Under the pieces are notes generated by a model, which searched no databases, was not told the origin of the DNA, and worked only from the letters and a program-made list of their open reading frames with translations. The position numbers were made by a program, and so were the translations under genes. Shown here in pieces: positions 1-64,000 of a stretch of 64,000 nt of DNA; positions within the stretch are counted from its first letter, which is position 1, and each line of letters begins with the position of its first letter. Origin of the DNA: Candidatus Poribacteria bacterium (GTDB lineage: Bacteria; Poribacteria; WGA-4E; WGA-3G); NCBI GenBank assembly GCA_965242965.1, contig OZ251518.1, positions 3,552,001-3,616,000 of the forward strand. Direction: 5' to 3'.

Positions 1-696
1 GTTGACATCCCACTTCCGCAGCGTGCCCTCTCTGTCCGCTGTCGTCAGGAAAGTCCCGCACGGCGAGAAGAGCAGTGTTGTTACCGATGCCGTATGTCCG
101 GTGAGACAAGCGATGCGTTCACCCGCTGTCAGATTCCAGACAGAAAAGGTGTTTTCAGCTGTCGCGCATGCGAGCAGAACGCCGTCCGGAGAAAAGGCGA
201 TGGGAATCCTCGGAAGAGGCCCCTTTTTAGGGGTATCGTCAACGGGGAATTCCGCAAGCGGTTCTCCGGTTTCGGCGTGCCAGACGTAAACAGTATCGTA
301 GCGGCCCCCGGAACACGCTAAGCGTTGTCCGTCGGCTGAAAAGGCGAGCCGAGATACCTTATTCGCCTGTTTCCGGGTTCGTTCCATTTTGGCGATGCGT
401 TGTTGGCTTGGCATATCCCAGACGCTCACGCCACCGTCCACATTGCCGGTAGCAAGCAAATGCCCGTTCGGCGAAAATGTCACCGCAGAAACCCCGCGTT
501 CGGTATCCCATAACGCGAACGGTTCCATCGTGGACACCTCGTAGAGCCAGAGCCCGATACCACTTCCGACGGCGAGAGTGTTCCTGTCTGGAGAGAATGC
601 CAGTGCCCGCACCAACCCTCTGCCCAATCGTGCAATCGCGCCATCGGGGAGAATCCATGTGGTAATATCGCTATTTGCGCGATGCTGATTTTCCAC
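1..696 (-). CDS. WD40-repeat protein (5' part; runs off the window edge)
   Basis: Not in the ORF track. Manual translation from GTG 696 (GGAGG upstream) gives LPDGAIARLGRG...AFSPDRNTLAVGS...TFSPNGHLLATG...VWD...AFSPDGVLLA...LTGHTASVTTLLFSP...KWD, i.e. repeated WD40 units. Confidence 0.88.
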   Translation of the reverse strand, partial: MENQHRANSDITTWILPDGAIARLGRGLVRALAFSPDRNTLAVGSGIGLWLYEVSTMEPFALWDTERGVSAVTFSPNGHLLATGNVDGGVSVWDMPSQQRIAKMERTRKQANKVSRLAFSADGQRLACSGGRYDTVYVWHAETGEPLAEFPVDDTPKKGPLPRIPIAFSPDGVLLACATAENTFSVWNLTAGERIACLTGHTASVTTLLFSPCGTFLTTADREGTLRKWDVN

Positions 697-715
697 GCGC
701 GCCCTCCGCGTTTGT

Positions 716-1549
716 TTACGGGGTATACCCGCGTTTGACGTTTGCCCAAGTGGTTGCGAGTTTGTCAACCGCATCGACAGCAAAAGTGCCAGAGATGTTT
801 TGGAGCACCTCTGCCTCGGTGAGTGCCTTATCATAAGCGCGGACGATGGCGAATGAACCGTTGAAAGTCCGCCGCCGTTCGTCGAAGGAATTCGCACCGA
901 TGGAGATGTCATTTATCGGTAACGCCTTGTCAAACTCAAAACCGGCTTGGCTGCTGACTTCTTCGCCATCTTGATATGCGACAATCGACTTGTCGTTAGT
1001 GCCGACAATCGTAAGCCAGGTCCACACGCCTTCCTCAAGTTTGAGGTTAAGCGGTTGAACGCCCTGTTTCGCACCTTGCGCATGGACAGAGATGTCCAAG
1101 TTTTGCCCGTTGACTATCCACAGCCGAATTCCCTGTTTCCCTTCCCGCGGGCTGTTTTGGAACCCGGCGAAGTGGTGTTCCTCCACAAAGAAATCGCCGT
1201 TGCGTCGGCAAAGGAACTCAAGCGTCCAGTCCTCAAAAAAGAGAGGCGGATTTTTTGCCGGCGGACCGCCGAAGGTTTGATGGGAATCCTTGGTTGTGTA
1301 ATACTTCGCGTTCGGCAAGTCGATGCCGAGTGCAGGGATTTTGATTGGCCCTTCCTCAAGTTCGGGTGCTTCGTCCGCGGCGGGTAATTCGCCTTCAGCC
1401 GTGCCGAGGTTTGTCCACGCGTCTTTGTGGCCTGGATTATCAGCGGCATCGAGGTAAAGCACCGGGTCTGGAACGATATTAGCATTTGCGATGTTGCACG
1501 CGAGGGATAGGCAAAGTATCGTCGTGCAAAGTGAAATAAGTGTTCTCAT
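716..1549 (-). CDS. Secreted LamG/concanavalin-like domain protein with C-terminal KLATTW tail
   Basis: Signal peptide; LamG-like W-T-W-L-T-I-V...YQDG...IGAN...FNGSFAIVRAYDKALT; tail AVDAVDKLATTWANVK; AGGAGG RBS. Confidence 0.8.
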   Translation of the reverse strand: MRTLISLCTTILCLSLACNIANANIVPDPVLYLDAADNPGHKDAWTNLGTAEGELPAADEAPELEEGPIKIPALGIDLPNAKYYTTKDSHQTFGGPPAKNPPLFFEDWTLEFLCRRNGDFFVEEHHFAGFQNSPREGKQGIRLWIVNGQNLDISVHAQGAKQGVQPLNLKLEEGVWTWLTIVGTNDKSIVAYQDGEEVSSQAGFEFDKALPINDISIGANSFDERRRTFNGSFAIVRAYDKALTEAEVLQNISGTFAVDAVDKLATTWANVKRGYTP

Positions 1550-1644
1550 TTGAGTCTTCCTCCTAGGGTTTGGAAAATAGATATGCCTCCGTTTCTGCTT
1601 GAAAACTATTATAACAGCATTTCAACATTTATTCAAGAGATAAA

Positions 1645-2420
1645 ATAAGGGAATTTCATATTTCGATGTCTTTTTGGTAGGAGAGACCTCCCGGTCTCAA
1701 TTTGTCCGTAGCGCGGGGGCCTGTCCCCCGCGATCGCAGCATGGCGAGGGACAGGCCCTCGCCCTACGGTGCGGGGGGTGGCGTTTTCGCGATCGCTGCA
1801 TGGCCTACGATGAAGGGGGGAGGCGTTTTTTTTTCGTATCGCGGGGGGGCTCGGATGCCAGACGCGCATCCGGGCTGGTTTCCCCCGCGAGTTCCATCGT
1901 CATGATGTGTGTTTCCCTCTCTGTAGTTTGTGATCGCCTGATCACAAACAGGTTAGGATCAGGCAATCCTGACCTACAGGGCCTGGCGCGAGAACGATGA
2001 CGAGGGCCTGTCCCTCGCCATCGTTCGCGCTGCGGAAAAACCGTCTCTTGTTCTCTTCAGGTCCGTAGGACCTGAATGTCTATAGCAGCCGATACGCAAA
2101 ATGCTCTAAGGGCCTTTAGGTCCTTAATAGCTTTTGCCAGGGCCGCGTGTTTTCTTATTAAGGACCTAAAGGACCTTGACAACGGTACGACACGTTTTTC
2201 TATAGACATGTAGGTCCTAACGGACCTAAAACGCCACCTTGTGACGATGGAACAACGCGGGGGACAGGCCCCCGCGCTCCGGTAAAAAACGCCATCCCCT
2301 CACCGTAGGGCGGGGGCCTGTCCCTCGCCATCGTCCGCGCAATCCAATCCTCGCGGGGGACAGGCCCCGCGCTACGGATGCATCGAGACCAGGAGGTCTC
2401 TCCTACCGGGATGCATGGAT
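1645..2420. repeat. Intergenic mosaic of GTAG REP-like hairpins, an about 185-bp palindrome and a degenerate IS-like terminal motif
   Basis: GTAG hairpins at 1677, 1708 and 1923; long AGGTCC/GGACCT palindrome about 2050-2235; the same modules recur throughout the window. Confidence 0.85.
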
Positions 2421-2506
2421 ACCCGGCGCGCCTACCGGCAATTCCCCGTTTTTTGACTGTAGCTGAAGAAAACGCAATCGAAATCAGCAGCCATTGTGCA
2501 TGTCTC

Positions 2507-2677
2507 CTAGCGAGTGTTTTCTGTAACGGCCGAGGGATGTGGGCAGGTAACTTGCCCGGGTCTGTAATCACAATAACCTCTCCACCGGCATCCCTTCGTA
2601 ACTGTTTGAGTCTTTTGACACCGGCTTCGTTCTGAGGCAACGATGAGAACCAGGAGAAAAACGATAAAGGCTTTCAT
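2507..2677 (-). pseudogene. Short ORF or probable gene remnant with signal-peptide-like start (MKAFIVFLLVLIVAS)
   Basis: AAGGAG RBS + ATG at 2677 gives only 56 aa; an overlapping shifted frame (2640 downward) looks more protein-like, suggesting a frameshifted remnant. Confidence 0.3.
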
Positions 2678-2825
2678 AAAACACTCCTTTTAAGAGCGAC
2701 GGGCCATCGGGCAATTTGAAAAAACGAGGGGACAACGAGTAGGAAAGAAGGTATCCGTTCAGAAAACAACGACGATTTGAAAAGGGACCTTCCTTGAAAA
2801 CCGCGCGATGTCAGTTTGATGTTGA

Positions 2826-2899
2826 TGGGCTTATCTGGAGTCGAACCAGAGACCTCGCGCTTATCAGGCGCGCGCTCTAACCGTCTGAGCTATAAGCCC
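2826..2899 (-). tRNA. tRNA-Ile (GAT), CCA not encoded
   Basis: GGGCTTATAGCTCAGACGGTTAGAGCGCGCGCCT-GAT-AAGCGCGAGGTCTCTGGTTCGACTCCAGATAAGCCCA folds as a cloverleaf and is followed by TCA. Confidence 0.97.
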
Positions 2900-2997
2900 G
2901 AAGTAATGTTCTTGAAAGTTAAATAGTTTCAGTGAGTGTGCCCGTTAAGGTTCAGAGCGTGAACAGATGATTTGTGTGAGAAAGCATCTGTTGTATG

Positions 2998-4556
<1,559 letters not shown>

Positions 4557-4653
4557 AGTATTGAAGCACATCTCAAACGCAGGTAAGTGGAAAATCATAC
4601 CCACGTCTTAATTGAGGTGCACTCACAAGCTATAAAATAGGCACGTCACGTTC

Positions 4654-4674
4654 ACTATTTAACTTTCAAAGAAC
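4654..4674 (-). promoter_or_regulatory. rrn leader boxA-like / 16S processing-stem arm (pairs with 2908-2927)
   Basis: Leader GTTCTTTGAAAGTTAAATAGT is complementary, with one bulge, to the trailer ACTATTTAACTTTCAAGAAC downstream of the 16S. Confidence 0.8.
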
Positions 4675-4705
4675 AACTTCACCTTTCGTTGAAAGGTTAT
4701 CTTTA

Positions 4706-4734
4706 ATTATACCCAATAAAAATCCGTTTGTCAA
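4706..4734 (-). promoter_or_regulatory. rRNA sigma70 promoter
   Basis: Perfect TTGACA-17 bp-TATAAT with A/T tracts (UP-element-like) at about 4735-4830. Confidence 0.92.
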
Positions 4735-5029
4735 GTTAAAATGATAAAAAAATGCAGAATTTTGCATAAAAAGACCTTTTTTTTACGATTTTTTCACTTT
4801 TTTTCAAAAAAAAGGTCTTTTTTTTTACGATGCGCGCGGTTTGCGTGCAAAAAAACGCGCATTTTGCGCGCGCGACGGACCAAAAACGCGCGCGGGTGAA
4901 CAATACGCAAAATAAATTGGAATCAGGATTTTTGGGATATGGGGTTCTTTTTCCTCGCGCGCAGGGCTCATTTCTCGCTCACAACGTCTGCATCGCAAAG
5001 ATTCCGGGCGTTTTTCAGAAGATCGAGTC

Positions 5030-5690
5030 CGGCGAGGGCCTGTCCCTCTCCCTACTTTTGGAAATCGCGCATCCGCGAAAAACGTCTCTTCAGGTCCTTT
5101 AGGTCCTGCATGTCTATAGTAGCCCCGACGAAAAAAACACTAAGGTCCTTTAGGTCCTTAATATATAGCAGACGTAACCGATGAGAAGCATTAAGGACCT
5201 AAAGGACCTTGAAGAAGCGGGTGCCTGCGCGTGCTATAGACATTCAGGTCCTACGGACCTAAAGAGCGCGCCTTTTCATCAAGTAGGCATCTTCCCTGAA
5301 AGACTCCCTTTAATTGAGGGTATTTCATAAATCGTTCAACGTCGCGGTGATGAGCGCACCCGTAAAAAACGTCTCTTCAGGTCCTTTAGGTCCTGCATGT
5401 CTATAGTAGCCCCGACGCAAAAAAACACTAAGGTCCTTTAGGTCCTTAATATACAGCAGACGTAACCGATGAGAAGCATTAAGGACCTAAAGGACCTTGA
5501 GGACGCGGGTGCCTGCGCGTGCTATAGACATTCAGGTCCTACGGACCTGAAGAGCGCGTCTTTTCATCGTAGGTCAAGATCGCCTGATCTTGACCCGTTC
5601 GGGAGCGGGCGCTCCCGAACTACAGAGGTGGGTCCGATGCCCCCCGGTAGGAGAGACCTCCCGGTCTCGATGGCTCTCCTACTTTTTTGA
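5030..5690. repeat. REP mosaic with two near-identical copies of the about 185-bp palindrome
   Basis: Copies at about 5085-5270 and 5373-5560; terminal motif TTAATTGAGGGTATTTCATA at about 5310; GTAG hairpins at 5569 and about 5647. Confidence 0.85.
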
Positions 5691-5746
5691 CGATGCGCGC
5701 GGTTTGCATGAAAAAAACGCGCATCGGACGAAAAGGTATGCAGTGC

Positions 5747-6013
5747 CTAGCCGCCACTGATTGCAGGCAGGAAATGAATCTCTGCATCTGCATTGAGGCG
5801 TTCGCGCATACCCTCGCGGGTGGTGAGGATACCATCAATATAGACAGCGATACCGGGTTTGATACGCCCCTCTTCGCATAAGCGCGCTTTGACACCGGGA
5901 TAGCGGTGCTCTAAATTGTCAATGACTTCTCGGACGGTGGTGCCGGGGACGGTGACCTGCTCTTCTCCAGCGGTTAGTTTGCGCATGAGGGAGGGAATGG
6001 CTACGTGTGGCAT
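5747..6013 (-). CDS. MoaD/ThiS family sulfur carrier protein
   Basis: 88 aa from MPHVAIP, C-terminal di-glycine (ISGG). The longer ORF-track N-terminus is REP-derived. Confidence 0.9.
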   Translation of the reverse strand: MPHVAIPSLMRKLTAGEEQVTVPGTTVREVIDNLEHRYPGVKARLCEEGRIKPGIAVYIDGILTTREGMRERLNADAEIHFLPAISGG

Positions 6014-6039
6014 TGAAGATGTTCCTGGCAATGGGTGGA

Positions 6040-6170
6040 TATGGCGAGGGACAAGCCCTCGCCCGAGGGTAAATGGGCGGATAGAGACATCCGCCCTTGT
6101 AGGCGAGACCTCCTGGTCTCGATGCATCCGTAGGGTAAATGGGCGGATAGAGACATCCGCCCTTACAGTA
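6040..6170. repeat. Short REP cluster with a duplicated GGGCGGATAGAGACATCCGCCC hairpin
   Basis: Two identical hairpins at about 6075 and 6141 flank a GTAG REP; may also act as a terminator. Confidence 0.7.
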
Positions 6171-6171
6171 A

Positions 6172-8427
6172 CTAGATTTTGCCCATCGCTTTCAACATCC
6201 GTTCGGGTGACATCGGAAGTTCTGTCATCCGAATGCCGATGGCATCGTAGATGGCGTTGGCGATGGCCGCGGGCGGCGGCACAATCGGCACCTCGCCGAC
6301 ACCGCGCACGCCATACGGATGCCCCGGATTTGGCACCTCAACGATGACAGCGTCTATCATCGGAAGATCCAAGCATGTCGGCATGCGATAGTCAAGGAAG
6401 CTCGCGTTCGTCATCGTGCCTTCGGCATTGTAAATGTATTCCTCATTCAATGCCCAGCCGATGCCCTGCACAACGCCGCCCTGAATTTGCCCCTCAACGT
6501 AACTCGGATGGATGGCTTTGCCGGCATCCTGCGTTGCGGTGTAGCGGAGGATCTGCACCTTGCCAGTTTCCTCGTCTACCTCAAGATCGACGATGTGGGT
6601 TGCGAACGCGCCGCCGGCACCCGGGGGATTCACGGCAGCACTGCCGACGACGGGACCGCCTGTCTCACCGAGTCGCGCCGACAAATCGCGGAAGCTAATC
6701 TGCTCTTCCTTGCCGTTGATGCAGGAGAATTCGCCATCGGCGAACTGCACATCTTTCTCATCAACCTCCCAGAGTTTCGCCGCGCGCGCAATCATCTGTT
6801 TCTTGACATCTTGCGCGGCTTCATAAGCGGCGTATCCGGTCGCGAACGTCGTGCGGCTACCGCCTGTCACTGCAGTGTAACCGACAGAATTGGTATCAAC
6901 AACGCTGGGATTGACAGCCTCCGCTGGGATGCCAAGCACTTCCGCCGCCTGCATAGCGATGGACGCGCGCGTGCCGCCGATGTCCGTGGAACCTTCAACG
7001 AGGTTAATCGTGCCATCGGGATTGACGTTGATGGTGACGCTGGATGCCAAGCCGATGTTGAACCAGAAACCGGATGCGACGCCGCGTCCGTGGTGCTTCT
7101 TGCCATTCGGCGAGGTGTAGTGCGGATGCTGTTTCGCCGCCTCAACGCTTTCAATGAAGCCGATGCGCGGGAAAACCGGTCCGTCTGCACGTTTGACACC
7201 CTCTTTTGCACCGTTCATGATGCGGAATTCCAACGCATCGATGTTCAGTTTCTCCGCGAGTTCATCAATGACAGTCTCTGAACCGAACGCGGCGTTGGTT
7301 GCGCCGGGCGCGCGGTAAGGCGCGGTTTTCGGTTTATTGACGACGACATCGTAGCCGTCAATCAAGACATTCTCAATGTTATAGGGTGCGAAGATACACA
7401 TCGCGCCCGCGCCGACAGGTGAACCGGGGTACGCGCCTGCTTCAAAGTCAAGGCGTGTCTGCGCCGCGGTGAGTTTGCCGTCCTTCGTCGCGCCCATTTT
7501 GACGCTGATGAAAGACGCGGGTGTCGGGCCGGTGGCTTCAAACACGTCAGCGCGGTTCATCAACACCTTAACAGGCCTGCCTGTCTTCTTCGCGAGTAGT
7601 GCCGCGACCGGCTCCACATAGACGTTGATTTTGCCGCCAAATCCCCCGCCAATTTCCATCGGCACCACCTTAATCTTGGAGATGGGATACTGGAGGATTT
7701 CGGCGAGTTGTTCGCGCACGGTGAACGCGCCTTGCGTGCTACACCAAACGGTGAGTTGTCCGTCGGGGTTATAGAGCGCGGTGGCGTTGTGCGGTTCGAT
7801 GTAACCTTGATGGACAGTGCCGGTGACGAACTCGCGTTCAATGACAACATCCGCTTCTGCGAACCCTTTCTCAATATCGCCTTTCTGGTGCTGGAGGTGA
7901 CTGGCGATGTTGCTCGGTTTTTCAGCGGTTTCGCCCATCGAGCTCGTCTTCAGGTTTTCATGGACGAGCGGTGCATCCGGCTCCATCGCTTGACGCACCT
8001 CTAAGACAGGCGGCAGCACTTCGTATGCCACATCAATAAGCGCGCACGCTTCTTCCGCGATGTGTGCATTCGTCGCGGCGACAGCGGCGATGGCGTGTCC
8101 CTTGTAAAGTGCCTTGTCGCTAGCGAGGATGTTGTCGCAGAGGTATTTGAGATTGACTGCGCCTTCACCCAAGTCTGCGATTTTGTCTGCCGCTGTAGGC
8201 AAGTCTTCGGCGGTGACAACGGCTTTGACACCGGGGTATGCCTCGGCGCGGCTCGTGTCAATAGAGAGGATGCGTGCATGTGCATGCGGACTGCGGAGCA
8301 CGATGCCGTGCAGGAGGCCGGCGGTATGGAAATCGGCACCATAGAGCGCACGGCCGGTGACTTTATCAACACCGTCGTGTCGGATGGGCCGGGTTCCGAT
8401 GACTTTGTATTCTTTCTTTTCGGGCAT
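6172..8427 (-). CDS. Xanthine dehydrogenase family molybdopterin-binding (large) subunit
   Basis: KVTGRALY, LRSPHAHA, IEPH, GGGFGGK, YRAPG, VEGQIQGG and GVGE motifs; start MPEKK after GGAGG. Confidence 0.93.
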   Translation of the reverse strand: MPEKKEYKVIGTRPIRHDGVDKVTGRALYGADFHTAGLLHGIVLRSPHAHARILSIDTSRAEAYPGVKAVVTAEDLPTAADKIADLGEGAVNLKYLCDNILASDKALYKGHAIAAVAATNAHIAEEACALIDVAYEVLPPVLEVRQAMEPDAPLVHENLKTSSMGETAEKPSNIASHLQHQKGDIEKGFAEADVVIEREFVTGTVHQGYIEPHNATALYNPDGQLTVWCSTQGAFTVREQLAEILQYPISKIKVVPMEIGGGFGGKINVYVEPVAALLAKKTGRPVKVLMNRADVFEATGPTPASFISVKMGATKDGKLTAAQTRLDFEAGAYPGSPVGAGAMCIFAPYNIENVLIDGYDVVVNKPKTAPYRAPGATNAAFGSETVIDELAEKLNIDALEFRIMNGAKEGVKRADGPVFPRIGFIESVEAAKQHPHYTSPNGKKHHGRGVASGFWFNIGLASSVTINVNPDGTINLVEGSTDIGGTRASIAMQAAEVLGIPAEAVNPSVVDTNSVGYTAVTGGSRTTFATGYAAYEAAQDVKKQMIARAAKLWEVDEKDVQFADGEFSCINGKEEQISFRDLSARLGETGGPVVGSAAVNPPGAGGAFATHIVDLEVDEETGKVQILRYTATQDAGKAIHPSYVEGQIQGGVVQGIGWALNEEYIYNAEGTMTNASFLDYRMPTCLDLPMIDAVIVEVPNPGHPYGVRGVGEVPIVPPPAAIANAIYDAIGIRMTELPMSPERMLKAMGKI

Positions 8428-8501
8428 TGCGAATTTCCTCCGATGCGCGCTTAGCACGCGCGCGTTTGCGGTTGAAGCACCGCGGGAGACAGGCCCCCGC
8501 G

Positions 8502-8969
8502 CTACGCTGATGCCGCGTCAAGCACGGCACGGACGATTTTATCGTAACCGGTGCAGCGGCACAGATTGCCGGCTAACCAGTATCGAACTTCGTGCTCCGT
8601 CGGGTTCGGGTTGGTATCCAGCAGTGCCTTGGCACTCATGATAAACCCGGGTGTGCAGATACCGCACTGGAGCGCGGCGTTTTCGAGGAAGGCATCCTGA
8701 ATAGGGTGCAGCTTATCCGCTGCTGCGAGGCCTTCCACAGTTTCGACAGCTTTGCCCTCAGTCTCTACGCCGAGGACGAGGCATGAATTGACCAGGGTGC
8801 CGTCTAAAATGACACTGCAGGCACCACAATTCCCATTATTGCATCCCTCTTTTGCACCGGTGAGATGAAGTTCATCTCGGAGAACTTCCAAGAGACTCTG
8901 CCGGGCTTCGCAGAGGAATTCAACGGGTTCGCCATTAATCTGGGTTTGAACGTGCGTTTTTCTCGCCAT
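8502..8969 (-). CDS. (2Fe-2S)-binding small subunit (CoxS/XdhC-like)
   Basis: GAKEGCNNGNCGAC, QCGICTPG, NLCRCTGY. Confidence 0.95.
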   Translation of the reverse strand: MARKTHVQTQINGEPVEFLCEARQSLLEVLRDELHLTGAKEGCNNGNCGACSVILDGTLVNSCLVLGVETEGKAVETVEGLAAADKLHPIQDAFLENAALQCGICTPGFIMSAKALLDTNPNPTEHEVRYWLAGNLCRCTGYDKIVRAVLDAASA

Positions 8970-9020
8970 AGTGTGGGCTCCTTTTTTGCGCGCTTGGAAA
9001 GCACGGATTCGGTTGATAGG

Positions 9021-9896
9021 TTAGACATCCAAGATTCGCTGAATGGCTCCCTTGAGGGCGCGCCGGGTTAGCACACCGACGAGGTGCGTTCGCTGTTCGG
9101 CGGTGCCGCGCATATCGCTGATAGGACGCGCGATGGCTTGCGCCGCTGCGGCGGCTTCGTCAATCGCTTCGTCAGAAATCTTTTTCCCAGCAAGTAACGC
9201 GCTCGCTTCCTCTGCAAAGAGCGGTGTCGGGGCAACGGCTGCCAATGCGATGCGTGCAGAGACAATCGTCTCTTTCGCCGCGTCAAGCGTTACGGCTGCG
9301 CCCGCGCCGACGACAGCGATATCCATCTCATTGCGCGGGATAAACCGGAGGTAATAGGAACTGGAATTGCTCGGCGGCTGCGGTATCTTGATTTCAACCA
9401 GCATTTCGCCTTCTTCCAGGACTGTCTGTCCGGGCCCCGTGCAGAATGCCGCGGCTGGGAGTTCTCTCTCACCGTCGGGTCCGGCGATAACGCAGGTAGC
9501 GTTAAGAACGATGAGCGGCGGGATGCTATCCGCTGCAGGCGAAGCGTTACATAAGTTACCGCCAACGCAAGCGCGTCCCTGAATCGCGGTGCCGCCGATA
9601 ATTTTGGTTGCGTCAATTAGGCCGGGGAAACTCTCGCAGATGGACTCCGTGCCGTAAATCCGATGACACGGCACCGCGGCACCGAGTCTCAGTCCATTTT
9701 GCGAGTCGTGCGAGAGGACATTCACTTCGGGGATGGCTTTGATGTCCACCATCCAGTCCACGTCGCGCTTTGCCTCCCTGACTTGCACGATAATGTCTGT
9801 GCCGCCAGCGAGGACGCGGGCTTGTTGTCCTTTTTCTTTCAGCACCGCTACGGCTTCGGGCACCGTTTGCGCGGCGACATATTCAAATGCTTGCAT
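9021..9896 (-). CDS. FAD-binding medium subunit (CoxM/XdhB-like)
   Basis: LAGGTD, GGNLCNASPAAD, PISDMRG. Confidence 0.94.
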   Translation of the reverse strand: MQAFEYVAAQTVPEAVAVLKEKGQQARVLAGGTDIIVQVREAKRDVDWMVDIKAIPEVNVLSHDSQNGLRLGAAVPCHRIYGTESICESFPGLIDATKIIGGTAIQGRACVGGNLCNASPAADSIPPLIVLNATCVIAGPDGERELPAAAFCTGPGQTVLEEGEMLVEIKIPQPPSNSSSYYLRFIPRNEMDIAVVGAGAAVTLDAAKETIVSARIALAAVAPTPLFAEEASALLAGKKISDEAIDEAAAAAQAIARPISDMRGTAEQRTHLVGVLTRRALKGAIQRILDV

Positions 9897-10011
9897 AACA
9901 GGTTCTCCGTTTTGCTCTATTGGAGCGGGTTAAAGAGTTGATGAAAAGTGGTTGCGTCTCTACTATCATATTATAGCAAAAACGCAAAAATATGCAAGCA
10001 TTTTTTTAATT

Positions 10012-10582
10012 TTAACTGAGGGTGTTTCATATTTCGATGGCTTCCCAGTAGGCGAGTTCTCCCGGTCTCGATTTCTTCGGGTAGGAGAGCCCTCCTGGTC
10101 TCGATGCAGTTTGTCCTCTGTCCCTCGCCATCGTTTGCACACTCAACGATCGCGGGGGACAGGCCCCCGCGCTACGGTAAAAAAACGCCCCGGGTTACCG
10201 TAGGGCGAGGGCCTGTCCCTCGCCGTGCCTGTTCCTTGTAAAAGACCGTAGTTCGGGAGCGCCCGCTCCCGAACCGTTTGTGATCAGGCGATCACAAACT
10301 ACAGAGGTGGAAACACACATCATGACGATGGAGTTCGCGGGGGAAACCCGCTCGGATGCGCGGCTGGCATCCGAGGGCCCCCGCGCTACGATAAAAAACG
10401 CCATCCTTTCACCGTAGTACGTGGGCCTGTCCCTCGCCATCGTCCGCGCAATCCAACGCGCGGGGGACAGGCCCCCGCGCTACGGGAACATCGAGACCAG
10501 AGGGCTCTCCTACCGAGGATCTATTGAGACCGGGAAGTCTCTCCTACGGGTGTGCGTCGAAATATGAAACACCCTCATTTAA
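10012..10582. mobile_element. MITE-like composite element: 21-bp terminal inverted repeats enclosing multiple GTAG hairpins
   Basis: TGAGGGTGTTTCATATTTCGA (10017-10037) and its exact reverse complement (10557-10577), each flanked by TTAA one base outside; no coding capacity. Confidence 0.65.
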
Positions 10583-11070
10583 GCCTTTTCGCCGGCCTGC
10601 TGTAATGCTTCATCAATAACCGATTTTCCCAAATAGATTCCGTTCGTCTGCATCTGGGTTAAAAGCGGTTTGATGGTATCAATTAACCCGTTTTCCTTTG
10701 CTTCCAGCAAAACGCCGACGGTGCCTTTAACCGATAATCCGATGTGTTGCGCATACCGTCTTGCTCGTTGCTCATCAATAATGACGAGGCGCGCGTTGTG
10801 TTCTATTGCCAAGGCAATGACTGCGGCCTCGCCCGGGTCAAGTTTTACCGGCATCAAAAGGGATGGCTGAACTGTCTTCGGAAATGTTCGGAGCCACGGC
10901 GAATTTTTCAGTGCATCCTCGCGGGCTGTCGGCTCAACCCTAAGAAACTCATTTTTGACTTCTTCAGGCATCCACACCTCTGTATAGAGTTCGCGTAGCA
11001 GCGGCAGATGGTTGAGCATCCATAGCGCGACGAGTGGGCTATTATTGATTATTACCGGATGTGTGGGCAT
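10579..11070 (-). CDS. DUF3368 family PIN-domain protein (putative toxin)
   Basis: IINNSPLVAL...PEEVKNE...LDPGEAAVIALA...IIDEQRARRYA...GTVGVLLEAK pattern. Confidence 0.85.
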   Translation of the reverse strand: MPTHPVIINNSPLVALWMLNHLPLLRELYTEVWMPEEVKNEFLRVEPTAREDALKNSPWLRTFPKTVQPSLLMPVKLDPGEAAVIALAIEHNARLVIIDEQRARRYAQHIGLSVKGTVGVLLEAKENGLIDTIKPLLTQMQTNGIYLGKSVIDEALQQAGEKA

Positions 11071-12256
11071 CCGCGCATTTTTGGCCATTCGCAAAATCCG
11101 CTGCCAGTTCCCCTGGTGTTTCGCCAAAGGGAGAAAGTCGGTATTTTCCCATAAAAATCATAAACTCGCTATACGGCATGCATGCCAGCCGTGCGGCAAG
11201 TCCGCTGCTGAGTTCATGGGTTTTGTAGTATTTCAATGCTAACATCTGACGAGTCTCTTTTTCACATTCACCCGGGTCTTTCTTGCGAGTCAGCAGGGCG
11301 GCGATGTCCTCTGGCAATTTGATGCCAATTTTCCGTTCAAAATGGCCAACGCTTTTGTAGGTGTCATGGAACGCGGCGATGATATCCAGCACCTTGAACT
11401 TGGCGGCACCCAGGTCTGCTTTTGCCTTGTCCCATTCGCGCAGCCGTAGCCACGCTTCGCCCCGGTAGTAATGCGCCTCAGCATACGCCGGGTTGAGTGT
11501 TATCGCCGTGTTGTAGTCCTGGATCGCGCGTTCGGTTTTCCCTTGGCGAAGGTAAGCCACACCGCGATTGTTGTAAGCAATCGGTTCATCCGGTGCCAAG
11601 GCTATTGCGCGATTATAGTCCGCGATGGCACGTTCGCGCTCACCTTTTCTATCATAGACAATGCCTCGATTGATATACGCCTCGGTGCAATCTGGTTTGA
11701 GCATGATTGCAGTGCTATATTCTGCAATAGCAACGTCAATCTCCTCTTTTTTACACAAAGCGATGCCGCGGTTGACATACGCCTCGGCAAGTTTGGGATC
11801 GAGTGCTATCGCCGTGTTATAGTCTTCAATGGCGACGGCCATCGCTGTCGGATAGGGAGTTTCGCTGCAACGGCTAGGGGCCGGGTTCATGCCTACTGGG
11901 ACGTTATAGCGTTTGAGGATTGCGTCAACCTCGCCGTTTTTTTCGTAAGCGATGCCGCGATTGACGTAGGCTTCGGCAAACGTTGACTCTAATTCAATCG
12001 CCTTGCTCAACACTGTGATAGCCATGTCATGGGAGCCGCATTTGATGGAATCCAACCCCAAATTGTAGTAGGCGTTCACGTAATCCGGACGCAATTCGAT
12101 CGCCTGCATAAAAGCACCGATTGCCAAACCGTGCTCGCCTTCTTCACTATAAGCGATACCGCGGGCGTTGTATGTTTCGGCTAATTCTGCCTCTTGCAGT
12201 GTGTCAAGTGCCGTGTCAGCAAAGCCGACAGGAACTGCGATGAACTCTAGCATCAC
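11042..12256 (-). CDS. TPR-repeat protein fused to a C-terminal UPF0175-like (antitoxin-type) domain
   Basis: About 7 TPRs (AYxNRG...AIxDYxxAI); C-terminus LALKYYKTHELSSGLAARLACMPYSEFMIFMGKY matches the UPF0175 pattern; overlaps the DUF3368 gene. Confidence 0.8.
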   Translation of the reverse strand: MMLEFIAVPVGFADTALDTLQEAELAETYNARGIAYSEEGEHGLAIGAFMQAIELRPDYVNAYYNLGLDSIKCGSHDMAITVLSKAIELESTFAEAYVNRGIAYEKNGEVDAILKRYNVPVGMNPAPSRCSETPYPTAMAVAIEDYNTAIALDPKLAEAYVNRGIALCKKEEIDVAIAEYSTAIMLKPDCTEAYINRGIVYDRKGERERAIADYNRAIALAPDEPIAYNNRGVAYLRQGKTERAIQDYNTAITLNPAYAEAHYYRGEAWLRLREWDKAKADLGAAKFKVLDIIAAFHDTYKSVGHFERKIGIKLPEDIAALLTRKKDPGECEKETRQMLALKYYKTHELSSGLAARLACMPYSEFMIFMGKYRLSPFGETPGELAADFANGQKCADAHTSGNNQ

Positions 12257-12339
12257 TTTTTCTCCTTTACAAAGTTGATTGCGTCTGGGAATATAATAAC
12301 GGATTAGCGGACAGAAGTCAAGCGAAATTCGCGATTTGT

Positions 12340-12722
12340 CTGAGGGTATTTCATATCTCGATGGCTTCCCCGTAGGAGAGCCCTCCCGGTCTCGATGCGA
12401 GCGGTGTCCCCGTAACCGAGCTCTCCTGGTCTCGATGCAATTTGTCCTTGTCCCTCGCTATCGTCCGCGTAATCCAACGCTCGCGGGGGACAGGCCCCCG
12501 CGCTACGGTTGTCAAGGCCGCTTCCTTTCATCGTAGGGCGAGGGCCTGTCCCTCGCCATGCTTCGATCCACCGAACGCTCGCGGGGGACAGGCCCCCGCG
12601 CTACGGTAACGGGAGGGGTTCTTAGTCGAAAAACGCCGTCCTTTCCCGTAGGGCGAGGGCCTGTCCCTCGCCATGCTGCGGTCTACCGGACAGTCGCGGG
12701 GGACAGTCCCCCGCGCTACGGT
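12340..12722. repeat. REP mosaic starting with the IS-like terminal motif
   Basis: TGAGGGTATTTCATATCTCGA at about 12341; repeated GTAGGGCGAGGGCCTGTCCCTCGCC and GTAGCGCGGGGG hairpins. Confidence 0.85.
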
Positions 12723-15700
12723 ACTGTGACATTAATGCCATAAAGCGCAGCCACCTCCCGTTCCAGCACAACCTCAAGCGCAGATACATCCGCCGCAAAA
12801 TCCGCGCGTTTCGCAGACAGAATCGCATCAACTAACGCAACAACCGGTGCCTGCCGCGCCGGCGAAACATCTGGAATCGGCAGTTTCTTCCAATCATCCG
12901 GATAGAGGTGGATATTGCTCCGACGATTTGCCATTAAGAAATCACGCGCTACGTTTGAATTCATCACGCCGAGCAGGAACTTCACCGAGAATCGACGACT
13001 CGTTTTTTCCAATTCTTCGCGCCGCGGGAGTTCCGGACGCTGAGGCTTTTCATCACGATAACGAGCCTTCTGTTTTATCGAGCGGTTCCGAACCCCTGCT
13101 AAATCGTGCCAAAGCACGAAGGACCAGGCTGATTGATTATGACGGAGATGCTGAGCATCGTAGGATACCTTCAATTTCTCAACGCCAGCCGCCATGTCCG
13201 CCGAAATTAATCTTTCCGCAACTTCGTATAATTCGGGAAACGTTGTTGACGTGAATAAGGCAGGCGCGCGTTCTGTCCCCCACTCCAGCCATTTCTTTGT
13301 CGCGGGCAGCCAGCGCGCGAGATGTTTGCCTTCCACAAACGGTTTCGGGTGAGTTGCGTCTTGGATATCTGAAACCAAATCCCGCACGCCAAACGCGCCG
13401 CGCGCGTGCTTGTTCGCATGAACTACCATCCCAACAGAGATATAGCAGAGGGTTTCAAGCGTCACCGTTGGAACAGAAAACTGCTGAACCTCGGTATCTT
13501 CCGGAAAAAAGAGACGATAGGTGAGGTTCCGTTGTGCGTCGGTTGGCAATAGAGTAACGTTCCCAAATTCGGGCCCGTGCAGCCTGCGTTCCGGTTGATG
13601 CTCGCGCCCATCAACTCTCTGAAACAGATAGGTGATATTCCGCACGGCGGCATCGAAGATTCGGATATCGCGGAAGAAGTCAAGGCGACATATCCGACTA
13701 TTCTCCCGAAACCACTCCTGCGATTTCTGGGCATACTTCGCGTGACAATAGGCATCCGAAACGATGAATGTCGTGAAACCTCCCGGCTTGAGCAGTTTGT
13801 AGCTGCGCTCAATAAATGGAATGTAGAGATCCCACTTTCCGAAGAGGGTTTCATACTGCGCGCTATCCTTAATTGCCTGACGCAACGCCTGTTGCCCCGG
13901 TGCATCCGCTCTCACGTAAGGCGGATTACCAATCGTAATATCAAATCCTGCCGAAATCCCAAACATCCATTCCGCATTGAAGAAATCAGCAGAGGCGTTC
14001 TGATTATACGGGTCCCACGCTGCCAACTCTTGCGCCGTGCCACTCGGTAAGCCTAAGTCAGCAAGCAACGCGCTTATCTCCGTGCGCAAACGTTTATCCT
14101 GCCGGCGATACCGCGCCTTCGTCCGAAGCGTGCGAGCCGTGAAATGACGACGACGCACCTCTGATAGCTCCCGCTCCTTCTCGCTGATGTCGGGGCTGCG
14201 GAGAGACAATTGTCCTTCAATGCCGAGCAGCGTGTTCGCCGCAACGAACTTCGTTTCCAAATTCGGCAACGGCCGCACACCGCGATTCGCCTGTGTTTCG
14301 TCTAGCCGCTGATCGACGATAAGCGAGATGAAGAAGCGCAGCTTGGCAATCTGCGTCGCAATCGGCTGGATGTCCACGCCGTAGATGCAGTTTTCTATCA
14401 GATAGAGTTTCCTGCCGTAGTCCAGTTCGTTCCGTTCAAACGCGTCGTTGATGCTCTCTATCTCGCTTTCAAGTTCGTGGAGCGTGTTTTCGCGGAACGT
14501 GCTGTCGTCAATCTGTTCGGCGGCGGCGATGGTGCGGCGCACCCTGTCTATCTGGCGTTGCCGCCACTGTGCATTGCCCGGGTCAAGTTTACCAAGCAGG
14601 AAGACGAGTTTGTGCAGGATGCCCATCGGGAAGGCACCGGAGCCGCAGGCAGGATCGAGGATTTTGAGCGCGTCAATGGCGGTGATGAGGCACTCGGTTT
14701 CTGCTTCGGTGAACCGATGCGGTTCATCGGTATAGGCGAGGAGGTGGCGCAGGGCTGCGTCCAAATCGGTGGACTTTACCCCCCCCCTTCGCGTCACAGA
14801 TGTTAACTCTTAAGGCGTTTTTCAGATAGGCGATGAGGGATTCATTTACCATGTAATTGACGATGTCGCGCGGCGTGTAAAACGAGCCGGTCTGCTTGCG
14901 TGCGGTTATCCCCGTTTCGGGGTTAGAGGCGGCGAGGAGGTTTTCAAAGACGCGCCCGAGCAACTCGGGGTCCAACGCAACTTCCTCCTCGATGGGCGTA
15001 TTCTCGGATATCGTGAACTTATAGCGGTTGAGAATGTGAATGATGCCGCGCACGGTATAGCGTCGGTTTCTCGTGCCGTAAACGGCGTTGAGATCTACGG
15101 TGTGTTCTTCGGCGAAGAAGAGTTCGTTGGGGACGCGCAGTGGGTTGTCGTCCCTGTCAGAAAAGCCTTCTACCCGTAAGATGCGTTGCGGCTGTTCAGC
15201 ATCGGGTTTATCCAAACACTCAAACAGGCCGCCATTGAGGAACGGAATTGTCTCAAAGAGGCGGCGTGCTTCTTCGGGTTCCCGAAAATAGCGTTTGTAT
15301 CGGTAAAGCGAGGTGATGTTATAGTGCTGTTGTCCATCGCCACGGAACTGGCGGCGGTTTGGATGTTCCGGGGTGTTCATCTCCTGATTGAGCGTCGCGA
15401 AAAAGAGGTTTTGGAGGATGGCTTTGTAGTAGGAGGAATCGAGCCCGGCGTTCTCGCCTACGGGGGAGATGAGCAGTCTGTTTATCTCCTTTTCATCAAA
15501 GAGCGCGTCTGGGACGAGCCCTTTCTCCTTGAGAAACCAGACGAAGATAAGCCGCGTAATGAGCCGGATGACGCACGTAGCATTGCGCCCGGCAACGTCT
15601 TCGCCGGCATCGGCGGGGAAGGTGACGTTGTCCACAGCCCAGAAATACCAATCGGCGAGTTCCCGGAAGAAGCGTTTGTTGAGCGCGGCACTATCCAGCG

Positions 15701-16352
15701 TCTTCTGCCACGCTTGATGCAATTCAAGGAAATTGGTGAACTGATGGGCTCGGTGAAGTTCGCCGAGGGATAAGTCCGCCAGAATGTCCACGTGTGCGCG
15801 GTGCGGGTTGACGATGTCAATATCCTTGATGAGACTGACTTTTTCGAGGACATCCCGTTCTCCCTCACGCTGGCTAGGACGGCGATGGATGAGGGAGAAA
15901 GTGAGCGTCTGTCCATGCTGAAAGAGGAGCATCGCGGGCATGGCGAACACTTTGTTGATTTCGCGGGTGATGTTGGCGAGCGCGGTGCGAGTGTAGACAG
16001 TCCCCCGCAGTTTGACAGCGAGGAAGAGATAGGCACGGTAGATGTCTGGGTTGAATCCGTCCTGTGCCGCGAAGGTTATGGTGCCTTGGGACTGCTGCGC
16101 GATTTCGTCTTCGGTGAGTTGGAAGAGAAAGTCGCAGGTATCCCATTCTGACAGTAACGCCTTTTCAGGGTTGAGCGTCCAACGCGCGAGGAATCCCTCG
16201 GCGGTGTTGGGTTCAATGGTAAGCGTTCTGTCGCTATCATAACCTAACACGCCGAGGAGATGACGCGCGTTATCGGCGAGGGAACCGGATGTGAACCGAC
16301 TAAGTGCCGCTTGAATCTGGGCTTTGTGGGATGCGTCGTTCATAAGTTGCAT
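12716..16352 (-). CDS. Type IIG / Eco57I-like restriction-modification N6-adenine methyltransferase, split into two ORFs at a G9 tract (14779-14787)
   Basis: 5' ORF 14724-16352 has LNGGLF, ELLGRVFE, GSFYTP; 3' ORF 12716-14797 has LDPACGSGAF, GVDI, GNPPY and a TaqI_C-like TRD. Deleting one G joins them into about 1210 aa. Confidence 0.85.
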
Positions 16353-17349
16353 TCAGAAAATCGACTAATTCCGCGAAGTTATCGAAGATGCGTTCGCAGA
16401 GGTTTTCAAAAAAAATGCTCCGTTCGCCGCTGTAAACAGCGTAGACAGGCTTGTTATAGCGAGAGGCATAGTTCATCTCACTCAGCACGCCGGGCGACAA
16501 CTTGTCCGTAGGATAGATAACCACCACGAAATCACTCTGATGGAGAAACTGATAATCACGGGAGATAGTGCGGGTTTTGATTTGTTGAATGACGTTCTCG
16601 TCGATTGTCGGGATGCGGCGGTCCAACCCTATCGTCGAAGATTGGCTTTCCCGGACGAGTGCCATGTCCTTAATCGAAAGCGGATCAAAGACAATAAATG
16701 CCTCTCGCAGTTTTGCGCCGAGTGCACGAATCTCCTCAATTTCCGCCGGTGTCTCCCGCAAAATCGTGATGGGATAGCTGAGATACAGCGACGGTTTTGA
16801 AGAGAAAATCAGTTCATAAAAGTTATCAAGCGGATGCTGGCGCGCGACGGTGTAGTGGGATTTCTGATAGAGATTCGCGAGCTGCTTCGTCAGGAATTCC
16901 TCCTCGTCAATCCAGACGTTGAGCGTATCGTGCCCGACGTTGCTCCACTGCGGGTTGTTCGCCATCCGGTTGGAGATGTCGGCGATGTTGTCAACGACGT
17001 TAATAAAAAGGTCTGGCGGGAAGCACTCGATCTCCTTAAACGAGATGCCTTCCAGCAGTGTGCCGCGCCAGCGGAAGCAGGCGTGCAAACCGATAACGGC
17101 GTGCTCGTAGTCGTCGGCGCGTTTGGCGATTTCATAAAAGGCAGCGCGACGCGCAAGGGATAAGACAGCCGGATCCGAATCCAGCACCTTTTCCGTGAAA
17201 CGGATGCCGGATGCAGCGGCGGCGTTGTGCATGAAATCGCCGACGTTAAAGAAGCCGATGTCTATCTCTTTTTGGTGACAGAGTGCCTCGAAATCGGCGA
17301 TGAGTTCCTTGCGGCCGGCGCAGCTGATGCCGGTGCAGATGATGTTCAT
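16300..17349 (-). CDS. P-loop (adenylate-kinase-like) domain fused to a nucleoside 2-deoxyribosyltransferase-like domain
   Basis: Start MNIICTGISCAGRK (variant Walker A); C-terminal RDYQFLHQSDFVVV...SPGVLSEMNYA...KPVY. The ORF-track N-terminal extension runs through REPs. Confidence 0.65.
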   Translation of the reverse strand: MNIICTGISCAGRKELIADFEALCHQKEIDIGFFNVGDFMHNAAAASGIRFTEKVLDSDPAVLSLARRAAFYEIAKRADDYEHAVIGLHACFRWRGTLLEGISFKEIECFPPDLFINVVDNIADISNRMANNPQWSNVGHDTLNVWIDEEEFLTKQLANLYQKSHYTVARQHPLDNFYELIFSSKPSLYLSYPITILRETPAEIEEIRALGAKLREAFIVFDPLSIKDMALVRESQSSTIGLDRRIPTIDENVIQQIKTRTISRDYQFLHQSDFVVVIYPTDKLSPGVLSEMNYASRYNKPVYAVYSGERSIFFENLCERIFDNFAELVDFLNATYERRIPQSPDSSGT

Positions 17350-17364
17350 ATTTATGTTCCAATA

Positions 17365-17590
17365 ATGGCGAGGGACAGGCAGGCATTGGGCCCACCTCTG
17401 TAGTTCGGGAGCGCCCGATCCCGAACGGGTCAAGATCGCTTGGCAAACATGCCAGAGCTTCAGACGATCTTGACCTACAGGGGTGAGGCGTTCTGAACAC
17501 CAAAACGCATGGCGAGGGACAGGCCCTCGCCCTACGATAGAGAAGATGTCTCCGGTAGGAGAGACCTCCTGGTCTCGATGCCTCGATGCC
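17365..17590. repeat. REP mosaic
   Basis: GTAGTTCGGGAGCG.., GTAGGTCAAGATC.., GTAGGGCGAGGG.. and GTAGGAGAGACC.. hairpins. Confidence 0.85.
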
Positions 17591-17594
17591 TCCC

Positions 17595-18380
17595 TCACGA
17601 AGATAACCGGGCCAATGCCGCCTGCTCCTCTTTTTGCCATGGACGGTGCGCCGGTGTCTCCAATTTCTTCGGCGGACCGCCGAAGACGAGGATGTATGCA
17701 CGCCGTTCTCGCGCGGTGCTATTCGGCGCGGCGTAATGTAACGTGCGGCAGTGATGGAACGTCGCACCACCCGCGGGAATCGGGCATGCGACTGCCTCGG
17801 ACGTATCCACATCGTCCGTGACTAAGCCGTGAACGAGCGGGTCATTGTCAATATGCCGATGCCACCGAACCTCACCTTTGTGGGATTTCGGAATGAATTG
17901 GAGGCACCCGCTCTCCACCGTCGCCGTGTCAAGCGGCAGCCAGACGCTGAGGCTGTGCGGCAAGACTTCGGGATTCCAATACGCTTCGTCTTGATGCCAC
18001 GGGGTTTCATTGCCGTAATGCGCAGGCTTCAAGATCATGTGTCCACCACCGCTAACCTTTTCCGAGTCTACGCTGAGTAGCGTGGCGGCGAGTCGGTGCG
18101 CGTTTTGGAAGTAAATCGTCTCGCGGAGCACTGGGAATTGCGCCTCCGGTCCGAGCACTTGCGGCAACGTTTCGCGTCCCTTGTGTGCACGCGGACCGGC
18201 GAGATCGAAGTAGCGTCCCTCCGCCTCGCCGGTGCGTTCCGTGAAAAGTTCATCGTAGATGCCCTTTAGGAATTCGACCTCTTCATCTGTCGTGATGCGA
18301 GGGATGCTGAGGTAGCCGTTCGCTTGGAAAAAGGCGATTTGTTCGTCGGTCACTTCAGCGTGGAAGTTGTTAGATTTCAT
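17595..18380 (-). CDS. Phytanoyl-CoA dioxygenase (PhyH) family Fe(II)/2OG dioxygenase
   Basis: TPWHQD, WLPLD, ESGCLQFIPKSH and FHHCRTLH motifs. Confidence 0.93.
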   Translation of the reverse strand: MKSNNFHAEVTDEQIAFFQANGYLSIPRITTDEEVEFLKGIYDELFTERTGEAEGRYFDLAGPRAHKGRETLPQVLGPEAQFPVLRETIYFQNAHRLAATLLSVDSEKVSGGGHMILKPAHYGNETPWHQDEAYWNPEVLPHSLSVWLPLDTATVESGCLQFIPKSHKGEVRWHRHIDNDPLVHGLVTDDVDTSEAVACPIPAGGATFHHCRTLHYAAPNSTARERRAYILVFGGPPKKLETPAHRPWQKEEQAALARLSS

Positions 18381-18384
18381 AAAT

Positions 18385-20163
18385 TCACCGAATTACAATA
18401 TCATAAGGTAAAATAGTGATAACCTGCTCGTTTTTGAACAGATTCAGCATCACGGAAATATAGTGCCACTGCGCTTGCATCGCGGGGAATGGGAGATACG
18501 CGGGCAGCGACATTTTCGCCCCCGGCACTTCTATCATGTTCTCTAACATCCGTTCAAAGAAGGTGCGCGGTTTCGGCAGGACGATGAGCTGCGGCTCAGA
18601 TTCCACGTTGAAACCACCCTGTTCTTTGGCGATAGCGAGTGCCTTCTCCAATCCGCCGAGTTCATCGACGAGCCCGAGCTCTTTCGCCTGCTTACCTGTC
18701 CAGACTCTCCCCTGCGCGATGGCATCGATTTCGGCGTAAGACTTGTCTCGTCCTTCTGCCGCTTTACGAACGAAGTCTTGGTAGACGGTTTTCATCAACT
18801 TTTCGACGCGTTCGCGTTCTGTCGGGGTAAAGCCGCCGTAATCAGAGTAAAGCGTGGCGTTTGTGCCGTGCGCGATGATCTCCTTTGTCAACCCGACTTT
18901 GTTATAGAGCCCTTTCATGTTGAGTTTGCCGCCCAGAACGCCGATGGAGCCGGTGAGCGTACCGGGTTGCGCCACGATGGTGCCAGCGGCCATGGCGATA
19001 TAGTAACCCCCAGAGGCGGCGATATCGGACATGGAGACGATGACAGGTTTTGCGTTCTGTGTTCGGACAACCTCGCGCCAGATGAGGTCGGAGGCGAGGG
19101 CGGAGCCGCCGGGACTATCCACGCGCAGCACAACGGCGTGCACCAACTTATCCTCGCGCGCCTTTTCAAACGCTTCCCGCAATTCTCTCGGTGTAATCGC
19201 GGCGGAAGTGGCGAAGATGTCATCGACACCTGTCATAATCGGGCCGCTTGCGTAGATGAGCGCGATTTTCGGTTCTTCGGTTTTCGGTTGGGCGCGCTGC
19301 GCGGTGTTTAACATGGAGAACAGCTGCATGATGCCTGCGAAGCTGCTCATATCTGGTGCGCGCCGTTTCCGTTCCCTGTCTGGCTTGTGGACATGGACGG
19401 TTTCATGGGTTTTGAGTTCGGCGAGGAATTCGTCATAATAGTGCAATACGTCAACGAGGTTCGCCTCGCGCGCTTCTTCGGCAGTGAAAGGCCCTTGATT
19501 TATCAGCATCGCGACGGTTTCCGAGTCCATGCTGTCGCGTCCCGCCGCGACTAGAACGCAAAGTTGTCCGTAAAGTGCGTCAAGGAGCGTCGTCATTGAT
19601 TCGCGGAAGGCATCGGACATGCCATCGCGCGTGTAAGGTTCGATGCCGGATTTGTATTTTCCCATCGCCAGCATATCGGCGTGGATGTCCAACTTCTCCA
19701 GCAATCCTTTGAAGAAGAGGATTTCGGCGCGCAGCCCTGTGAGAGTGAGGCTTCCGGTGGGCATCAAGACGACGCGCTTCGCCGCCGCGGCGAGGACATA
19801 TTCGGCAGTGCCACCACTTTCTAGATAAGCAACGGTATCCTTCCCTGCATCGCGAAGTTCGAGCAGTTTATTTTGAATCTCCTGCAGTTTCGCCCATCCG
19901 ATGCTGACATTTCTGATTTTGAAGATAATGCCAGTGAGTTCATCGTCGCCTCGGAACCCATCAAGTTTTTTGAGGAGCCCGTGGAGGGTTTCGGTTGATG
20001 CATTTCCGCCGAATACGCTGGCGAATTTGACATCGGGATAGGAGCCGCTCAGCGTGAGTTCGACGTAGTTCTTCGCGGGCGGCGGTGTCTCCTCGGCGTG
20101 CTCTTCGGCGAACGCGGGCGAGACGATGAGGAGGAACGCGATAAGTATGTATAACGATTTCAT
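18385..20163 (-). CDS. sppA: Signal peptide peptidase SppA (67K type)
   Basis: Two S49 domains; GKYKSG, RVDSPGGS, AASGGYY, TGSIGV, QGRVWTG; start MKSLYIL; TTGACA/TATAAT promoter at 20194-20223. Confidence 0.93.
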   Translation of the reverse strand: MKSLYILIAFLLIVSPAFAEEHAEETPPPAKNYVELTLSGSYPDVKFASVFGGNASTETLHGLLKKLDGFRGDDELTGIIFKIRNVSIGWAKLQEIQNKLLELRDAGKDTVAYLESGGTAEYVLAAAAKRVVLMPTGSLTLTGLRAEILFFKGLLEKLDIHADMLAMGKYKSGIEPYTRDGMSDAFRESMTTLLDALYGQLCVLVAAGRDSMDSETVAMLINQGPFTAEEAREANLVDVLHYYDEFLAELKTHETVHVHKPDRERKRRAPDMSSFAGIMQLFSMLNTAQRAQPKTEEPKIALIYASGPIMTGVDDIFATSAAITPRELREAFEKAREDKLVHAVVLRVDSPGGSALASDLIWREVVRTQNAKPVIVSMSDIAASGGYYIAMAAGTIVAQPGTLTGSIGVLGGKLNMKGLYNKVGLTKEIIAHGTNATLYSDYGGFTPTERERVEKLMKTVYQDFVRKAAEGRDKSYAEIDAIAQGRVWTGKQAKELGLVDELGGLEKALAIAKEQGGFNVESEPQLIVLPKPRTFFERMLENMIEVPGAKMSLPAYLPFPAMQAQWHYISVMLNLFKNEQVITILPYDIVIR

Positions 20164-20240
20164 TGTTTTCTCCGTGATTGTTTTGATATTTTTATTATAG
20201 CATGCAGGTGGGTTTTGTGTCAAAGATTAAATGATGCTAG

Positions 20241-20805
20241 TTAATTGAGGGTGTTTTATAACTCGCTCAACGTTGCGGTGACAGGCCCCGCGCTACGGTA
20301 AAAAAACGCCTCTCCTTTACGTAGGGCGAGGGCCTGTCCCTCGCCATGCAGCGATCGCGGGGGACAGGCCCCCGCGCTACGGGAAAAAACGGCACTTCAC
20401 CGTAGGGCGAGGGCCTGTCCCTCGCCATGCCACATGTGCATGCGAGCGGGTTTCCCTCGCCATCGTTCGCTCGCCGGAAAAAACGTCTCTTGTTCTCTTC
20501 AGGTCCGTAGGACCTTAATGTCTATAGCACGCGCGCCTGCAAAGAACGCTAAGGTCCTTTAGGTCCTTAATAACTTTTGCCATGCGGCGCGTGTTTTTTA
20601 TTAAGGACCTAAAGGACCTTGAAAACAGCGCGACACGTGTTTCTATAGACATTAAGGACCTAAAGGACCTAAAACGCCACTGTTTGACGATAGAGATCGC
20701 GGGGGACAGGCCCCCGCGCTACGATAAAAGACGGTTCTTGAGAAAACGCGGGGGACAGGCCCCCGCGCTACGGGAACATCGAGACCAGGAGGTCTCTCCT
20801 ACCGG
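20241..20805. repeat. REP mosaic with terminal motif and about 185-bp palindrome
   Basis: TTAATTGAGGGTGTTTTATA at 20241; palindrome at about 20495-20680; many GTAG hairpins. Confidence 0.85.
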
Positions 20806-20895
20806 ACAATGGGGAGCCCTACGTTAGACACCAGCAAAAACTTGACAATGCTTTTGGAATGAGGGTATACTCTTGCATGCAGGAGGTTGAATGCG

Positions 20896-21501
20896 ATGGC
20901 TTATAGTAGTTTCACGTTAGATACAGTCGTGACAACGTTTCAGTTAAACATCGTTGAATCCGCTGCGCTCTTCGCTGGAATAGAACCGGTGGCACCGCGG
21001 GCGCATTTTACGGCGGATTTGGCGAGAAGAGTGCAGCTGGCAAGTGCCATAAACACCGAGAAAGCGAAATCGGAATTGATAGTCGCTGAGATACTGTTTG
21101 AACTACAGGAGCACTTCAACCGGCGCATCAGTCTTTTTTCCGGCATTGAGTTGAGTGTGGATAGCGAAAGCGGTCTCGTCGGCGTATGCGATTTTTTAAT
21201 CAGCCTGTCGCCGGTGCAGTCAATGTTAGAGGCACCGATTGTCAGTCTGGTTGAGGCGAAAAAAGCAGACTTGACGCTGGGCCGCGGGCAGTGCGCCGCC
21301 GAGATGCTCGCCGCGCAACGCTTTAACGCGCAAAAAGGGAATGACATCCCCTGCGTTTACGGCGCGACGACTACCGGCATCGATTGGCAATTCCTGAAAT
21401 TGAGAGAAAAGGAACTGCACATCGATCTGGAGATTTATCCTATCCAGCAGTGTGAGAAAATACTCGGTATCCTCGCGAGCATGGTGGCGCAAGAAGCTTA
21501 G
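20896..21501 (+). CDS. Hypothetical protein of PD-(D/E)xK-like fold
   Basis: GVCDFL...VEAKK...GQCAAEMLAAQ; AGGAGG RBS; TTGACA-18-TATACT promoter at 20842-20871. Confidence 0.7.
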   Translation: MAYSSFTLDTVVTTFQLNIVESAALFAGIEPVAPRAHFTADLARRVQLASAINTEKAKSELIVAEILFELQEHFNRRISLFSGIELSVDSESGLVGVCDFLISLSPVQSMLEAPIVSLVEAKKADLTLGRGQCAAEMLAAQRFNAQKGNDIPCVYGATTTGIDWQFLKLREKELHIDLEIYPIQQCEKILGILASMVAQEA

Positions 21502-21512
21502 CGTTTTGGGCA

Positions 21513-22478
21513 TCAATACCACGCCGCCTTATTGACGACATTCTGCAACGGCTCACCTGCGGCGAACCGACGCGCGTTCTCTAAAAACACCTCAAACCGA
21601 CGCGCCGGGATGTTCGCCGCATCTTTCACGGCGATGTGCGGCGTGAGCAACACGTTCGGTAACTGCCACAGCGGACTCTCCGCCGGCAACGGCTCGATTT
21701 CAAACACGTCTAACCCGCACCCGGCGATGTTACCCTGCTGGAGAGCCGCAACCAGATCGGCGAGAATCATCGTCTTGCCGCGCCCGATGTTGATGAAATA
21801 GGCGGTGCGTTTCATTAACGCGAAGCGTTCTTTATTCCACATCCCCTCCGTTTCAGGCGTGTGCGGCGTGGTGGCGATGACAAAATCGGCACGCGGGAGG
21901 AGCTGACTCAGCTCCTGCGGCGGATGTTTCTCAACCGAAGGGACATCGTATTCCCACCTCGGGTCGGTGCCGATAACCTTCATGCCGAATGCGTTACAAA
22001 GCCGCGCCGTTTCCTGTCCGATGCCTCCAACACCGACAATCAACGCTGTCGCCTGCACCAGATCGATGTATCCGTGTTTTCGGGCATCTTTGTCCCAAAT
22101 TCGTTCGCGCTGCGCGTCCATATAGTAGGGCAAGCCGCGCGAAAGTGCCAGCACGAACATCATGATGTGCTGCGCGATGTGATCATTGTAGATACCGCGC
22201 GGGTTACAGACAACGACAGGGTGTTCGATCAATGCCGGGTAGTAGAAACCGGGAGAGGGCCCTGCGGCGGGACTCTGTAGCCAACGCAGGTTTTCGGCTA
22301 ACGGCAGTTGTTCCGGTGATACCCAGCCGTAGACAGCATCTGCATTGGGGAGGTGGGTCTGGACTTCGTCGTCTGTCCTCGGCAAGACGATGTCGTAAGT
22401 TGGCAATTCAGTTTGAATGCGGTGTGCCCAGTCCTGCGATTCTGCATTTTGGGGCGGCATGATGATTAATTTTGGCAT
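21513..22478 (-). CDS. D-2-hydroxyacid dehydrogenase
   Basis: GVGGIG Rossmann motif, INIGRG, LDVFEIEPLP, LLTPHIA. Confidence 0.93.
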   Translation of the reverse strand: MPKLIIMPPQNAESQDWAHRIQTELPTYDIVLPRTDDEVQTHLPNADAVYGWVSPEQLPLAENLRWLQSPAAGPSPGFYYPALIEHPVVVCNPRGIYNDHIAQHIMMFVLALSRGLPYYMDAQRERIWDKDARKHGYIDLVQATALIVGVGGIGQETARLCNAFGMKVIGTDPRWEYDVPSVEKHPPQELSQLLPRADFVIATTPHTPETEGMWNKERFALMKRTAYFINIGRGKTMILADLVAALQQGNIAGCGLDVFEIEPLPAESPLWQLPNVLLTPHIAVKDAANIPARRFEVFLENARRFAAGEPLQNVVNKAAWY

Positions 22479-22501
22479 GAGGGTTGCTCCTGTTTAACAA
22501 C

Positions 22502-23160
22502 AGTAGGAGAGACCTCCCGGTCTCGATTTCTTCGGGTAGGAGAGACCTCCCGGTCTCGATGTTCCCGTAGCGCGTGGGCCCTCGGATGCCACACGCGCAT
22601 CCGAGCGGGTTTCCCCCGCGATGGCTCAAGAACCGTTTTTTTTTCGTAGCGCGGGGGCCTGTCCCCCGCGATCTCCATCGACAAGAGATGACGTTTTAGG
22701 TCCTTTAGGACCTACATGTCTATAGAAACACGTGCCGGTCCCACGGCAAGGTCCTTTAGGTCCTTAATAAAAAACGCGCCGCATGGCAAAGCCTATTAAG
22801 GACCTAAAGGACCTTAGCATTCTTCGCGTCTGTGCGTGCTATAGACATTCAGGTCCTACAGACCTGAAGAGAACAAGAGACGTTTTTTCCGTAGCGTGAA
22901 CGATGGCGAGGGACAGGCCCTCGCCCTACGATGAAGGGGGACCTTCTGCCGCCGCGGCTCTGGTAGGCGCGCTGCCCTATTGCATCGAGACCAGGAGGTC
23001 TCGCCTACCGGGGAAACGGAAGCGTTTGAGGTTTCACGAAACCATTTTTGACAACAACGAGTTATGAAACACCCTCATTTAACGCTCGCGGGGGACAGGC
23101 CCCCGCGCTACGGTATCATTGAGAGATGCTTGTGGGGGACAGGCCCCCGCGCTACGGTAT
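22502..23160. repeat. REP mosaic with palindrome and terminal motif
   Basis: Palindrome at about 22690-22875; TATGAAACACCCTCATTTAA at about 23063-23082. Confidence 0.85.
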
Positions 23161-23283
23161 CATTGCACTGCATATTTTATCATGATTTCATAAGAAAGTC
23201 AAACGTTATATTGACATTATCTTTCGCGATGTGATACAATACATTAGCGACGCTGTCCCAGTAAGACCACTTAATAGGAGGAA

Positions 23284-24897
23284 ATGATGCGAACGTTTGA
23301 AACCCGAGGCCCTGTGAATCCCGAAAAGAATTACGTTGTTCGCCGAGAAGGAGAGTTGGCGGATTTCATCTGGCGCGTGAAAGAGGGCCGCTATATCGTC
23401 ATTTTCGCGCCGCGGCAGACAGGCAAGACGACCTTTTTCCGCGCCGCTCTCCAAACTCTCGCAGCGGAAGAACCTACCTATTTTCCGATCGAACTGAATT
23501 TCCAGGTGTATAAAAACGTCGCGCCGGATGCATTCTACGGCCGCGTTTACAGAAAGATTCGTCAGGAAATTGAGGGCGTTTTCCACCAGCGCGGGCAGCC
23601 GCTGTCTGATGCGCTAAGTCAATTTTTGGGGAACGGCTCGGTGCATGATCATCTTTCGCTGCTAGACTTCTTTGAGAACCTCGGAGGCCTCCTAGCACCG
23701 CATCGGGTTGTGCTCATCATTGACGAGTTTGATGGCATCCCATCCGCCGCCGTGAGCGATTTTCTGTATGCACTCCGTGACATCTATCACTCCAAGGCGG
23801 CTACTTCCTGTCCCTATAGCGTGGGCATTGTTGGGGTCAAAAACATTACGCAATTGAACTATGACAGGTCCATTTCGCCGTTCAATGTCCAAGATGAGTT
23901 TGGTTTGCCGAACTTCACGGTTGCACAGGTGGCGGAGCTCTTTGGACAATATACGTCAGAAGTCTGGCAGTCGTTCGCGCCAGAGGTTATTCAGACACTG
24001 CATCGGCAGACAGGTGGCCAACCGTTCCTTGTCAATCGACTTGCGCAAATGCTCACGGAGGAAATGGATATTCCAAATTCGGAGCCAATTGCGATGACGC
24101 ACTTCGCATCCGCACATCGGCAACTCCTTGAAGAAAGGAACGTCAACATCACACACCTGACTACCAATATCCGCAGGAATCCGCGCTTTCAACGCCGCCT
24201 GATGCAAATTACCTCCTACGATGAAAGCATCGGCTTCAATCTAGATGACGACATCCTTAGTGAACTTGCCACCTACGGTGTCATCGTGAGAGGCGAGGAC
24301 GGTATGTGTGAGATTGCCAACCCGATTTATCTCTACCGTATCCTACAAACGTTCCAACCGCTAATAAACGGACTTGAGGAAGAATACTACCCGCAAGACA
24401 CAGGCAACGGGTATCGCGATTATCTCACGCCGGCGGGACAGATTCATATAGTCGGGCTGCTGGATAATTTCCGAGATTTCATTGCGCGCGCGGGGTTCCG
24501 CATCCTAGCAGTGCCGGAAACACCACGAGAATACGTTGGACAGTGCCTCTTGTTTGCCTATCTGGACCAGTTTGTTCGGCAGGTGCGCGGCACTATGCAT
24601 CTAGAAGTGCAGACCGGGCGCGGCCGGGCAGATCTCGTCATTTTCCATCAAGGACAAAAACATATCGTGGAGACTAAACTCTGGCAAGGCGAAAAGAGTT
24701 ATCAAGTTGGTAAAGCGCAACTGTTCGCCTATCTCAAATTGGAAGCCGCGATGGAAGGCTACTATGTCGTCTTCGACCATCGCAGGCATCCTGTGCCGCG
24801 CGTGGAGACAGAGACGTTGGATGGGGTGACGCTTCGGAGTTACGTTATTCCGGTGGTGCAGGAGATGCCTTCTAGCGCGAGAATTGAAAACGCATAA
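23284..24897 (+). CDS. AAA-like ATPase with C-terminal PD-(D/E)xK nuclease-like domain (paralog 1)
   Basis: Walker A APRQTGKTT, Walker B IIDEFD, C-terminal EVQTGRGRADLV...VETK; TTGACA-18-TACAAT promoter at 23211-23240. Confidence 0.85.
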   Translation: MMRTFETRGPVNPEKNYVVRREGELADFIWRVKEGRYIVIFAPRQTGKTTFFRAALQTLAAEEPTYFPIELNFQVYKNVAPDAFYGRVYRKIRQEIEGVFHQRGQPLSDALSQFLGNGSVHDHLSLLDFFENLGGLLAPHRVVLIIDEFDGIPSAAVSDFLYALRDIYHSKAATSCPYSVGIVGVKNITQLNYDRSISPFNVQDEFGLPNFTVAQVAELFGQYTSEVWQSFAPEVIQTLHRQTGGQPFLVNRLAQMLTEEMDIPNSEPIAMTHFASAHRQLLEERNVNITHLTTNIRRNPRFQRRLMQITSYDESIGFNLDDDILSELATYGVIVRGEDGMCEIANPIYLYRILQTFQPLINGLEEEYYPQDTGNGYRDYLTPAGQIHIVGLLDNFRDFIARAGFRILAVPETPREYVGQCLLFAYLDQFVRQVRGTMHLEVQTGRGRADLVIFHQGQKHIVETKLWQGEKSYQVGKAQLFAYLKLEAAMEGYYVVFDHRRHPVPRVETETLDGVTLRSYVIPVVQEMPSSARIENA

Positions 24898-24917
24898 GCC
24901 TGGCGCGATACGCTCCC

Positions 24918-25265
24918 CGGTAGGAGAGTCCTCCCAGTCTTGATGCAATAGGGCGGCGCGCCTACCGGGGCCGCGGCAGCAGAAGGTCCCCCTTCATCGT
25001 AGGACGAGGGACAGGCCCTCGCCAGCGTCCGCGGAATCCAACGCGCGCGGGGGACAGGCCCCCGCACTACGAAAAAAACGTCTCTTAGGTCCGTAGGACC
25101 TTAATGTCTATAGCACGCGCGCCCGCGAAGAAGCCTAAGGTCCTTTAGGTCCTTAATAGGTTTTGCCAGGGCCGCGCGTTTTGTTATTAAGGACCTAAAG
25201 GACCTTGAAAACGGGCCGACACGTGCTGCTATAGACATGTAGGTCCTAAAGGACCTAAAACGTCC
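24918..25265. repeat. REP mosaic with about 185-bp palindrome
   Basis: Palindrome at about 25080-25265 plus GTAG hairpins. Confidence 0.85.
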
Positions 25266-25331
25266 TCTTGGGGAGTGCATGCTAAATCCATCGCCGGCTC
25301 GCGGGCGCACTTCTACTGCGCGTGGTCCTGT

Positions 25332-25395
25332 TTTCGCGAAAATGGAATTCCCTCACATTTTTAAGTTGACATTTTAACAGAAAATGTGATAAAAT
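25332..25395 (+). promoter_or_regulatory. Promoter module (copy 1) with an inverted repeat over the -35/spacer
   Basis: TTGACA 25366-25371, TGnTAAAAT 25387-25395; ACATTTT-N5-AAAATGT dyad; near-duplicate at 26295-26358. Confidence 0.7.
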
Positions 25396-25476
25396 ACCAT
25401 AAATGGCAAAGAGGAAACCGGTTGACTCACCGTAGGTTGCTTGGTTTCCATTTTTCTTCAAAGGAGGTGAAAACTT

Positions 25477-26196
25477 GTGAGTGTGGATACGATATTCCCC
25501 AAACTATTTGAACTGCTACCAGATGCAGGTCATTTATTAAGTCTTCAACCGGAGGAACTTGCCGGACCGCTTTTAATCTCTTTAGATGGCAGCGATTACA
25601 TAGAGCCGTTTGCGATTATATCCTTCGATCTTATCCAGAAATACCCGGCTAAGCATGAACAGGACATTCTCTTTGCGCTCATGGAAGCTTGGCAGTGGTT
25701 GGAACGTGAAGGGTTTGTTGCGCCTAGACCGAACGGATCTTCCACCAGGTCCTACTTCGTTACCAGACGCGGCAAGGCCATTGAGACCACCGAGGCTTTA
25801 GAGGTTTATCGCAAGGGAAACCTGTTGCCTAAACGTCAACTTCACCCTACAATCGCTCAAAAGGTATGGTCGCTGTTTTTACGGGGTGACTATGATATTG
25901 CTGTTCTTCAAGCCTTTAAAGAGGTTGAGGTTGCTGTCCGCGAAGCATGCGGATATGCAGACACGGAGTTAGGGGTTAGTTTAATGCGTAAAGCGTTTGG
26001 CGACAAAGGCCCTTTGACAGACCTTAAGCAGCCGCCTGCAGAACGGGAGGCGAGAGCGCATCTATTTGCTGGCGCGATTGGGGCATATAAGAATCCCGGT
26101 AGTCACCGAGATGTTGACCCTACAGCGGAAGAGGCGGCTGAAGTTATAATTTTCGCAAGCCATCTTCTTCGGATTGTTGATTCGCGCAGAGAATAG
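25477..26196 (+). CDS. TIGR02391-like protein
   Basis: LHPTI...AVLQAFKEVEVAVR...GVSLMRKAF...LFAGAIGAYKNPGSH; AGGAGG RBS before GTG. Confidence 0.8.
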   Translation: MSVDTIFPKLFELLPDAGHLLSLQPEELAGPLLISLDGSDYIEPFAIISFDLIQKYPAKHEQDILFALMEAWQWLEREGFVAPRPNGSSTRSYFVTRRGKAIETTEALEVYRKGNLLPKRQLHPTIAQKVWSLFLRGDYDIAVLQAFKEVEVAVREACGYADTELGVSLMRKAFGDKGPLTDLKQPPAEREARAHLFAGAIGAYKNPGSHRDVDPTAEEAAEVIIFASHLLRIVDSRRE

Positions 26197-26294
26197 GTTT
26201 CGCGGACTGAAAAGTCGGGACTGGGACGTGCCTACTACAAGATAAGGGTTGGCAGCAACCCAAATCTGTTCCACATTTCTTAATGGATAACAGA

Positions 26295-26358
26295 TTTCGC
26301 GAAAATTGCATCCCTTCACATTTTTTACTGGACATTTTAACAGGAAATGTGGTATAAT
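26295..26358 (+). promoter_or_regulatory. Promoter module (copy 2)
   Basis: TGGACA-18-TATAAT (26329-26358); homologous to 25332-25395. Confidence 0.65.
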
Positions 26359-26745
26359 TCGCTAAAGTTTGGCAGTTGATGCCGCACTCCACACTCGGCG
26401 CGCCGTTTTCGAGGTGTCTCTCGCGCAAAGATGGTTGACGCAAGTTGTGGATTTTCGATAAAATATGAGTGCAGATGACATATCAACGAAAAACAGCATT
26501 AGTTTTTTCTTGCTATTTTTCGCGCGTTTATGATATGCTATCTGATACGTTATCAATTACGTGTGTTCGTGGCGGCCGCGTCGATAGGCGGTACTCGGAC
26601 ACTACCGATACGGATGAACTCGCACACAACGACGGAGGCAGTCAATTTGCAGACGAAATCCGTGGCATGCGGTGCTGCAACTCCTGAAGAGTTTGTTCGT
26701 GAGACAGACTATTTTTCACGTAATCTGGAAGCCGCAGGAACTGAT

Positions 26746-29346
26746 ATGACACCTGAAGGAATAGTGGTCGAGGAAGTGGTTAACTACTTCTCCGAGACGA
26801 AGTTCCAAAAGTTCTCGATCGAGACAGAATATCCGATTCAGATGGGCTCTGATAACCGGAGAGCCGATGTTGTGCTTATAGATAGCGCGGATAACGCGGA
26901 TAACCTCGTCGCCATTGCTGAATGCAAGCGGGTCGGGGTGGAAGGGCAGGGACTGGATCAGTTAAGGTCTTACCTCAGCGCAACGGATACGCGTTTCGGG
27001 ATATTCGCCAATAGCACATATCCTGCTGCTTGGGATTTTTACGAGAACTTGGGGCGGAATCAGGTTAGCCTTATGACGCGCTCTGAGTTTGAGGAGCGAG
27101 TCGTTAACGGTGAAAATAACCGTGCTCAACCAGATCCGCAATCGGTTCGTTCCGGTTCAACTAAACATTTTGTCAATAAGGGAGGGACTATGAAAATTCG
27201 ACCGACCCTGTATGTCGGCCTTGGGACAACAGGGACAAAAATTCTCAATCATCTCCGAGATCTCAATCATCAAGAATACGGTCAAGCAGGGCTTCCCATT
27301 TTCAGATATATCTCAATTGAAACGGATGGTAGCAAGGATGGGAAAGTATCCTCAATTGACGATGATGGCATCCGCATTGAGTATGATAAAGATGGTGTAC
27401 CCGTAACCGTTGAGTCCGAACTTCGCCCGACTCCTTACGAAGTTAATCACGTGATCCATACACCTATTCCCAATCCAGAATCCATTCATGAGAGGATAAA
27501 TCCGAAGAGTTCAGTGTATGACAAGCACCTCGCCGAATGGTTGGACGCAAATATATTGAACCTTGATGCTGTGCGCCGACCTGGCGGTGCTGGCAACATC
27601 CGGATGGTAGGCCGACTCTCACTCTGGGAAAATTGGAATCAAGGGAACCTCGTGTATCAACGTTTCAGGACAGCCTATGATGCTATTTGGGAAGCAGACA
27701 ATAAGCAACAAGCGAGTACCTTCCTAGAACGTCATTTTGGAGCGGAAGTTACCGTTGATGAAAAAAACCGCAATGTCTTTATCGTCGGTACTCTATGCGG
27801 TGGAACATGTAGCGGAATGCTCGTTGATATTGCTTACTATTTCCGGCAGATTGCAAAAGAAGCTTCAACGATTAATACCTACGTTTACGGACTTTTTACG
27901 ATGCACGACGAAGCACTCGCGTCAGGGGGTGACTCTGCAGTCTTGTTAGCGAACTGTTATGCTAGCCTCGTTGAGTTGGATTACTATAAACGTGATGCAA
28001 CTGAGTATCGTATCACTCTTCCTGGTGGGACTGACTTCCGCACCAAAAATTCCCCATTTGATATTGCTACTTTTCTTTCAGCAACCAATATGGCCGGTGA
28101 AAGATTTGTCGATCCAAATGGCTTATTCGTTCAAGATGAACTTGATCGGATGGTAGCCGCGGACTTGTTTGTTCGAACTCTCGGAATGGATGCCCTCATT
28201 GACGCTGATCTCGTTAATGCGACTGCCGCTTCAGATCTCCAGTTTGAAGCTTTAAGGAACGTAGGTGGCGAAACAGAAAAAGGCTCTTTCGTGCAGTACA
28301 TGTTTAGTTCTGGTTTGAAAAAAGTCTGGTTGCCTAAGGAGAAAATTGTTAGGTTGGCTGCGACGGAATTCATTAAACACCGTCGCTCGGAATGGAGAGA
28401 AAGTCAGCCTGCAACTTCATCCGATTCCGCCGTGTTGGTTCAGGACATTTTAAGAGGCATCAGGCGGAGTCTCAATAAAACGCTGACTGAGCCGCTTACG
28501 CCGTTAACGAACAATCTTGATGGCATCAACTCGGATAACTATCTGCCTGAAGCTCAGAGATGCTTAACGGCTTTTATCAATGGGGGTGAACGCTACAACC
28601 TCGTTAATGGAAATAGACTTGATTCCTTGACACAAGCTGTTGGAATCCTTAAAGATGCGGTCCGCAGTTTTGAAGGCACATCCCAGATGTTTCCTAAGAA
28701 GGTTTATCTCACGCGAATTGAGGAACTTCTGCAAGCCGAATTGAGGGATTCCAAATACCCGGATAACCTTGATTCGCGGGACGACATTCTAATATTTATC
28801 ACTGAAGCGGAGAACAGTGCCGAGCAAAAATCCAGGTTTGGCCGAGACACGTTCAATCTGCCAGGTTTCAAGGGGGCAATCTTGCAACAACAAGAGGAGT
28901 TGAACACGCGATTGATTAACTTCTTTGTTAAGGGTATTCTGAATGACCTGCGGAGCGAAGTGCGAAAATGGCTCCAGAGTCTGGAAAGGGAAATAAACGA
29001 GATTGAATCAAAATTCAACTCGGTTATTTGGGTCTTTGACGACCCGTCCGAAATTGAAAAGCAGGCAGCGGATGACTTTGTTTCAGAAATTCTTCAACGT
29101 GAGTCTAGCACTCCAAGTGTTGAGGAACTGATTCGCGTATTGCGCAAGACAGAAGCTGCTGGTCTTCATTGGCACATACGGAATGAGTTGAGACCTGCTT
29201 TTAACGGTATCGCGCCAGATCTAATGCTAGAATTTGACGAAGAAGCTGTCAGACGTTCTCGTCCCTATCAGACTTTTACGCCTAACTACATGGAAAACTA
29301 TAGGCTAAGGTTTGAACGGAGCGGCGGCGAGATTCGGCTATTTTGA
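26746..29346 (+). CDS. HsdR-N-like PD-(D/E)xK nuclease domain fused in frame to a tubulin/FtsZ-like (Tubulin_2) protein; ends at an in-frame TGA
   Basis: RRADVV...IAECK...QLRSY...FGIFAN; internal GGAGGG + ATG at 27190 (MKIRPTLYVGLGTTG); GAGNIRMVGRL; signature GTLCGGTCSG at about 27787-27816. Confidence 0.78.
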   Translation: MTPEGIVVEEVVNYFSETKFQKFSIETEYPIQMGSDNRRADVVLIDSADNADNLVAIAECKRVGVEGQGLDQLRSYLSATDTRFGIFANSTYPAAWDFYENLGRNQVSLMTRSEFEERVVNGENNRAQPDPQSVRSGSTKHFVNKGGTMKIRPTLYVGLGTTGTKILNHLRDLNHQEYGQAGLPIFRYISIETDGSKDGKVSSIDDDGIRIEYDKDGVPVTVESELRPTPYEVNHVIHTPIPNPESIHERINPKSSVYDKHLAEWLDANILNLDAVRRPGGAGNIRMVGRLSLWENWNQGNLVYQRFRTAYDAIWEADNKQQASTFLERHFGAEVTVDEKNRNVFIVGTLCGGTCSGMLVDIAYYFRQIAKEASTINTYVYGLFTMHDEALASGGDSAVLLANCYASLVELDYYKRDATEYRITLPGGTDFRTKNSPFDIATFLSATNMAGERFVDPNGLFVQDELDRMVAADLFVRTLGMDALIDADLVNATAASDLQFEALRNVGGETEKGSFVQYMFSSGLKKVWLPKEKIVRLAATEFIKHRRSEWRESQPATSSDSAVLVQDILRGIRRSLNKTLTEPLTPLTNNLDGINSDNYLPEAQRCLTAFINGGERYNLVNGNRLDSLTQAVGILKDAVRSFEGTSQMFPKKVYLTRIEELLQAELRDSKYPDNLDSRDDILIFITEAENSAEQKSRFGRDTFNLPGFKGAILQQQEELNTRLINFFVKGILNDLRSEVRKWLQSLEREINEIESKFNSVIWVFDDPSEIEKQAADDFVSEILQRESSTPSVEELIRVLRKTEAAGLHWHIRNELRPAFNGIAPDLMLEFDEEAVRRSRPYQTFTPNYMENYRLRFERSGGEIRLF

Positions 29347-30003
29347 TATTTGCACACCAACCAGCACAAATCGGAAGATGCCTCTAGGCTGAGGTCGAGT
29401 GCACAGGTTGACTCCAAAGATTTCCCAATCCGGAATCTCCGCGTCCTTTATCAGATGGAAGCCGGTTATACTCTGGATGACCTTGGGGTAGTTGAACACC
29501 TCAAAACCGAATATGATACCGCTCTGTCAAAATACATAGAGCACGGAGGTTTTCCTATCCATATTCATAAGGATCCGGACGAGTTCAACGTAGATGCAAT
29601 TCACCGGGCCGCAGAAGTTGAGACTCTCTGGAGAGCTATTCGAGAATTACTCGGTTTAATTCGTGAGTCATATCCCGATCGATTCGGGCATGTCTTACTA
29701 CCTAATGGAAGCCTTAACGAAAATAGCGCATTCCCTGTTGGCGAATTGGCAGCTAGAATTCAAGGAAAAAGAATTGCATCGACTTTTATTGATGACAACG
29801 CGGGACACGAGGAATTGGCCCGAAATGCCGAGGCATGTGCTAACTTTGTTAGTGCGACCCGGACCGAGTTTAAAAATCTTCAAGAGGAATCGCCTTCCCT
29901 CAGTGCTCTGATTAACGAGTTCAACGCACAGATTGAGGATAACGTGGCACGTCAAAAGAGCGAACAATTCTATGATGAGCTGCTAAAGTCTCTTGAAAAA
30001 TGA
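29347..30003 (+). CDS. C-terminal continuation of the tubulin-like protein, same frame after the single TGA
   Basis: TTT TGA TAT TTG keeps frame; no SD before TTG 29350; LYQMEAGYTLDDL...Y...FPIHIHK resembles C-termini of this family. Confidence 0.6.
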   Translation, partial: YLHTNQHKSEDASRLRSSAQVDSKDFPIRNLRVLYQMEAGYTLDDLGVVEHLKTEYDTALSKYIEHGGFPIHIHKDPDEFNVDAIHRAAEVETLWRAIRELLGLIRESYPDRFGHVLLPNGSLNENSAFPVGELAARIQGKRIASTFIDDNAGHEELARNAEACANFVSATRTEFKNLQEESPSLSALINEFNAQIEDNVARQKSEQFYDELLKSLEK

Positions 30004-30113
30004 GTCTAGTCTTCTCGCTGAGCCGCCGAAACGGACACGCCGCAGGACTCTCCTTTCCCTCAATTCGCGAGCGGAAAGGAGAGTCCCCGCGCGGCACCGA
30101 TTGCCGAACCGCC

Positions 30114-31508
30114 ATGGAAACCCCACTCCAAATCGCTTTTGATAAAGGCACCCTCATCCTCCAACACATCCCAGAAGCACTCCAGCCGCACTTGGCAGAA
30201 CTCCGCTGGGACGAGCGCACGCTCACCTATCGCGCACCTGCCTATCGCTATCGACAGATTATCTCGCAACTGCTGGCGCATAACATCCCCTATCAAGATA
30301 ATGCACGCCAGTTTACCGTCGAACCGTTTGTGCTCCAAAAGACGTTGCCTCCCTATCCTTACCAGACCGAGGCAGTTGACGCATGGCACGCCAACGGCAA
30401 GCGCGGCGTGATTAGTCTCCCTACAGGGGCCGGCAAGACCTTCATCGCCGTGATGCTTATCGCCGATACGCAACGTCCCACGCTTGTGCATGTGCCCACC
30501 ATCGATCTGATGCATCAGTGGTATACTGTGCTTCGCGAGTATTTCGGCACCGAGGTGGGGCTTTATGGCGGCGGTTATCACGAATTGGCATCGCTCACCG
30601 TGACGACGTATCAGTCGGCAGTCATGCACGCGCCCCATTACGGCAATCGATTCGGTCTGGCGATTTTTGACGAGTGCCATCACCTCCCCGGTCAGCAGTA
30701 TCAGTATACGGCTATCAGTAGCATCGCGCCGTTTCGGCTAGGTTTAACGGCAACGCCTGAACGGACAGATGGCGGGGAGACCCGGTTGTATTCCCTCGTC
30801 GGCGAGTGTTGTTATGAGGCGAAGGTGCAGGAGCTCTCTGGCAAGACGTTATCGCCGTATCGCGTCGTCACGATTGCGGTTGAGATGGAGGACACGGAGC
30901 GGGTGCGTTATGAGGCGGCGCGCCTCACTTATCTCGATTTCCTCAAGAAGGCGAACATTAATATGGGCGCGGGACGTGGATGGCAGACGTTCCTCTGGAA
31001 ATCGTCTCAAACGGTGGCGGGACGCGAGGCGTTCAAGGCGTATCTAACACAGAAGCAGCTCAGTTTCGCATCGACGAAGAAGCAGGAGTGGGTGTGGAAG
31101 TTAATCCAGCGGCACCGCGGCGACCGGATGCTCATTTTCACACAGGATAATAATACCGCGTATCAACTCGGCGTGCGGTTTTTTCTGCCGGTGCTGACGC
31201 ATCAGACGAAGTTGAAGGAGCGGAACGCCTTTTTGGAGAATTTCCGCAACGGCACGTATTCTATCCTCGTTACGTCGAAAGTGCTCAATGAGGGGGTGGA
31301 TGTGCCGGAGGCGAACGTGGCTATCATCGTATCGGGGAGTGGGAGTGTGCGCGAACATGTGCAGCGGTTGGGACGTATCTTGCGGAAACGTGAGGGGAAG
31401 CAGGCGGTGCTTTACGAACTCATCTCCAAGGAAACGGGTGAACATTTTGTGAATAAACGGCGGCGGCGACATCATGCTTACGAAGGACCTGGTTCGGTAT
31501 CACATTGA
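30114..31508 (+). CDS. XPB/Rad25-like SF2 DEAD/DEAH helicase
   Basis: LPTGAGKT, DECHH, LGLTATPER, NEGVDVP, QRLGRILR. Confidence 0.92.
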   Translation: METPLQIAFDKGTLILQHIPEALQPHLAELRWDERTLTYRAPAYRYRQIISQLLAHNIPYQDNARQFTVEPFVLQKTLPPYPYQTEAVDAWHANGKRGVISLPTGAGKTFIAVMLIADTQRPTLVHVPTIDLMHQWYTVLREYFGTEVGLYGGGYHELASLTVTTYQSAVMHAPHYGNRFGLAIFDECHHLPGQQYQYTAISSIAPFRLGLTATPERTDGGETRLYSLVGECCYEAKVQELSGKTLSPYRVVTIAVEMEDTERVRYEAARLTYLDFLKKANINMGAGRGWQTFLWKSSQTVAGREAFKAYLTQKQLSFASTKKQEWVWKLIQRHRGDRMLIFTQDNNTAYQLGVRFFLPVLTHQTKLKERNAFLENFRNGTYSILVTSKVLNEGVDVPEANVAIIVSGSGSVREHVQRLGRILRKREGKQAVLYELISKETGEHFVNKRRRRHHAYEGPGSVSH

Positions 31509-32814
31509 AAATGGGCACATCGTCCCGCAATTCATAGAGCCCACCGATGCGGCGTTGTTGGCTATTGCCGAGCAACTCATCGCGGTTTTCGAGGATTCGC
31601 CGGGCAAGCCGAGAAACGCTGTCTTGGAGGAAAGCAAGGAGATTATTGATGCCGCATCGGGAATACTAGTAGTCAAGCGCGGACTTGAAAAGCTGCTGTT
31701 GGATCGGACGGAGTTTGACACTGCGCCGAATGAAGAACTCATCGCGTTTCGGGAGAAGTTGTTTACGGCGACGAGTCGGTTGCTTTCGGGAGAGGCGTTT
31801 GAAGATGATGCGGCGTATCGGCGGCGCGTGGAAGAAATCGCGCGCTTGGACAGCGAGCCTAGCGGACAGGAAGAGCTGCGCGCGAGGCTTTACGCGGATT
31901 TGCCGAGTTGTCAACCTGTTGTGGCGTTCAAGACGCTTTCGCCTGAACGGTTGCTGCATCGATATAACTGCGCGCAGGTGCAGGGGTTGCTGCTGCACTG
32001 TAATACGCTAACCTTGCGGCTTGCGGATTCAATGACGGCGGAGTTGCGGCAGCTGTTTAAGTATTTGCGGTTTCATCAGTTGTTGTCGACGATTCAGAAA
32101 GAATCGGGACCGGGGGTATCGAAGCCAGAGGGGTTTTCCGATGAGGCATCGAGACTAGGGGAGTTTTCCGGTGGTGCATCGAGACCAGGAGGTCTCGCCT
32201 ACGGGGAGGAGAAGGCGTTTTATCAGATTACGGTGGATGGGCCGCTGAATCTGTTTTACAAGACGAAGCGGTATGGCATGAATCTGGCGAATTTCTTTGT
32301 TGCGGTGCTGCATCAGCCGGAGTGGGAGTTGATGGCGGAGATCCGACTTCGGCATCAGCCGACTTATCAGTTGCGTTTAGATGAATCTTGCGGTATCAAG
32401 CCGATTTCGCAGCAGTTCCTCGCCTATATTCCGGAGGATATCCAACTTTTTCAGACGATGCTTCACAATAAAACGGATGCATGGCGCGTTACGCCGGGGA
32501 GTCATTTTCTCCCTTTGATGGGCGATTTTTACTGTTTTCCGGATTACGCGCTGGTGCATCAAAGTGGTGTGGAGGCGGCGATTGAGTTATTTCATCCGTG
32601 GCATCAGGGGCATCTCATCGCGCGGCTGAACACCCTTGCGGAACATTCCGCCGCAACAAACCTGATTTTGGGAGTCTCTACCGAGTTGTCAAAGCAGCCG
32701 ATGCTTGCGGCGGCGTTGGAGGCATCGGCATATTTCTCGGCATTTGGGTTCACGTTCCGTTCTGTGCCGACGATGGGCGCGTTGCTTCCGATTTTGGAGT
32801 CGCTGGTTGGCTGA
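31474..32814 (+). CDS. DUF790 (Bax1-like) endonuclease, partner of XPB
   Basis: MLTKDL start, RYNCAQVQGLL, DGPLNLF...YG, FPDY...IELF; overlaps the helicase gene; in-frame REP insert at about 32110-32205. Confidence 0.85.
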   Translation: MLTKDLVRYHIENGHIVPQFIEPTDAALLAIAEQLIAVFEDSPGKPRNAVLEESKEIIDAASGILVVKRGLEKLLLDRTEFDTAPNEELIAFREKLFTATSRLLSGEAFEDDAAYRRRVEEIARLDSEPSGQEELRARLYADLPSCQPVVAFKTLSPERLLHRYNCAQVQGLLLHCNTLTLRLADSMTAELRQLFKYLRFHQLLSTIQKESGPGVSKPEGFSDEASRLGEFSGGASRPGGLAYGEEKAFYQITVDGPLNLFYKTKRYGMNLANFFVAVLHQPEWELMAEIRLRHQPTYQLRLDESCGIKPISQQFLAYIPEDIQLFQTMLHNKTDAWRVTPGSHFLPLMGDFYCFPDYALVHQSGVEAAIELFHPWHQGHLIARLNTLAEHSAATNLILGVSTELSKQPMLAAALEASAYFSAFGFTFRSVPTMGALLPILESLVG

Positions 32815-32842
32815 GAACCGTCCGGTTTCTGTCCAAAAAAAC

Positions 32843-32872
32843 TTGACATTGCCTTCTGAATTCTGATATAAT
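32843..32872 (+). promoter_or_regulatory. Sigma70 promoter of the AAA array operon
   Basis: TTGACA-18-TATAAT with TG extension. Confidence 0.8.
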
Positions 32873-32917
32873 AGTTAACAGGAAATCGGAACGCCGCTGA
32901 AAAATGAGGAATGAGCT

Positions 32918-34558
32918 ATGAAATGGTTTGAAACGCGAGGCCCCGTGAACCCTGAAGATAACTACGTCGTTGCTCGGCCGGCTGAGCTTGCGGATTTCAT
33001 CAAGCGAGTGAAACGGGGCCGCTACGTCGTGCTCTTCGCGCCGCGTCAAACGGGGAAGACGACGTTCTTCAAGACTGCGCTAGAGATGTTGGAAACCGCC
33101 GAAGCAGGCGCATATCTCCCGATACAACTCAATTTTGAGGCGTATAACAACCTCGCCAGTCTTGATTTTTACGAGGCACTCTACGAAGATATTCGCGAAG
33201 AAATAACGGGCGTTTTTCGTCGGCAAGGAAAAGTGCCGTCGGATGCCCTCGTCCACCTTTTGGAGAACACGAAACTCACGACAGCACTTTCTATGAGAAG
33301 GTTCCTGACTCAGTTAGGGGAATCGCTCTCCCCGCTGCGGGTTGTCATCATTATTGATGAGTTTGATGGCATCCCGCAAGCCGCCCTCAGCGATTTTCTG
33401 CATACGCTCCGGCACATCTACCTCCTGGGGAGGAAGGAACGCTGTCCCTACAGTGTCGGCATCGTTGGCGTAAAGAGCATCACGCAGCTGAATTACGATA
33501 GGACTATCTCACCGTTCAATGTTCAGGATGAGTTCCACTTGCCGAATTTCACGTTGGCGCAGGTGCAGGAATTGCTCGGAGAATATACCGCGGAGGTGGG
33601 ACAGGCGTTCGCGCCGGCTGTCATTGAGACGCTGCATCGGCAGACAGGTGGGCAGCCGTTTCTTGTCAACCGTCTGGCGCAGCTACTCACTGAGGAGATG
33701 GACATTCCGAAGACAGAGACGATTACCGCCGCGCACTTCGCGCAGGCACATCAGGAAATTCTGGGTGAATACAACGTCAACATTGCGCATCTCCGGACGA
33801 ATATCCGCAGAAACCCGCGCTTTCAGCGTCAGCTCATGCAAATCATCTCCTACGATGAAGGCGTGAGATTCAATCCGGACGATGACATCCTCAGTGAATT
33901 GGCTACCTACGGTGTCATCGCAAAGGGGGAGCGAGGCTTGTGTGAGATTGCGAACCCGATTTATCTTTACCGCATCTTGCAAACGTTTGAACCGTTGATT
34001 AACGGGCTGGAGCAAGACTACTATCCGCAGGACACGGGCAACGGGTATCACGATTACCTCACGGCGGATGGCGCGATAGCCATGGAGCGGTTGCTGGATA
34101 ACTTTCGGGATTTCATTGCGCGCGCGGGGTTCCGCATCTTGCAAGTGCCGGATACCCCGCGGGAATATGTCGGACAATATCTGCTGTTCGCCTATCTAGA
34201 TCAGTTTGTCCGCCAGGTGCGGGGTGCGATGCATTTGGAGGTGCAAACCGGGCGCGGTCGGGCAGACCTGGTGATATTCCATCACGGCCAGAAACATATC
34301 GTGGAGACGAAGATTTGGCAGGGCGAAAAGAGTTATCGCGCGGGCAAGGCGCAACTGTCTGCGTATCTAAAACTGGAAGGCGTGCCGGCGGGATACTATG
34401 TGGTGTTCGATCATCGTGAAACGCCGGTGCCGCGCGTGGAAACGGAAACGGTGGAGGGACAGACGATTCGGAGTTACGTCATTCCGGTCGTGCAAAAACG
34501 TCCATCAACAGCGAGTGACAGCGACGGTGCGATGCCCGTTGAGAGGAGTGAACCATGA
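32918..34558 (+). CDS. AAA-like ATPase/PD-(D/E)xK protein (paralog 2)
   Basis: Same motifs as 23284-24897; ATGA overlap with the next gene. Confidence 0.87.
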   Translation: MKWFETRGPVNPEDNYVVARPAELADFIKRVKRGRYVVLFAPRQTGKTTFFKTALEMLETAEAGAYLPIQLNFEAYNNLASLDFYEALYEDIREEITGVFRRQGKVPSDALVHLLENTKLTTALSMRRFLTQLGESLSPLRVVIIIDEFDGIPQAALSDFLHTLRHIYLLGRKERCPYSVGIVGVKSITQLNYDRTISPFNVQDEFHLPNFTLAQVQELLGEYTAEVGQAFAPAVIETLHRQTGGQPFLVNRLAQLLTEEMDIPKTETITAAHFAQAHQEILGEYNVNIAHLRTNIRRNPRFQRQLMQIISYDEGVRFNPDDDILSELATYGVIAKGERGLCEIANPIYLYRILQTFEPLINGLEQDYYPQDTGNGYHDYLTADGAIAMERLLDNFRDFIARAGFRILQVPDTPREYVGQYLLFAYLDQFVRQVRGAMHLEVQTGRGRADLVIFHHGQKHIVETKIWQGEKSYRAGKAQLSAYLKLEGVPAGYYVVFDHRETPVPRVETETVEGQTIRSYVIPVVQKRPSTASDSDGAMPVERSEP

Positions 34559-36195
34559 AATGGTTTGAAACGCGAGGGCCCGTTAACCCTGAAGATAACT
34601 ACGTTGTTGCTCGGCCGGCTGAGCTTGCGGATTTCATCAAGCGAGTGAAACGGGGCCGCTACGTCGTGCTCTTTGCGCCGCGCCAAACAGGGAAGACGAC
34701 GTTCTTCAAGACTGCGCTAGAGATGCTGGAAACCGCCGGAGAAGGCGCATATCTCCCGATACAACTCAATTTTGAGATTTATGAAGGCTATGGCCGTGCC
34801 GAGTTCTATGGCAGTCTCCGCGAAAATATTTGTATGGAAATAGCGGCAGTTTTTCGTCAGCGTCGCATTCCGCTTACTGAAGAGTTGGCAGACTTTTTGG
34901 CGAACGCGCCGCTAACAAATTCGCTTTCACTGGGAAGTTTCTTTCGGCAACTCGGACTGCTGCTAGCCCAGCAACGGGTTGTCCTCCTCATTGACGAGTT
35001 TGATGCTATCCCGCGGGAGGAATTGCGCAATTTTCTGCGGACGCTCCGGTATATCTACCTGCTAGGGCGGAAGGAACGCTGTCCCTATAGCGTCGGCATC
35101 GTTGGCGTGAAGAGCATCACGCAGTTGGACTACGATAGGACTATCTCGCCGTTCAATATTCAGGATGAGTTCCACTTGCCGAATTTCACGTTGGCGCAGG
35201 TGCAGGAACTGCTTGGAGAATATACGGCGGAAGTCGGACAAGCATTTGCACCTGCCGTTGTTGAATCCCTGCATCGGCAGACAGGTGGGCAGCCGTTTCT
35301 TGTCAACCGTTTGGCGCAGCTGCTCACCGAGGAGATGGACATCTCACAGACAGAAACGATTACCGCCGTGCACTTCGCGAAAGCGCATCAGCACATTCTG
35401 GGTGAAGACAACGTCAACCTTGTGCATCTCCGGACGAATGTCCGCAGAAACCCGCGCTTTCAGCATCGCCTGATGCAAATCATTTCCTACGATGAAGGCG
35501 TTGACTTCAATCTTGATGACGACATCCTCAGTGAATTGGCTACCTACGGTGTCATCGCAAAGGGGGAGAGAGGCTTGTGTGAGATTGCGAACCCGATTTA
35601 TCTTTACCGGATTTTGCGGACATTTCAACCGTTTATCAACGGGCTGGAGCAGGACTACTATCCGCAGGACACGGGCAACGGTTACCACGATTACCTCTCG
35701 GCGGAGGGTGCTATTGCCATGGAGCGGTTGCTGGATAACTTTCGGGATTTCATTGCGCGCGCCGGGTTCCGCATCTTACAAGTGCCGGATACCCCGCGGG
35801 AATATGTCGGACAGTATTTGCTGTTCGCCTACTTGGACCAGTTTGTTCGGCAGGTGCGCGGTGCGATGCATCTGGAGGTGCAAACCGGGCGGGGCCGGGC
35901 AGATTTGGTGATATTCCATCAAGGCCAGAAACATATCGTAGAGACGAAGATTTGGCAGGGCGAAAAGAGTTATCGCGCCGGTAAGGCGCAACTGTCTGCG
36001 TATCTAAAATTGGAAGGCGTGTCGGCGGGATACTATGTCGTCTTCGATCATCGTGAAACGCCGGTGCCGCGCGTGGAGATGGAAACGGTGGAGGGACGAA
36101 CGATTCGGAGTTACGTCATTCCGGTGCTGCAAAAACGTCCGTCAACCGCGGTTGACAGCGAGAGGACGATGCCCGTTGAGAGGAGTGAACCATGA
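34555..36195 (+). CDS. AAA-like ATPase/PD-(D/E)xK protein (paralog 3)
   Basis: Starts 1637 bp after paralog 2; N- and C-terminal DNA nearly identical to it. Confidence 0.87.
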   Translation: MKWFETRGPVNPEDNYVVARPAELADFIKRVKRGRYVVLFAPRQTGKTTFFKTALEMLETAGEGAYLPIQLNFEIYEGYGRAEFYGSLRENICMEIAAVFRQRRIPLTEELADFLANAPLTNSLSLGSFFRQLGLLLAQQRVVLLIDEFDAIPREELRNFLRTLRYIYLLGRKERCPYSVGIVGVKSITQLDYDRTISPFNIQDEFHLPNFTLAQVQELLGEYTAEVGQAFAPAVVESLHRQTGGQPFLVNRLAQLLTEEMDISQTETITAVHFAKAHQHILGEDNVNLVHLRTNVRRNPRFQHRLMQIISYDEGVDFNLDDDILSELATYGVIAKGERGLCEIANPIYLYRILRTFQPFINGLEQDYYPQDTGNGYHDYLSAEGAIAMERLLDNFRDFIARAGFRILQVPDTPREYVGQYLLFAYLDQFVRQVRGAMHLEVQTGRGRADLVIFHQGQKHIVETKIWQGEKSYRAGKAQLSAYLKLEGVSAGYYVVFDHRETPVPRVEMETVEGRTIRSYVIPVLQKRPSTAVDSERTMPVERSEP

Positions 36196-37814
36196 GATAT
36201 TTTGAGACGCGAGGACCCGTGAATGCCGAGGAGAACTACGTTGTCGCGCGGCTGCAGGAGACAGCGGATTTTATGAGGCGCGTGGCGTTGGGACGGTATA
36301 TCGTGCTTTTTGCGCCGCGTCAGACAGGGAAGACGACGTTCTTCAAAACGGCTGCAGAGCGGCTGGAGACAGAGGAGGCAGGTGCCTATCTTCCGATACA
36401 ACTCAATTTTGAGATTTATGAAGATTGGCACGGTTCTGAATCGGAGTTTTACGGCGTTTTCTACCAGCGGCTTTGCCAAGAGCTTGCGAACGTTTTTCGC
36501 GAGCGGCAACCACACCCGGGTCCAGCCGCCTTAACGCAGTTTTTGGAGAATACCGCGATAACCGACCGGTTTTCACTACTGGCGTTTTTTGAAGCCCTCG
36601 GGCGGCTCCTTGGCAACCAGCGCGTTGTGCTCATCATTGACGAGTTTGATGCGATTCCGCCGCCCGCGGTGAAAGGCTTCCTCCGCACGCTCCGGCACAT
36701 CTATATTTCGGGCAAACCTCGGTGTCCACATAGCGTCGCCATTGTCGGCGTGAAAAATATCACGCAGTTGAACTATGATAGGACTATCTCGCCGTTCAAT
36801 GTGCAGGATGAGTTCCATCTGCCGAACTTCACGTTGGCGCAGGTGCAGGAATTGCTCGGAGAATATACGGCAGAAGTCGGACAGGCGTTCGCGCCGGCTG
36901 TCATTGAAACGCTGCATCGGCAGACAGGTGGGCAGCCGTTTCTTGTCAACCGTCTGGCGCAGCTACTCACTGAGGAGATGGACATTCCGAAAACGGAAAC
37001 GATTCACCTGGGACACTTTTCCGGGGGGCATGCGCAAATCCTGCACGAACAAAATGTCAACATCCATCACCTCACTACCAATATCCGCAGAAACCCGCGC
37101 TTTCAGCGTCAGCTCATGCAAATCATCTCCTACGATGAAGGCGTGAGATTCAATCTGGAAAATGACATCCTCAGTGAATTGGCTACCTACGGTGTCATCG
37201 CAAAGGGGGAGGGCGGCTTATGTGAGATTGCGAACCCGATTTATCTTCACCGCATCTTGCAAACGTTTGAACCGCTGATTAACGGGTTGGAACAAGAATA
37301 CTATCCACAGGACACGGGCAACGGGTATCACGATTACCTCACGGCGGATGGCACTATTGCCATGGGGCGGTTGCTGGATAACTTCCGCGATTTCATTGCG
37401 CGCGCCGGGTTCCGCATTCTGCAAGTGCCGGATACCCCGCGGGAATATGTCGGACAGTATCTACTGTTGGCCTACTTGGACCAGTTTGTCCGCCAGGTGC
37501 GGGGTGCGATGCATCTGGAGGTGCAAACCGGGCGGGGCCGGGCAGACCTGGTGATATTCCATCAAGGCCAGAAACACATCGTGGAGACGAAGATTTGGCA
37601 GGGCGAAAAGAGTTATCGCGCGGGTAAGGCGCAGTTGTCCGCGTATCTAAAACTGGAAGGCGTGCCGGCGGGTTACTATGTCGTCTTCGATCATCGCGAA
37701 ACGCCGGTGCCGCGCGTGGAAACGGAAACGGTGGAGGGACGGACGATTCGGAGTTACGTCATTCCGGTCGTGCAAGAACGTCCCTCAGTAATGACAACGG
37801 AGGAAACATCATGA
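36192..37814 (+). CDS. AAA-like ATPase/PD-(D/E)xK protein (paralog 4)
   Basis: Starts 1637 bp after paralog 3; ATGA overlaps on both sides. Confidence 0.87.
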   Translation: MRYFETRGPVNAEENYVVARLQETADFMRRVALGRYIVLFAPRQTGKTTFFKTAAERLETEEAGAYLPIQLNFEIYEDWHGSESEFYGVFYQRLCQELANVFRERQPHPGPAALTQFLENTAITDRFSLLAFFEALGRLLGNQRVVLIIDEFDAIPPPAVKGFLRTLRHIYISGKPRCPHSVAIVGVKNITQLNYDRTISPFNVQDEFHLPNFTLAQVQELLGEYTAEVGQAFAPAVIETLHRQTGGQPFLVNRLAQLLTEEMDIPKTETIHLGHFSGGHAQILHEQNVNIHHLTTNIRRNPRFQRQLMQIISYDEGVRFNLENDILSELATYGVIAKGEGGLCEIANPIYLHRILQTFEPLINGLEQEYYPQDTGNGYHDYLTADGTIAMGRLLDNFRDFIARAGFRILQVPDTPREYVGQYLLLAYLDQFVRQVRGAMHLEVQTGRGRADLVIFHQGQKHIVETKIWQGEKSYRAGKAQLSAYLKLEGVPAGYYVVFDHRETPVPRVETETVEGRTIRSYVIPVVQERPSVMTTEETS

Positions 37815-38296
37815 AGGGAATTATCGCGATAAGCCTACTGCTGTGCCTCGCGGCGTGCGGGCCGAAAAGCATCCCCTATTCGGACAGCACGGACGCGCCA
37901 GAGCCGAGCGATGTCGCCAAGGCGCACTATAACTGGGGCACAGAAGCCGCACAAGATGGTGACTTAGCACAGGCGATTATTGAACTCAAATTGGCGATTC
38001 AGAATGAACCGCGCTGGGCAATGCCGTATTTCACCCTCGGCGTTGTCTACGGAAATCAGGGTGAACTCGACCGGGCTATCCCCGCATGGGAGCGTGCGAC
38101 GCAGTTAGATGCAGACTTTGCGAAGGCGCATTACAACCTCGCCATCGCCTATTCGGTGAAGAAACAGAAGGCGATGTCTATCGCATCGCTGCGCGAAGCA
38201 GCGCGGTTAGATAAAGCCGCTCTCGCCGCAGCGAAAGCGGAACCCGGATTTGATAACATTCGGGAAATGCCCGCGTATCAGCAATTGATAAAATAG
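37811..38296 (+). CDS. TPR-repeat lipoprotein
   Basis: Lipobox LAAC; AHYNWG, YFTLG and AHYNLA TPR units. Confidence 0.85.
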   Translation: MKGIIAISLLLCLAACGPKSIPYSDSTDAPEPSDVAKAHYNWGTEAAQDGDLAQAIIELKLAIQNEPRWAMPYFTLGVVYGNQGELDRAIPAWERATQLDADFAKAHYNLAIAYSVKKQKAMSIASLREAARLDKAALAAAKAEPGFDNIREMPAYQQLIK

Positions 38297-38307
38297 GAGG
38301 TAATACA

Positions 38308-39763
38308 ATGAGAAATGCCCTCTATTTTGGCGATAACCTCAACGTCATGCGCGAGATGCAAACCGCGCGCTACCACACCTGCTATCTCGATCCGCCGTTT
38401 AACAGCGGCCGCAACTACAACATCTTCCTCGCCGGCTCAAAAGCGCAACGCAAAGCGTTTGACGACATCTGGCGATGGGACGATGCCGCCCGCGAAAACC
38501 AAGCTGCTGTCCTTCACTACGCTCACTACGATGGACGGCACCCTGAACTCGTTGAAACCATGGACAATTTGTCGGATTGTTTAACAGGATTTGACCAAAT
38601 TTTGAAGGGGGGGGTATAAGGGCAAAAACGCGGATTCGATGCGTGCCTATCTCGCCTTCATGGCACCGCGCCTCGCGGAGATTTGGCGTTTACTAACGCC
38701 GGATGGAAGTGTGTATCTGCACTGCGACCCGCACGCAAGTCATTATCTGAAGGTGATGATGGACATTATCTTTGGTGCCAACCAATTCCAGAATGAATTC
38801 ATCTGGTATTATGGCGGCGGTGGTGCATCAAAACGGCGTTGGGCACGAAAACACGATGTCCTCCTTTTCTATACAAAGGGGAGTTCGTGGACATTCAACC
38901 TTGATGCTGTCCGCACGCCGCACAAGTGGAATAAGGGGCAAAAACGGGCAGACGGTTCGGAACGGGCGGAATCCGGTAAGATTCCTGACGATGTGTTTCA
39001 GTATCACTCGCTTATGCCCTGGTCAAAGGAGCGTCTTGGATATCCGACACAAAAGCCGCTTGCGCTGTTGGAACGCATCATTAAAGCCTCCTCTAACCCC
39101 GGCGACATCATCTTCGATCCGTTCTGTGGCTGTGGCACGGCGTTAGATGCCGCGCATGGACTCGACAGGCACTGGGTAGGCATCGATTTGACGGTGCTCG
39201 CTTTGGAACCGATGGAGCGGCGGCTGCGCGAACGTCACGGACTTACCCCCAAAGTCGATTACGACATCGAGGGATACCCCACGACGTGTCAGGATGCCAT
39301 CCTCCTCGCCGAGCAGAATCCGCACGATTTTGCAAACTGGGCCGTCACGCGATTGGGACTTTCTCCGACGGCGAACAGCAACGATGGCGGGTTTGATGGC
39401 ACGGGGAAGGTGCTACTTTGGGAAAACAGCCGCGCGGCGATGCAGCTGCCGGTTATCGCCGAAGTGAAATCGGGGCGGAGTTTGAACCTGAATCAGGTGC
39501 GCGCGTTCCGCACGGCGATGCAAGACGCGAACGCCGCCCTTGGGATTTTCATTACGCTGCACCCTGTCACGCGCGGGATGCGGAACCTCGCCGAAGCAGA
39601 AGGGACAATTGAGCATAACGGCAAACGATACCCGCGTTTGCAATTCTGGCAGGTAACGGATGCCTATTTTACGGATGGGCTTATTCCGGTGAAGTTGCCG
39701 TGGCAGATAGATGAGCGTCCGAAGGCGGCGCGGCATTATAGCGGGGAGCAGACCTATTTTTAA
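38308..39763 (+). CDS. Beta-class N4/N6 DNA methyltransferase with C-terminal Mrr-like endonuclease, split at a G8 tract (38607-38614)
   Basis: 5' ORF has GDNL, YLDPPFNS; 3' ORF has YPTQKP, FDPFCGCGT and DGGFDG...AEVKSG. Removing one G gives one 484-aa frame. Confidence 0.85.
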
Positions 39764-39823
39764 GTGGTTCGGGTGGATATGGAAATCCTCCGTTACAAAA
39801 CGTTATTGAGGCACGAAAAACGC

Positions 39824-40765
39824 ATGGCGAATTACACGAAACTTTCATCGGTAGAACTCGCGGAGATACTCGCACATTACGCCATCGGCGAAGCGCGACA
39901 GCTTGAAGAGATGCCCGGGGGATTCGGAAACAGCAACTTTAAGTTGACGACGACAGAAGGCACGTTTCTGCTGAAAATTTGTGATGAGAAAAATGCGGCG
40001 GAGCTCCAGATGCAAATCGAGCTGCTCGCGCGGCTAAAAGAGCACGCTTATCCGACGGCGTATCCGATTTTGCAAAAGAATGGTGATGCTGTCTACGTGA
40101 TCGCGTCACCGGAATACCGCGTGATGCTTTATCCGTTTTTGCCCGGTGGCACGCCGCAGCTCTCTCCGAAGGTGCTATCGCAGCTCGGTGAGGCGTTGGC
40201 GAGACTGCATCGTATCCCACCCATTGCAGGGCTCCCGCGCTTTCCGATGGGCATGTCGCAAATCAGACCGTTTTTAGCGGAAGTGCAGACTACGCCGTTT
40301 GCTGCGCATCCGTTTATTGACTGGATGAAATCGGAATTGGAATCGATTGAACCGCAACTTAACGAACCGTTACCGACAGGGCTGCTGCACGGAGATCTTT
40401 TTGCAGATAACACCCTTTTTGATGGAGAGGAGCTGCGCGCGATCCTTGACTTTGAGGAGGGATGTCACGATACTTTGCTCATTGATGTCGGGATGACAAT
40501 TATCGGGTGCTGTTATTCGGAACAGCATGCGTTGAATGCAGCAGCGGCGCGCAGTTTTTTAGATGCCTACGCTGCGCTGCGTCCTTTAACGCCTCGCGAG
40601 TCCGAGTGTTTGGACGCTTTCGTTCGCTATGCCGCGCTGGCGATTGCGTTCTGGCGGTTCCGCCAATTCAACATCCGCCGGCCGGATGCGCGCCTCGCGG
40701 ATGCGTATCAAGAGATGATAACCCGCAGTGCCGCTTGGCATTCCGTTTTTTCCACGGCCCCGTAG
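39824..40765 (+). CDS. thrB: Homoserine kinase type II (APH-like fold)
   Basis: MANYTKL...G..NSNF, LPTGLLHGDLFADN, ILDF. Confidence 0.8.
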   Translation: MANYTKLSSVELAEILAHYAIGEARQLEEMPGGFGNSNFKLTTTEGTFLLKICDEKNAAELQMQIELLARLKEHAYPTAYPILQKNGDAVYVIASPEYRVMLYPFLPGGTPQLSPKVLSQLGEALARLHRIPPIAGLPRFPMGMSQIRPFLAEVQTTPFAAHPFIDWMKSELESIEPQLNEPLPTGLLHGDLFADNTLFDGEELRAILDFEEGCHDTLLIDVGMTIIGCCYSEQHALNAAAARSFLDAYAALRPLTPRESECLDAFVRYAALAIAFWRFRQFNIRRPDARLADAYQEMITRSAAWHSVFSTAP

Positions 40766-40842
40766 GGCGAGGGCCTGTCCCTCGCCGTGCATCGCATTCT
40801 GTTTTTCCCAGTATCCGTAGGGCGAGGGCCTGTCCCTCGCCA
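40762..40842. repeat. Two tandem GTAGGGCGAGGGCCTGTCCCTCGCC hairpins
   Basis: Copies at 40762 and about 40817; the first supplies the thrB stop codon. Confidence 0.85.
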
Positions 40843-40871
40843 CGCATCGCATTTAGCAAATCCGAAGAATT

Positions 40872-42599
40872 ATGTCACTCATTCATTTAGAACACGTCAC
40901 GAAATTATACGATCCGGACCTGATTTTAGACGATATTTCCGTTTCTATTGCGCCCGGAGACAGAATTGGGTTAATTGGCCGTAACGGAACCGGAAAAACA
41001 ACGTTAGTTAAAATTATAGGGGGAATGCTGCCCGATTTTAAAGGCCGCGTTACCTCGGCAAAAGGATTGCGCATCGGTTACCTGAGTCAAGAGGCGGAGT
41101 TTGAGCATGACTGCACGCTGCGGCAGGAAATGCTGAAGGTATTTGACGAGCGGCGCGCGCTGGAAGATGAGATGCTCCTACTCGCAGAAGAGATGGAGAG
41201 CCGGGATGATGCATCGCTTCTGGCGCAGTATGCGCGGCTGCAGGAAAAGCACGAACGCCTCGGCGGGTATGACTATGAATCGCAAATCAACCGCGTCCTC
41301 GGCGGGTTGGGGTTCAGCGAGTTAGATTTCAATCTTCCGCTTCGTGTCCTCAGCGGCGGCCAGAAGAGCCGGGCGATGTTAGCGAAACTACTCTTGGAAA
41401 TGCCAGACCTTTTGCTTTTCGACGAACCGACGAATCACCTTGATATCAACGGGATTCAGTGGCTTGAGAATTACCTGAATACCGAGTACGAAGGTGCAGT
41501 CCTGGTCGTTTCGCACGACAGGTATTTTCTAGACAAGGTTATCCGCAAGGTGTGGGAATTAGAGGCGCGCCGCATCAAGGTATATCGAGGCAACTACTCG
41601 AAGTATGTTGAGACGCGGGAGGTAGAACGGTTAGTCGGCGAGCGCGCGTTTAAGAAACAGCAGGCGTTCATCGCGCACGAAGAGGAGTTTATCCGCCTCA
41701 ATATCGCTGGACAGCGGACCCGCGAGGCACGCGGGAGGCGGACGAAATTGGCGCGGTTGGAGCGGGTGGAGAAGCCGAAGCCGGACGCGCCGACGTTCAA
41801 CCTCAACTTTACACCGGAAACCCGCGGCGGGAACGATATTTTGCGATGCCAAAACGTCGGCAAACAGTTCGGCGAGAAAGTGGTGTTCACCGGGCTAACT
41901 TGTGAGGTGTTCCGACGCGATGTCATCGGCATCATCGGCGCGAACGGCACAGGGAAGACGACGCTGTTCCGCATGATTTTAGGCGACGAATCACCGACGG
42001 AGGGAGAACTCTGGGTAGGTGCAACGCTGAAGCTCGGGTATTACACCCAAGAATTAGAGGGGCTCAATCCGGAAAATGAAATCATTGACGAGATTGCCTC
42101 CCTCCGGCCACGGTGGACACGGGGTGAACTCCGCAGTTTTTTAGCGCGGTTCCTCTTTATCGGCGATGAGGTGTTCAAACGGGTAGGTGACTTAAGCGGG
42201 GGTGAACAGAGCCGCGTGCTACTCGCCAAGTTGCTGTTAGAGAACGCGAACGTCTTGCTGCTTGACGAACCGACGAACCACTTAGACATTCCGGCGCGCG
42301 AGGCACTGGAATCCGCGCTCGCGGAGTACCCGGCGACGCTTTTCATCATCTCGCACGACAGGTATCTGCTGAACGCGCTCGCGACGAAACTGCTGATTTT
42401 TGAGAACGGCACCGCGTCCCTGTTTGAAGGCACTTACGCCGAATATGAGGCGCGGCAACAACAATCTGTCGTAGCGGAAGAGGAGAACGCGGAAGTTTCG
42501 CCGCAGCCGCCTCCAAAACGCGCGCCAACTCCAAAACGGAAGGCAAAATCCAAGCGAAAACGCAAAATGAAGGCGCAACGTTTGGTGGGTAGCGATTAA
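40872..42599 (+). CDS. ABC-F family ATP-binding protein
   Basis: Two ABC domains (GRNGTGKT/GANGTGKT, LSGGQ/LSGGE, DEPTNHLD), no TM segments. Confidence 0.93.
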   Translation: MSLIHLEHVTKLYDPDLILDDISVSIAPGDRIGLIGRNGTGKTTLVKIIGGMLPDFKGRVTSAKGLRIGYLSQEAEFEHDCTLRQEMLKVFDERRALEDEMLLLAEEMESRDDASLLAQYARLQEKHERLGGYDYESQINRVLGGLGFSELDFNLPLRVLSGGQKSRAMLAKLLLEMPDLLLFDEPTNHLDINGIQWLENYLNTEYEGAVLVVSHDRYFLDKVIRKVWELEARRIKVYRGNYSKYVETREVERLVGERAFKKQQAFIAHEEEFIRLNIAGQRTREARGRRTKLARLERVEKPKPDAPTFNLNFTPETRGGNDILRCQNVGKQFGEKVVFTGLTCEVFRRDVIGIIGANGTGKTTLFRMILGDESPTEGELWVGATLKLGYYTQELEGLNPENEIIDEIASLRPRWTRGELRSFLARFLFIGDEVFKRVGDLSGGEQSRVLLAKLLLENANVLLLDEPTNHLDIPAREALESALAEYPATLFIISHDRYLLNALATKLLIFENGTASLFEGTYAEYEARQQQSVVAEEENAEVSPQPPPKRAPTPKRKAKSKRKRKMKAQRLVGSD

Positions 42600-42675
42600 A
42601 AAAGAGGAACAAAGACGAATATTGTGCCAAACCGGCCGAATTTTTCAGAAAAAGGTCGGTTTCTGGCATTTTAAT

Positions 42676-42704
42676 TTGACATTCGGCGAAAAATCGTGTA
42701 TAAT
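42676..42704 (+). promoter_or_regulatory. Sigma70 promoter
   Basis: Perfect TTGACA-17-TATAAT. Confidence 0.85.
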
Positions 42705-42779
42705 TATATCGTATACGACGGATTTACTTCGGATATAAGACGTTTTAGTTCGGGCTGATGCCCCTATTGCGAGGAAAGA

Positions 42780-43643
42780 ATGTCTAAAGACAAGGAGTTC
42801 AACCACGAAATTGATGTTGTGATACGTGTGATGCGTCAGGCGCAGGCGGCAGTCAAATCGCGGTTTATTCAGGAAATCGTCCCCAGTCGGCTGACGATTG
42901 TCCAGTTCAACGCTTTGCAACACCTACATTGGTATGGGCGTGACACCGGCATGTCTGTCAGCGAATTGGGTGAGCATTTAGGGCTCGCGCATAATACTGC
43001 TTCCGGCCTCGTGGGCCGGTTGGAGCAGCACGGCTGGGTTGTCCGTCGTAAATGTGAAGAAGACCGGCGGCGGAGCCGCATCAAACTCACGCCGCAGGCG
43101 ATGGAACTTTTCCGAGAACGGTTGGAACACGCGACGCATTTTTGGCAGAGCACCTTCGGGCAGCTCGCTGCAGAGGAGCAGACGCACCTCATTGAGAGCC
43201 TTGAGCGGCTGCAACAGGTAATGGCGCAGCCGGTGTGGCCCAGTTATGCGCAGTTACATCCGCGCGATGCCGAACATGTCCAAGAACGGTTTGAAACCGA
43301 ATTGGACGCGCTCGCGCAGGCGAAACTCAAACTCATCGGCATGCGGTTCATCCTCGCGCATCTCGCCGAACGGCGGGATGAACATGAACTCGCGGCATAC
43401 CTGAATCAGGCCGCCTCCGAAGAGATTCGCCATACCAACCAACTGTTTTCGATGCTGGGACACGGCGAGAATTTTGAGACGCTCCTCACCGCACTTGTGC
43501 AGGAAGACAGGGAAGTCTACGAGGAAGTGCTCTCGCTGCTTGAATCCGCGCCGTGTGCCGAAGAAAAAAAAGAGGAGGTTACCCTCCTCCAACAACTCGC
43601 TCAAGATAGCGAACGTTATAGCCGTTGGTTTCGCACGGCTTAA
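42780..43643 (+). CDS. MarR-family regulator with C-terminal ferritin/rubrerythrin-like domain
   Basis: LTIVQFNAL...VSELGEHL...RLEQHGWV...DRR wHTH; helical C-domain with EEIRH. Confidence 0.75.
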   Translation: MSKDKEFNHEIDVVIRVMRQAQAAVKSRFIQEIVPSRLTIVQFNALQHLHWYGRDTGMSVSELGEHLGLAHNTASGLVGRLEQHGWVVRRKCEEDRRRSRIKLTPQAMELFRERLEHATHFWQSTFGQLAAEEQTHLIESLERLQQVMAQPVWPSYAQLHPRDAEHVQERFETELDALAQAKLKLIGMRFILAHLAERRDEHELAAYLNQAASEEIRHTNQLFSMLGHGENFETLLTALVQEDREVYEEVLSLLESAPCAEEKKEEVTLLQQLAQDSERYSRWFRTA

Positions 43644-43784
43644 TTGGTTTTATCTCTTTTGTATAGTGACAGTTCCCGCAACGACTCCCGCGGCGGCCGC
43701 CAGTGCCACGCCGGGAGAAACGGTGGGAAAAACGGTGCATGTCAAAAGCACCATGCCGAGAAAACGGAAGGTTATAGAGGAAAC

Positions 43785-44402
43785 ATGCAGTCCCAAAGCC
43801 CTGAAAGCCTCCCTCCAGAGTGTTACGATGATGCTGAGCTGATCGCGCAGTTTCAGAACGGCGATACCGCCGTGTTTGACACGCTTTTCACCCGTTACCA
43901 GAAGCGGACGTATCGCCTCGTGCAGCGATTCGTCTCAAACCATGAGGATGCCCTTGATTTGACGCAAGACGCGTTTATCCGCGCCTATCAGGGGCTCGCC
44001 GATTTCAAATGCCAATGCCAATTTTACAGCTGGCTCTACCGCATTACGGTGAACCTCTGTATTGATTTCTTAAGGAAAAAGGCGCGTTCGGAGGTGATGC
44101 TCTATGAGTCTGAGGACTCCGAGGAGATTCCGATGGCGAATGTCCCCGATTTACGCTCCGAATCGCCTTCGAAGGCCCTTGAGAATAAGGAATTGCGCGC
44201 GCAACTTCGGAAGGCAATCCGCCGCCTCCCGCCGAAGCAGCGGCAGGTTTTCGTCTTGCGTCACTGGGACGGGTTATCCCTCAAGGATATTGCCGCCACC
44301 GTCGGCCGCTCGGACGGCACGGTGAAGGCGCATCTGTTCCATGCGCACCGCAATCTCCGAAAGCATCTGCGTGCTTACGTGCAGGAAGCCGGTTGGCTGT
44401 AA
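43785..44402 (+). CDS. ECF sigma-70 factor
   Basis: DDAELI, DLTQDAFIRAY, SWLYRITVNLCID, LPPKQRQVF, GTVKAHLF. Confidence 0.92.
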   Translation: MQSQSPESLPPECYDDAELIAQFQNGDTAVFDTLFTRYQKRTYRLVQRFVSNHEDALDLTQDAFIRAYQGLADFKCQCQFYSWLYRITVNLCIDFLRKKARSEVMLYESEDSEEIPMANVPDLRSESPSKALENKELRAQLRKAIRRLPPKQRQVFVLRHWDGLSLKDIAATVGRSDGTVKAHLFHAHRNLRKHLRAYVQEAGWL

Positions 44403-44408
44403 ATCGGA

Positions 44409-45422
44409 CTATGTCTCTGTCCCTTCCGTCGCGAAGAGGGCAGAGACAAAATCGGCGGCGGCGAAATCGCGTAAATCGTCAAGCCGCTCGCCGATGCCGA
44501 TAAGTTTGACAGGTGCGCCGATTTCTGACTTGACAGCGATGACGATGCCGCCCTTAGCGGTGCCATCCAATTTCGTCACGGCGACACCGGTAATCGGCAC
44601 CGCCTCGTTGAACACTTTCGCCTGCATAAGCGCGTTCTGTCCGACGGTGCCGTCAATAACGAGAAGCACTTCGTGCGGCGCGCCTTCGTGCGCGCGGCCC
44701 ATGACGCGGCCGATTTTCGCGAGCTCATCCATCAGCGGTTTTTTGGTGTGCAACCTACCTGCCGTGTCAACAATCAGCACATCGGCATCGCGATGTTTTG
44801 CCGCATGCACCGCGTCAAAGACGACAGAGGCCGGGTCCGCTTGTTCACCACCGCGGATGAGTGCGGCACCCGCACGTTCACACCAGATGGCGAGCTGGTC
44901 TTCCGCTGCAGCACGGAAGGTATCACCCGCTGCAACGACGACGCGCTTGCCCGCCGATTGAAAACGGCTAGCCAGTTTCCCGATAGTCGTCGTCTTCCCC
45001 GCGCCGTTCACCCCCAGAACTAGAATCGTATACGGATTCTCGGTGGAAACGCAGTTGAGCGGCGTGTCATCGCCAAGCAGGTTGAGAATCTCATCTCTGA
45101 GAACGGACTCCAATTCGGAGGCATCGTTTAACCCTTTCGCCTTGACAGAAGCTCTGACGTTATCCATCAGCGTCAGCGTCGTCTCCACGCCTACATCCGC
45201 TTGAATCAAGAGCTCCTCAATCTCCTCCATCAGTTCTTCGTCAATCTTCCTGCCGATTTGGAGAAGGCCTGATAGTTCCGAGAGGAGCCGGTCCCGGGTT
45301 TTCGCTAGGCCGGACCGGAGGCGATTAAACCAGCCGCCTTCTTGCGCACCGCTTTCCGATGCAACCTGAGACGACTCGCCACCGTCTGATTTATCACCAC
45401 GTTTAAATAAGTTTTTGAGCAT
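44409..45422 (-). CDS. ftsY: Signal recognition particle receptor FtsY
   Basis: GVNGAGKTTT, DTFRAAA, DTAGR, TKLDGTAKGG. Confidence 0.97.
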   Translation of the reverse strand: MLKNLFKRGDKSDGGESSQVASESGAQEGGWFNRLRSGLAKTRDRLLSELSGLLQIGRKIDEELMEEIEELLIQADVGVETTLTLMDNVRASVKAKGLNDASELESVLRDEILNLLGDDTPLNCVSTENPYTILVLGVNGAGKTTTIGKLASRFQSAGKRVVVAAGDTFRAAAEDQLAIWCERAGAALIRGGEQADPASVVFDAVHAAKHRDADVLIVDTAGRLHTKKPLMDELAKIGRVMGRAHEGAPHEVLLVIDGTVGQNALMQAKVFNEAVPITGVAVTKLDGTAKGGIVIAVKSEIGAPVKLIGIGERLDDLRDFAAADFVSALFATEGTET

Positions 45423-45551
45423 TCATTCATCTCCTTTTGCCAATTTCGTGTCTATATGATATAATAACGTAACGGAAGCCGGAAAAGCAACCGAAAATGT
45501 GTTGACAAGTTTGCGTTTCCCGTGGTATACTACAAAATGAAGGAGTTTGCT

Positions 45552-46130
45552 ATGCAGAAAACAGTAATGAAGGTGTTCGTCAAGGTGTTCGTCGTTGCCT
45601 GTCTCATCAGTCTCGGCACCTTTTTCATCGCGTGTGTGGAAGAGGGCCGCTTAGATGAAATCGTTGAGAACGCCGAGGATGCCAATGAAATGGATATAAC
45701 AGTTGAAGAACCCGCGCCTATCGCCTTGCCGGGGTTACCTGAAGATGTCGCCGGGTATGAACGTTGGCTCAAACTCAACGCCGAACCGATACCCCCTGTT
45801 GCAGGCGGGGATCCGCACAACGGCATCAAAAATGTCTATGTCAACCAAACGCGCGATGCAATTGCACCGAACGGCAAACAGGCGTTTCCGTATCCGGACG
45901 GTAGTATCGTTGTGAAGGAGGCATTCCGTCCTGGCAAGGACTACGTCGGGCTCATCGCTATCATGCGGAAAATCGCCGAGATCGACCCCGAGCACAACGA
46001 CTGGCAGTTTATTGAATACACCCGCAACGCGCCCGATGCCGAGTTCAGCGTCATCGCCGCCGACGGTATCTGTTGGGGATGCCACGCGCGCGTTGAAGAT
46101 ATTGATTACGTCTTTACAGAGTTGGAATGA
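45552..46130 (+). CDS. Cytochrome P460-family c-type cytochrome, predicted lipoprotein
   Basis: Lipobox FIAC; VYVN...YPDGSIVVKE...AIMRK...W...CWGCH...DYVF; TTGACA-18-TATACT promoter at 45502-45531. Confidence 0.8.
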   Translation: MQKTVMKVFVKVFVVACLISLGTFFIACVEEGRLDEIVENAEDANEMDITVEEPAPIALPGLPEDVAGYERWLKLNAEPIPPVAGGDPHNGIKNVYVNQTRDAIAPNGKQAFPYPDGSIVVKEAFRPGKDYVGLIAIMRKIAEIDPEHNDWQFIEYTRNAPDAEFSVIAADGICWGCHARVEDIDYVFTELE

Positions 46131-46255
46131 GTCTCTCCCTTGAAGGCGTTTGGTAGGAGAGCCCTCCCGGTCTCGATTTCTTCGGGTAGGAGAGCCCTCC
46201 TGGTCTCGATGCGGTATGAGGGCTCCCGGCTCCCGAAGTCTATAGGAGAACATTT

Positions 46256-47419
46256 TTGAAGATATATCACAATTGGATGCGAGATGCGATGCTGCTCTTG
46301 CTGTGCATGTGCCTGTGGTTTCCGAACGGTGCAGATGCGCGGCCGGAGTTCGCCGCAGAATTGGATAAAGAATGCGTTTTTTGTCACATCGACCCGGGCG
46401 GCGGCGGTCCGCGCAACCGTATCGGCGAAATTTTCGAGGAGAACTACTTTGAATTTCCCGAAGATTTTGATATGATGGCTGTGGCGGAGGAGGCGCAGGA
46501 AATCGTCAAACAGCTCACCACTTCGCTGGACTTGCAGACAGCGTTCATCAAAACGACGCACGTTGACGACGAGGAAAACACCCTCGCGTCATGTAATTCG
46601 TGCCATTCTTCTGTGGACAGATTTTTGCTGATGCAAGCCGAGGTGACGTTCAATGCGCAGGCATCGGAGCATGTGCGCTTGACGCTCTCTAATAACGCTG
46701 GCACGACGCTCAACGCGTTCGCGACGGTAGATGCGATTCCGAAGCATCTCTACGTCAAAGTAGGGCAGTTCCGTCTCCCGTTCGGCATCAAGCAGAAGGA
46801 CCACAACATTCTCGTGCGCGAAGGCTACGGCATCGGTTCTAACAAACGCGATGTCGGTGTCGAGTTCGGCGGCACGGTGAGCAACGTCTTCTATAACGCC
46901 GCCTTCTTCAACGGCGGAGATGCCGCTGCGAATGGCGCGCTTGCCACCCTCGGCGGTGCCCTCGGTCCGGTGCGTGCAGGCGTTTCGGGGATTGTTGAAC
47001 GGACACCTGAGGACTGGCAGCGTCACATCGGCGTATTCCTCACCGCCGCCTATGCCGGGTTAAGTGTGGAAGGCGAATTCAACTTCGGCAACACCGGCGA
47101 AGTCGCATCGTTCGCGCCGGACGACGTGGATTCCAAAGGTTACTATGTCGGCGCGAAATACCGCATTCACCCGCGTCTTACCGTTGGCGGACGTTACGGG
47201 CTCTTTGACGCAGATCGGACTGTCAAAGGTGATGCGGCGCGGCGCGTCACGCTGAACGCGCAGTATAATTTCATGGAAAACGGCGCGATTTCCCTCTTTT
47301 TCTGGGAGAATATCGAGAATCCCGACCGCGGTGCAGACGAGACGATTCGTGATAAAGGGAGGTTACGCCAACTACAAGGCACGAATCAGTTGATTGTGAT
47401 GTCGCGTTTTTGGTTTTGA
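46256..47419 (+). CDS. Outer-membrane beta-barrel with N-terminal c-heme motifs (Cyc2-like cytochrome-porin)
   Basis: Signal peptide, PEFA...CVFCH...G..F, second CNSCH, porin-like KVGQFRLPFG, terminal aromatic residues (RFWF). Confidence 0.7.
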   Translation: MKIYHNWMRDAMLLLLCMCLWFPNGADARPEFAAELDKECVFCHIDPGGGGPRNRIGEIFEENYFEFPEDFDMMAVAEEAQEIVKQLTTSLDLQTAFIKTTHVDDEENTLASCNSCHSSVDRFLLMQAEVTFNAQASEHVRLTLSNNAGTTLNAFATVDAIPKHLYVKVGQFRLPFGIKQKDHNILVREGYGIGSNKRDVGVEFGGTVSNVFYNAAFFNGGDAAANGALATLGGALGPVRAGVSGIVERTPEDWQRHIGVFLTAAYAGLSVEGEFNFGNTGEVASFAPDDVDSKGYYVGAKYRIHPRLTVGGRYGLFDADRTVKGDAARRVTLNAQYNFMENGAISLFFWENIENPDRGADETIRDKGRLRQLQGTNQLIVMSRFWF

Positions 47420-47475
47420 ACGCAATGAACCTCTGACGTTTGAGTTCTTCTGAAACGTTGGCAGACTGCATCACC

Positions 47476-47742
47476 TCTGTAGGTCAAGATCGCCTGATCT
47501 TGACCTGTTTGTGATCAGGCGATCACAAACTACAGAAAGGGGTGAACGAAAAAAACGTCTCTTGTTCTCTTCAGGTCCTAAAGGACCTAAAACGCCAATG
47601 CTTGACGATGCACAACGCGCGGGACAGGCCCCCGCGCTGCGGGACAATCGAGACCAGGAGGTCTCTCCTACTGGGGAAACGGCATCGTTCGGAGTGTCAC
47701 GAAACCCTTTTGACAACAACGAGTTATGAAACACCCTCAGTT
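47476..47742. repeat. REP mosaic ending in the terminal motif
   Basis: GTAGGTCAAGATC.. hairpin; TATGAAACACCCTCA at about 47725-47739. Confidence 0.8.
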
Positions 47743-47805
47743 ACCTCAGGAGGCGTGCTTGCAAGGGAAAGTTTGTTGAACGCCTTGCACCACTACGAAA
47801 AAAAC

Positions 47806-50800
47806 ATGGTTGCCAAACTCTCAAAAAAAGTCTTAATCAGCGTCATCGGATTGCTCGTGCTCATCATCGTCGCGGGTGTTTTTTATATCGTGCGCGAAAA
47901 CAGCAGCGCGAAGACGCGCTACAGCGTCACAGCCTTCACGCCGCAAGGCGATGTCCCGCAGTGGGTAGATTTCTCGTGGACATTTTCGGAGCCGATTGTT
48001 GACAACGCTGGCATCGGAACAGAGGTGCCGCAACAGGCTATCCGTTGGACACCGGCTGTCGATGGGAAGGGCCGCTGGGTGGCCCGCGACAAAATCGGTT
48101 TCTTTTTAGAGAGCCCGTTAGCACCGTCGGCGCGCTATACCGTTGCACTCTCATCACGCCTCAGCCAGTCAGACAGTTTTATCTTGACAGGGCAACAGCG
48201 GTTTGAATTTGCAACCCGGCGATTTGAGGTGACAGACACGACGCTGCGCTTCCGATACAATCCCGACGACAAACAGAAGGCGAAGGCTGTCGGAACGATT
48301 GACTTTAACTATCCGGTGAACATCGCTGATCTCAAGGCGCATCTCTCTATCCAATTTAATGGCGATACCGAGATTCCGTATTCCCTCCTCACGGAGACAT
48401 CTACTGCACGCACGGTGACGCTGGAGACAGAGGAAGTTGAACGCGGGCGCGAGGACAGGGTGCTTACCTTACGGATACAGAAGGACTTCAAATGCACCGG
48501 CGGCAAACTCGGGCTGGCGGCAGCCAGCGTTACCTCCGTTGTCTTGAGCGGCAGCGGCACCCTCGGCATCACTTATTGCGACGTGGAAGAATACGGTGGT
48601 TCCCCCTATCTCGCGCTTCGGTTCAGCACGGATATCCCCGCGCATGTGGTTGAACCCTATCTCCAAATTGCACCGAATCCGGGGAACACGCAGCTCATCA
48701 CGCGTTACGGCGAGATTCAGATTCACGGCGATTTCAAGCGGCGCACTACCTACACGCTAACCGTTCAGGAAGGGTTGACGGCGCAAGATGGTTCGGTGTT
48801 GAAAAAGCCTTACACCACGCGGCTCACGATTCCTGATGTGCCGCCGACAATCCGTTTACTCGGCAGCCAGAGTGGCGGTGCCGGTTTCGTCGCGCGCGAA
48901 GGCACGCTGAACCTCGGTGTAGCGACAATTAATGTCAATCAATTAGAGGTAGATATTGAGAAGGTCTTCGCCAATAATCTCATCTATCTGGCTAAGATTG
49001 AGTCGTGGCGGCGCTGGAGTTCCCGCTATCTTGGCACGCCGGTGCATCAGGCAGTCCTGCCAGTGGACGCGCGCGTGAACGAGGAGGTGACGACACGTCT
49101 CTCACTCCGCGAGGTGGTTAGCGATGAGCCGGGGGTTTTCAAAATCGTCGTGCGCGATGCGAACGACAGATGGGTGATTGCGCATCAGTGGGTGCTGATT
49201 ACCGACCTGGGTATTCTCGTCAAGCACATCGGCGACGCGCTCTATGTCTGGGTGAAATCCATTGAAACTCACGATGGGGTTGCCGGTGCCCGCGTTACAC
49301 TCATCAGCGATAATAACCAGACGCTGCTCACCGGCAAGACGAACTGGGCCGGCTTTATCAAGTTCACCGAAGTCGCGCAGCAGACGGAAGGTTTTGTGCC
49401 GCTTTTGATTACCGTCGCGAAAGGCGATGACCTGGGTTTTGTCCAGTTGGACAGGCATGAGAACGCCACTGCTGATTTCAACGTCGCCGGCCCGCCGTAT
49501 CTGGAGACGGGATATGAAGCGTTTCTCTGGACGAGCCGCGGTGTGTATCGTCCCGGAGAGACGGTGGAACTCGCCGGCATCGTGCGGGGAGCGCAGCACG
49601 TGGTGCCGCGGCCGCTCCCCGCGCGCGTTGAGGTGCTGGCACCCGATGGCAGAATCCTGCGGGAAGCGCGTATCCAGACATCAACGAGCGGCGGTTGCGA
49701 AGTGCGCATTGACATCCCTGCCTACGCGCAGACAGGCGGCTACCTCGCCAAACTGCGCATCGCTGAAAAGGAGGTGGGACGCACCCGTTTTCAGGTGGAA
49801 GAATTTATGCCAGACCGGATGAAGGTAACGGTGACAACCGACAAACCGACTTACACCCTCGGCGACGCAGTAGACGTGGAGGTTACCGCTGTCAACCTTT
49901 TCGGGCCACCTGCTGCCGAGAGACAGGTGGAAGCCACATGCGAACTCACAGCGATGCCCTTGACATTTGCCGACTGGGAGGGGGTTACGTTTGGTCAAAC
50001 GTTAGACCAGGCGCAGCAGGACGTTTTTAGGGTGCAGCGCATTGCGTTAGGCGAAGCGAAAACGGACGAGGAAGGGAAGGCGCGCTATCCGTGGCAGGTG
50101 CCGGAGATGCAACGTCCGCCGGTTCGACTCCAAGGTGTTCTAACTGCGACCGTGCGCGAAGTTGGGGGGAGAGCTGTCACCGCGTCGCATCGCATCGATA
50201 TCCATCCCTATTCGCATACCGCTGGACTCCGTCTCGCGTCTCTGGCGAGAGAACAGGTAGATGTGGAGGTGATTGCGGTAGACGCGACTGGCAGAAGCAC
50301 CGCCGGACGCGCCTTAACCCTGACACTCCACAAGGTGCTGTGGAACACGCTCCTCCGGCAGTCTGGTGACGGGGCATACGGCTATGTCTCTGAAGCAGAG
50401 ACGACGGCAGTAGAGCAGCGCGCGTTAACTTCAACAGCGGAGATAACCCGTGTGACGTTTACACCGCCCGGTGCAGGCGACTACCGAGTGAGCGTTACGG
50501 ACGATGTCTCTGGCGCGCGAACCGAACTCGCCTTTTCGGTTGATGGCGAGGAAATTGCCGGCACCCGGCGGGAAGGCGGACTGAGCATGACTCTGGATAA
50601 ACCGACGTATCGCCCGGGGCAAACGGCGAAGTTGCGAATTCAGGCACCGTTTCCCGGCACGCTACTCCTCACCGTGGAACGTGAAAAACTACTGAGTTAT
50701 CGGACGATAACCATGGAAACCTCCACCGCGACGGTGGGTATCCCGGTAGCGCGCCGCTATGCTCCGAATGTCTACCTTTCCGCTACGTTAATTCGCGATG

Positions 50801-53211
50801 CCCGTTCCGCAGAAGGCAGGCCAGCGCGCCAATACGGGATTGTCCCTTTGATGGTGGATGCGGAACACAATCGGCTCTCCATCACGTTGGATGTTCCGGA
50901 AGAAGCGCGTCCGAATCGCGAGGTGGAGATACCTTTCCAAGTGAAAGGCGCGCTGCGGCAGTTTGATGTGTGCATCGCTGCAGTGGATGAGGGGATTCTC
51001 GCGCTGACCGGGTTTCAAACGCCGCAACCGCACGACTATTTCTATCGCCAACGGGGGTTGGAAACCCGCACGTTTGATGTGTATGGCGCGATTTTGCCGG
51101 AACTGCGCACCGGCGGCGATAGTCCGGCGGAAGAACGCGGGCGCGTGCGGCGGCTCAGCACAGCAAGTGTCATGCGCGTCAAACCGGTATCACTCTGGAC
51201 AGGGACGATGAAAACCGATGCACGCGGACGTGGCACGGCGCGGTTCACGTTGCCGCAATTCAATGGGACGTTGCGGCTGATGGCCGTCGCATACGCTGGC
51301 GCGGCGTATGGCGCAGCGGAGGCATCCCTCCGCGTCCGCGAACCGATTGTGCTGACACCGACGTTCCCGCGCTTCCTCGCCGGCGGCGACAAAATTCGCA
51401 TCCCGGTGACGCTTGCCAATGGCACTGGCACCGATGGCACGTTCACGCTGAAACTCACCGCATCCGGCGCGGTGCAACTCCTTGATAGCGGCGAACAACA
51501 GGTTTCTGTCGCGGCTGGCACGGAGGAACACGTCATGTTTGAGGCACGCGCGCACGATGCGATAGGTAGTGTCCTTTTCAACCTGTCCGCGGCAGGGAAT
51601 GGCGAGACGACGCAGCAGAAAGTTACGCTGCCGCTCCGTTCCGCAACGCCGCCTGTCACGCAGACTGGACAAGGTGTGGTGCATGCCGATACCCCAGTCG
51701 ATTTCATTTTTCCTGCCAATCTGCTGGCAGAATCGTCGGAGTTCTCACTGACGTTATCGCCGTTTCCAGCAGTGCAGTTCGCGGAGAGCCTACGGTATCT
51801 CATCGGTTACCCTTACGGGTGCGTGGAGCAAACGACGAGTCGTGTCTTCCCGCTCCTCTATTTTAGTGAATTGGTGGAGACGGTGGAACCGTCGCTCATT
51901 TCCCAATCAGGTAGCGTAGAGGCTTTCGTTCAAGCCGGCATCACGAAATTGGAGGGGATGCTGATGCCGAACCGTCAGTTTTCCTACTGGCCCGGCGGCA
52001 CATACGCGAACCCGTGGAGCAGTCTCTATGCGGCGCACTTCCTCGTTGAGGCACGGAAAGCGGGCTACACCGTGGCAGACAGGGTTTACACGGAAATGCT
52101 CATCGGCTTACGCGAGCAGGCGAAGTTGGCCACCGTGCGGAATGCCGAACCGACGGTGGCGGAACTCTCCCTTGCCGCTTACGCTTGTTATGTCCTCGCC
52201 GCCGCGGGGCATCCCGAAAAGGGCGCGATGCACTATCTGAAAGACCGCGGTGTAAGCAGGCTCAGCGATTACAGCCATTTTCAACTCGCCAGTGCGTTCG
52301 CGCTCAGCGGCGGCTTGGAGACAGCACTGTCCATGCTCCCCGTTTCCGTGTCGCCGCAGATAGCCAAACGCGAAACGGGTGGGACGCTCAACTCCCCTGT
52401 CCGGGAGCAAGCCATCATGCTGGATGTGCTGGCAGAAGTAAACGAACGTCATCCTGCTATCCCGACGCTCGTTCAGAATCTCGCCGAGATTGCTGAGACG
52501 AATGGAGACAGGTGGGGGACGACACAGGAGAACGCCTTCGCCTTCCTCGCGCTCGGCAAAATCATGCAGAAACAGCAGGCGCGCGACTACACCGGCACGC
52601 TGACGCTCAACGGCGAACATGTCGCTCATTTTGACGCGACAGAGAAACGTTACACCGCGTCCGCCTGGGATGGAGCGCAGGTGCAACTCAGCCTTGAAGG
52701 GAACGGCAGCTGCTATTACTATTGGAGCGCGTTCGGTATCCCGCGCGATTCGTTTATTGAGGAATATGCACGCGAACTGCAGGTGCGCCGCCGCTATTTT
52801 GATAAAGATGGCGAAGAACTCACGCACACCTTCCAGCACGGGGAACTCATTGTCGCCGAAATTGCTGTCAAGGCACTCACCGACTCCCTTGAAAACGTCG
52901 TTGTCGTGGACATGATACCGGCTGGGTTTGAGATTGAGAATCCGCGGCTGGAGTCACGCGCCGATATCCCTTGGATAAAAGCGGATGCCTTCAAACCGGA
53001 CTATGTGGACATCCGAGACGATAGGCTCATTTTCTTCGGCAATTTCCCGCGGCAGCGCGAACGGAAGTTCTATTACGCGCTCCGGGCTGTCACGCAAGGC
53101 GAATTTATCTTGCCGCCTGTCGCAGCGGAAGCGATGTATGACGGGACGAAGTCTGCCGTTGCCGGGAGTCGACGGATTGAAGTTCTGGGGACTTCACAAG
53201 GCGTGCGATGA
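47806..53211 (+). CDS. yfhM: Bacterial alpha-2-macroglobulin
   Basis: ITDLG, YRPGE, VEEF, AAVDEG, thioester YPYGCVEQ, WGTTQE, DIRDDR, EAMY; start MVAKL. Confidence 0.95.
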   Translation: MVAKLSKKVLISVIGLLVLIIVAGVFYIVRENSSAKTRYSVTAFTPQGDVPQWVDFSWTFSEPIVDNAGIGTEVPQQAIRWTPAVDGKGRWVARDKIGFFLESPLAPSARYTVALSSRLSQSDSFILTGQQRFEFATRRFEVTDTTLRFRYNPDDKQKAKAVGTIDFNYPVNIADLKAHLSIQFNGDTEIPYSLLTETSTARTVTLETEEVERGREDRVLTLRIQKDFKCTGGKLGLAAASVTSVVLSGSGTLGITYCDVEEYGGSPYLALRFSTDIPAHVVEPYLQIAPNPGNTQLITRYGEIQIHGDFKRRTTYTLTVQEGLTAQDGSVLKKPYTTRLTIPDVPPTIRLLGSQSGGAGFVAREGTLNLGVATINVNQLEVDIEKVFANNLIYLAKIESWRRWSSRYLGTPVHQAVLPVDARVNEEVTTRLSLREVVSDEPGVFKIVVRDANDRWVIAHQWVLITDLGILVKHIGDALYVWVKSIETHDGVAGARVTLISDNNQTLLTGKTNWAGFIKFTEVAQQTEGFVPLLITVAKGDDLGFVQLDRHENATADFNVAGPPYLETGYEAFLWTSRGVYRPGETVELAGIVRGAQHVVPRPLPARVEVLAPDGRILREARIQTSTSGGCEVRIDIPAYAQTGGYLAKLRIAEKEVGRTRFQVEEFMPDRMKVTVTTDKPTYTLGDAVDVEVTAVNLFGPPAAERQVEATCELTAMPLTFADWEGVTFGQTLDQAQQDVFRVQRIALGEAKTDEEGKARYPWQVPEMQRPPVRLQGVLTATVREVGGRAVTASHRIDIHPYSHTAGLRLASLAREQVDVEVIAVDATGRSTAGRALTLTLHKVLWNTLLRQSGDGAYGYVSEAETTAVEQRALTSTAEITRVTFTPPGAGDYRVSVTDDVSGARTELAFSVDGEEIAGTRREGGLSMTLDKPTYRPGQTAKLRIQAPFPGTLLLTVEREKLLSYRTITMETSTATVGIPVARRYAPNVYLSATLIRDARSAEGRPARQYGIVPLMVDAEHNRLSITLDVPEEARPNREVEIPFQVKGALRQFDVCIAAVDEGILALTGFQTPQPHDYFYRQRGLETRTFDVYGAILPELRTGGDSPAEERGRVRRLSTASVMRVKPVSLWTGTMKTDARGRGTARFTLPQFNGTLRLMAVAYAGAAYGAAEASLRVREPIVLTPTFPRFLAGGDKIRIPVTLANGTGTDGTFTLKLTASGAVQLLDSGEQQVSVAAGTEEHVMFEARAHDAIGSVLFNLSAAGNGETTQQKVTLPLRSATPPVTQTGQGVVHADTPVDFIFPANLLAESSEFSLTLSPFPAVQFAESLRYLIGYPYGCVEQTTSRVFPLLYFSELVETVEPSLISQSGSVEAFVQAGITKLEGMLMPNRQFSYWPGGTYANPWSSLYAAHFLVEARKAGYTVADRVYTEMLIGLREQAKLATVRNAEPTVAELSLAAYACYVLAAAGHPEKGAMHYLKDRGVSRLSDYSHFQLASAFALSGGLETALSMLPVSVSPQIAKRETGGTLNSPVREQAIMLDVLAEVNERHPAIPTLVQNLAEIAETNGDRWGTTQENAFAFLALGKIMQKQQARDYTGTLTLNGEHVAHFDATEKRYTASAWDGAQVQLSLEGNGSCYYYWSAFGIPRDSFIEEYARELQVRRRYFDKDGEELTHTFQHGELIVAEIAVKALTDSLENVVVVDMIPAGFEIENPRLESRADIPWIKADAFKPDYVDIRDDRLIFFGNFPRQRERKFYYALRAVTQGEFILPPVAAEAMYDGTKSAVAGSRRIEVLGTSQGVR

Positions 53212-53227
53212 ACCGAAACCTATCTGA

Positions 53228-55597
53228 ATGCATCTGAGGCGTGTCATGAATTGGAAAAGACGCATTGGCGTAGTTGTAGCGGTAGGTATCGGCGCACCCG
53301 TGTTGCTGTTCGTGCTTTTGAATATCTGCTTCCCGCTGCCGACACAGCGACTCCATCCTTCTCCCTCACCTATTGTTTTGGACAGAAACGGCGAGTGGCT
53401 CCGCGCGTTTTTGACACCGACGGGGATGTGGCGGATGCCGGAACCCGATATCTCCCGCGTTTCGCCGCTGCTGATAGCCGCGGCGTTAGCGGTGGAAGAT
53501 AGATGGTTTCATTATCACTGCGGTATCAACCCGTTTTCGCTGGCCGGTGCGGCGTATGACAATCTGCGCGCCGGGGAGGTGGTGCGCGGCGGTTCTACCG
53601 TGACGATGCAGCTCGCGCGATTGATGGAGCCGAAAGCGCGCACACTGCCGAATAAATGCGTTGAGATGTTCCGCGCCCTACAATTAGAACTCGCCTATTC
53701 TAAATCCGACATTTTAACATTTTACTTCAACATGCTTCCCTACGGCGGGAACATCGTCGGCTCAGCGGCTGCGGCGCGGCTCTATTTTAACAAACCGCAG
53801 CATGCACTGAGCCTCGCCGAAGCCGCCCTCCTCGCTAGCATCCCCAATTCACCGGAACGGTTACGTCCCGATAGATATCCCGCACGGGCACAAGCTGCGC
53901 GAGATAAGGTGCTGAAACTGCTCCTTGCACGCCGACAGATTTCGCAAAGTCAGTGGCAGGAAGCACTGCAGGAACCAATCCCGACGCAGCGGTATCCGAT
54001 GCCTTTCAAAGCACCGCATCTCGCGCGGTGGTTGACGAAATCGCGGGACAGCAGGGGCGCGCAAGGAAGAATCTGGACGACGATTGACAGGCACACCCAA
54101 GATACTGCAGTGCGCCTACTGCGGGATTCCCTTGAAGCGCAGCCGCATATTTCCACAGGTGCAGTGGTAGTGATGGATACGAAAAGCCTCGAGGTCCTCG
54201 CATTTGTCGGTTCTCATGATTTTTTTGACAAGGCGGCGTTAGGACAAGTCAACGGCGCGCTCGCACCCCGCTCACCTGGCTCCGCGCTGAAACCTTTTGT
54301 CTACGCGCTAGCCATTGATACGGGGGTAATCACACCGGAAACGCTCCTCTTTGATGTGCCTGTATCCTACCGTGGCTATCGGCCGGTAAATTACGATGGA
54401 ACTTACAGCGGCTATGCTACTGCGCGCGAAGCATTGGCGCGTTCGCTTAATATACCAGCGGTGCATCTCGCCGCACAGGTGCAACCGCTTGCGGGATTTC
54501 TCAAGCAGGCTGGCATCTCAACGTTATCGAATTCAAGGCGGTATGGACTCTCTATGGTGCTCGGCGGATGTGAGGTGAATCTGTTGGAGTTGACGACGCT
54601 CTATGCCGGGCTGGCGAACATGGGGGAATTCGCGCCGTATCGGGTGAGACAGCGAGGGACAGGCCCTCGCGCGACGGGACTGGAAGAGTCTTCCTGGCGT
54701 TTGTTGCGGCCCGAAACGTGTTACGTGGTGCTGGAGATGCTAACGACACTAGAACGTCCAGAGCTCCCGAAGGCTTCTTTTGACAGAACGGTGAACCTAC
54801 CCAAAATTGCATGGAAAACCGGGACATCTTACGGGCATCGGGATGCATGGAGCATTGGAACGTCACCGGAACTGACGATAGGGGTGTGGCTTGGCGATTT
54901 CCGTGGAATAGGCACACCGAATCTCAGTGGGGCTGAAGCCGCAGCGCCGATACTCTTCCGACTCTTCACGGCACTGACTGCCGAAAAAACGCGCCGATGG
55001 TTTCCGAAACCGATGACGGGACTCCGAGAACGACAGGTGTGCGCGCTGAGTGGACAGCCTGTCTCACCGCACTGCCCCGCGCAAAAAACCGATGTCTATC
55101 TGCCAGGGATTTCCACTGTCACTGCCTGTTCGCTTCACACGCAGATTTGGGTGGATAAGGCGACAGGGTATAGTGTTTGTGCGCAGTGTATCACGCCGAA
55201 TCAGGAAGAACGGGGGAATTATGAAAAACGGGTGCTGACAGAATGGCCCGCCGAAGCAGCAACGTGGCTGGCAGAAAACGGGTTTGCGGTGCCAGTCTTT
55301 CCTCGGCATAATCCTGACTGCACCGCGCCGCGGCCCGGCGATGCACCGAGTATCCTATCGCCAGAAGAGGATACCGTCTATACCCTCCGCCCAGGCGTTC
55401 CCCTGGAATATCAGAAAATTCGGTTTTCTGCCTCAATTTCTAATCGGACACAGGAGTTGTTCTGGTTTCTTGATGGCGAGTTGGTATCAACTGCACCGAC
55501 GTTTTTTCTCACACCTATCGCGGGCAGGCACACGGTGACGTGTGTTGATGGAGAGGGCCGCTCAGTGAGCCGCCCTCTTATCATCAAAACTTGGTAG
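53228..55597 (+). CDS. pbpC: Penicillin-binding protein 1C
   Basis: EDRWF, GGSTVTMQLAR, SPGSALKP, SLN, KTGT; follows the A2M gene as usual. Confidence 0.95.
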   Translation: MHLRRVMNWKRRIGVVVAVGIGAPVLLFVLLNICFPLPTQRLHPSPSPIVLDRNGEWLRAFLTPTGMWRMPEPDISRVSPLLIAAALAVEDRWFHYHCGINPFSLAGAAYDNLRAGEVVRGGSTVTMQLARLMEPKARTLPNKCVEMFRALQLELAYSKSDILTFYFNMLPYGGNIVGSAAAARLYFNKPQHALSLAEAALLASIPNSPERLRPDRYPARAQAARDKVLKLLLARRQISQSQWQEALQEPIPTQRYPMPFKAPHLARWLTKSRDSRGAQGRIWTTIDRHTQDTAVRLLRDSLEAQPHISTGAVVVMDTKSLEVLAFVGSHDFFDKAALGQVNGALAPRSPGSALKPFVYALAIDTGVITPETLLFDVPVSYRGYRPVNYDGTYSGYATAREALARSLNIPAVHLAAQVQPLAGFLKQAGISTLSNSRRYGLSMVLGGCEVNLLELTTLYAGLANMGEFAPYRVRQRGTGPRATGLEESSWRLLRPETCYVVLEMLTTLERPELPKASFDRTVNLPKIAWKTGTSYGHRDAWSIGTSPELTIGVWLGDFRGIGTPNLSGAEAAAPILFRLFTALTAEKTRRWFPKPMTGLRERQVCALSGQPVSPHCPAQKTDVYLPGISTVTACSLHTQIWVDKATGYSVCAQCITPNQEERGNYEKRVLTEWPAEAATWLAENGFAVPVFPRHNPDCTAPRPGDAPSILSPEEDTVYTLRPGVPLEYQKIRFSASISNRTQELFWFLDGELVSTAPTFFLTPIAGRHTVTCVDGEGRSVSRPLIIKTW

Positions 55598-55672
55598 GCG
55601 GTATTTCCTGTGAACTGTTTGCGATCAGGCGATCGCAAACTACAGAAGTAGGTGGTATTTCCTGGTGCCTAT

Positions 55673-55808
55673 TCAGTAGGAGGGACATCCTTGTCCCGAT
55701 AGTGTTGCTCAGTAGGAGGGACATCCTTGTCCCGATAGTGTTGCTCAGTAGGAGGGACATCCTTGTCCCGATAGTGTTGCTCAGTAGGAGGGACATCCTT
55801 GTCCCGAT
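55673..55808 (+). repeat. 36-bp tandem repeat (about 3.8 copies) built on a GTAG hairpin, inside a REP mosaic (55600-56005)
   Basis: Unit TCAGTAGGAGGGACATCCTTGTCCCGATAGTGTTGC, identical copies. Confidence 0.9.
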
Positions 55809-56008
55809 ATTGACGCATCGAGACCGGGAGGTCTCTCCTACCCCGTGCCGATAGTGCTGCATCGAGACCAGGAGGTCTCTCCTACTCAACAAACGCATCG
55901 AGACCGGGAGGTCTCTCCTACCCCGTGCCGATGCTGCATCGAGACCGGGATGTCTCTCCTACCGGCAATTCAAGACACTCGCGCCCAGGATGTCTCTCCT
56001 ACTGCATA

Positions 56009-56761
56009 TTACAGCGACTTCAACCGGCCCCATGTCGTCGTCACTTTCCCCTGGGCCTTGACAGCGAGAGCCGTCTCCATGTTCGCCTTGACTTCTTCTG
56101 CGGTGAGCGCGACGCTCCAGATTTTGAATTCGTCTATCACGCCGTTGAAGAAGTTGGCGTTGCCTTGATTCGCGGCGATGGACATGCCTTGCACGCCGAA
56201 GTCCATACGCGCATCACCACCGGACTTCGCCTCGCCATCCACTTCGCCGTTGATATACATCACCGCATTGCTCTTGTCCTGCGTGCCGACGAAGTAGTGC
56301 CATTCGGGTTCAAACCCGATTTTCTCGGTAAGTGCCTCTAACTCCGCGCCTTGCGTCGCAAAGTAGAAACCGAAAAGCACGCCACCCCGGTTGAAGGTAA
56401 TATGCGGCCGTCCACCTCCCGTAAGACGATAAAGCAGGTCGATGCGGTTGCCGCCTTCGATCTTCTCGTCCGGTTTAAACCAGAATTCAATCGTCATCTC
56501 CTTTGGTTCGTCAATCCCCAACGGGTCTAAGTTGACGCTGCCGTTGTCAAAATGGAGTGCTTGGCCGACGACACCTTCCACCCAATCGGCGTTTTTGATG
56601 TCACCGGTGAAACCGTGCGGTCCGGTATCTTCCGCTTTGTTCCCCTTTCCTTCGTCAAATGGGAAATAGAGGAGGATGTCTGTCGCTGGATCTGCGGCGT
56701 GTGCATGTGTGAAGCACAGCAGGAACGCTGCAGCGGTAAATAAAAAAAGAATTTTTGTCAT
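56009..56761 (-). CDS. Secreted LamG-domain protein with KVTTTW tail
   Basis: YFPFDEG, MTIEFW, WHYF, YINGE, FNGVIDEFKIW; tail AVKAQGKVTTTWGRLK. Confidence 0.88.
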   Translation of the reverse strand: MTKILFLFTAAAFLLCFTHAHAADPATDILLYFPFDEGKGNKAEDTGPHGFTGDIKNADWVEGVVGQALHFDNGSVNLDPLGIDEPKEMTIEFWFKPDEKIEGGNRIDLLYRLTGGGRPHITFNRGGVLFGFYFATQGAELEALTEKIGFEPEWHYFVGTQDKSNAVMYINGEVDGEAKSGGDARMDFGVQGMSIAANQGNANFFNGVIDEFKIWSVALTAEEVKANMETALAVKAQGKVTTTWGRLKSL

Positions 56762-57021
56762 GAGTAACTCCTATAAACATGTCGGATCTAACGGTAATGT
56801 TATACCCGATTCAGTTGATTTTTCTTGGGGCTGTCATCCCCAGTTTTTGTGCTTGCCCGAGCTCCACCGGGCAAGAGTGTTCTCCCCTGAATAGGCAAGA
56901 TCAGGCGATCTTGCCCTACAGAGGGGCTCGTTTGAGCTCCACCGAGTAAGAGGGTTCTCCTGCTCGCGATGCCTGCATCGAGACCGGGAGGGCTCGCCTA
57001 CTGGGCAGTTTGCGCGCATTC

Positions 57022-57858
57022 TCACCGATGCGCGGTTTTCAACTGTCCCCACGTTGTGGTTAACTTCGCAGTCGGTTCGACCGATAGCACTTCAGGGACA
57101 TAATAGTTCACAATAAATTCGCCTATGATTGCACCCCATGAAACCCCGGGATGGGGTATATCGCCGACGTAAGCCTGCACAAAGATGCCGAGGCGGCCTC
57201 CGGTTTCTTCGTTGATGATGACACCGGGTTCAACCCTCGGGTCTTCGTCGTTATTCTCGGCGAGCGCGATGTCGAGTTTCCACGCGGTCTTCGCATAATC
57301 GTCGAGGTGGAACGGATACGAGGTGTTATACTTCTTGAGGCTCGGCACATACTTTTTGCCTTCAGCGGTGGGTGTCATCTCCACCGGATTTTCTTGCCAG
57401 TTGTCGCCTTTGCCGTGCCAGACGAAGGCGTTCGGGACATCAATGATGTTCTGCAAGCCTTGTGCCCCGTTGGTTTCGGCGGGGCCTTCAGACGTATAAA
57501 AAGTATACTCGCCGGTGTTGAAAATCGTGTTGCCGGCATCGAGGAATTCTTCCAGAAGCGAACCGTCGGGTTTGGCGTTCCCGGCCGGATAAATCGTCGA
57601 CGGCGTGATACCGGTGAGGATCAGCGTGTTTCCGCCGCCTTCGGTATGTTCCTCTACCCATTTCGCTAGTTCATCAATATCCCCCGGGTCGAACACCTCA
57701 AGGGCTTGTCCATCAAGGATTTTGATGAGCGTGTCGATTTCCTTTTGCGCGCCTTTCGCGTCTTCGCGTGCCCACGGATGCGAGTCTGTGTGCAACGCGA
57801 AGTCAAATCCTGTGGATAGGACGACAAATAGGAAAAGTAGGCTCAGTTTTCTAATCAT
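57022..57858 (-). CDS. Secreted hypothetical protein with KLTTTW tail
   Basis: Signal peptide MIRKLS...; tail SVEPTAKLTTTWGQLK; GAGG RBS. Confidence 0.8.
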   Translation of the reverse strand: MIRKLSLLFLFVVLSTGFDFALHTDSHPWAREDAKGAQKEIDTLIKILDGQALEVFDPGDIDELAKWVEEHTEGGGNTLILTGITPSTIYPAGNAKPDGSLLEEFLDAGNTIFNTGEYTFYTSEGPAETNGAQGLQNIIDVPNAFVWHGKGDNWQENPVEMTPTAEGKKYVPSLKKYNTSYPFHLDDYAKTAWKLDIALAENNDEDPRVEPGVIINEETGGRLGIFVQAYVGDIPHPGVSWGAIIGEFIVNYYVPEVLSVEPTAKLTTTWGQLKTAHR

Positions 57859-57951
57859 CTTCGTCACCTCTAAAAAGGGGGATGTGAACCACACATCCCC
57901 TCTCCTTACGATATGCCGGGCGGGTATGAACGAATCCGCCCGGACAGAATC

Positions 57952-58617
57952 TCATCGGTTTTTCAAGGCACTCCATGTGACAGCCAGTTTTCCGGCTGGT
58001 TCTACGGCAGTTGGCGGAATCCCGGGTCCGTTGATTTCAACGTATTCATAAAGCACGGTTGAATCCCTGCCGCCGAGCCCGGGGCGGCCTTCGGCGTAAG
58101 TTTTATCGTCTTGTTCCACCATCAGTTTCCCATCGATGTAGGTTCTGAGGGTTTGTCCTTCGGTTTCAAAGACAATCGTGTAAGCGTCGCCGCCTTTGGT
58201 ATCTTTCGAGTCCGGGCGTTGCGGCCGCGGTCCGCCCGTAATTTCAACCGCATTCCCGCCTTCAAACATGAACAGCGAGGTAGTATGCGAGTTGTAGCTG
58301 ATTTCCATGAAATAGAAATCGACGTTGGGTTCTTGCGTCCGAACAAACAGATGGAAGTAGGGGCCCACCAATTTTCGGGCTCGGACTTCCATGCGATAAT
58401 CTGTCCAGTTGTCTTCGCCGAAGTAGATGCCGGAGTTTTGTCCGCCGCCGACGGTGAGCTCAAGCGCGCCATCTTTCACCTTGGCAGTAGCCTGCGGGCC
58501 CAGTTCCCAATCGGCGATTTCCTTGTCACTGTCGAATTCGTAGCGAATTGCTTGTGCGGTGTGCGCCATCAGGATGATGAGGCATCCGCAAATCCATAGG
58601 CAAGTATTGGTTTTCAT
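57952..58617 (-). CDS. Secreted DUF1080-like (concanavalin fold) protein with KLAVTW tail
   Basis: Start MKTNTC after GGAGG; WTDYRMEV, YIDGK, GRPGL; tail AVEPAGKLAVTWSALK. Confidence 0.75.
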   Translation of the reverse strand: MKTNTCLWICGCLIILMAHTAQAIRYEFDSDKEIADWELGPQATAKVKDGALELTVGGGQNSGIYFGEDNWTDYRMEVRARKLVGPYFHLFVRTQEPNVDFYFMEISYNSHTTSLFMFEGGNAVEITGGPRPQRPDSKDTKGGDAYTIVFETEGQTLRTYIDGKLMVEQDDKTYAEGRPGLGGRDSTVLYEYVEINGPGIPPTAVEPAGKLAVTWSALKNR

Positions 58618-58724
58618 CGCAAATCCTCCTCCGTGAAAAAATGCTGTTTCAGCGCGATATTGATACGTGAGTCTATCAAAAAACGCGATTGATGTCAAGA
58701 TTAAATTGCTGCGTTTGCATCTAT

Positions 58725-59093
58725 TTATCGATTCCGTAGTGCCGCTATCATCAGACATGCCCATCCCGCCATGAATGCCAAACCGCCGATGGGCGTAATC
58801 GCCCCAAGCCAGCGGATACCGGTGAGACTCAGCACGTAGAGACTGCCTGAGAAAATCAGGATGCCAGCGATAAAGCACCATCCTGATGCGGATGTGAGTG
58901 GGGTATCCCATTGCGTTGCTGCCCATGCGGCGGCGATGAGCGCGAGGCTATGATACATCTGATAACGGACTGCGACTTCAAACGTCTCCAGCATTTGGGG
59001 GGACAGCGTGTTACGCAGCGCGTGCGCGCCGAACGCACCGAAAACAACGGCGAGTAGCGCGAAGCCTGCACCGAATGCAAAGAAAAGGCTCAT
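58725..59093 (-). CDS. DUF423 membrane protein
   Basis: GAFGAH, YQMYH, FSGSLY, GAITPIGG. Confidence 0.92.
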   Translation of the reverse strand: MSLFFAFGAGFALLAVVFGAFGAHALRNTLSPQMLETFEVAVRYQMYHSLALIAAAWAATQWDTPLTSASGWCFIAGILIFSGSLYVLSLTGIRWLGAITPIGGLAFMAGWACLMIAALRNR

Positions 59094-59154
59094 TTTTTCT
59101 CCTCCTGTAAATATAAGCACCTGATGGCATTTTAGCGTTGGGAGTCTGTCAAAT

Positions 59155-59446
59155 TAACCGAGGGGATTTCATATCTCGATGGCTTCCCCGTAGGCGAGTC
59201 CTCCCGGTCTCGATGCCCTCTTGGTAGGCGAGTCCTCCCGGTCTCGATTTTTTCCGCCCGGTCTTGATGCTGCCAGACGTTAGGTGCTCGCAAACTTGAG
59301 TGGTGGGCCTCTCCTACCGGAAGACATCGGTTCCACCTCTGTAGTTCGGGATCGCCCGATCCCGAACGGATCAGGATCAGGCGATCCTGATCTACAGGGG
59401 GGATGCGGGCTGACAGCCAAACGCATGGCGAGGGACAGGCCCTCGC
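59155..59446. repeat. REP mosaic starting with a degenerate terminal motif
   Basis: TTAACCGAGGGGATTTCATATCTCGA at about 59154, then GTAG hairpins. Confidence 0.8.
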
Positions 59447-59559
59447 ATGCGTCTATTATACCTTAAATCGGTGGCATTTACCAAAAAATCTTGACATTTT
59501 CGTCAAACTTTGCTAAAATAGATTTAGTCTAACAGCAAAAGGAGAAATTTTTAACCCGC

Positions 59560-61632
59560 ATGAAACAATACAGGACGGACCAGATCCGAAACATTGGCAT
59601 CATCGCGCATTCCGGCGCGGGGAAGACATCCCTCGTTGAAGCGATGCTCTTCAACGGGGGAACCATCGAACGCATGGGTGCTGTGGATAACGGAAATTCC
59701 GTTGCGGACTATGCCGCCGACGAAATCGAACGAAAAACGACGCTCAACTGCTCGGTGTGTATCGCCGAATGGGAGGGACATAAACTCAATCTGATTGATA
59801 CCCCCGGCGCAGAGGATTTTTACGGAGACTTGCACAGCGTCCTCCGCATCGTGGATGCCGTTATTGTCGTCGTCGATGCGACTACCGGCGTGGAAGGGGG
59901 AACTGAAAAGGTCTGGGAGGTAGCCGATAAGTATCAACTGCCACGGCTAATCTTTGTCAATAAGAGCGATAAAGAGAACGCCAGTTTTGAGAATGCACTC
60001 GCGAGCATTGAGGAGACTTTGGAGACACGCGCCGTTGCTATCCAATTGCCGATTGGCGAAGAGGCGCAGCTTTCCGGTGTCGTTGACTTCGTGCAGATGG
60101 GCGCGTTTCTGGAACCTGATGGAAGCAAACCCGCAACGAAAACGGACATTCCCGAAGAACTCGCGGCACCGGCGGAAGAAGCACGCGAAGCACTCGTCGA
60201 AGTCGTCGCAGAAACCGATGACGCGCTGATCGAAAAGTTTTTTGAAGAAGGCGGGCTCTCCGACGAAGAAATTCAGGCCGGCTTGAAAACAGGGATTTTC
60301 GAGAACCAATTTGTCCCGGTGCTGTGCGGCTCCGCCTTGAAAAATATCGGCGTGCAACAGGTGATGGATACGCTGATAAACTGCTTCCCATCGCCTGTGG
60401 ATGTCGGCGCAGTTGAAGGCGTTGAGGCATCCGAAACGCGTGAACCCACGGCTGACGCACCGATGTCCGCCTTGGTTTTCAAAACTATCGCGGACCCGTT
60501 TACAGGACAATTGAGTTTCTTCCGCGTTTATTCTGGCACACTGCAAGGCGATACGCAAGTCAGCAATTTGACGCGCGGACAGATAGAACGCCTCGGCAAG
60601 ACGATGTTTATGAACGGGAAGGACACAATCGGCACGGCGCAGGTGCAGACAGGCGATATCGGCGCGCTGACGAAACTCGCTGTCACACAAACCGGCGATA
60701 CGCTTTGCGATAGAGACGCGCCGATTCAGTTGCCGGGCATTGAATTCCCACCCTCTGTCATCTCTTACGCCATCCGGCCAGCGCGCGAAGGTGAAGATGA
60801 GAAGATGATCAGCGCGCTCACGCGGATGTCCGAAGAAGACCCGGTTTTCCGGCTCGAACGCGACGAAGAGACGAAACAACTCCGTATCTCTGGACTCGGC
60901 GAATTGCACATTACCGTCAACCGCGGCCGGATGGCGGAGAAGTTCGGCGTGCAAACCGAACTCTCGCCGCCGAAAGTGCCGTATCGCGAGACGGTGCGCC
61001 GCAGCGTCCGGAGCATCAACGGCAGACATAAACGACAGTCTGGGGGTAGGGGACAATTCGGCGATGTCTGGATTAACCTCGCCCCGGTTCAGCGCGGCGA
61101 AGGCTTTGAATTTGTCAATAACATTGTCGGCGGCTCCATTCCGCGTAACTATATACCCGCGGTGGAGAAGGGCATCCGTGAGAGGATGTCGCGCGGACTT
61201 GTCGCCGGGTATCCAGTCGTAGATCTCCAGATCGACCTTTACGATGGCAAGCACCACCCGGTGGATTCGTCGGATATGGCGTTCCAGATCGCCGGTTCGA
61301 TTGCGTTTGCGGCGGCGGCAGAAGAGGCAGATCCGGCGTTACTTGAACCGATTATGAATGTGCAGATTACGGTGCCGGAGCAGTTCATGGGGAGCATCAT
61401 CGGCGATCTGAACGGTAGGCGTGGGCAGGTGATGGGGGTGGAGCAGATAGGCAAGCGGCAGGTCATCCAAGCGCATGTGCCGCTGGCGGAGATGCTCCGT
61501 TACTCGATCGATCTGAAATCGATGACGAGTGCGCGCGGCAGTTTCACGATGGAATTCTCGCACTATGAAATCGCGCCGGATGATGTTGCACAGAAAGTGA
61601 TTGCTGCTTCAAAGGCTGAGGCGGAGGAATAG
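59560..61632 (+). CDS. fusA: Elongation factor G (stand-alone, EF-G2-like paralog)
   Basis: AHSGAGKT, DTPG, NKSD, GLGELH, YRET, HKRQSGGRGQF, VDSS, LLEP; TTGACA-17-TAAAAT promoter at 59491-59519. Confidence 0.92.
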   Translation: MKQYRTDQIRNIGIIAHSGAGKTSLVEAMLFNGGTIERMGAVDNGNSVADYAADEIERKTTLNCSVCIAEWEGHKLNLIDTPGAEDFYGDLHSVLRIVDAVIVVVDATTGVEGGTEKVWEVADKYQLPRLIFVNKSDKENASFENALASIEETLETRAVAIQLPIGEEAQLSGVVDFVQMGAFLEPDGSKPATKTDIPEELAAPAEEAREALVEVVAETDDALIEKFFEEGGLSDEEIQAGLKTGIFENQFVPVLCGSALKNIGVQQVMDTLINCFPSPVDVGAVEGVEASETREPTADAPMSALVFKTIADPFTGQLSFFRVYSGTLQGDTQVSNLTRGQIERLGKTMFMNGKDTIGTAQVQTGDIGALTKLAVTQTGDTLCDRDAPIQLPGIEFPPSVISYAIRPAREGEDEKMISALTRMSEEDPVFRLERDEETKQLRISGLGELHITVNRGRMAEKFGVQTELSPPKVPYRETVRRSVRSINGRHKRQSGGRGQFGDVWINLAPVQRGEGFEFVNNIVGGSIPRNYIPAVEKGIRERMSRGLVAGYPVVDLQIDLYDGKHHPVDSSDMAFQIAGSIAFAAAAEEADPALLEPIMNVQITVPEQFMGSIIGDLNGRRGQVMGVEQIGKRQVIQAHVPLAEMLRYSIDLKSMTSARGSFTMEFSHYEIAPDDVAQKVIAASKAEAEE

Positions 61633-61968
61633 GTGATTTCGTGGAACGTCGCGCGGGTGCTTGTAATTTGCCGATGTTACCGTAGCGCGGGTGCTTGTAA
61701 TTTGCCGGTGTCACCGTAGCGCGGGGGCCTGTCCCCCGCACTTGCGCCCGGAAACGCTGCATGGAACGTAGCGCGGGGGCCTGTCCCCCGCGATCTCGGA
61801 TGTCTGAAGCAGGATTTTCAAGATTTCCAAGATTTTCAGGATTAGTCAGAGATGCATCCTGTCCTCCGTGCTTGCGATCGGAAACGCTGCCTGGAACGTC
61901 GCGCGGGGGGGCCGTCCCCCGCGATCGCTCAGTCACATCAATGTCTGAAACGCAAGCCGCCGCTGTCA

Positions 61969-62600
61969 CCGTAGCGCGGGGGCCTGTCCCCCGCGATCGT
62001 TGTCACATCGAAAACCGTCCGCGGCCCCGGGGCTCCGGACGGTTTCTGTCCTGTCCGATGCATGGCGAGGGACAGGCCCTCGCCCTACGATGAAGGGGAG
62101 GTTCTCCACTGTCTTCAACGCAAGCCGCCGGTGTCCCCGTAGCGCGGGGGCCTGTCCCCCGCGATCGTTGTCACATCGAAAACCGTCCGCGGCCCCGGGG
62201 CTCCGGACGGTTTCTGTCATGTCCGAAGCATGGCGAGGGACAGGCCCTCGCCCTACGATGAAGGGGAGGTTCTCCACTGTCTTCAACGCAAGCCGCCGGT
62301 GTCCCCGTAGCGCGGGGGCCTGTCCCCCGCGATCGTTGTCACATCGAAAACCGTCCGCGGCCCCGGGGCTCCGGACGGTTTCTGTCCTGTCCGATGCATG
62401 GCGAGGGACAGGCCCTCGCCCTACGATGAAGGGGAGGTTCTCCACTGTCTTCAACGCAAGCCGCCGGTGTCCCCGTAGCGCGGGGGCCTGTCCCCGCGAT
62501 CGTTGTCACATCGAAAACCGTCCGCGCCCCCGATGTCGCGGGCGTTTTCTGTCCTGTCCGATGCATGGCGAGGGACAGGCCCTCGCCCTACGTTGAAGGA
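61969..62600. repeat. 168-bp tandem repeat (about 3.7 copies), BIME-like array of two inverted GTAG hairpins
   Basis: GTAG starts at 61971, 62139, 62307 and 62475; each unit has a forward GTAGCGCGGGGG hairpin and a reverse GTAGGGCGAGGG hairpin. Confidence 0.92.
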
Positions 62601-62690
62601 GAGACAGCACCCTCTGTAGTTTGTGCTCGCCTGATCACAAACGGCAGGCCCTCGCCCTACGTTGAAGAGGAGACAGGGCAGCGCGCAATG

Positions 62691-63020
62691 CTAACTTGCC
62701 GAAACTGCCCTTTCTAAAACCTCTTGAACGTAGGTATTCAGGTCTAACTGATGCCGATGCGCTTGCCAAGCAAGCCGACAGTGTAACGCAGGATTCATTT
62801 GAACCTCAATTTTACCTGAGAATGGCTTTTCCGGCACTTTCCCTTGCTCCTTGCAGAAGTCAAGGTAAACCTCAATAGACTTCTGCATCTCCTCGCGAAG
62901 TTCGGCTGTAGAAGCACCATAGAACGTGACTACGTCATTGATGTTAATCACTGTTCCGTGAAAGAGGTCGATTTCCGAATCGAAATCGACGGTGCCTATA
63001 TACCCTTTGTATTCGATCAT
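62691..63020 (-). CDS. hicB: HicB-family antitoxin (orphan)
   Basis: MIEYKGYIG...FHG...DVVTF...YLDFC...PEKPFSGK...LH. Confidence 0.85.
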   Translation of the reverse strand: MIEYKGYIGTVDFDSEIDLFHGTVININDVVTFYGASTAELREEMQKSIEVYLDFCKEQGKVPEKPFSGKIEVQMNPALHCRLAWQAHRHQLDLNTYVQEVLERAVSAS

Positions 63021-63069
63021 GGGGTAATTCCTATATTTTCCAAAAATCTCCGTAGATCTCTGACTCACC

Positions 63070-63315
63070 CCTGTAGGTCAAGATCGCCTGATCTTGACCC
63101 GTTCGGGATCGGGCGATCCCGAACTACAGAGGGCCCCCAATGCCTGCCGGTATTCGCCCTCCCTTCAAGTCCGGATAAATACCGAAACGGAGCTATGAAA
63201 CACCCTCATATTAGATAAAATCGAGACCGGGAGGTCTCTCCTACCGGGGAACTATCGCGACTTCACCTTTGTAGTTCGGGAGCACCTGCTCCCGAACAGA
63301 GGGCTCTCCTACAAG
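63070..63315. repeat. REP mosaic with terminal motif
   Basis: GTAG hairpins; TATGAAACACCCTCA at about 63195-63209. Confidence 0.8.
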
Positions 63316-63321
63316 GAAAAA

Positions 63322-63353
63322 AGAAAATGGGCGGATGTGAATGACATCCGCCC
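63322..63353 (-). terminator. Probable intrinsic terminator after the aldehyde dehydrogenase gene
   Basis: GGGCGGATGT-loop-ACATCCGCCC hairpin followed by a T-rich tract on the minus strand. Confidence 0.65.
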
Positions 63354-63362
63354 TGAGATTCC

Positions 63363-64000
63363 CTACCCATCCAGATGGAAAATCGCCATCTTCACCTCGG
63401 TCATCTCCTCAATAGCGTATTTGGGACCCTCTTTGCCCATGCCGCTCTCTTTGATACCGCCATACGGCATCAGATCAGCGCGCCACTGCGTGCCCCAGTT
63501 TACCATCAGGTTGCCAGACTCTACCTCGCGGACGAACCGCATCGCCCAATCGACGTTCTGCGTGAAAATCGCCGCGCTCAACCCGTAATGCGTATCGTTC
63601 GCAAGGGCGATTGCCTCGTCAATGTCGTTGACGCGCGTCACGCCGACGGCAGGCCCGAAGACTTCGTCACAGGAGATTTTCATCTCCGGTTTGACGTTGG
63701 CGAGGATGGCAGGGGTGACGAACTGGTCCTGCTTCTCGCCGCCAGTGAGGAGTTCGGCACCGTCGGAAACTGCTTCCTGAATCCATTCGGCGACGCGCGT
63801 CGCATCGGTTTCGCGAATCATCGGCCCCATGCGAGTGCCTGCCTCTAACGGGTTTCCGATGCCGATTTGCGCGACTTCGGCTTGGAACGCGTCCAAAAAA
63901 TCGCCGTAGATTTTCTCGTGTGCGATGACGCGCTGCGTTGAGATACACACCTGTCCGGCGTTAGAATAGCCGGAGGCGGCTGCTGCACGCGCGACCTTCC
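63363..64000 (-). CDS. Aldehyde dehydrogenase (3' part; start outside the window)
   Basis: AGQVCIS catalytic Cys, EVFGP, YGLSAAIF, PYGGIKESGMGKEG. Confidence 0.95.
   Translation of the reverse strand, partial: KVARAAAASGYSNAGQVCISTQRVIAHEKIYGDFLDAFQAEVAQIGIGNPLEAGTRMGPMIRETDATRVAEWIQEAVSDGAELLTGGEKQDQFVTPAILANVKPEMKISCDEVFGPAVGVTRVNDIDEAIALANDTHYGLSAAIFTQNVDWAMRFVREVESGNLMVNWGTQWRADLMPYGGIKESGMGKEGPKYAIEEMTEVKMAIFHLDG

What the first reader, a model, noticed from the sequence alone, without database searches (positions are those of the whole stretch)
26746..30003. Restriction-nuclease domain fused to a tubulin/FtsZ-like protein in a defence-like island
Seen: about 150 aa of HsdR-N-type PD-(D/E)xK sequence (ADVV...ECK...Q..SY) runs in frame into a Tubulin_2-like GTPase (VGLGTTG; GTLCGGTCSG, with Cys at two Gly positions of the GGGTGSG signature) followed by a long helical region. 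A strong internal RBS + ATG at 27190 could give a second, nuclease-free isoform. The DNA is visibly AT-richer than its flanks and lies between TIGR02391, XPB/DUF790 and the AAA-nuclease genes. Established: Tubulin_2 proteins occur in predicted conflict systems, usually with vWA/GTPase partners, none of which is seen here. Inference: a stand-alone polymerising GTPase carrying a nuclease effector, possibly an undescribed anti-phage system.
Basis: partly seen in the sequence, partly recalled or inferred. Interest (0 to 1): 0.8.

Follow-up and report, generated by a model that had tools for sequence, protein, structure and literature searches.

The report
Nuclease-tubulin fusion gene, broken by stop
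A sponge-symbiont gene joins a restriction-type nuclease domain to a distant tubulin/FtsZ-like GTPase; the fusion recurs in related bacteria and looks like an undescribed stand-alone conflict gene, but this copy carries a premature stop.

Summary
ORF 26746-29346 encodes HSDR_N_2 (E 3.6e-9) joined in frame to Tubulin_2/FtsZl1 (E 3.4e-44), and the frame continues after TGA 29344-29346 to 30003.

An intact 1084-aa homologue (94% identical) has Arg at that codon. All 25 aligned homologues have Arg or Lys there. Contigs of three runs from two studies carry the T; a 98%-identical sponge-metagenome contig carries C. The stop is therefore a real, recent nonsense allele. It removes a C-terminal region conserved across the family.

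The fusion is not an accident. 22 protein clusters carry both domains, with D..ExK..QxxxY, GLGTTG and GTLCGGTCSG conserved.

No neighbour is shared among the three loci readable as DNA. XPB/Bax1 is a core gene pair (109 of 111 family genomes). The HEPN-type Ymh gene moves independently.

In a same-genus genome the same slot holds the same nuclease domain fused to a coiled-coil membrane protein. Here a roughly 3-kb tubulin cassette replaced that part. Alleles are mosaics.

Verdict: a new variant of a known kind, of moderately high interest.

The parts
26295..26366 (+). Promoter-like 72-nt element upstream of the gene (TGGACA-18-TATAAT with TG, flanked by CACATTTT/AAATGTG inverted repeat). It is the second copy of a direct repeat.
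   Evidence: An 82%-identical copy lies at 25332-25403 before the Ymh gene. There is no third copy in the genome. The same sequence precedes the syntenic gene in L084.
26746..27120 (+). HSDR_N_2-type PD-(D/E)xK domain (aa 1-125), with D41, E59-x-K61 and Q72xxxY76.
   Evidence: E 3.6e-9. Motifs are conserved. The domain is 83-90% identical in homologues whose tubulin part is only 57-59% identical.
27121..27189 (+). Linker ending in the SD-like AAGGGAGGG (27178-27186), which encodes the conserved K-G-G before Met149.
   Evidence: An SD-like AGAGGTG lies before the same Met in L011, and AAGGAG before the start of the tubulin-only gene in L010.
27190..28377 (+). Tubulin_2 (FtsZl1) GTP-binding domain. 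It begins at the internal ATG 27190, with GLGTTG (T1) and GTLCGGTCSG (T4).
   Evidence: E 3.4e-44. There is a weak local profile alignment to FtsZ S4-T4-H5 (E 0.031).
28378..29343 (+). Variable helical middle region, the most divergent part of the protein (27-39% identity to homologues).
   Evidence: Only helical-repeat matches were found in PDB sequences, and there is no Pfam domain.
29344..29346 (+). Premature TGA. The intact allele reads CGA (Arg).
   Evidence: T is read in contigs of runs X1, X2 and X5, and C in X6.
29347..30003 (+). C-terminal 218 codons of the ancestral gene, now beyond the stop. They hold the family-wide conserved YQMEAG..DD and HIH motifs. The tail from about aa 941 is 95-100% identical to P0007 and P0014.
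27102..30112 (+). Cassette that replaces the coiled-coil/membrane body plus a 302-aa ORF found at the same slot in a same-genus genome.
   Evidence: DNA identity to L084 is 84% over 26294-27101, is lost there, and resumes at 30113 (89%). GC is 0.465.
30045..30086 (+). 14-bp-stem hairpin between the gene's stop and the XPB start, with no T-run.
   Evidence: MFE -46.2 kcal/mol for 30004-30113, z -3.09.
25477..26196 (+). Neighbour: Hypoth_Ymh/TIGR02391 (HEPN-family) gene with its own copy of the promoter repeat. It is not a conserved partner.
   Evidence: present in 45 of 159 genomes, and far from the tubulin-like genes in G036 and G147. HEPN assignment comes from PMC3710099 (passages).

Best explanation
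SHOWN. The gene is a lineage-restricted offshoot of the FtsZl1/Tubulin_2 family, found in Candidatus Poribacteria (sponge symbionts). It has lost the family's usual partner genes. In many alleles it carries an N-terminal HsdR-N-type PD-(D/E)xK domain with intact catalytic motifs.

At this locus the fusion arose by cassette exchange. The promoter and nuclease-domain part are the resident, vertically inherited 5' end of a gene that in relatives continues into a coiled-coil membrane protein. Downstream of the nuclease domain, about 3 kb encoding the tubulin-like body has been swapped in. The swapped body brings its own SD and ATG.

Alleles of the family are mosaics with sharp breakpoints. Fused and unfused forms interleave on the tree. 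The copy in this window carries a real CGA-to-TGA nonsense change that cuts off the conserved C-terminal domain, so it is most likely inactive.

INFERRED. The intact protein is a single-polypeptide conflict (anti-phage or anti-mobile-element) protein. The fast-evolving helical middle is the sensing surface. GTP binding by the tubulin-like domain drives self-assembly. Assembly brings the N-terminal nuclease domains together so that they cut DNA. The internal start may add nuclease-free subunits that set the threshold.
For: Architecture and conservation:
- 22 of the 120 listed homologue clusters carry both Pfam domains (1063-1145 aa), and 23 of 120 in the domain-only search.
- D..ExK..QxxxY is kept in all 20 fused sequences of alignment A1 and matches a type IIG enzyme of the same genome.
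- GLGTTG and C350/C354 are invariant in 86 sequences.

Stand-alone status:
- No neighbour is shared between the window, L010 and L011.
- Bax1 is present in 109 of 111 family genomes and usually lies far from such genes.
- Ymh is present in 45 of 159 genomes and is unlinked in G036 and G147.

Cassette exchange and mosaicism:
- Synteny with L084 and L085 and the DNA breakpoints at 27101 and 30113 are.
- Segment identities are, and sliding identity.
- At least 5 fused/unfused changes are needed on a 51-row quick tree.

Nonsense allele.

Conflict flavour:
- Distribution is sporadic. Close relatives occur in 3 of 159 genomes of the order.
- L011 is flanked by transposase genes.
- Neighbours include a HEPN/Ymh gene and an MTase-Mrr fusion.
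- The middle region is hypervariable.
- A distant Tubulin_2 protein carries TIR and kinase domains.
- Tubulin homologues have already been proposed as multimerising parts of conflict systems (PMC7159879, passages).

Internal start: Met149 is at least 90% conserved, [KR][GE][GEA]xM is present in 20 of 20 fused sequences, and SD-like motifs are seen in 2 of 2 fused DNA loci.
Against: - No structure could be predicted, so the tubulin fold and any filament interface are untested here.
- My FtsZ profile comparison is weak (E 0.031, probability 1.6%, 64 columns; the first attempt gave 0.3%).
- The family's discoverers could not find T6-H7/T7 and left open that FtsZl1 may not form filaments.
- No PADLOC model matches beyond the nuclease domain.
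- The same nuclease subfamily is also fused to DprA, an OB-fold module, DnaJ_C and Macro. It is therefore a general DNA-handling module in this phylum and not a defence marker.
- Only three loci could be read as DNA. The contigs of the other fused clusters were out of reach.
- Some 'tubulin-only' clusters sit on contigs barely longer than the gene and may be 5'-truncated calls. P0044, for example, is identical in body to the fused P0014.
- The allele here is broken and has persisted in at least two studies' data, so it is dispensable.
Confidence: 0.5

Rival explanations
1. The protein is a DNA-associated cytoskeletal or DNA-handling protein with no immune role, for example tethering or moving DNA. 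The PD-(D/E)xK domain would serve as a DNA-binding or processing module and the tubulin-like part as scaffold.
For: The same nuclease-domain subfamily is fused to DprA, an OB-fold (PF13742), DnaJ_C and Macro in Poribacteria. The slot lies next to the core repair pair XPB/Bax1. FtsZl1 was first proposed as a membrane-remodelling factor (PMC2875224).
Against: Distribution is sporadic (3 of 159 genomes). Alleles are mosaic and fast-evolving. One locus is flanked by transposase genes. A nonsense allele is tolerated. Adjacency to XPB/Bax1 is seen in only 4 genomes among those whose coordinates I compared: G000, G049, G134 and a remnant in G115.
Confidence: 0.2
2. The nuclease domain is only the constant, recombination-prone 5' end of a hot-spot gene, acting as an address or regulatory module. 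The working part would be the swapped body, which acts as in classical FtsZl1 systems. On this view the fusion adds little function.
For: The tubulin body exists as a complete stand-alone gene with its own SD (L010). Fused and unfused forms interleave on the tree. The N-terminal domain and promoter are as conserved as flanking orthologous DNA (84% against 89% for XPB). The same N-terminus is joined to an unrelated coiled-coil/membrane body.
Against: The catalytic D..ExK..QxxxY is retained in all 20 fused sequences aligned, including the divergent P0027-P0029 group at about 50% identity. This argues for selection on activity. In-frame fusion is maintained in 22 clusters.
Confidence: 0.2
3. The locus is simply a decaying pseudogene or fusion artefact with no biology worth following.
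For: There is a premature stop at 29344. The family is absent from most related genomes.
Against: Apart from the single stop, the reading frame is intact. The region after the stop is 96-98% identical to the intact P0001. The intact allele circulates in a sponge metagenome. The architecture is conserved across alleles only about 50% identical.
Confidence: 0.08

Closest known systems
FtsZl1 / Pfam Tubulin_2 (PF13809) proteins of Makarova & Koonin 2010, re-read as parts of GTPase-centric conflict systems by Kaur et al. 2020
   Same: There is a strong Pfam match. The layout is an N-terminal GTP-binding domain, then a long helical region, then a conserved C-terminal block shared with the classical paralogues. 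The identity to the classical paralogue of the same genome is 41% over the GTPase domain.
   Different: There are no vWA, GTPase, OmpA, MotA or HSP70 neighbours, whereas the paralogue at G000:C1:2514000-2533900 has MotA/ExbB, OmpA and HSP70. The protein carries an N-terminal PD-(D/E)xK domain. Among the best 150 representatives, only the two HSDR_N fusions and one TIR-kinase protein have a long N-terminal extension.
N-terminal endonuclease domain of type I HsdR and type IIG restriction enzymes (Pfam HSDR_N_2)
   Same: The Pfam match is above the cut-off, with the same D..ExK..QxxxY motif as a type IIG-like enzyme of this genome.
   Different: No SF2 motor or methyltransferase follows the domain. 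No HsdM or HsdS was seen among the annotated neighbours. The partner domain is a tubulin-like GTPase.
Poribacterial HSDR_N-coiled-coil-membrane proteins (about 720-800 aa, e.g. P0059, P0071, L084 9925-12291) with a 300-aa downstream ORF
   Same: The promoter, leader and N-terminal domain are the same (83-92% identity). The chromosomal slot upstream of XPB/Bax1 is the same in G049 and G134.
   Different: The whole body after aa 125 is unrelated (coiled coil plus hydrophobic segments, with weak SMC/LmuB-like coiled-coil matches). The 300-aa partner ORF is absent from the window.
Oligomerisation-activated nuclease immune proteins (STAND/Avs type with REase effectors). This is an analogy recalled from general knowledge and not tested here.
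   Same: The proposed logic is the same: an NTP-dependent assembly module, a variable sensor and an N-terminal PD-(D/E)xK effector in one polypeptide.
   Different: The NTPase is tubulin-like and not a P-loop STAND. No homology is claimed, and no assembly was shown.

Membership tests
Tubulin_2 / FtsZl1 (PF13809) | Match to the family model above the curated cut-off | tested here: met
   152 bits against a cut-off of 27, profile positions 1-352 of 356.
Tubulin_2 / FtsZl1 (PF13809) | Glycine-rich T1 and T4 nucleotide-binding loops in register with FtsZ/tubulin | tested here: inconclusive
   GLGTTG and GTLCGGTCSG are invariant. hhalign places T4-H5 opposite FtsZ GGGTGTG...H5, but only at E 0.031 and probability 1.6% (0.3%). 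The match to Pfam Tubulin PF00091 is E 0.24.
Tubulin_2 / FtsZl1 (PF13809) | Tubulin/FtsZ three-dimensional fold | not testable with these tools
The Atlas held no model. There were no PDB sequence hits to tubulin or FtsZ.
Tubulin_2 / FtsZl1 (PF13809) | Operon with vWA, divergent GTPase, OmpA-type or HSP70 genes | tested here: not met
   Neighbours are AAA_35, Ymh, XPB and Bax1. None of these partners appears in L010 or L011. The paralogue in the same genome does have MotA/ExbB, OmpA and HSP70.
Cytomotive FtsZ/tubulin filaments | GTP-dependent polymerisation with a T7 loop completing the neighbour's active site | not testable with these tools
T6-H7/T7 were not identifiable in FtsZl1 according to PMC2875224.
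HSDR_N_2 PD-(D/E)xK nuclease domain (PF13588) | Model match above cut-off and D..(D/E)xK catalytic motif with QxxxY | tested here: met
   37.1 bits against a cut-off of 25. D41, E59, K61, Q72 and Y76 align with a type IIG enzyme's domain and are kept in 20 of 20 fused homologues.
Type I restriction enzyme HsdR | SF2 translocase domains after the nuclease domain, and HsdM/HsdS partners | tested here: not met
   There is no helicase domain in the protein. No MTase or specificity gene was found among the neighbours scanned.
Known anti-phage systems (PADLOC-DB 2.0) | Match of the whole protein to a system model | tested here: not met
   The only match is of aa 15-96 to the nuclease-like part of a type I MTase model (E 7.6e-8). 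There is nothing for the C-terminal piece.
DO-GTPase/GAP1 conflict systems with tubulin (Kaur et al. 2020) | DO-GTPase and GAP1 genes beside the tubulin gene | tested here: not met
   All flanking genes have other identities. I had no models of GAP1 or DO-GTPase, so the test is by exclusion only.

The most novel reading that the evidence does not exclude
The intact protein is a one-gene immune machine of a new kind. A tubulin-superfamily GTPase polymerises on sensing an invader through its cassette-shuffled helical region, and this clusters N-terminal restriction-type nuclease domains to cut DNA. A conserved internal start makes nuclease-free subunits that dilute the filament and set the trigger threshold. 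The promoter-plus-nuclease 5' end acts as a fixed docking site at which alternative bodies (tubulin-like or coiled-coil membrane) are exchanged by recombination.
Probability: 0.2. Interest if true: 0.85.

Novelty: new variant of a known kind. Interest (0 to 1): 0.6.

Why it matters
Tubulin-like proteins have been proposed, but never shown, to act in prokaryotic conflict systems, and always as one part among several. A partner-free version with an enzymatic effector in the same polypeptide would be the simplest handle for two tests: whether FtsZl1 proteins assemble at all, and whether assembly gates an effector.

The locus also gives a clean natural example of module exchange within a gene. One constant nuclease head carries alternative bodies, with sharp breakpoints. 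In addition, a natural pair of nearly identical intact and nonsense alleles exists.

The limits are that the family is confined to uncultivated sponge symbionts, and that nothing about fold, assembly or activity could be tested here.

Tried and rejected

Complex prediction (two copies of aa 146-560 plus GTP) was busy and then unavailable, so nothing was folded.

As a result, the contigs of the ENA/Logan-only fused clusters (P0003-P0022) could not be read.

PDB sequence searches. The full-family profile gave only helical-repeat matches, the best being apolipoprotein A-IV at E 2.8e-6, with no tubulin or FtsZ. The nuclease domain alone gave 0 hits at E up to 10.

hhalign against 12 poribacterial FtsZ sequences. 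The first attempt aligned 52 columns at probability 0.3%. With 132 diverse Tubulin_2 domains it aligned 64 columns at E 0.031 and probability 1.6%. The global mode was meaningless. I first guessed that LLANCYASLVELD was a T7 loop. The alignment puts it at H5, so I dropped that idea.

Collection scans. The metagenome-contig scan found 16 loci, all distant (24-35% identity), with no fused relative. The genome-contig scan found 15 loci, of which only L010 and L011 are close.

Rejected ideas:
- XPB/Bax1 as functional partners, because they are core genes.
- Ymh as a partner.
- TGA recoding, because the gene's own terminal stop is TGA, homologues read Arg, and a C allele exists.
- Membrane anchoring, because the maximum Kyte-Doolittle mean over 19 residues is 1.66, and it falls at the T4 strand.

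Expression. No RNA holder was listed for the stretch, so nothing can be said about expression.

Substitution counts between the two alleles are 3 non-synonymous to 2 synonymous before the stop and 5 to 4 after it. These are too few to show relaxed selection.

The tree is the quick tree. The careful search did not finish in 288 s and I did not rerun it. Rows used were the first 45 of A2 plus 6 outgroups. The other 35 rows of A2 were left out.

Supplementary files of PMC2875224 and PMC7159879 (family lists and neighbourhood tables) were closed. They may already list such fusions.


Full report
WHAT IS THERE. On the + strand an open frame runs from 26530, with candidate starts at 26614 and 26746, to a TGA at 29344-29346. 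The same frame continues to a TGA at 30001-30003. Counted from the ATG at 26746, which has an AGGA 6 nt upstream and is where most homologues are called, Pfam finds two domains. HSDR_N_2 lies at aa 11-98 (E 3.6e-9) and Tubulin_2 at aa 155-544 (E 3.4e-44). No domain is found in the remaining 320 aa or in the 217 codons after the stop. PADLOC matches only the nuclease-like N-terminus, and NCBIfam matches nothing. There is no hydrophobic segment.

THE STOP IS REAL AND RECENT. The best homologue, P0001, is 1084 aa long. That equals 866 + 1 + 217 codons. It is 94% identical and reads RLF-R-YLH where the window reads RLF-stop-YLH. All 25 homologues in alignment A1 have Arg there, or Lys in one case.

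When Logan contigs of four runs were laid on 28900-29800, three runs (X1, X2, X5; two studies, one of which may be the window's source) carried T at 29344. Their word depths were 96, 21 and 1448. A sponge-metagenome run of a third study (X6) had a contig with 17 differences in 901 bases and C at 29344. Its other differences reproduce P0001's residues. This is therefore a CGA-to-TGA allele fixed in one strain population, not an assembly error or recoding.

The part lost holds motifs conserved across the whole FtsZl1 set that I aligned: Y901 invariant, and G906, D910, D911 and others at 90% or more, in 86 sequences. The truncated product is therefore probably inactive. The region after the stop is still 96-98% identical to P0001.

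THE FUSION IS A FAMILY TRAIT.
- Among the 120 listed of 239 hits, 22 clusters of 1063-1145 aa carry both Pfam domains.
- Three more clusters (P0027-P0029) have a divergent but recognisable nuclease domain.
- Twenty clusters of 918-1004 aa lack the nuclease domain and begin at the Met that corresponds to the internal ATG.
- Seven of these sit on contigs from 44 kb to 6.3 Mb, so they are true stand-alone genes. L010 shows its own AAGGAG-N8-ATG and non-coding DNA upstream.
- Others lie on contigs barely longer than the gene and may be truncated calls. One, P0044, is identical in body to the fused P0014.
- On a quick ML tree of the bodies (51 rows: 24 fused, 26 unfused, 1 unlabelled) at least 5 changes of state are required, and fused clades sit beside long-contig unfused clades three times.
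- In the 1.84-billion-protein representative library the body has 1539 relatives at E up to 0.001. Among the best 150, only P0001 and P0016 (both HSDR_N fusions) and P0248 have a long N-terminal extension. P0248 is TIR + protein kinase + two Tubulin_2 domains.

The nuclease fusion is thus confined to this clade. All named records of the clade are Candidatus Poribacteria MAGs. Close relatives occur in only 3 of 159 genomes of the order: the window's own genome, G036 (unfused) and G147 (fused).

HOW THE LOCUS WAS BUILT. In a same-genus genome (L084) the neighbourhood is collinear. The S49 peptidase, the 2-hydroxyacid dehydrogenase (89%), AAA_35, then a gene, then XPB (94%), Bax1 (81%) and AAA_35 follow in the same order. 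The gene in that slot is a 788-aa protein whose first roughly 130 residues are 83% identical to the window's nuclease domain. Its remainder is coiled coil and hydrophobic segments, and it is followed by a 302-aa ORF.

DNA identity to the window is 84% over 26294-27101, which covers the promoter region and the nuclease domain. It stops there and resumes at 30113, one base before the likely XPB start at Met39. A genome of another genus (L085) has the same order: dehydrogenase, HSDR_N-coiled-coil gene, 310-aa ORF, XPB, Bax1. The resident state is therefore the coiled-coil version, and in the window 27102-30112 is a replacement cassette.

The family's alleles show the same behaviour. Eight homologues are 83-90% identical to the window in the nuclease domain, but only 57-59% in the tubulin domain and 31-33% in the helical middle. 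Two of them (P0007, P0014) jump to 95-100% identity from about aa 941 to the end.

The 72-nt promoter-like element before the gene is duplicated (82%) in front of the Ymh gene and occurs nowhere else in the genome.

WHAT IS NOT PART OF IT.
- Bax1/DUF790 is present in 109 of 111 genomes of the family and 111 of 159 of the order, so it is a core gene. Among the genomes whose coordinates I compared, it lies next to an HSDR_N gene only in G000, G049, G134 and, as a remnant, G115.
- Ymh is a HEPN family often found in R-M operons (PMC3710099, passages). It occurs in 45 of 159 genomes, in neither of the two same-genus genomes, and megabases away from the tubulin-like genes of G036 and G147.
- L011 is flanked by DDE transposase genes. 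L010 is flanked by trmD and RNase HII. No neighbour is shared.
- The genome's second Tubulin_2 gene (1141 aa) sits in the classical context of MotA/ExbB, OmpA, two unassigned ORFs and HSP70. This shows what the window's gene has lost.

THE NUCLEASE DOMAIN. D41, E59-x-K61 and Q72xxxY76 align with the corresponding residues of a type IIG-like enzyme of the same genome, whose HSDR_N_2 match is E 6.7e-27. These residues are kept in all 20 fused sequences of A1.

The subfamily is a promiscuous module in Poribacteria. Of the 120 best longer proteins, 23 are Tubulin_2 fusions and most are the 720-800-aa coiled-coil type. Others carry DprA or an OB-fold domain. The window's genome also has copies joined to DprA, DnaJ_C and Macro. 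This cuts both ways. The domain is under selection, but it is not in itself a defence marker.

THE TUBULIN-LIKE DOMAIN. Membership of Pfam Tubulin_2 is secure. The link to FtsZ/tubulin rests on the literature (PMC2875224 and PMC9871819, passages). Here it rests only on a weak profile alignment of S4-T4-H4-S5-H5 (E 0.031).

The founding paper states that T6-H7 and the C-terminal domain could not be identified in FtsZl1, and that filament formation is likely but open. 'Polymerising' is therefore an inference.

MECHANISM, WITH STEPS MARKED.
- Shown: a conserved in-frame union of a motif-intact PD-(D/E)xK domain, a tubulin-family GTP-binding domain, a hypervariable helical region and a conserved C-terminal block.
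- Shown: no fixed partner, modular exchange, sporadic distribution, and a nonsense allele here.
- Inferred, at about even odds overall: the protein is a conflict protein in which GTP-dependent self-assembly, triggered through the variable region, brings nuclease domains together to cleave DNA.
- Inferred: the internal start is used. The evidence is Met149 conserved at 90% or more, [KR][GE][GEA]xM in 20 of 20 fused sequences while the rest of the linker varies, SD-like motifs in both fused DNA loci, and unfused relatives starting at that Met. It could equally be a relic that merely keeps the body exchangeable.

COMPARISON AND NOVELTY. The closest known kind is FtsZl1/Tubulin_2, which Kaur et al. 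2020 discussed as a multimerising component of GTPase-centric conflict systems (passages). This gene differs in being partner-free and in carrying a restriction-type nuclease.

Searches for tubulin-like defence systems, Tubulin_2/PF13809, conflict systems with tubulin, and tubulin with restriction endonuclease fusions found no description of it. The supplementary tables of the two key papers were not open to me.

I rate it a new variant of a known kind, with interest 0.6. The architecture and the cassette behaviour are unusual and testable with the intact natural allele. However, the window's copy is broken, the clade is narrow, and the central functional claims are untested.

Noticed in passing
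window 23284-24897, 32918-34558, 34555-36195, 36192-37814: There are four paralogous AAA_35 ATPase genes, three of them in tandem with overlapping stops and starts. Each has a faint Cas4-like/PDC-S54 match near aa 437-487 (E about 0.008). Two of them are syntenic in the same-genus genome.
   Followed up: partly
window 25332-25403 and 26295-26366: A 72-nt direct repeat (82% identity) carries a promoter-like -35/-10 and a CACATTTT/AAATGTG inverted repeat. One copy lies before the Ymh gene and one before the nuclease-tubulin gene. There is no other copy in the 5.7-Mb genome, which suggests a shared operator.
   Followed up: partly
window 25094-25272: Nested inverted repeats built on AAGGTCCTTTAGGTCCT (22-nt arms 100% complementary) lie between the AAA_35 gene and the Ymh gene. 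They could be a small repeat element or a terminator.
   Followed up: no
window 38639-39763: One ORF fuses an N6_N4 DNA methyltransferase domain to an Mrr_cat restriction-nuclease domain. An APH-family kinase and an ABC-F ATPase follow it.
   Followed up: no
L071 (G000:C1:2514000-2533900): A classical FtsZl1 cluster lies in the same genome: MotA/ExbB-like, OmpA, two unassigned ORFs (467 and 643 aa), Tubulin_2 (1141 aa), HSP70-like (928 aa) and a 405-aa ORF.
   Followed up: partly
L007-L009 (G000:C1:3775476-3784874): Three tandem ORFs (943, 937 and 705 aa) each begin with an HSDR_N_2 domain. The one scanned continues into N6_Mtase/Eco57I, so it is type IIG-like.
   Followed up: partly
L004, L005, L006 (own genome): The same nuclease-domain subfamily is fused C-terminally to DprA, placed between DnaJ_C and a coiled coil (with E replaced by V in the ExK motif), and fused N-terminally to a Macro domain.
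   Followed up: partly
P0248 (2019 aa, representative library): A single protein combines TIR_2, a protein kinase domain and two Tubulin_2 domains. It is another effector-type fusion on this scaffold.
   Followed up: partly
L010 13361-14540 and G036:C1:2294021-2294410: Downstream of the stand-alone tubulin-like gene of G036 lie small coiled-coil ORFs and a 330-aa frame. That frame matches aa 399-536 of the query at 58% identity, and it looks like a fragment of a second copy.
   Followed up: no
L084 12374-13282, L085 6827-7759, L086 6975-7904: A 302-310-aa ORF with no Pfam, PADLOC or NCBIfam match always follows the HSDR_N-coiled-coil-membrane gene. This looks like a conserved two-gene module of unknown function.
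   Followed up: partly
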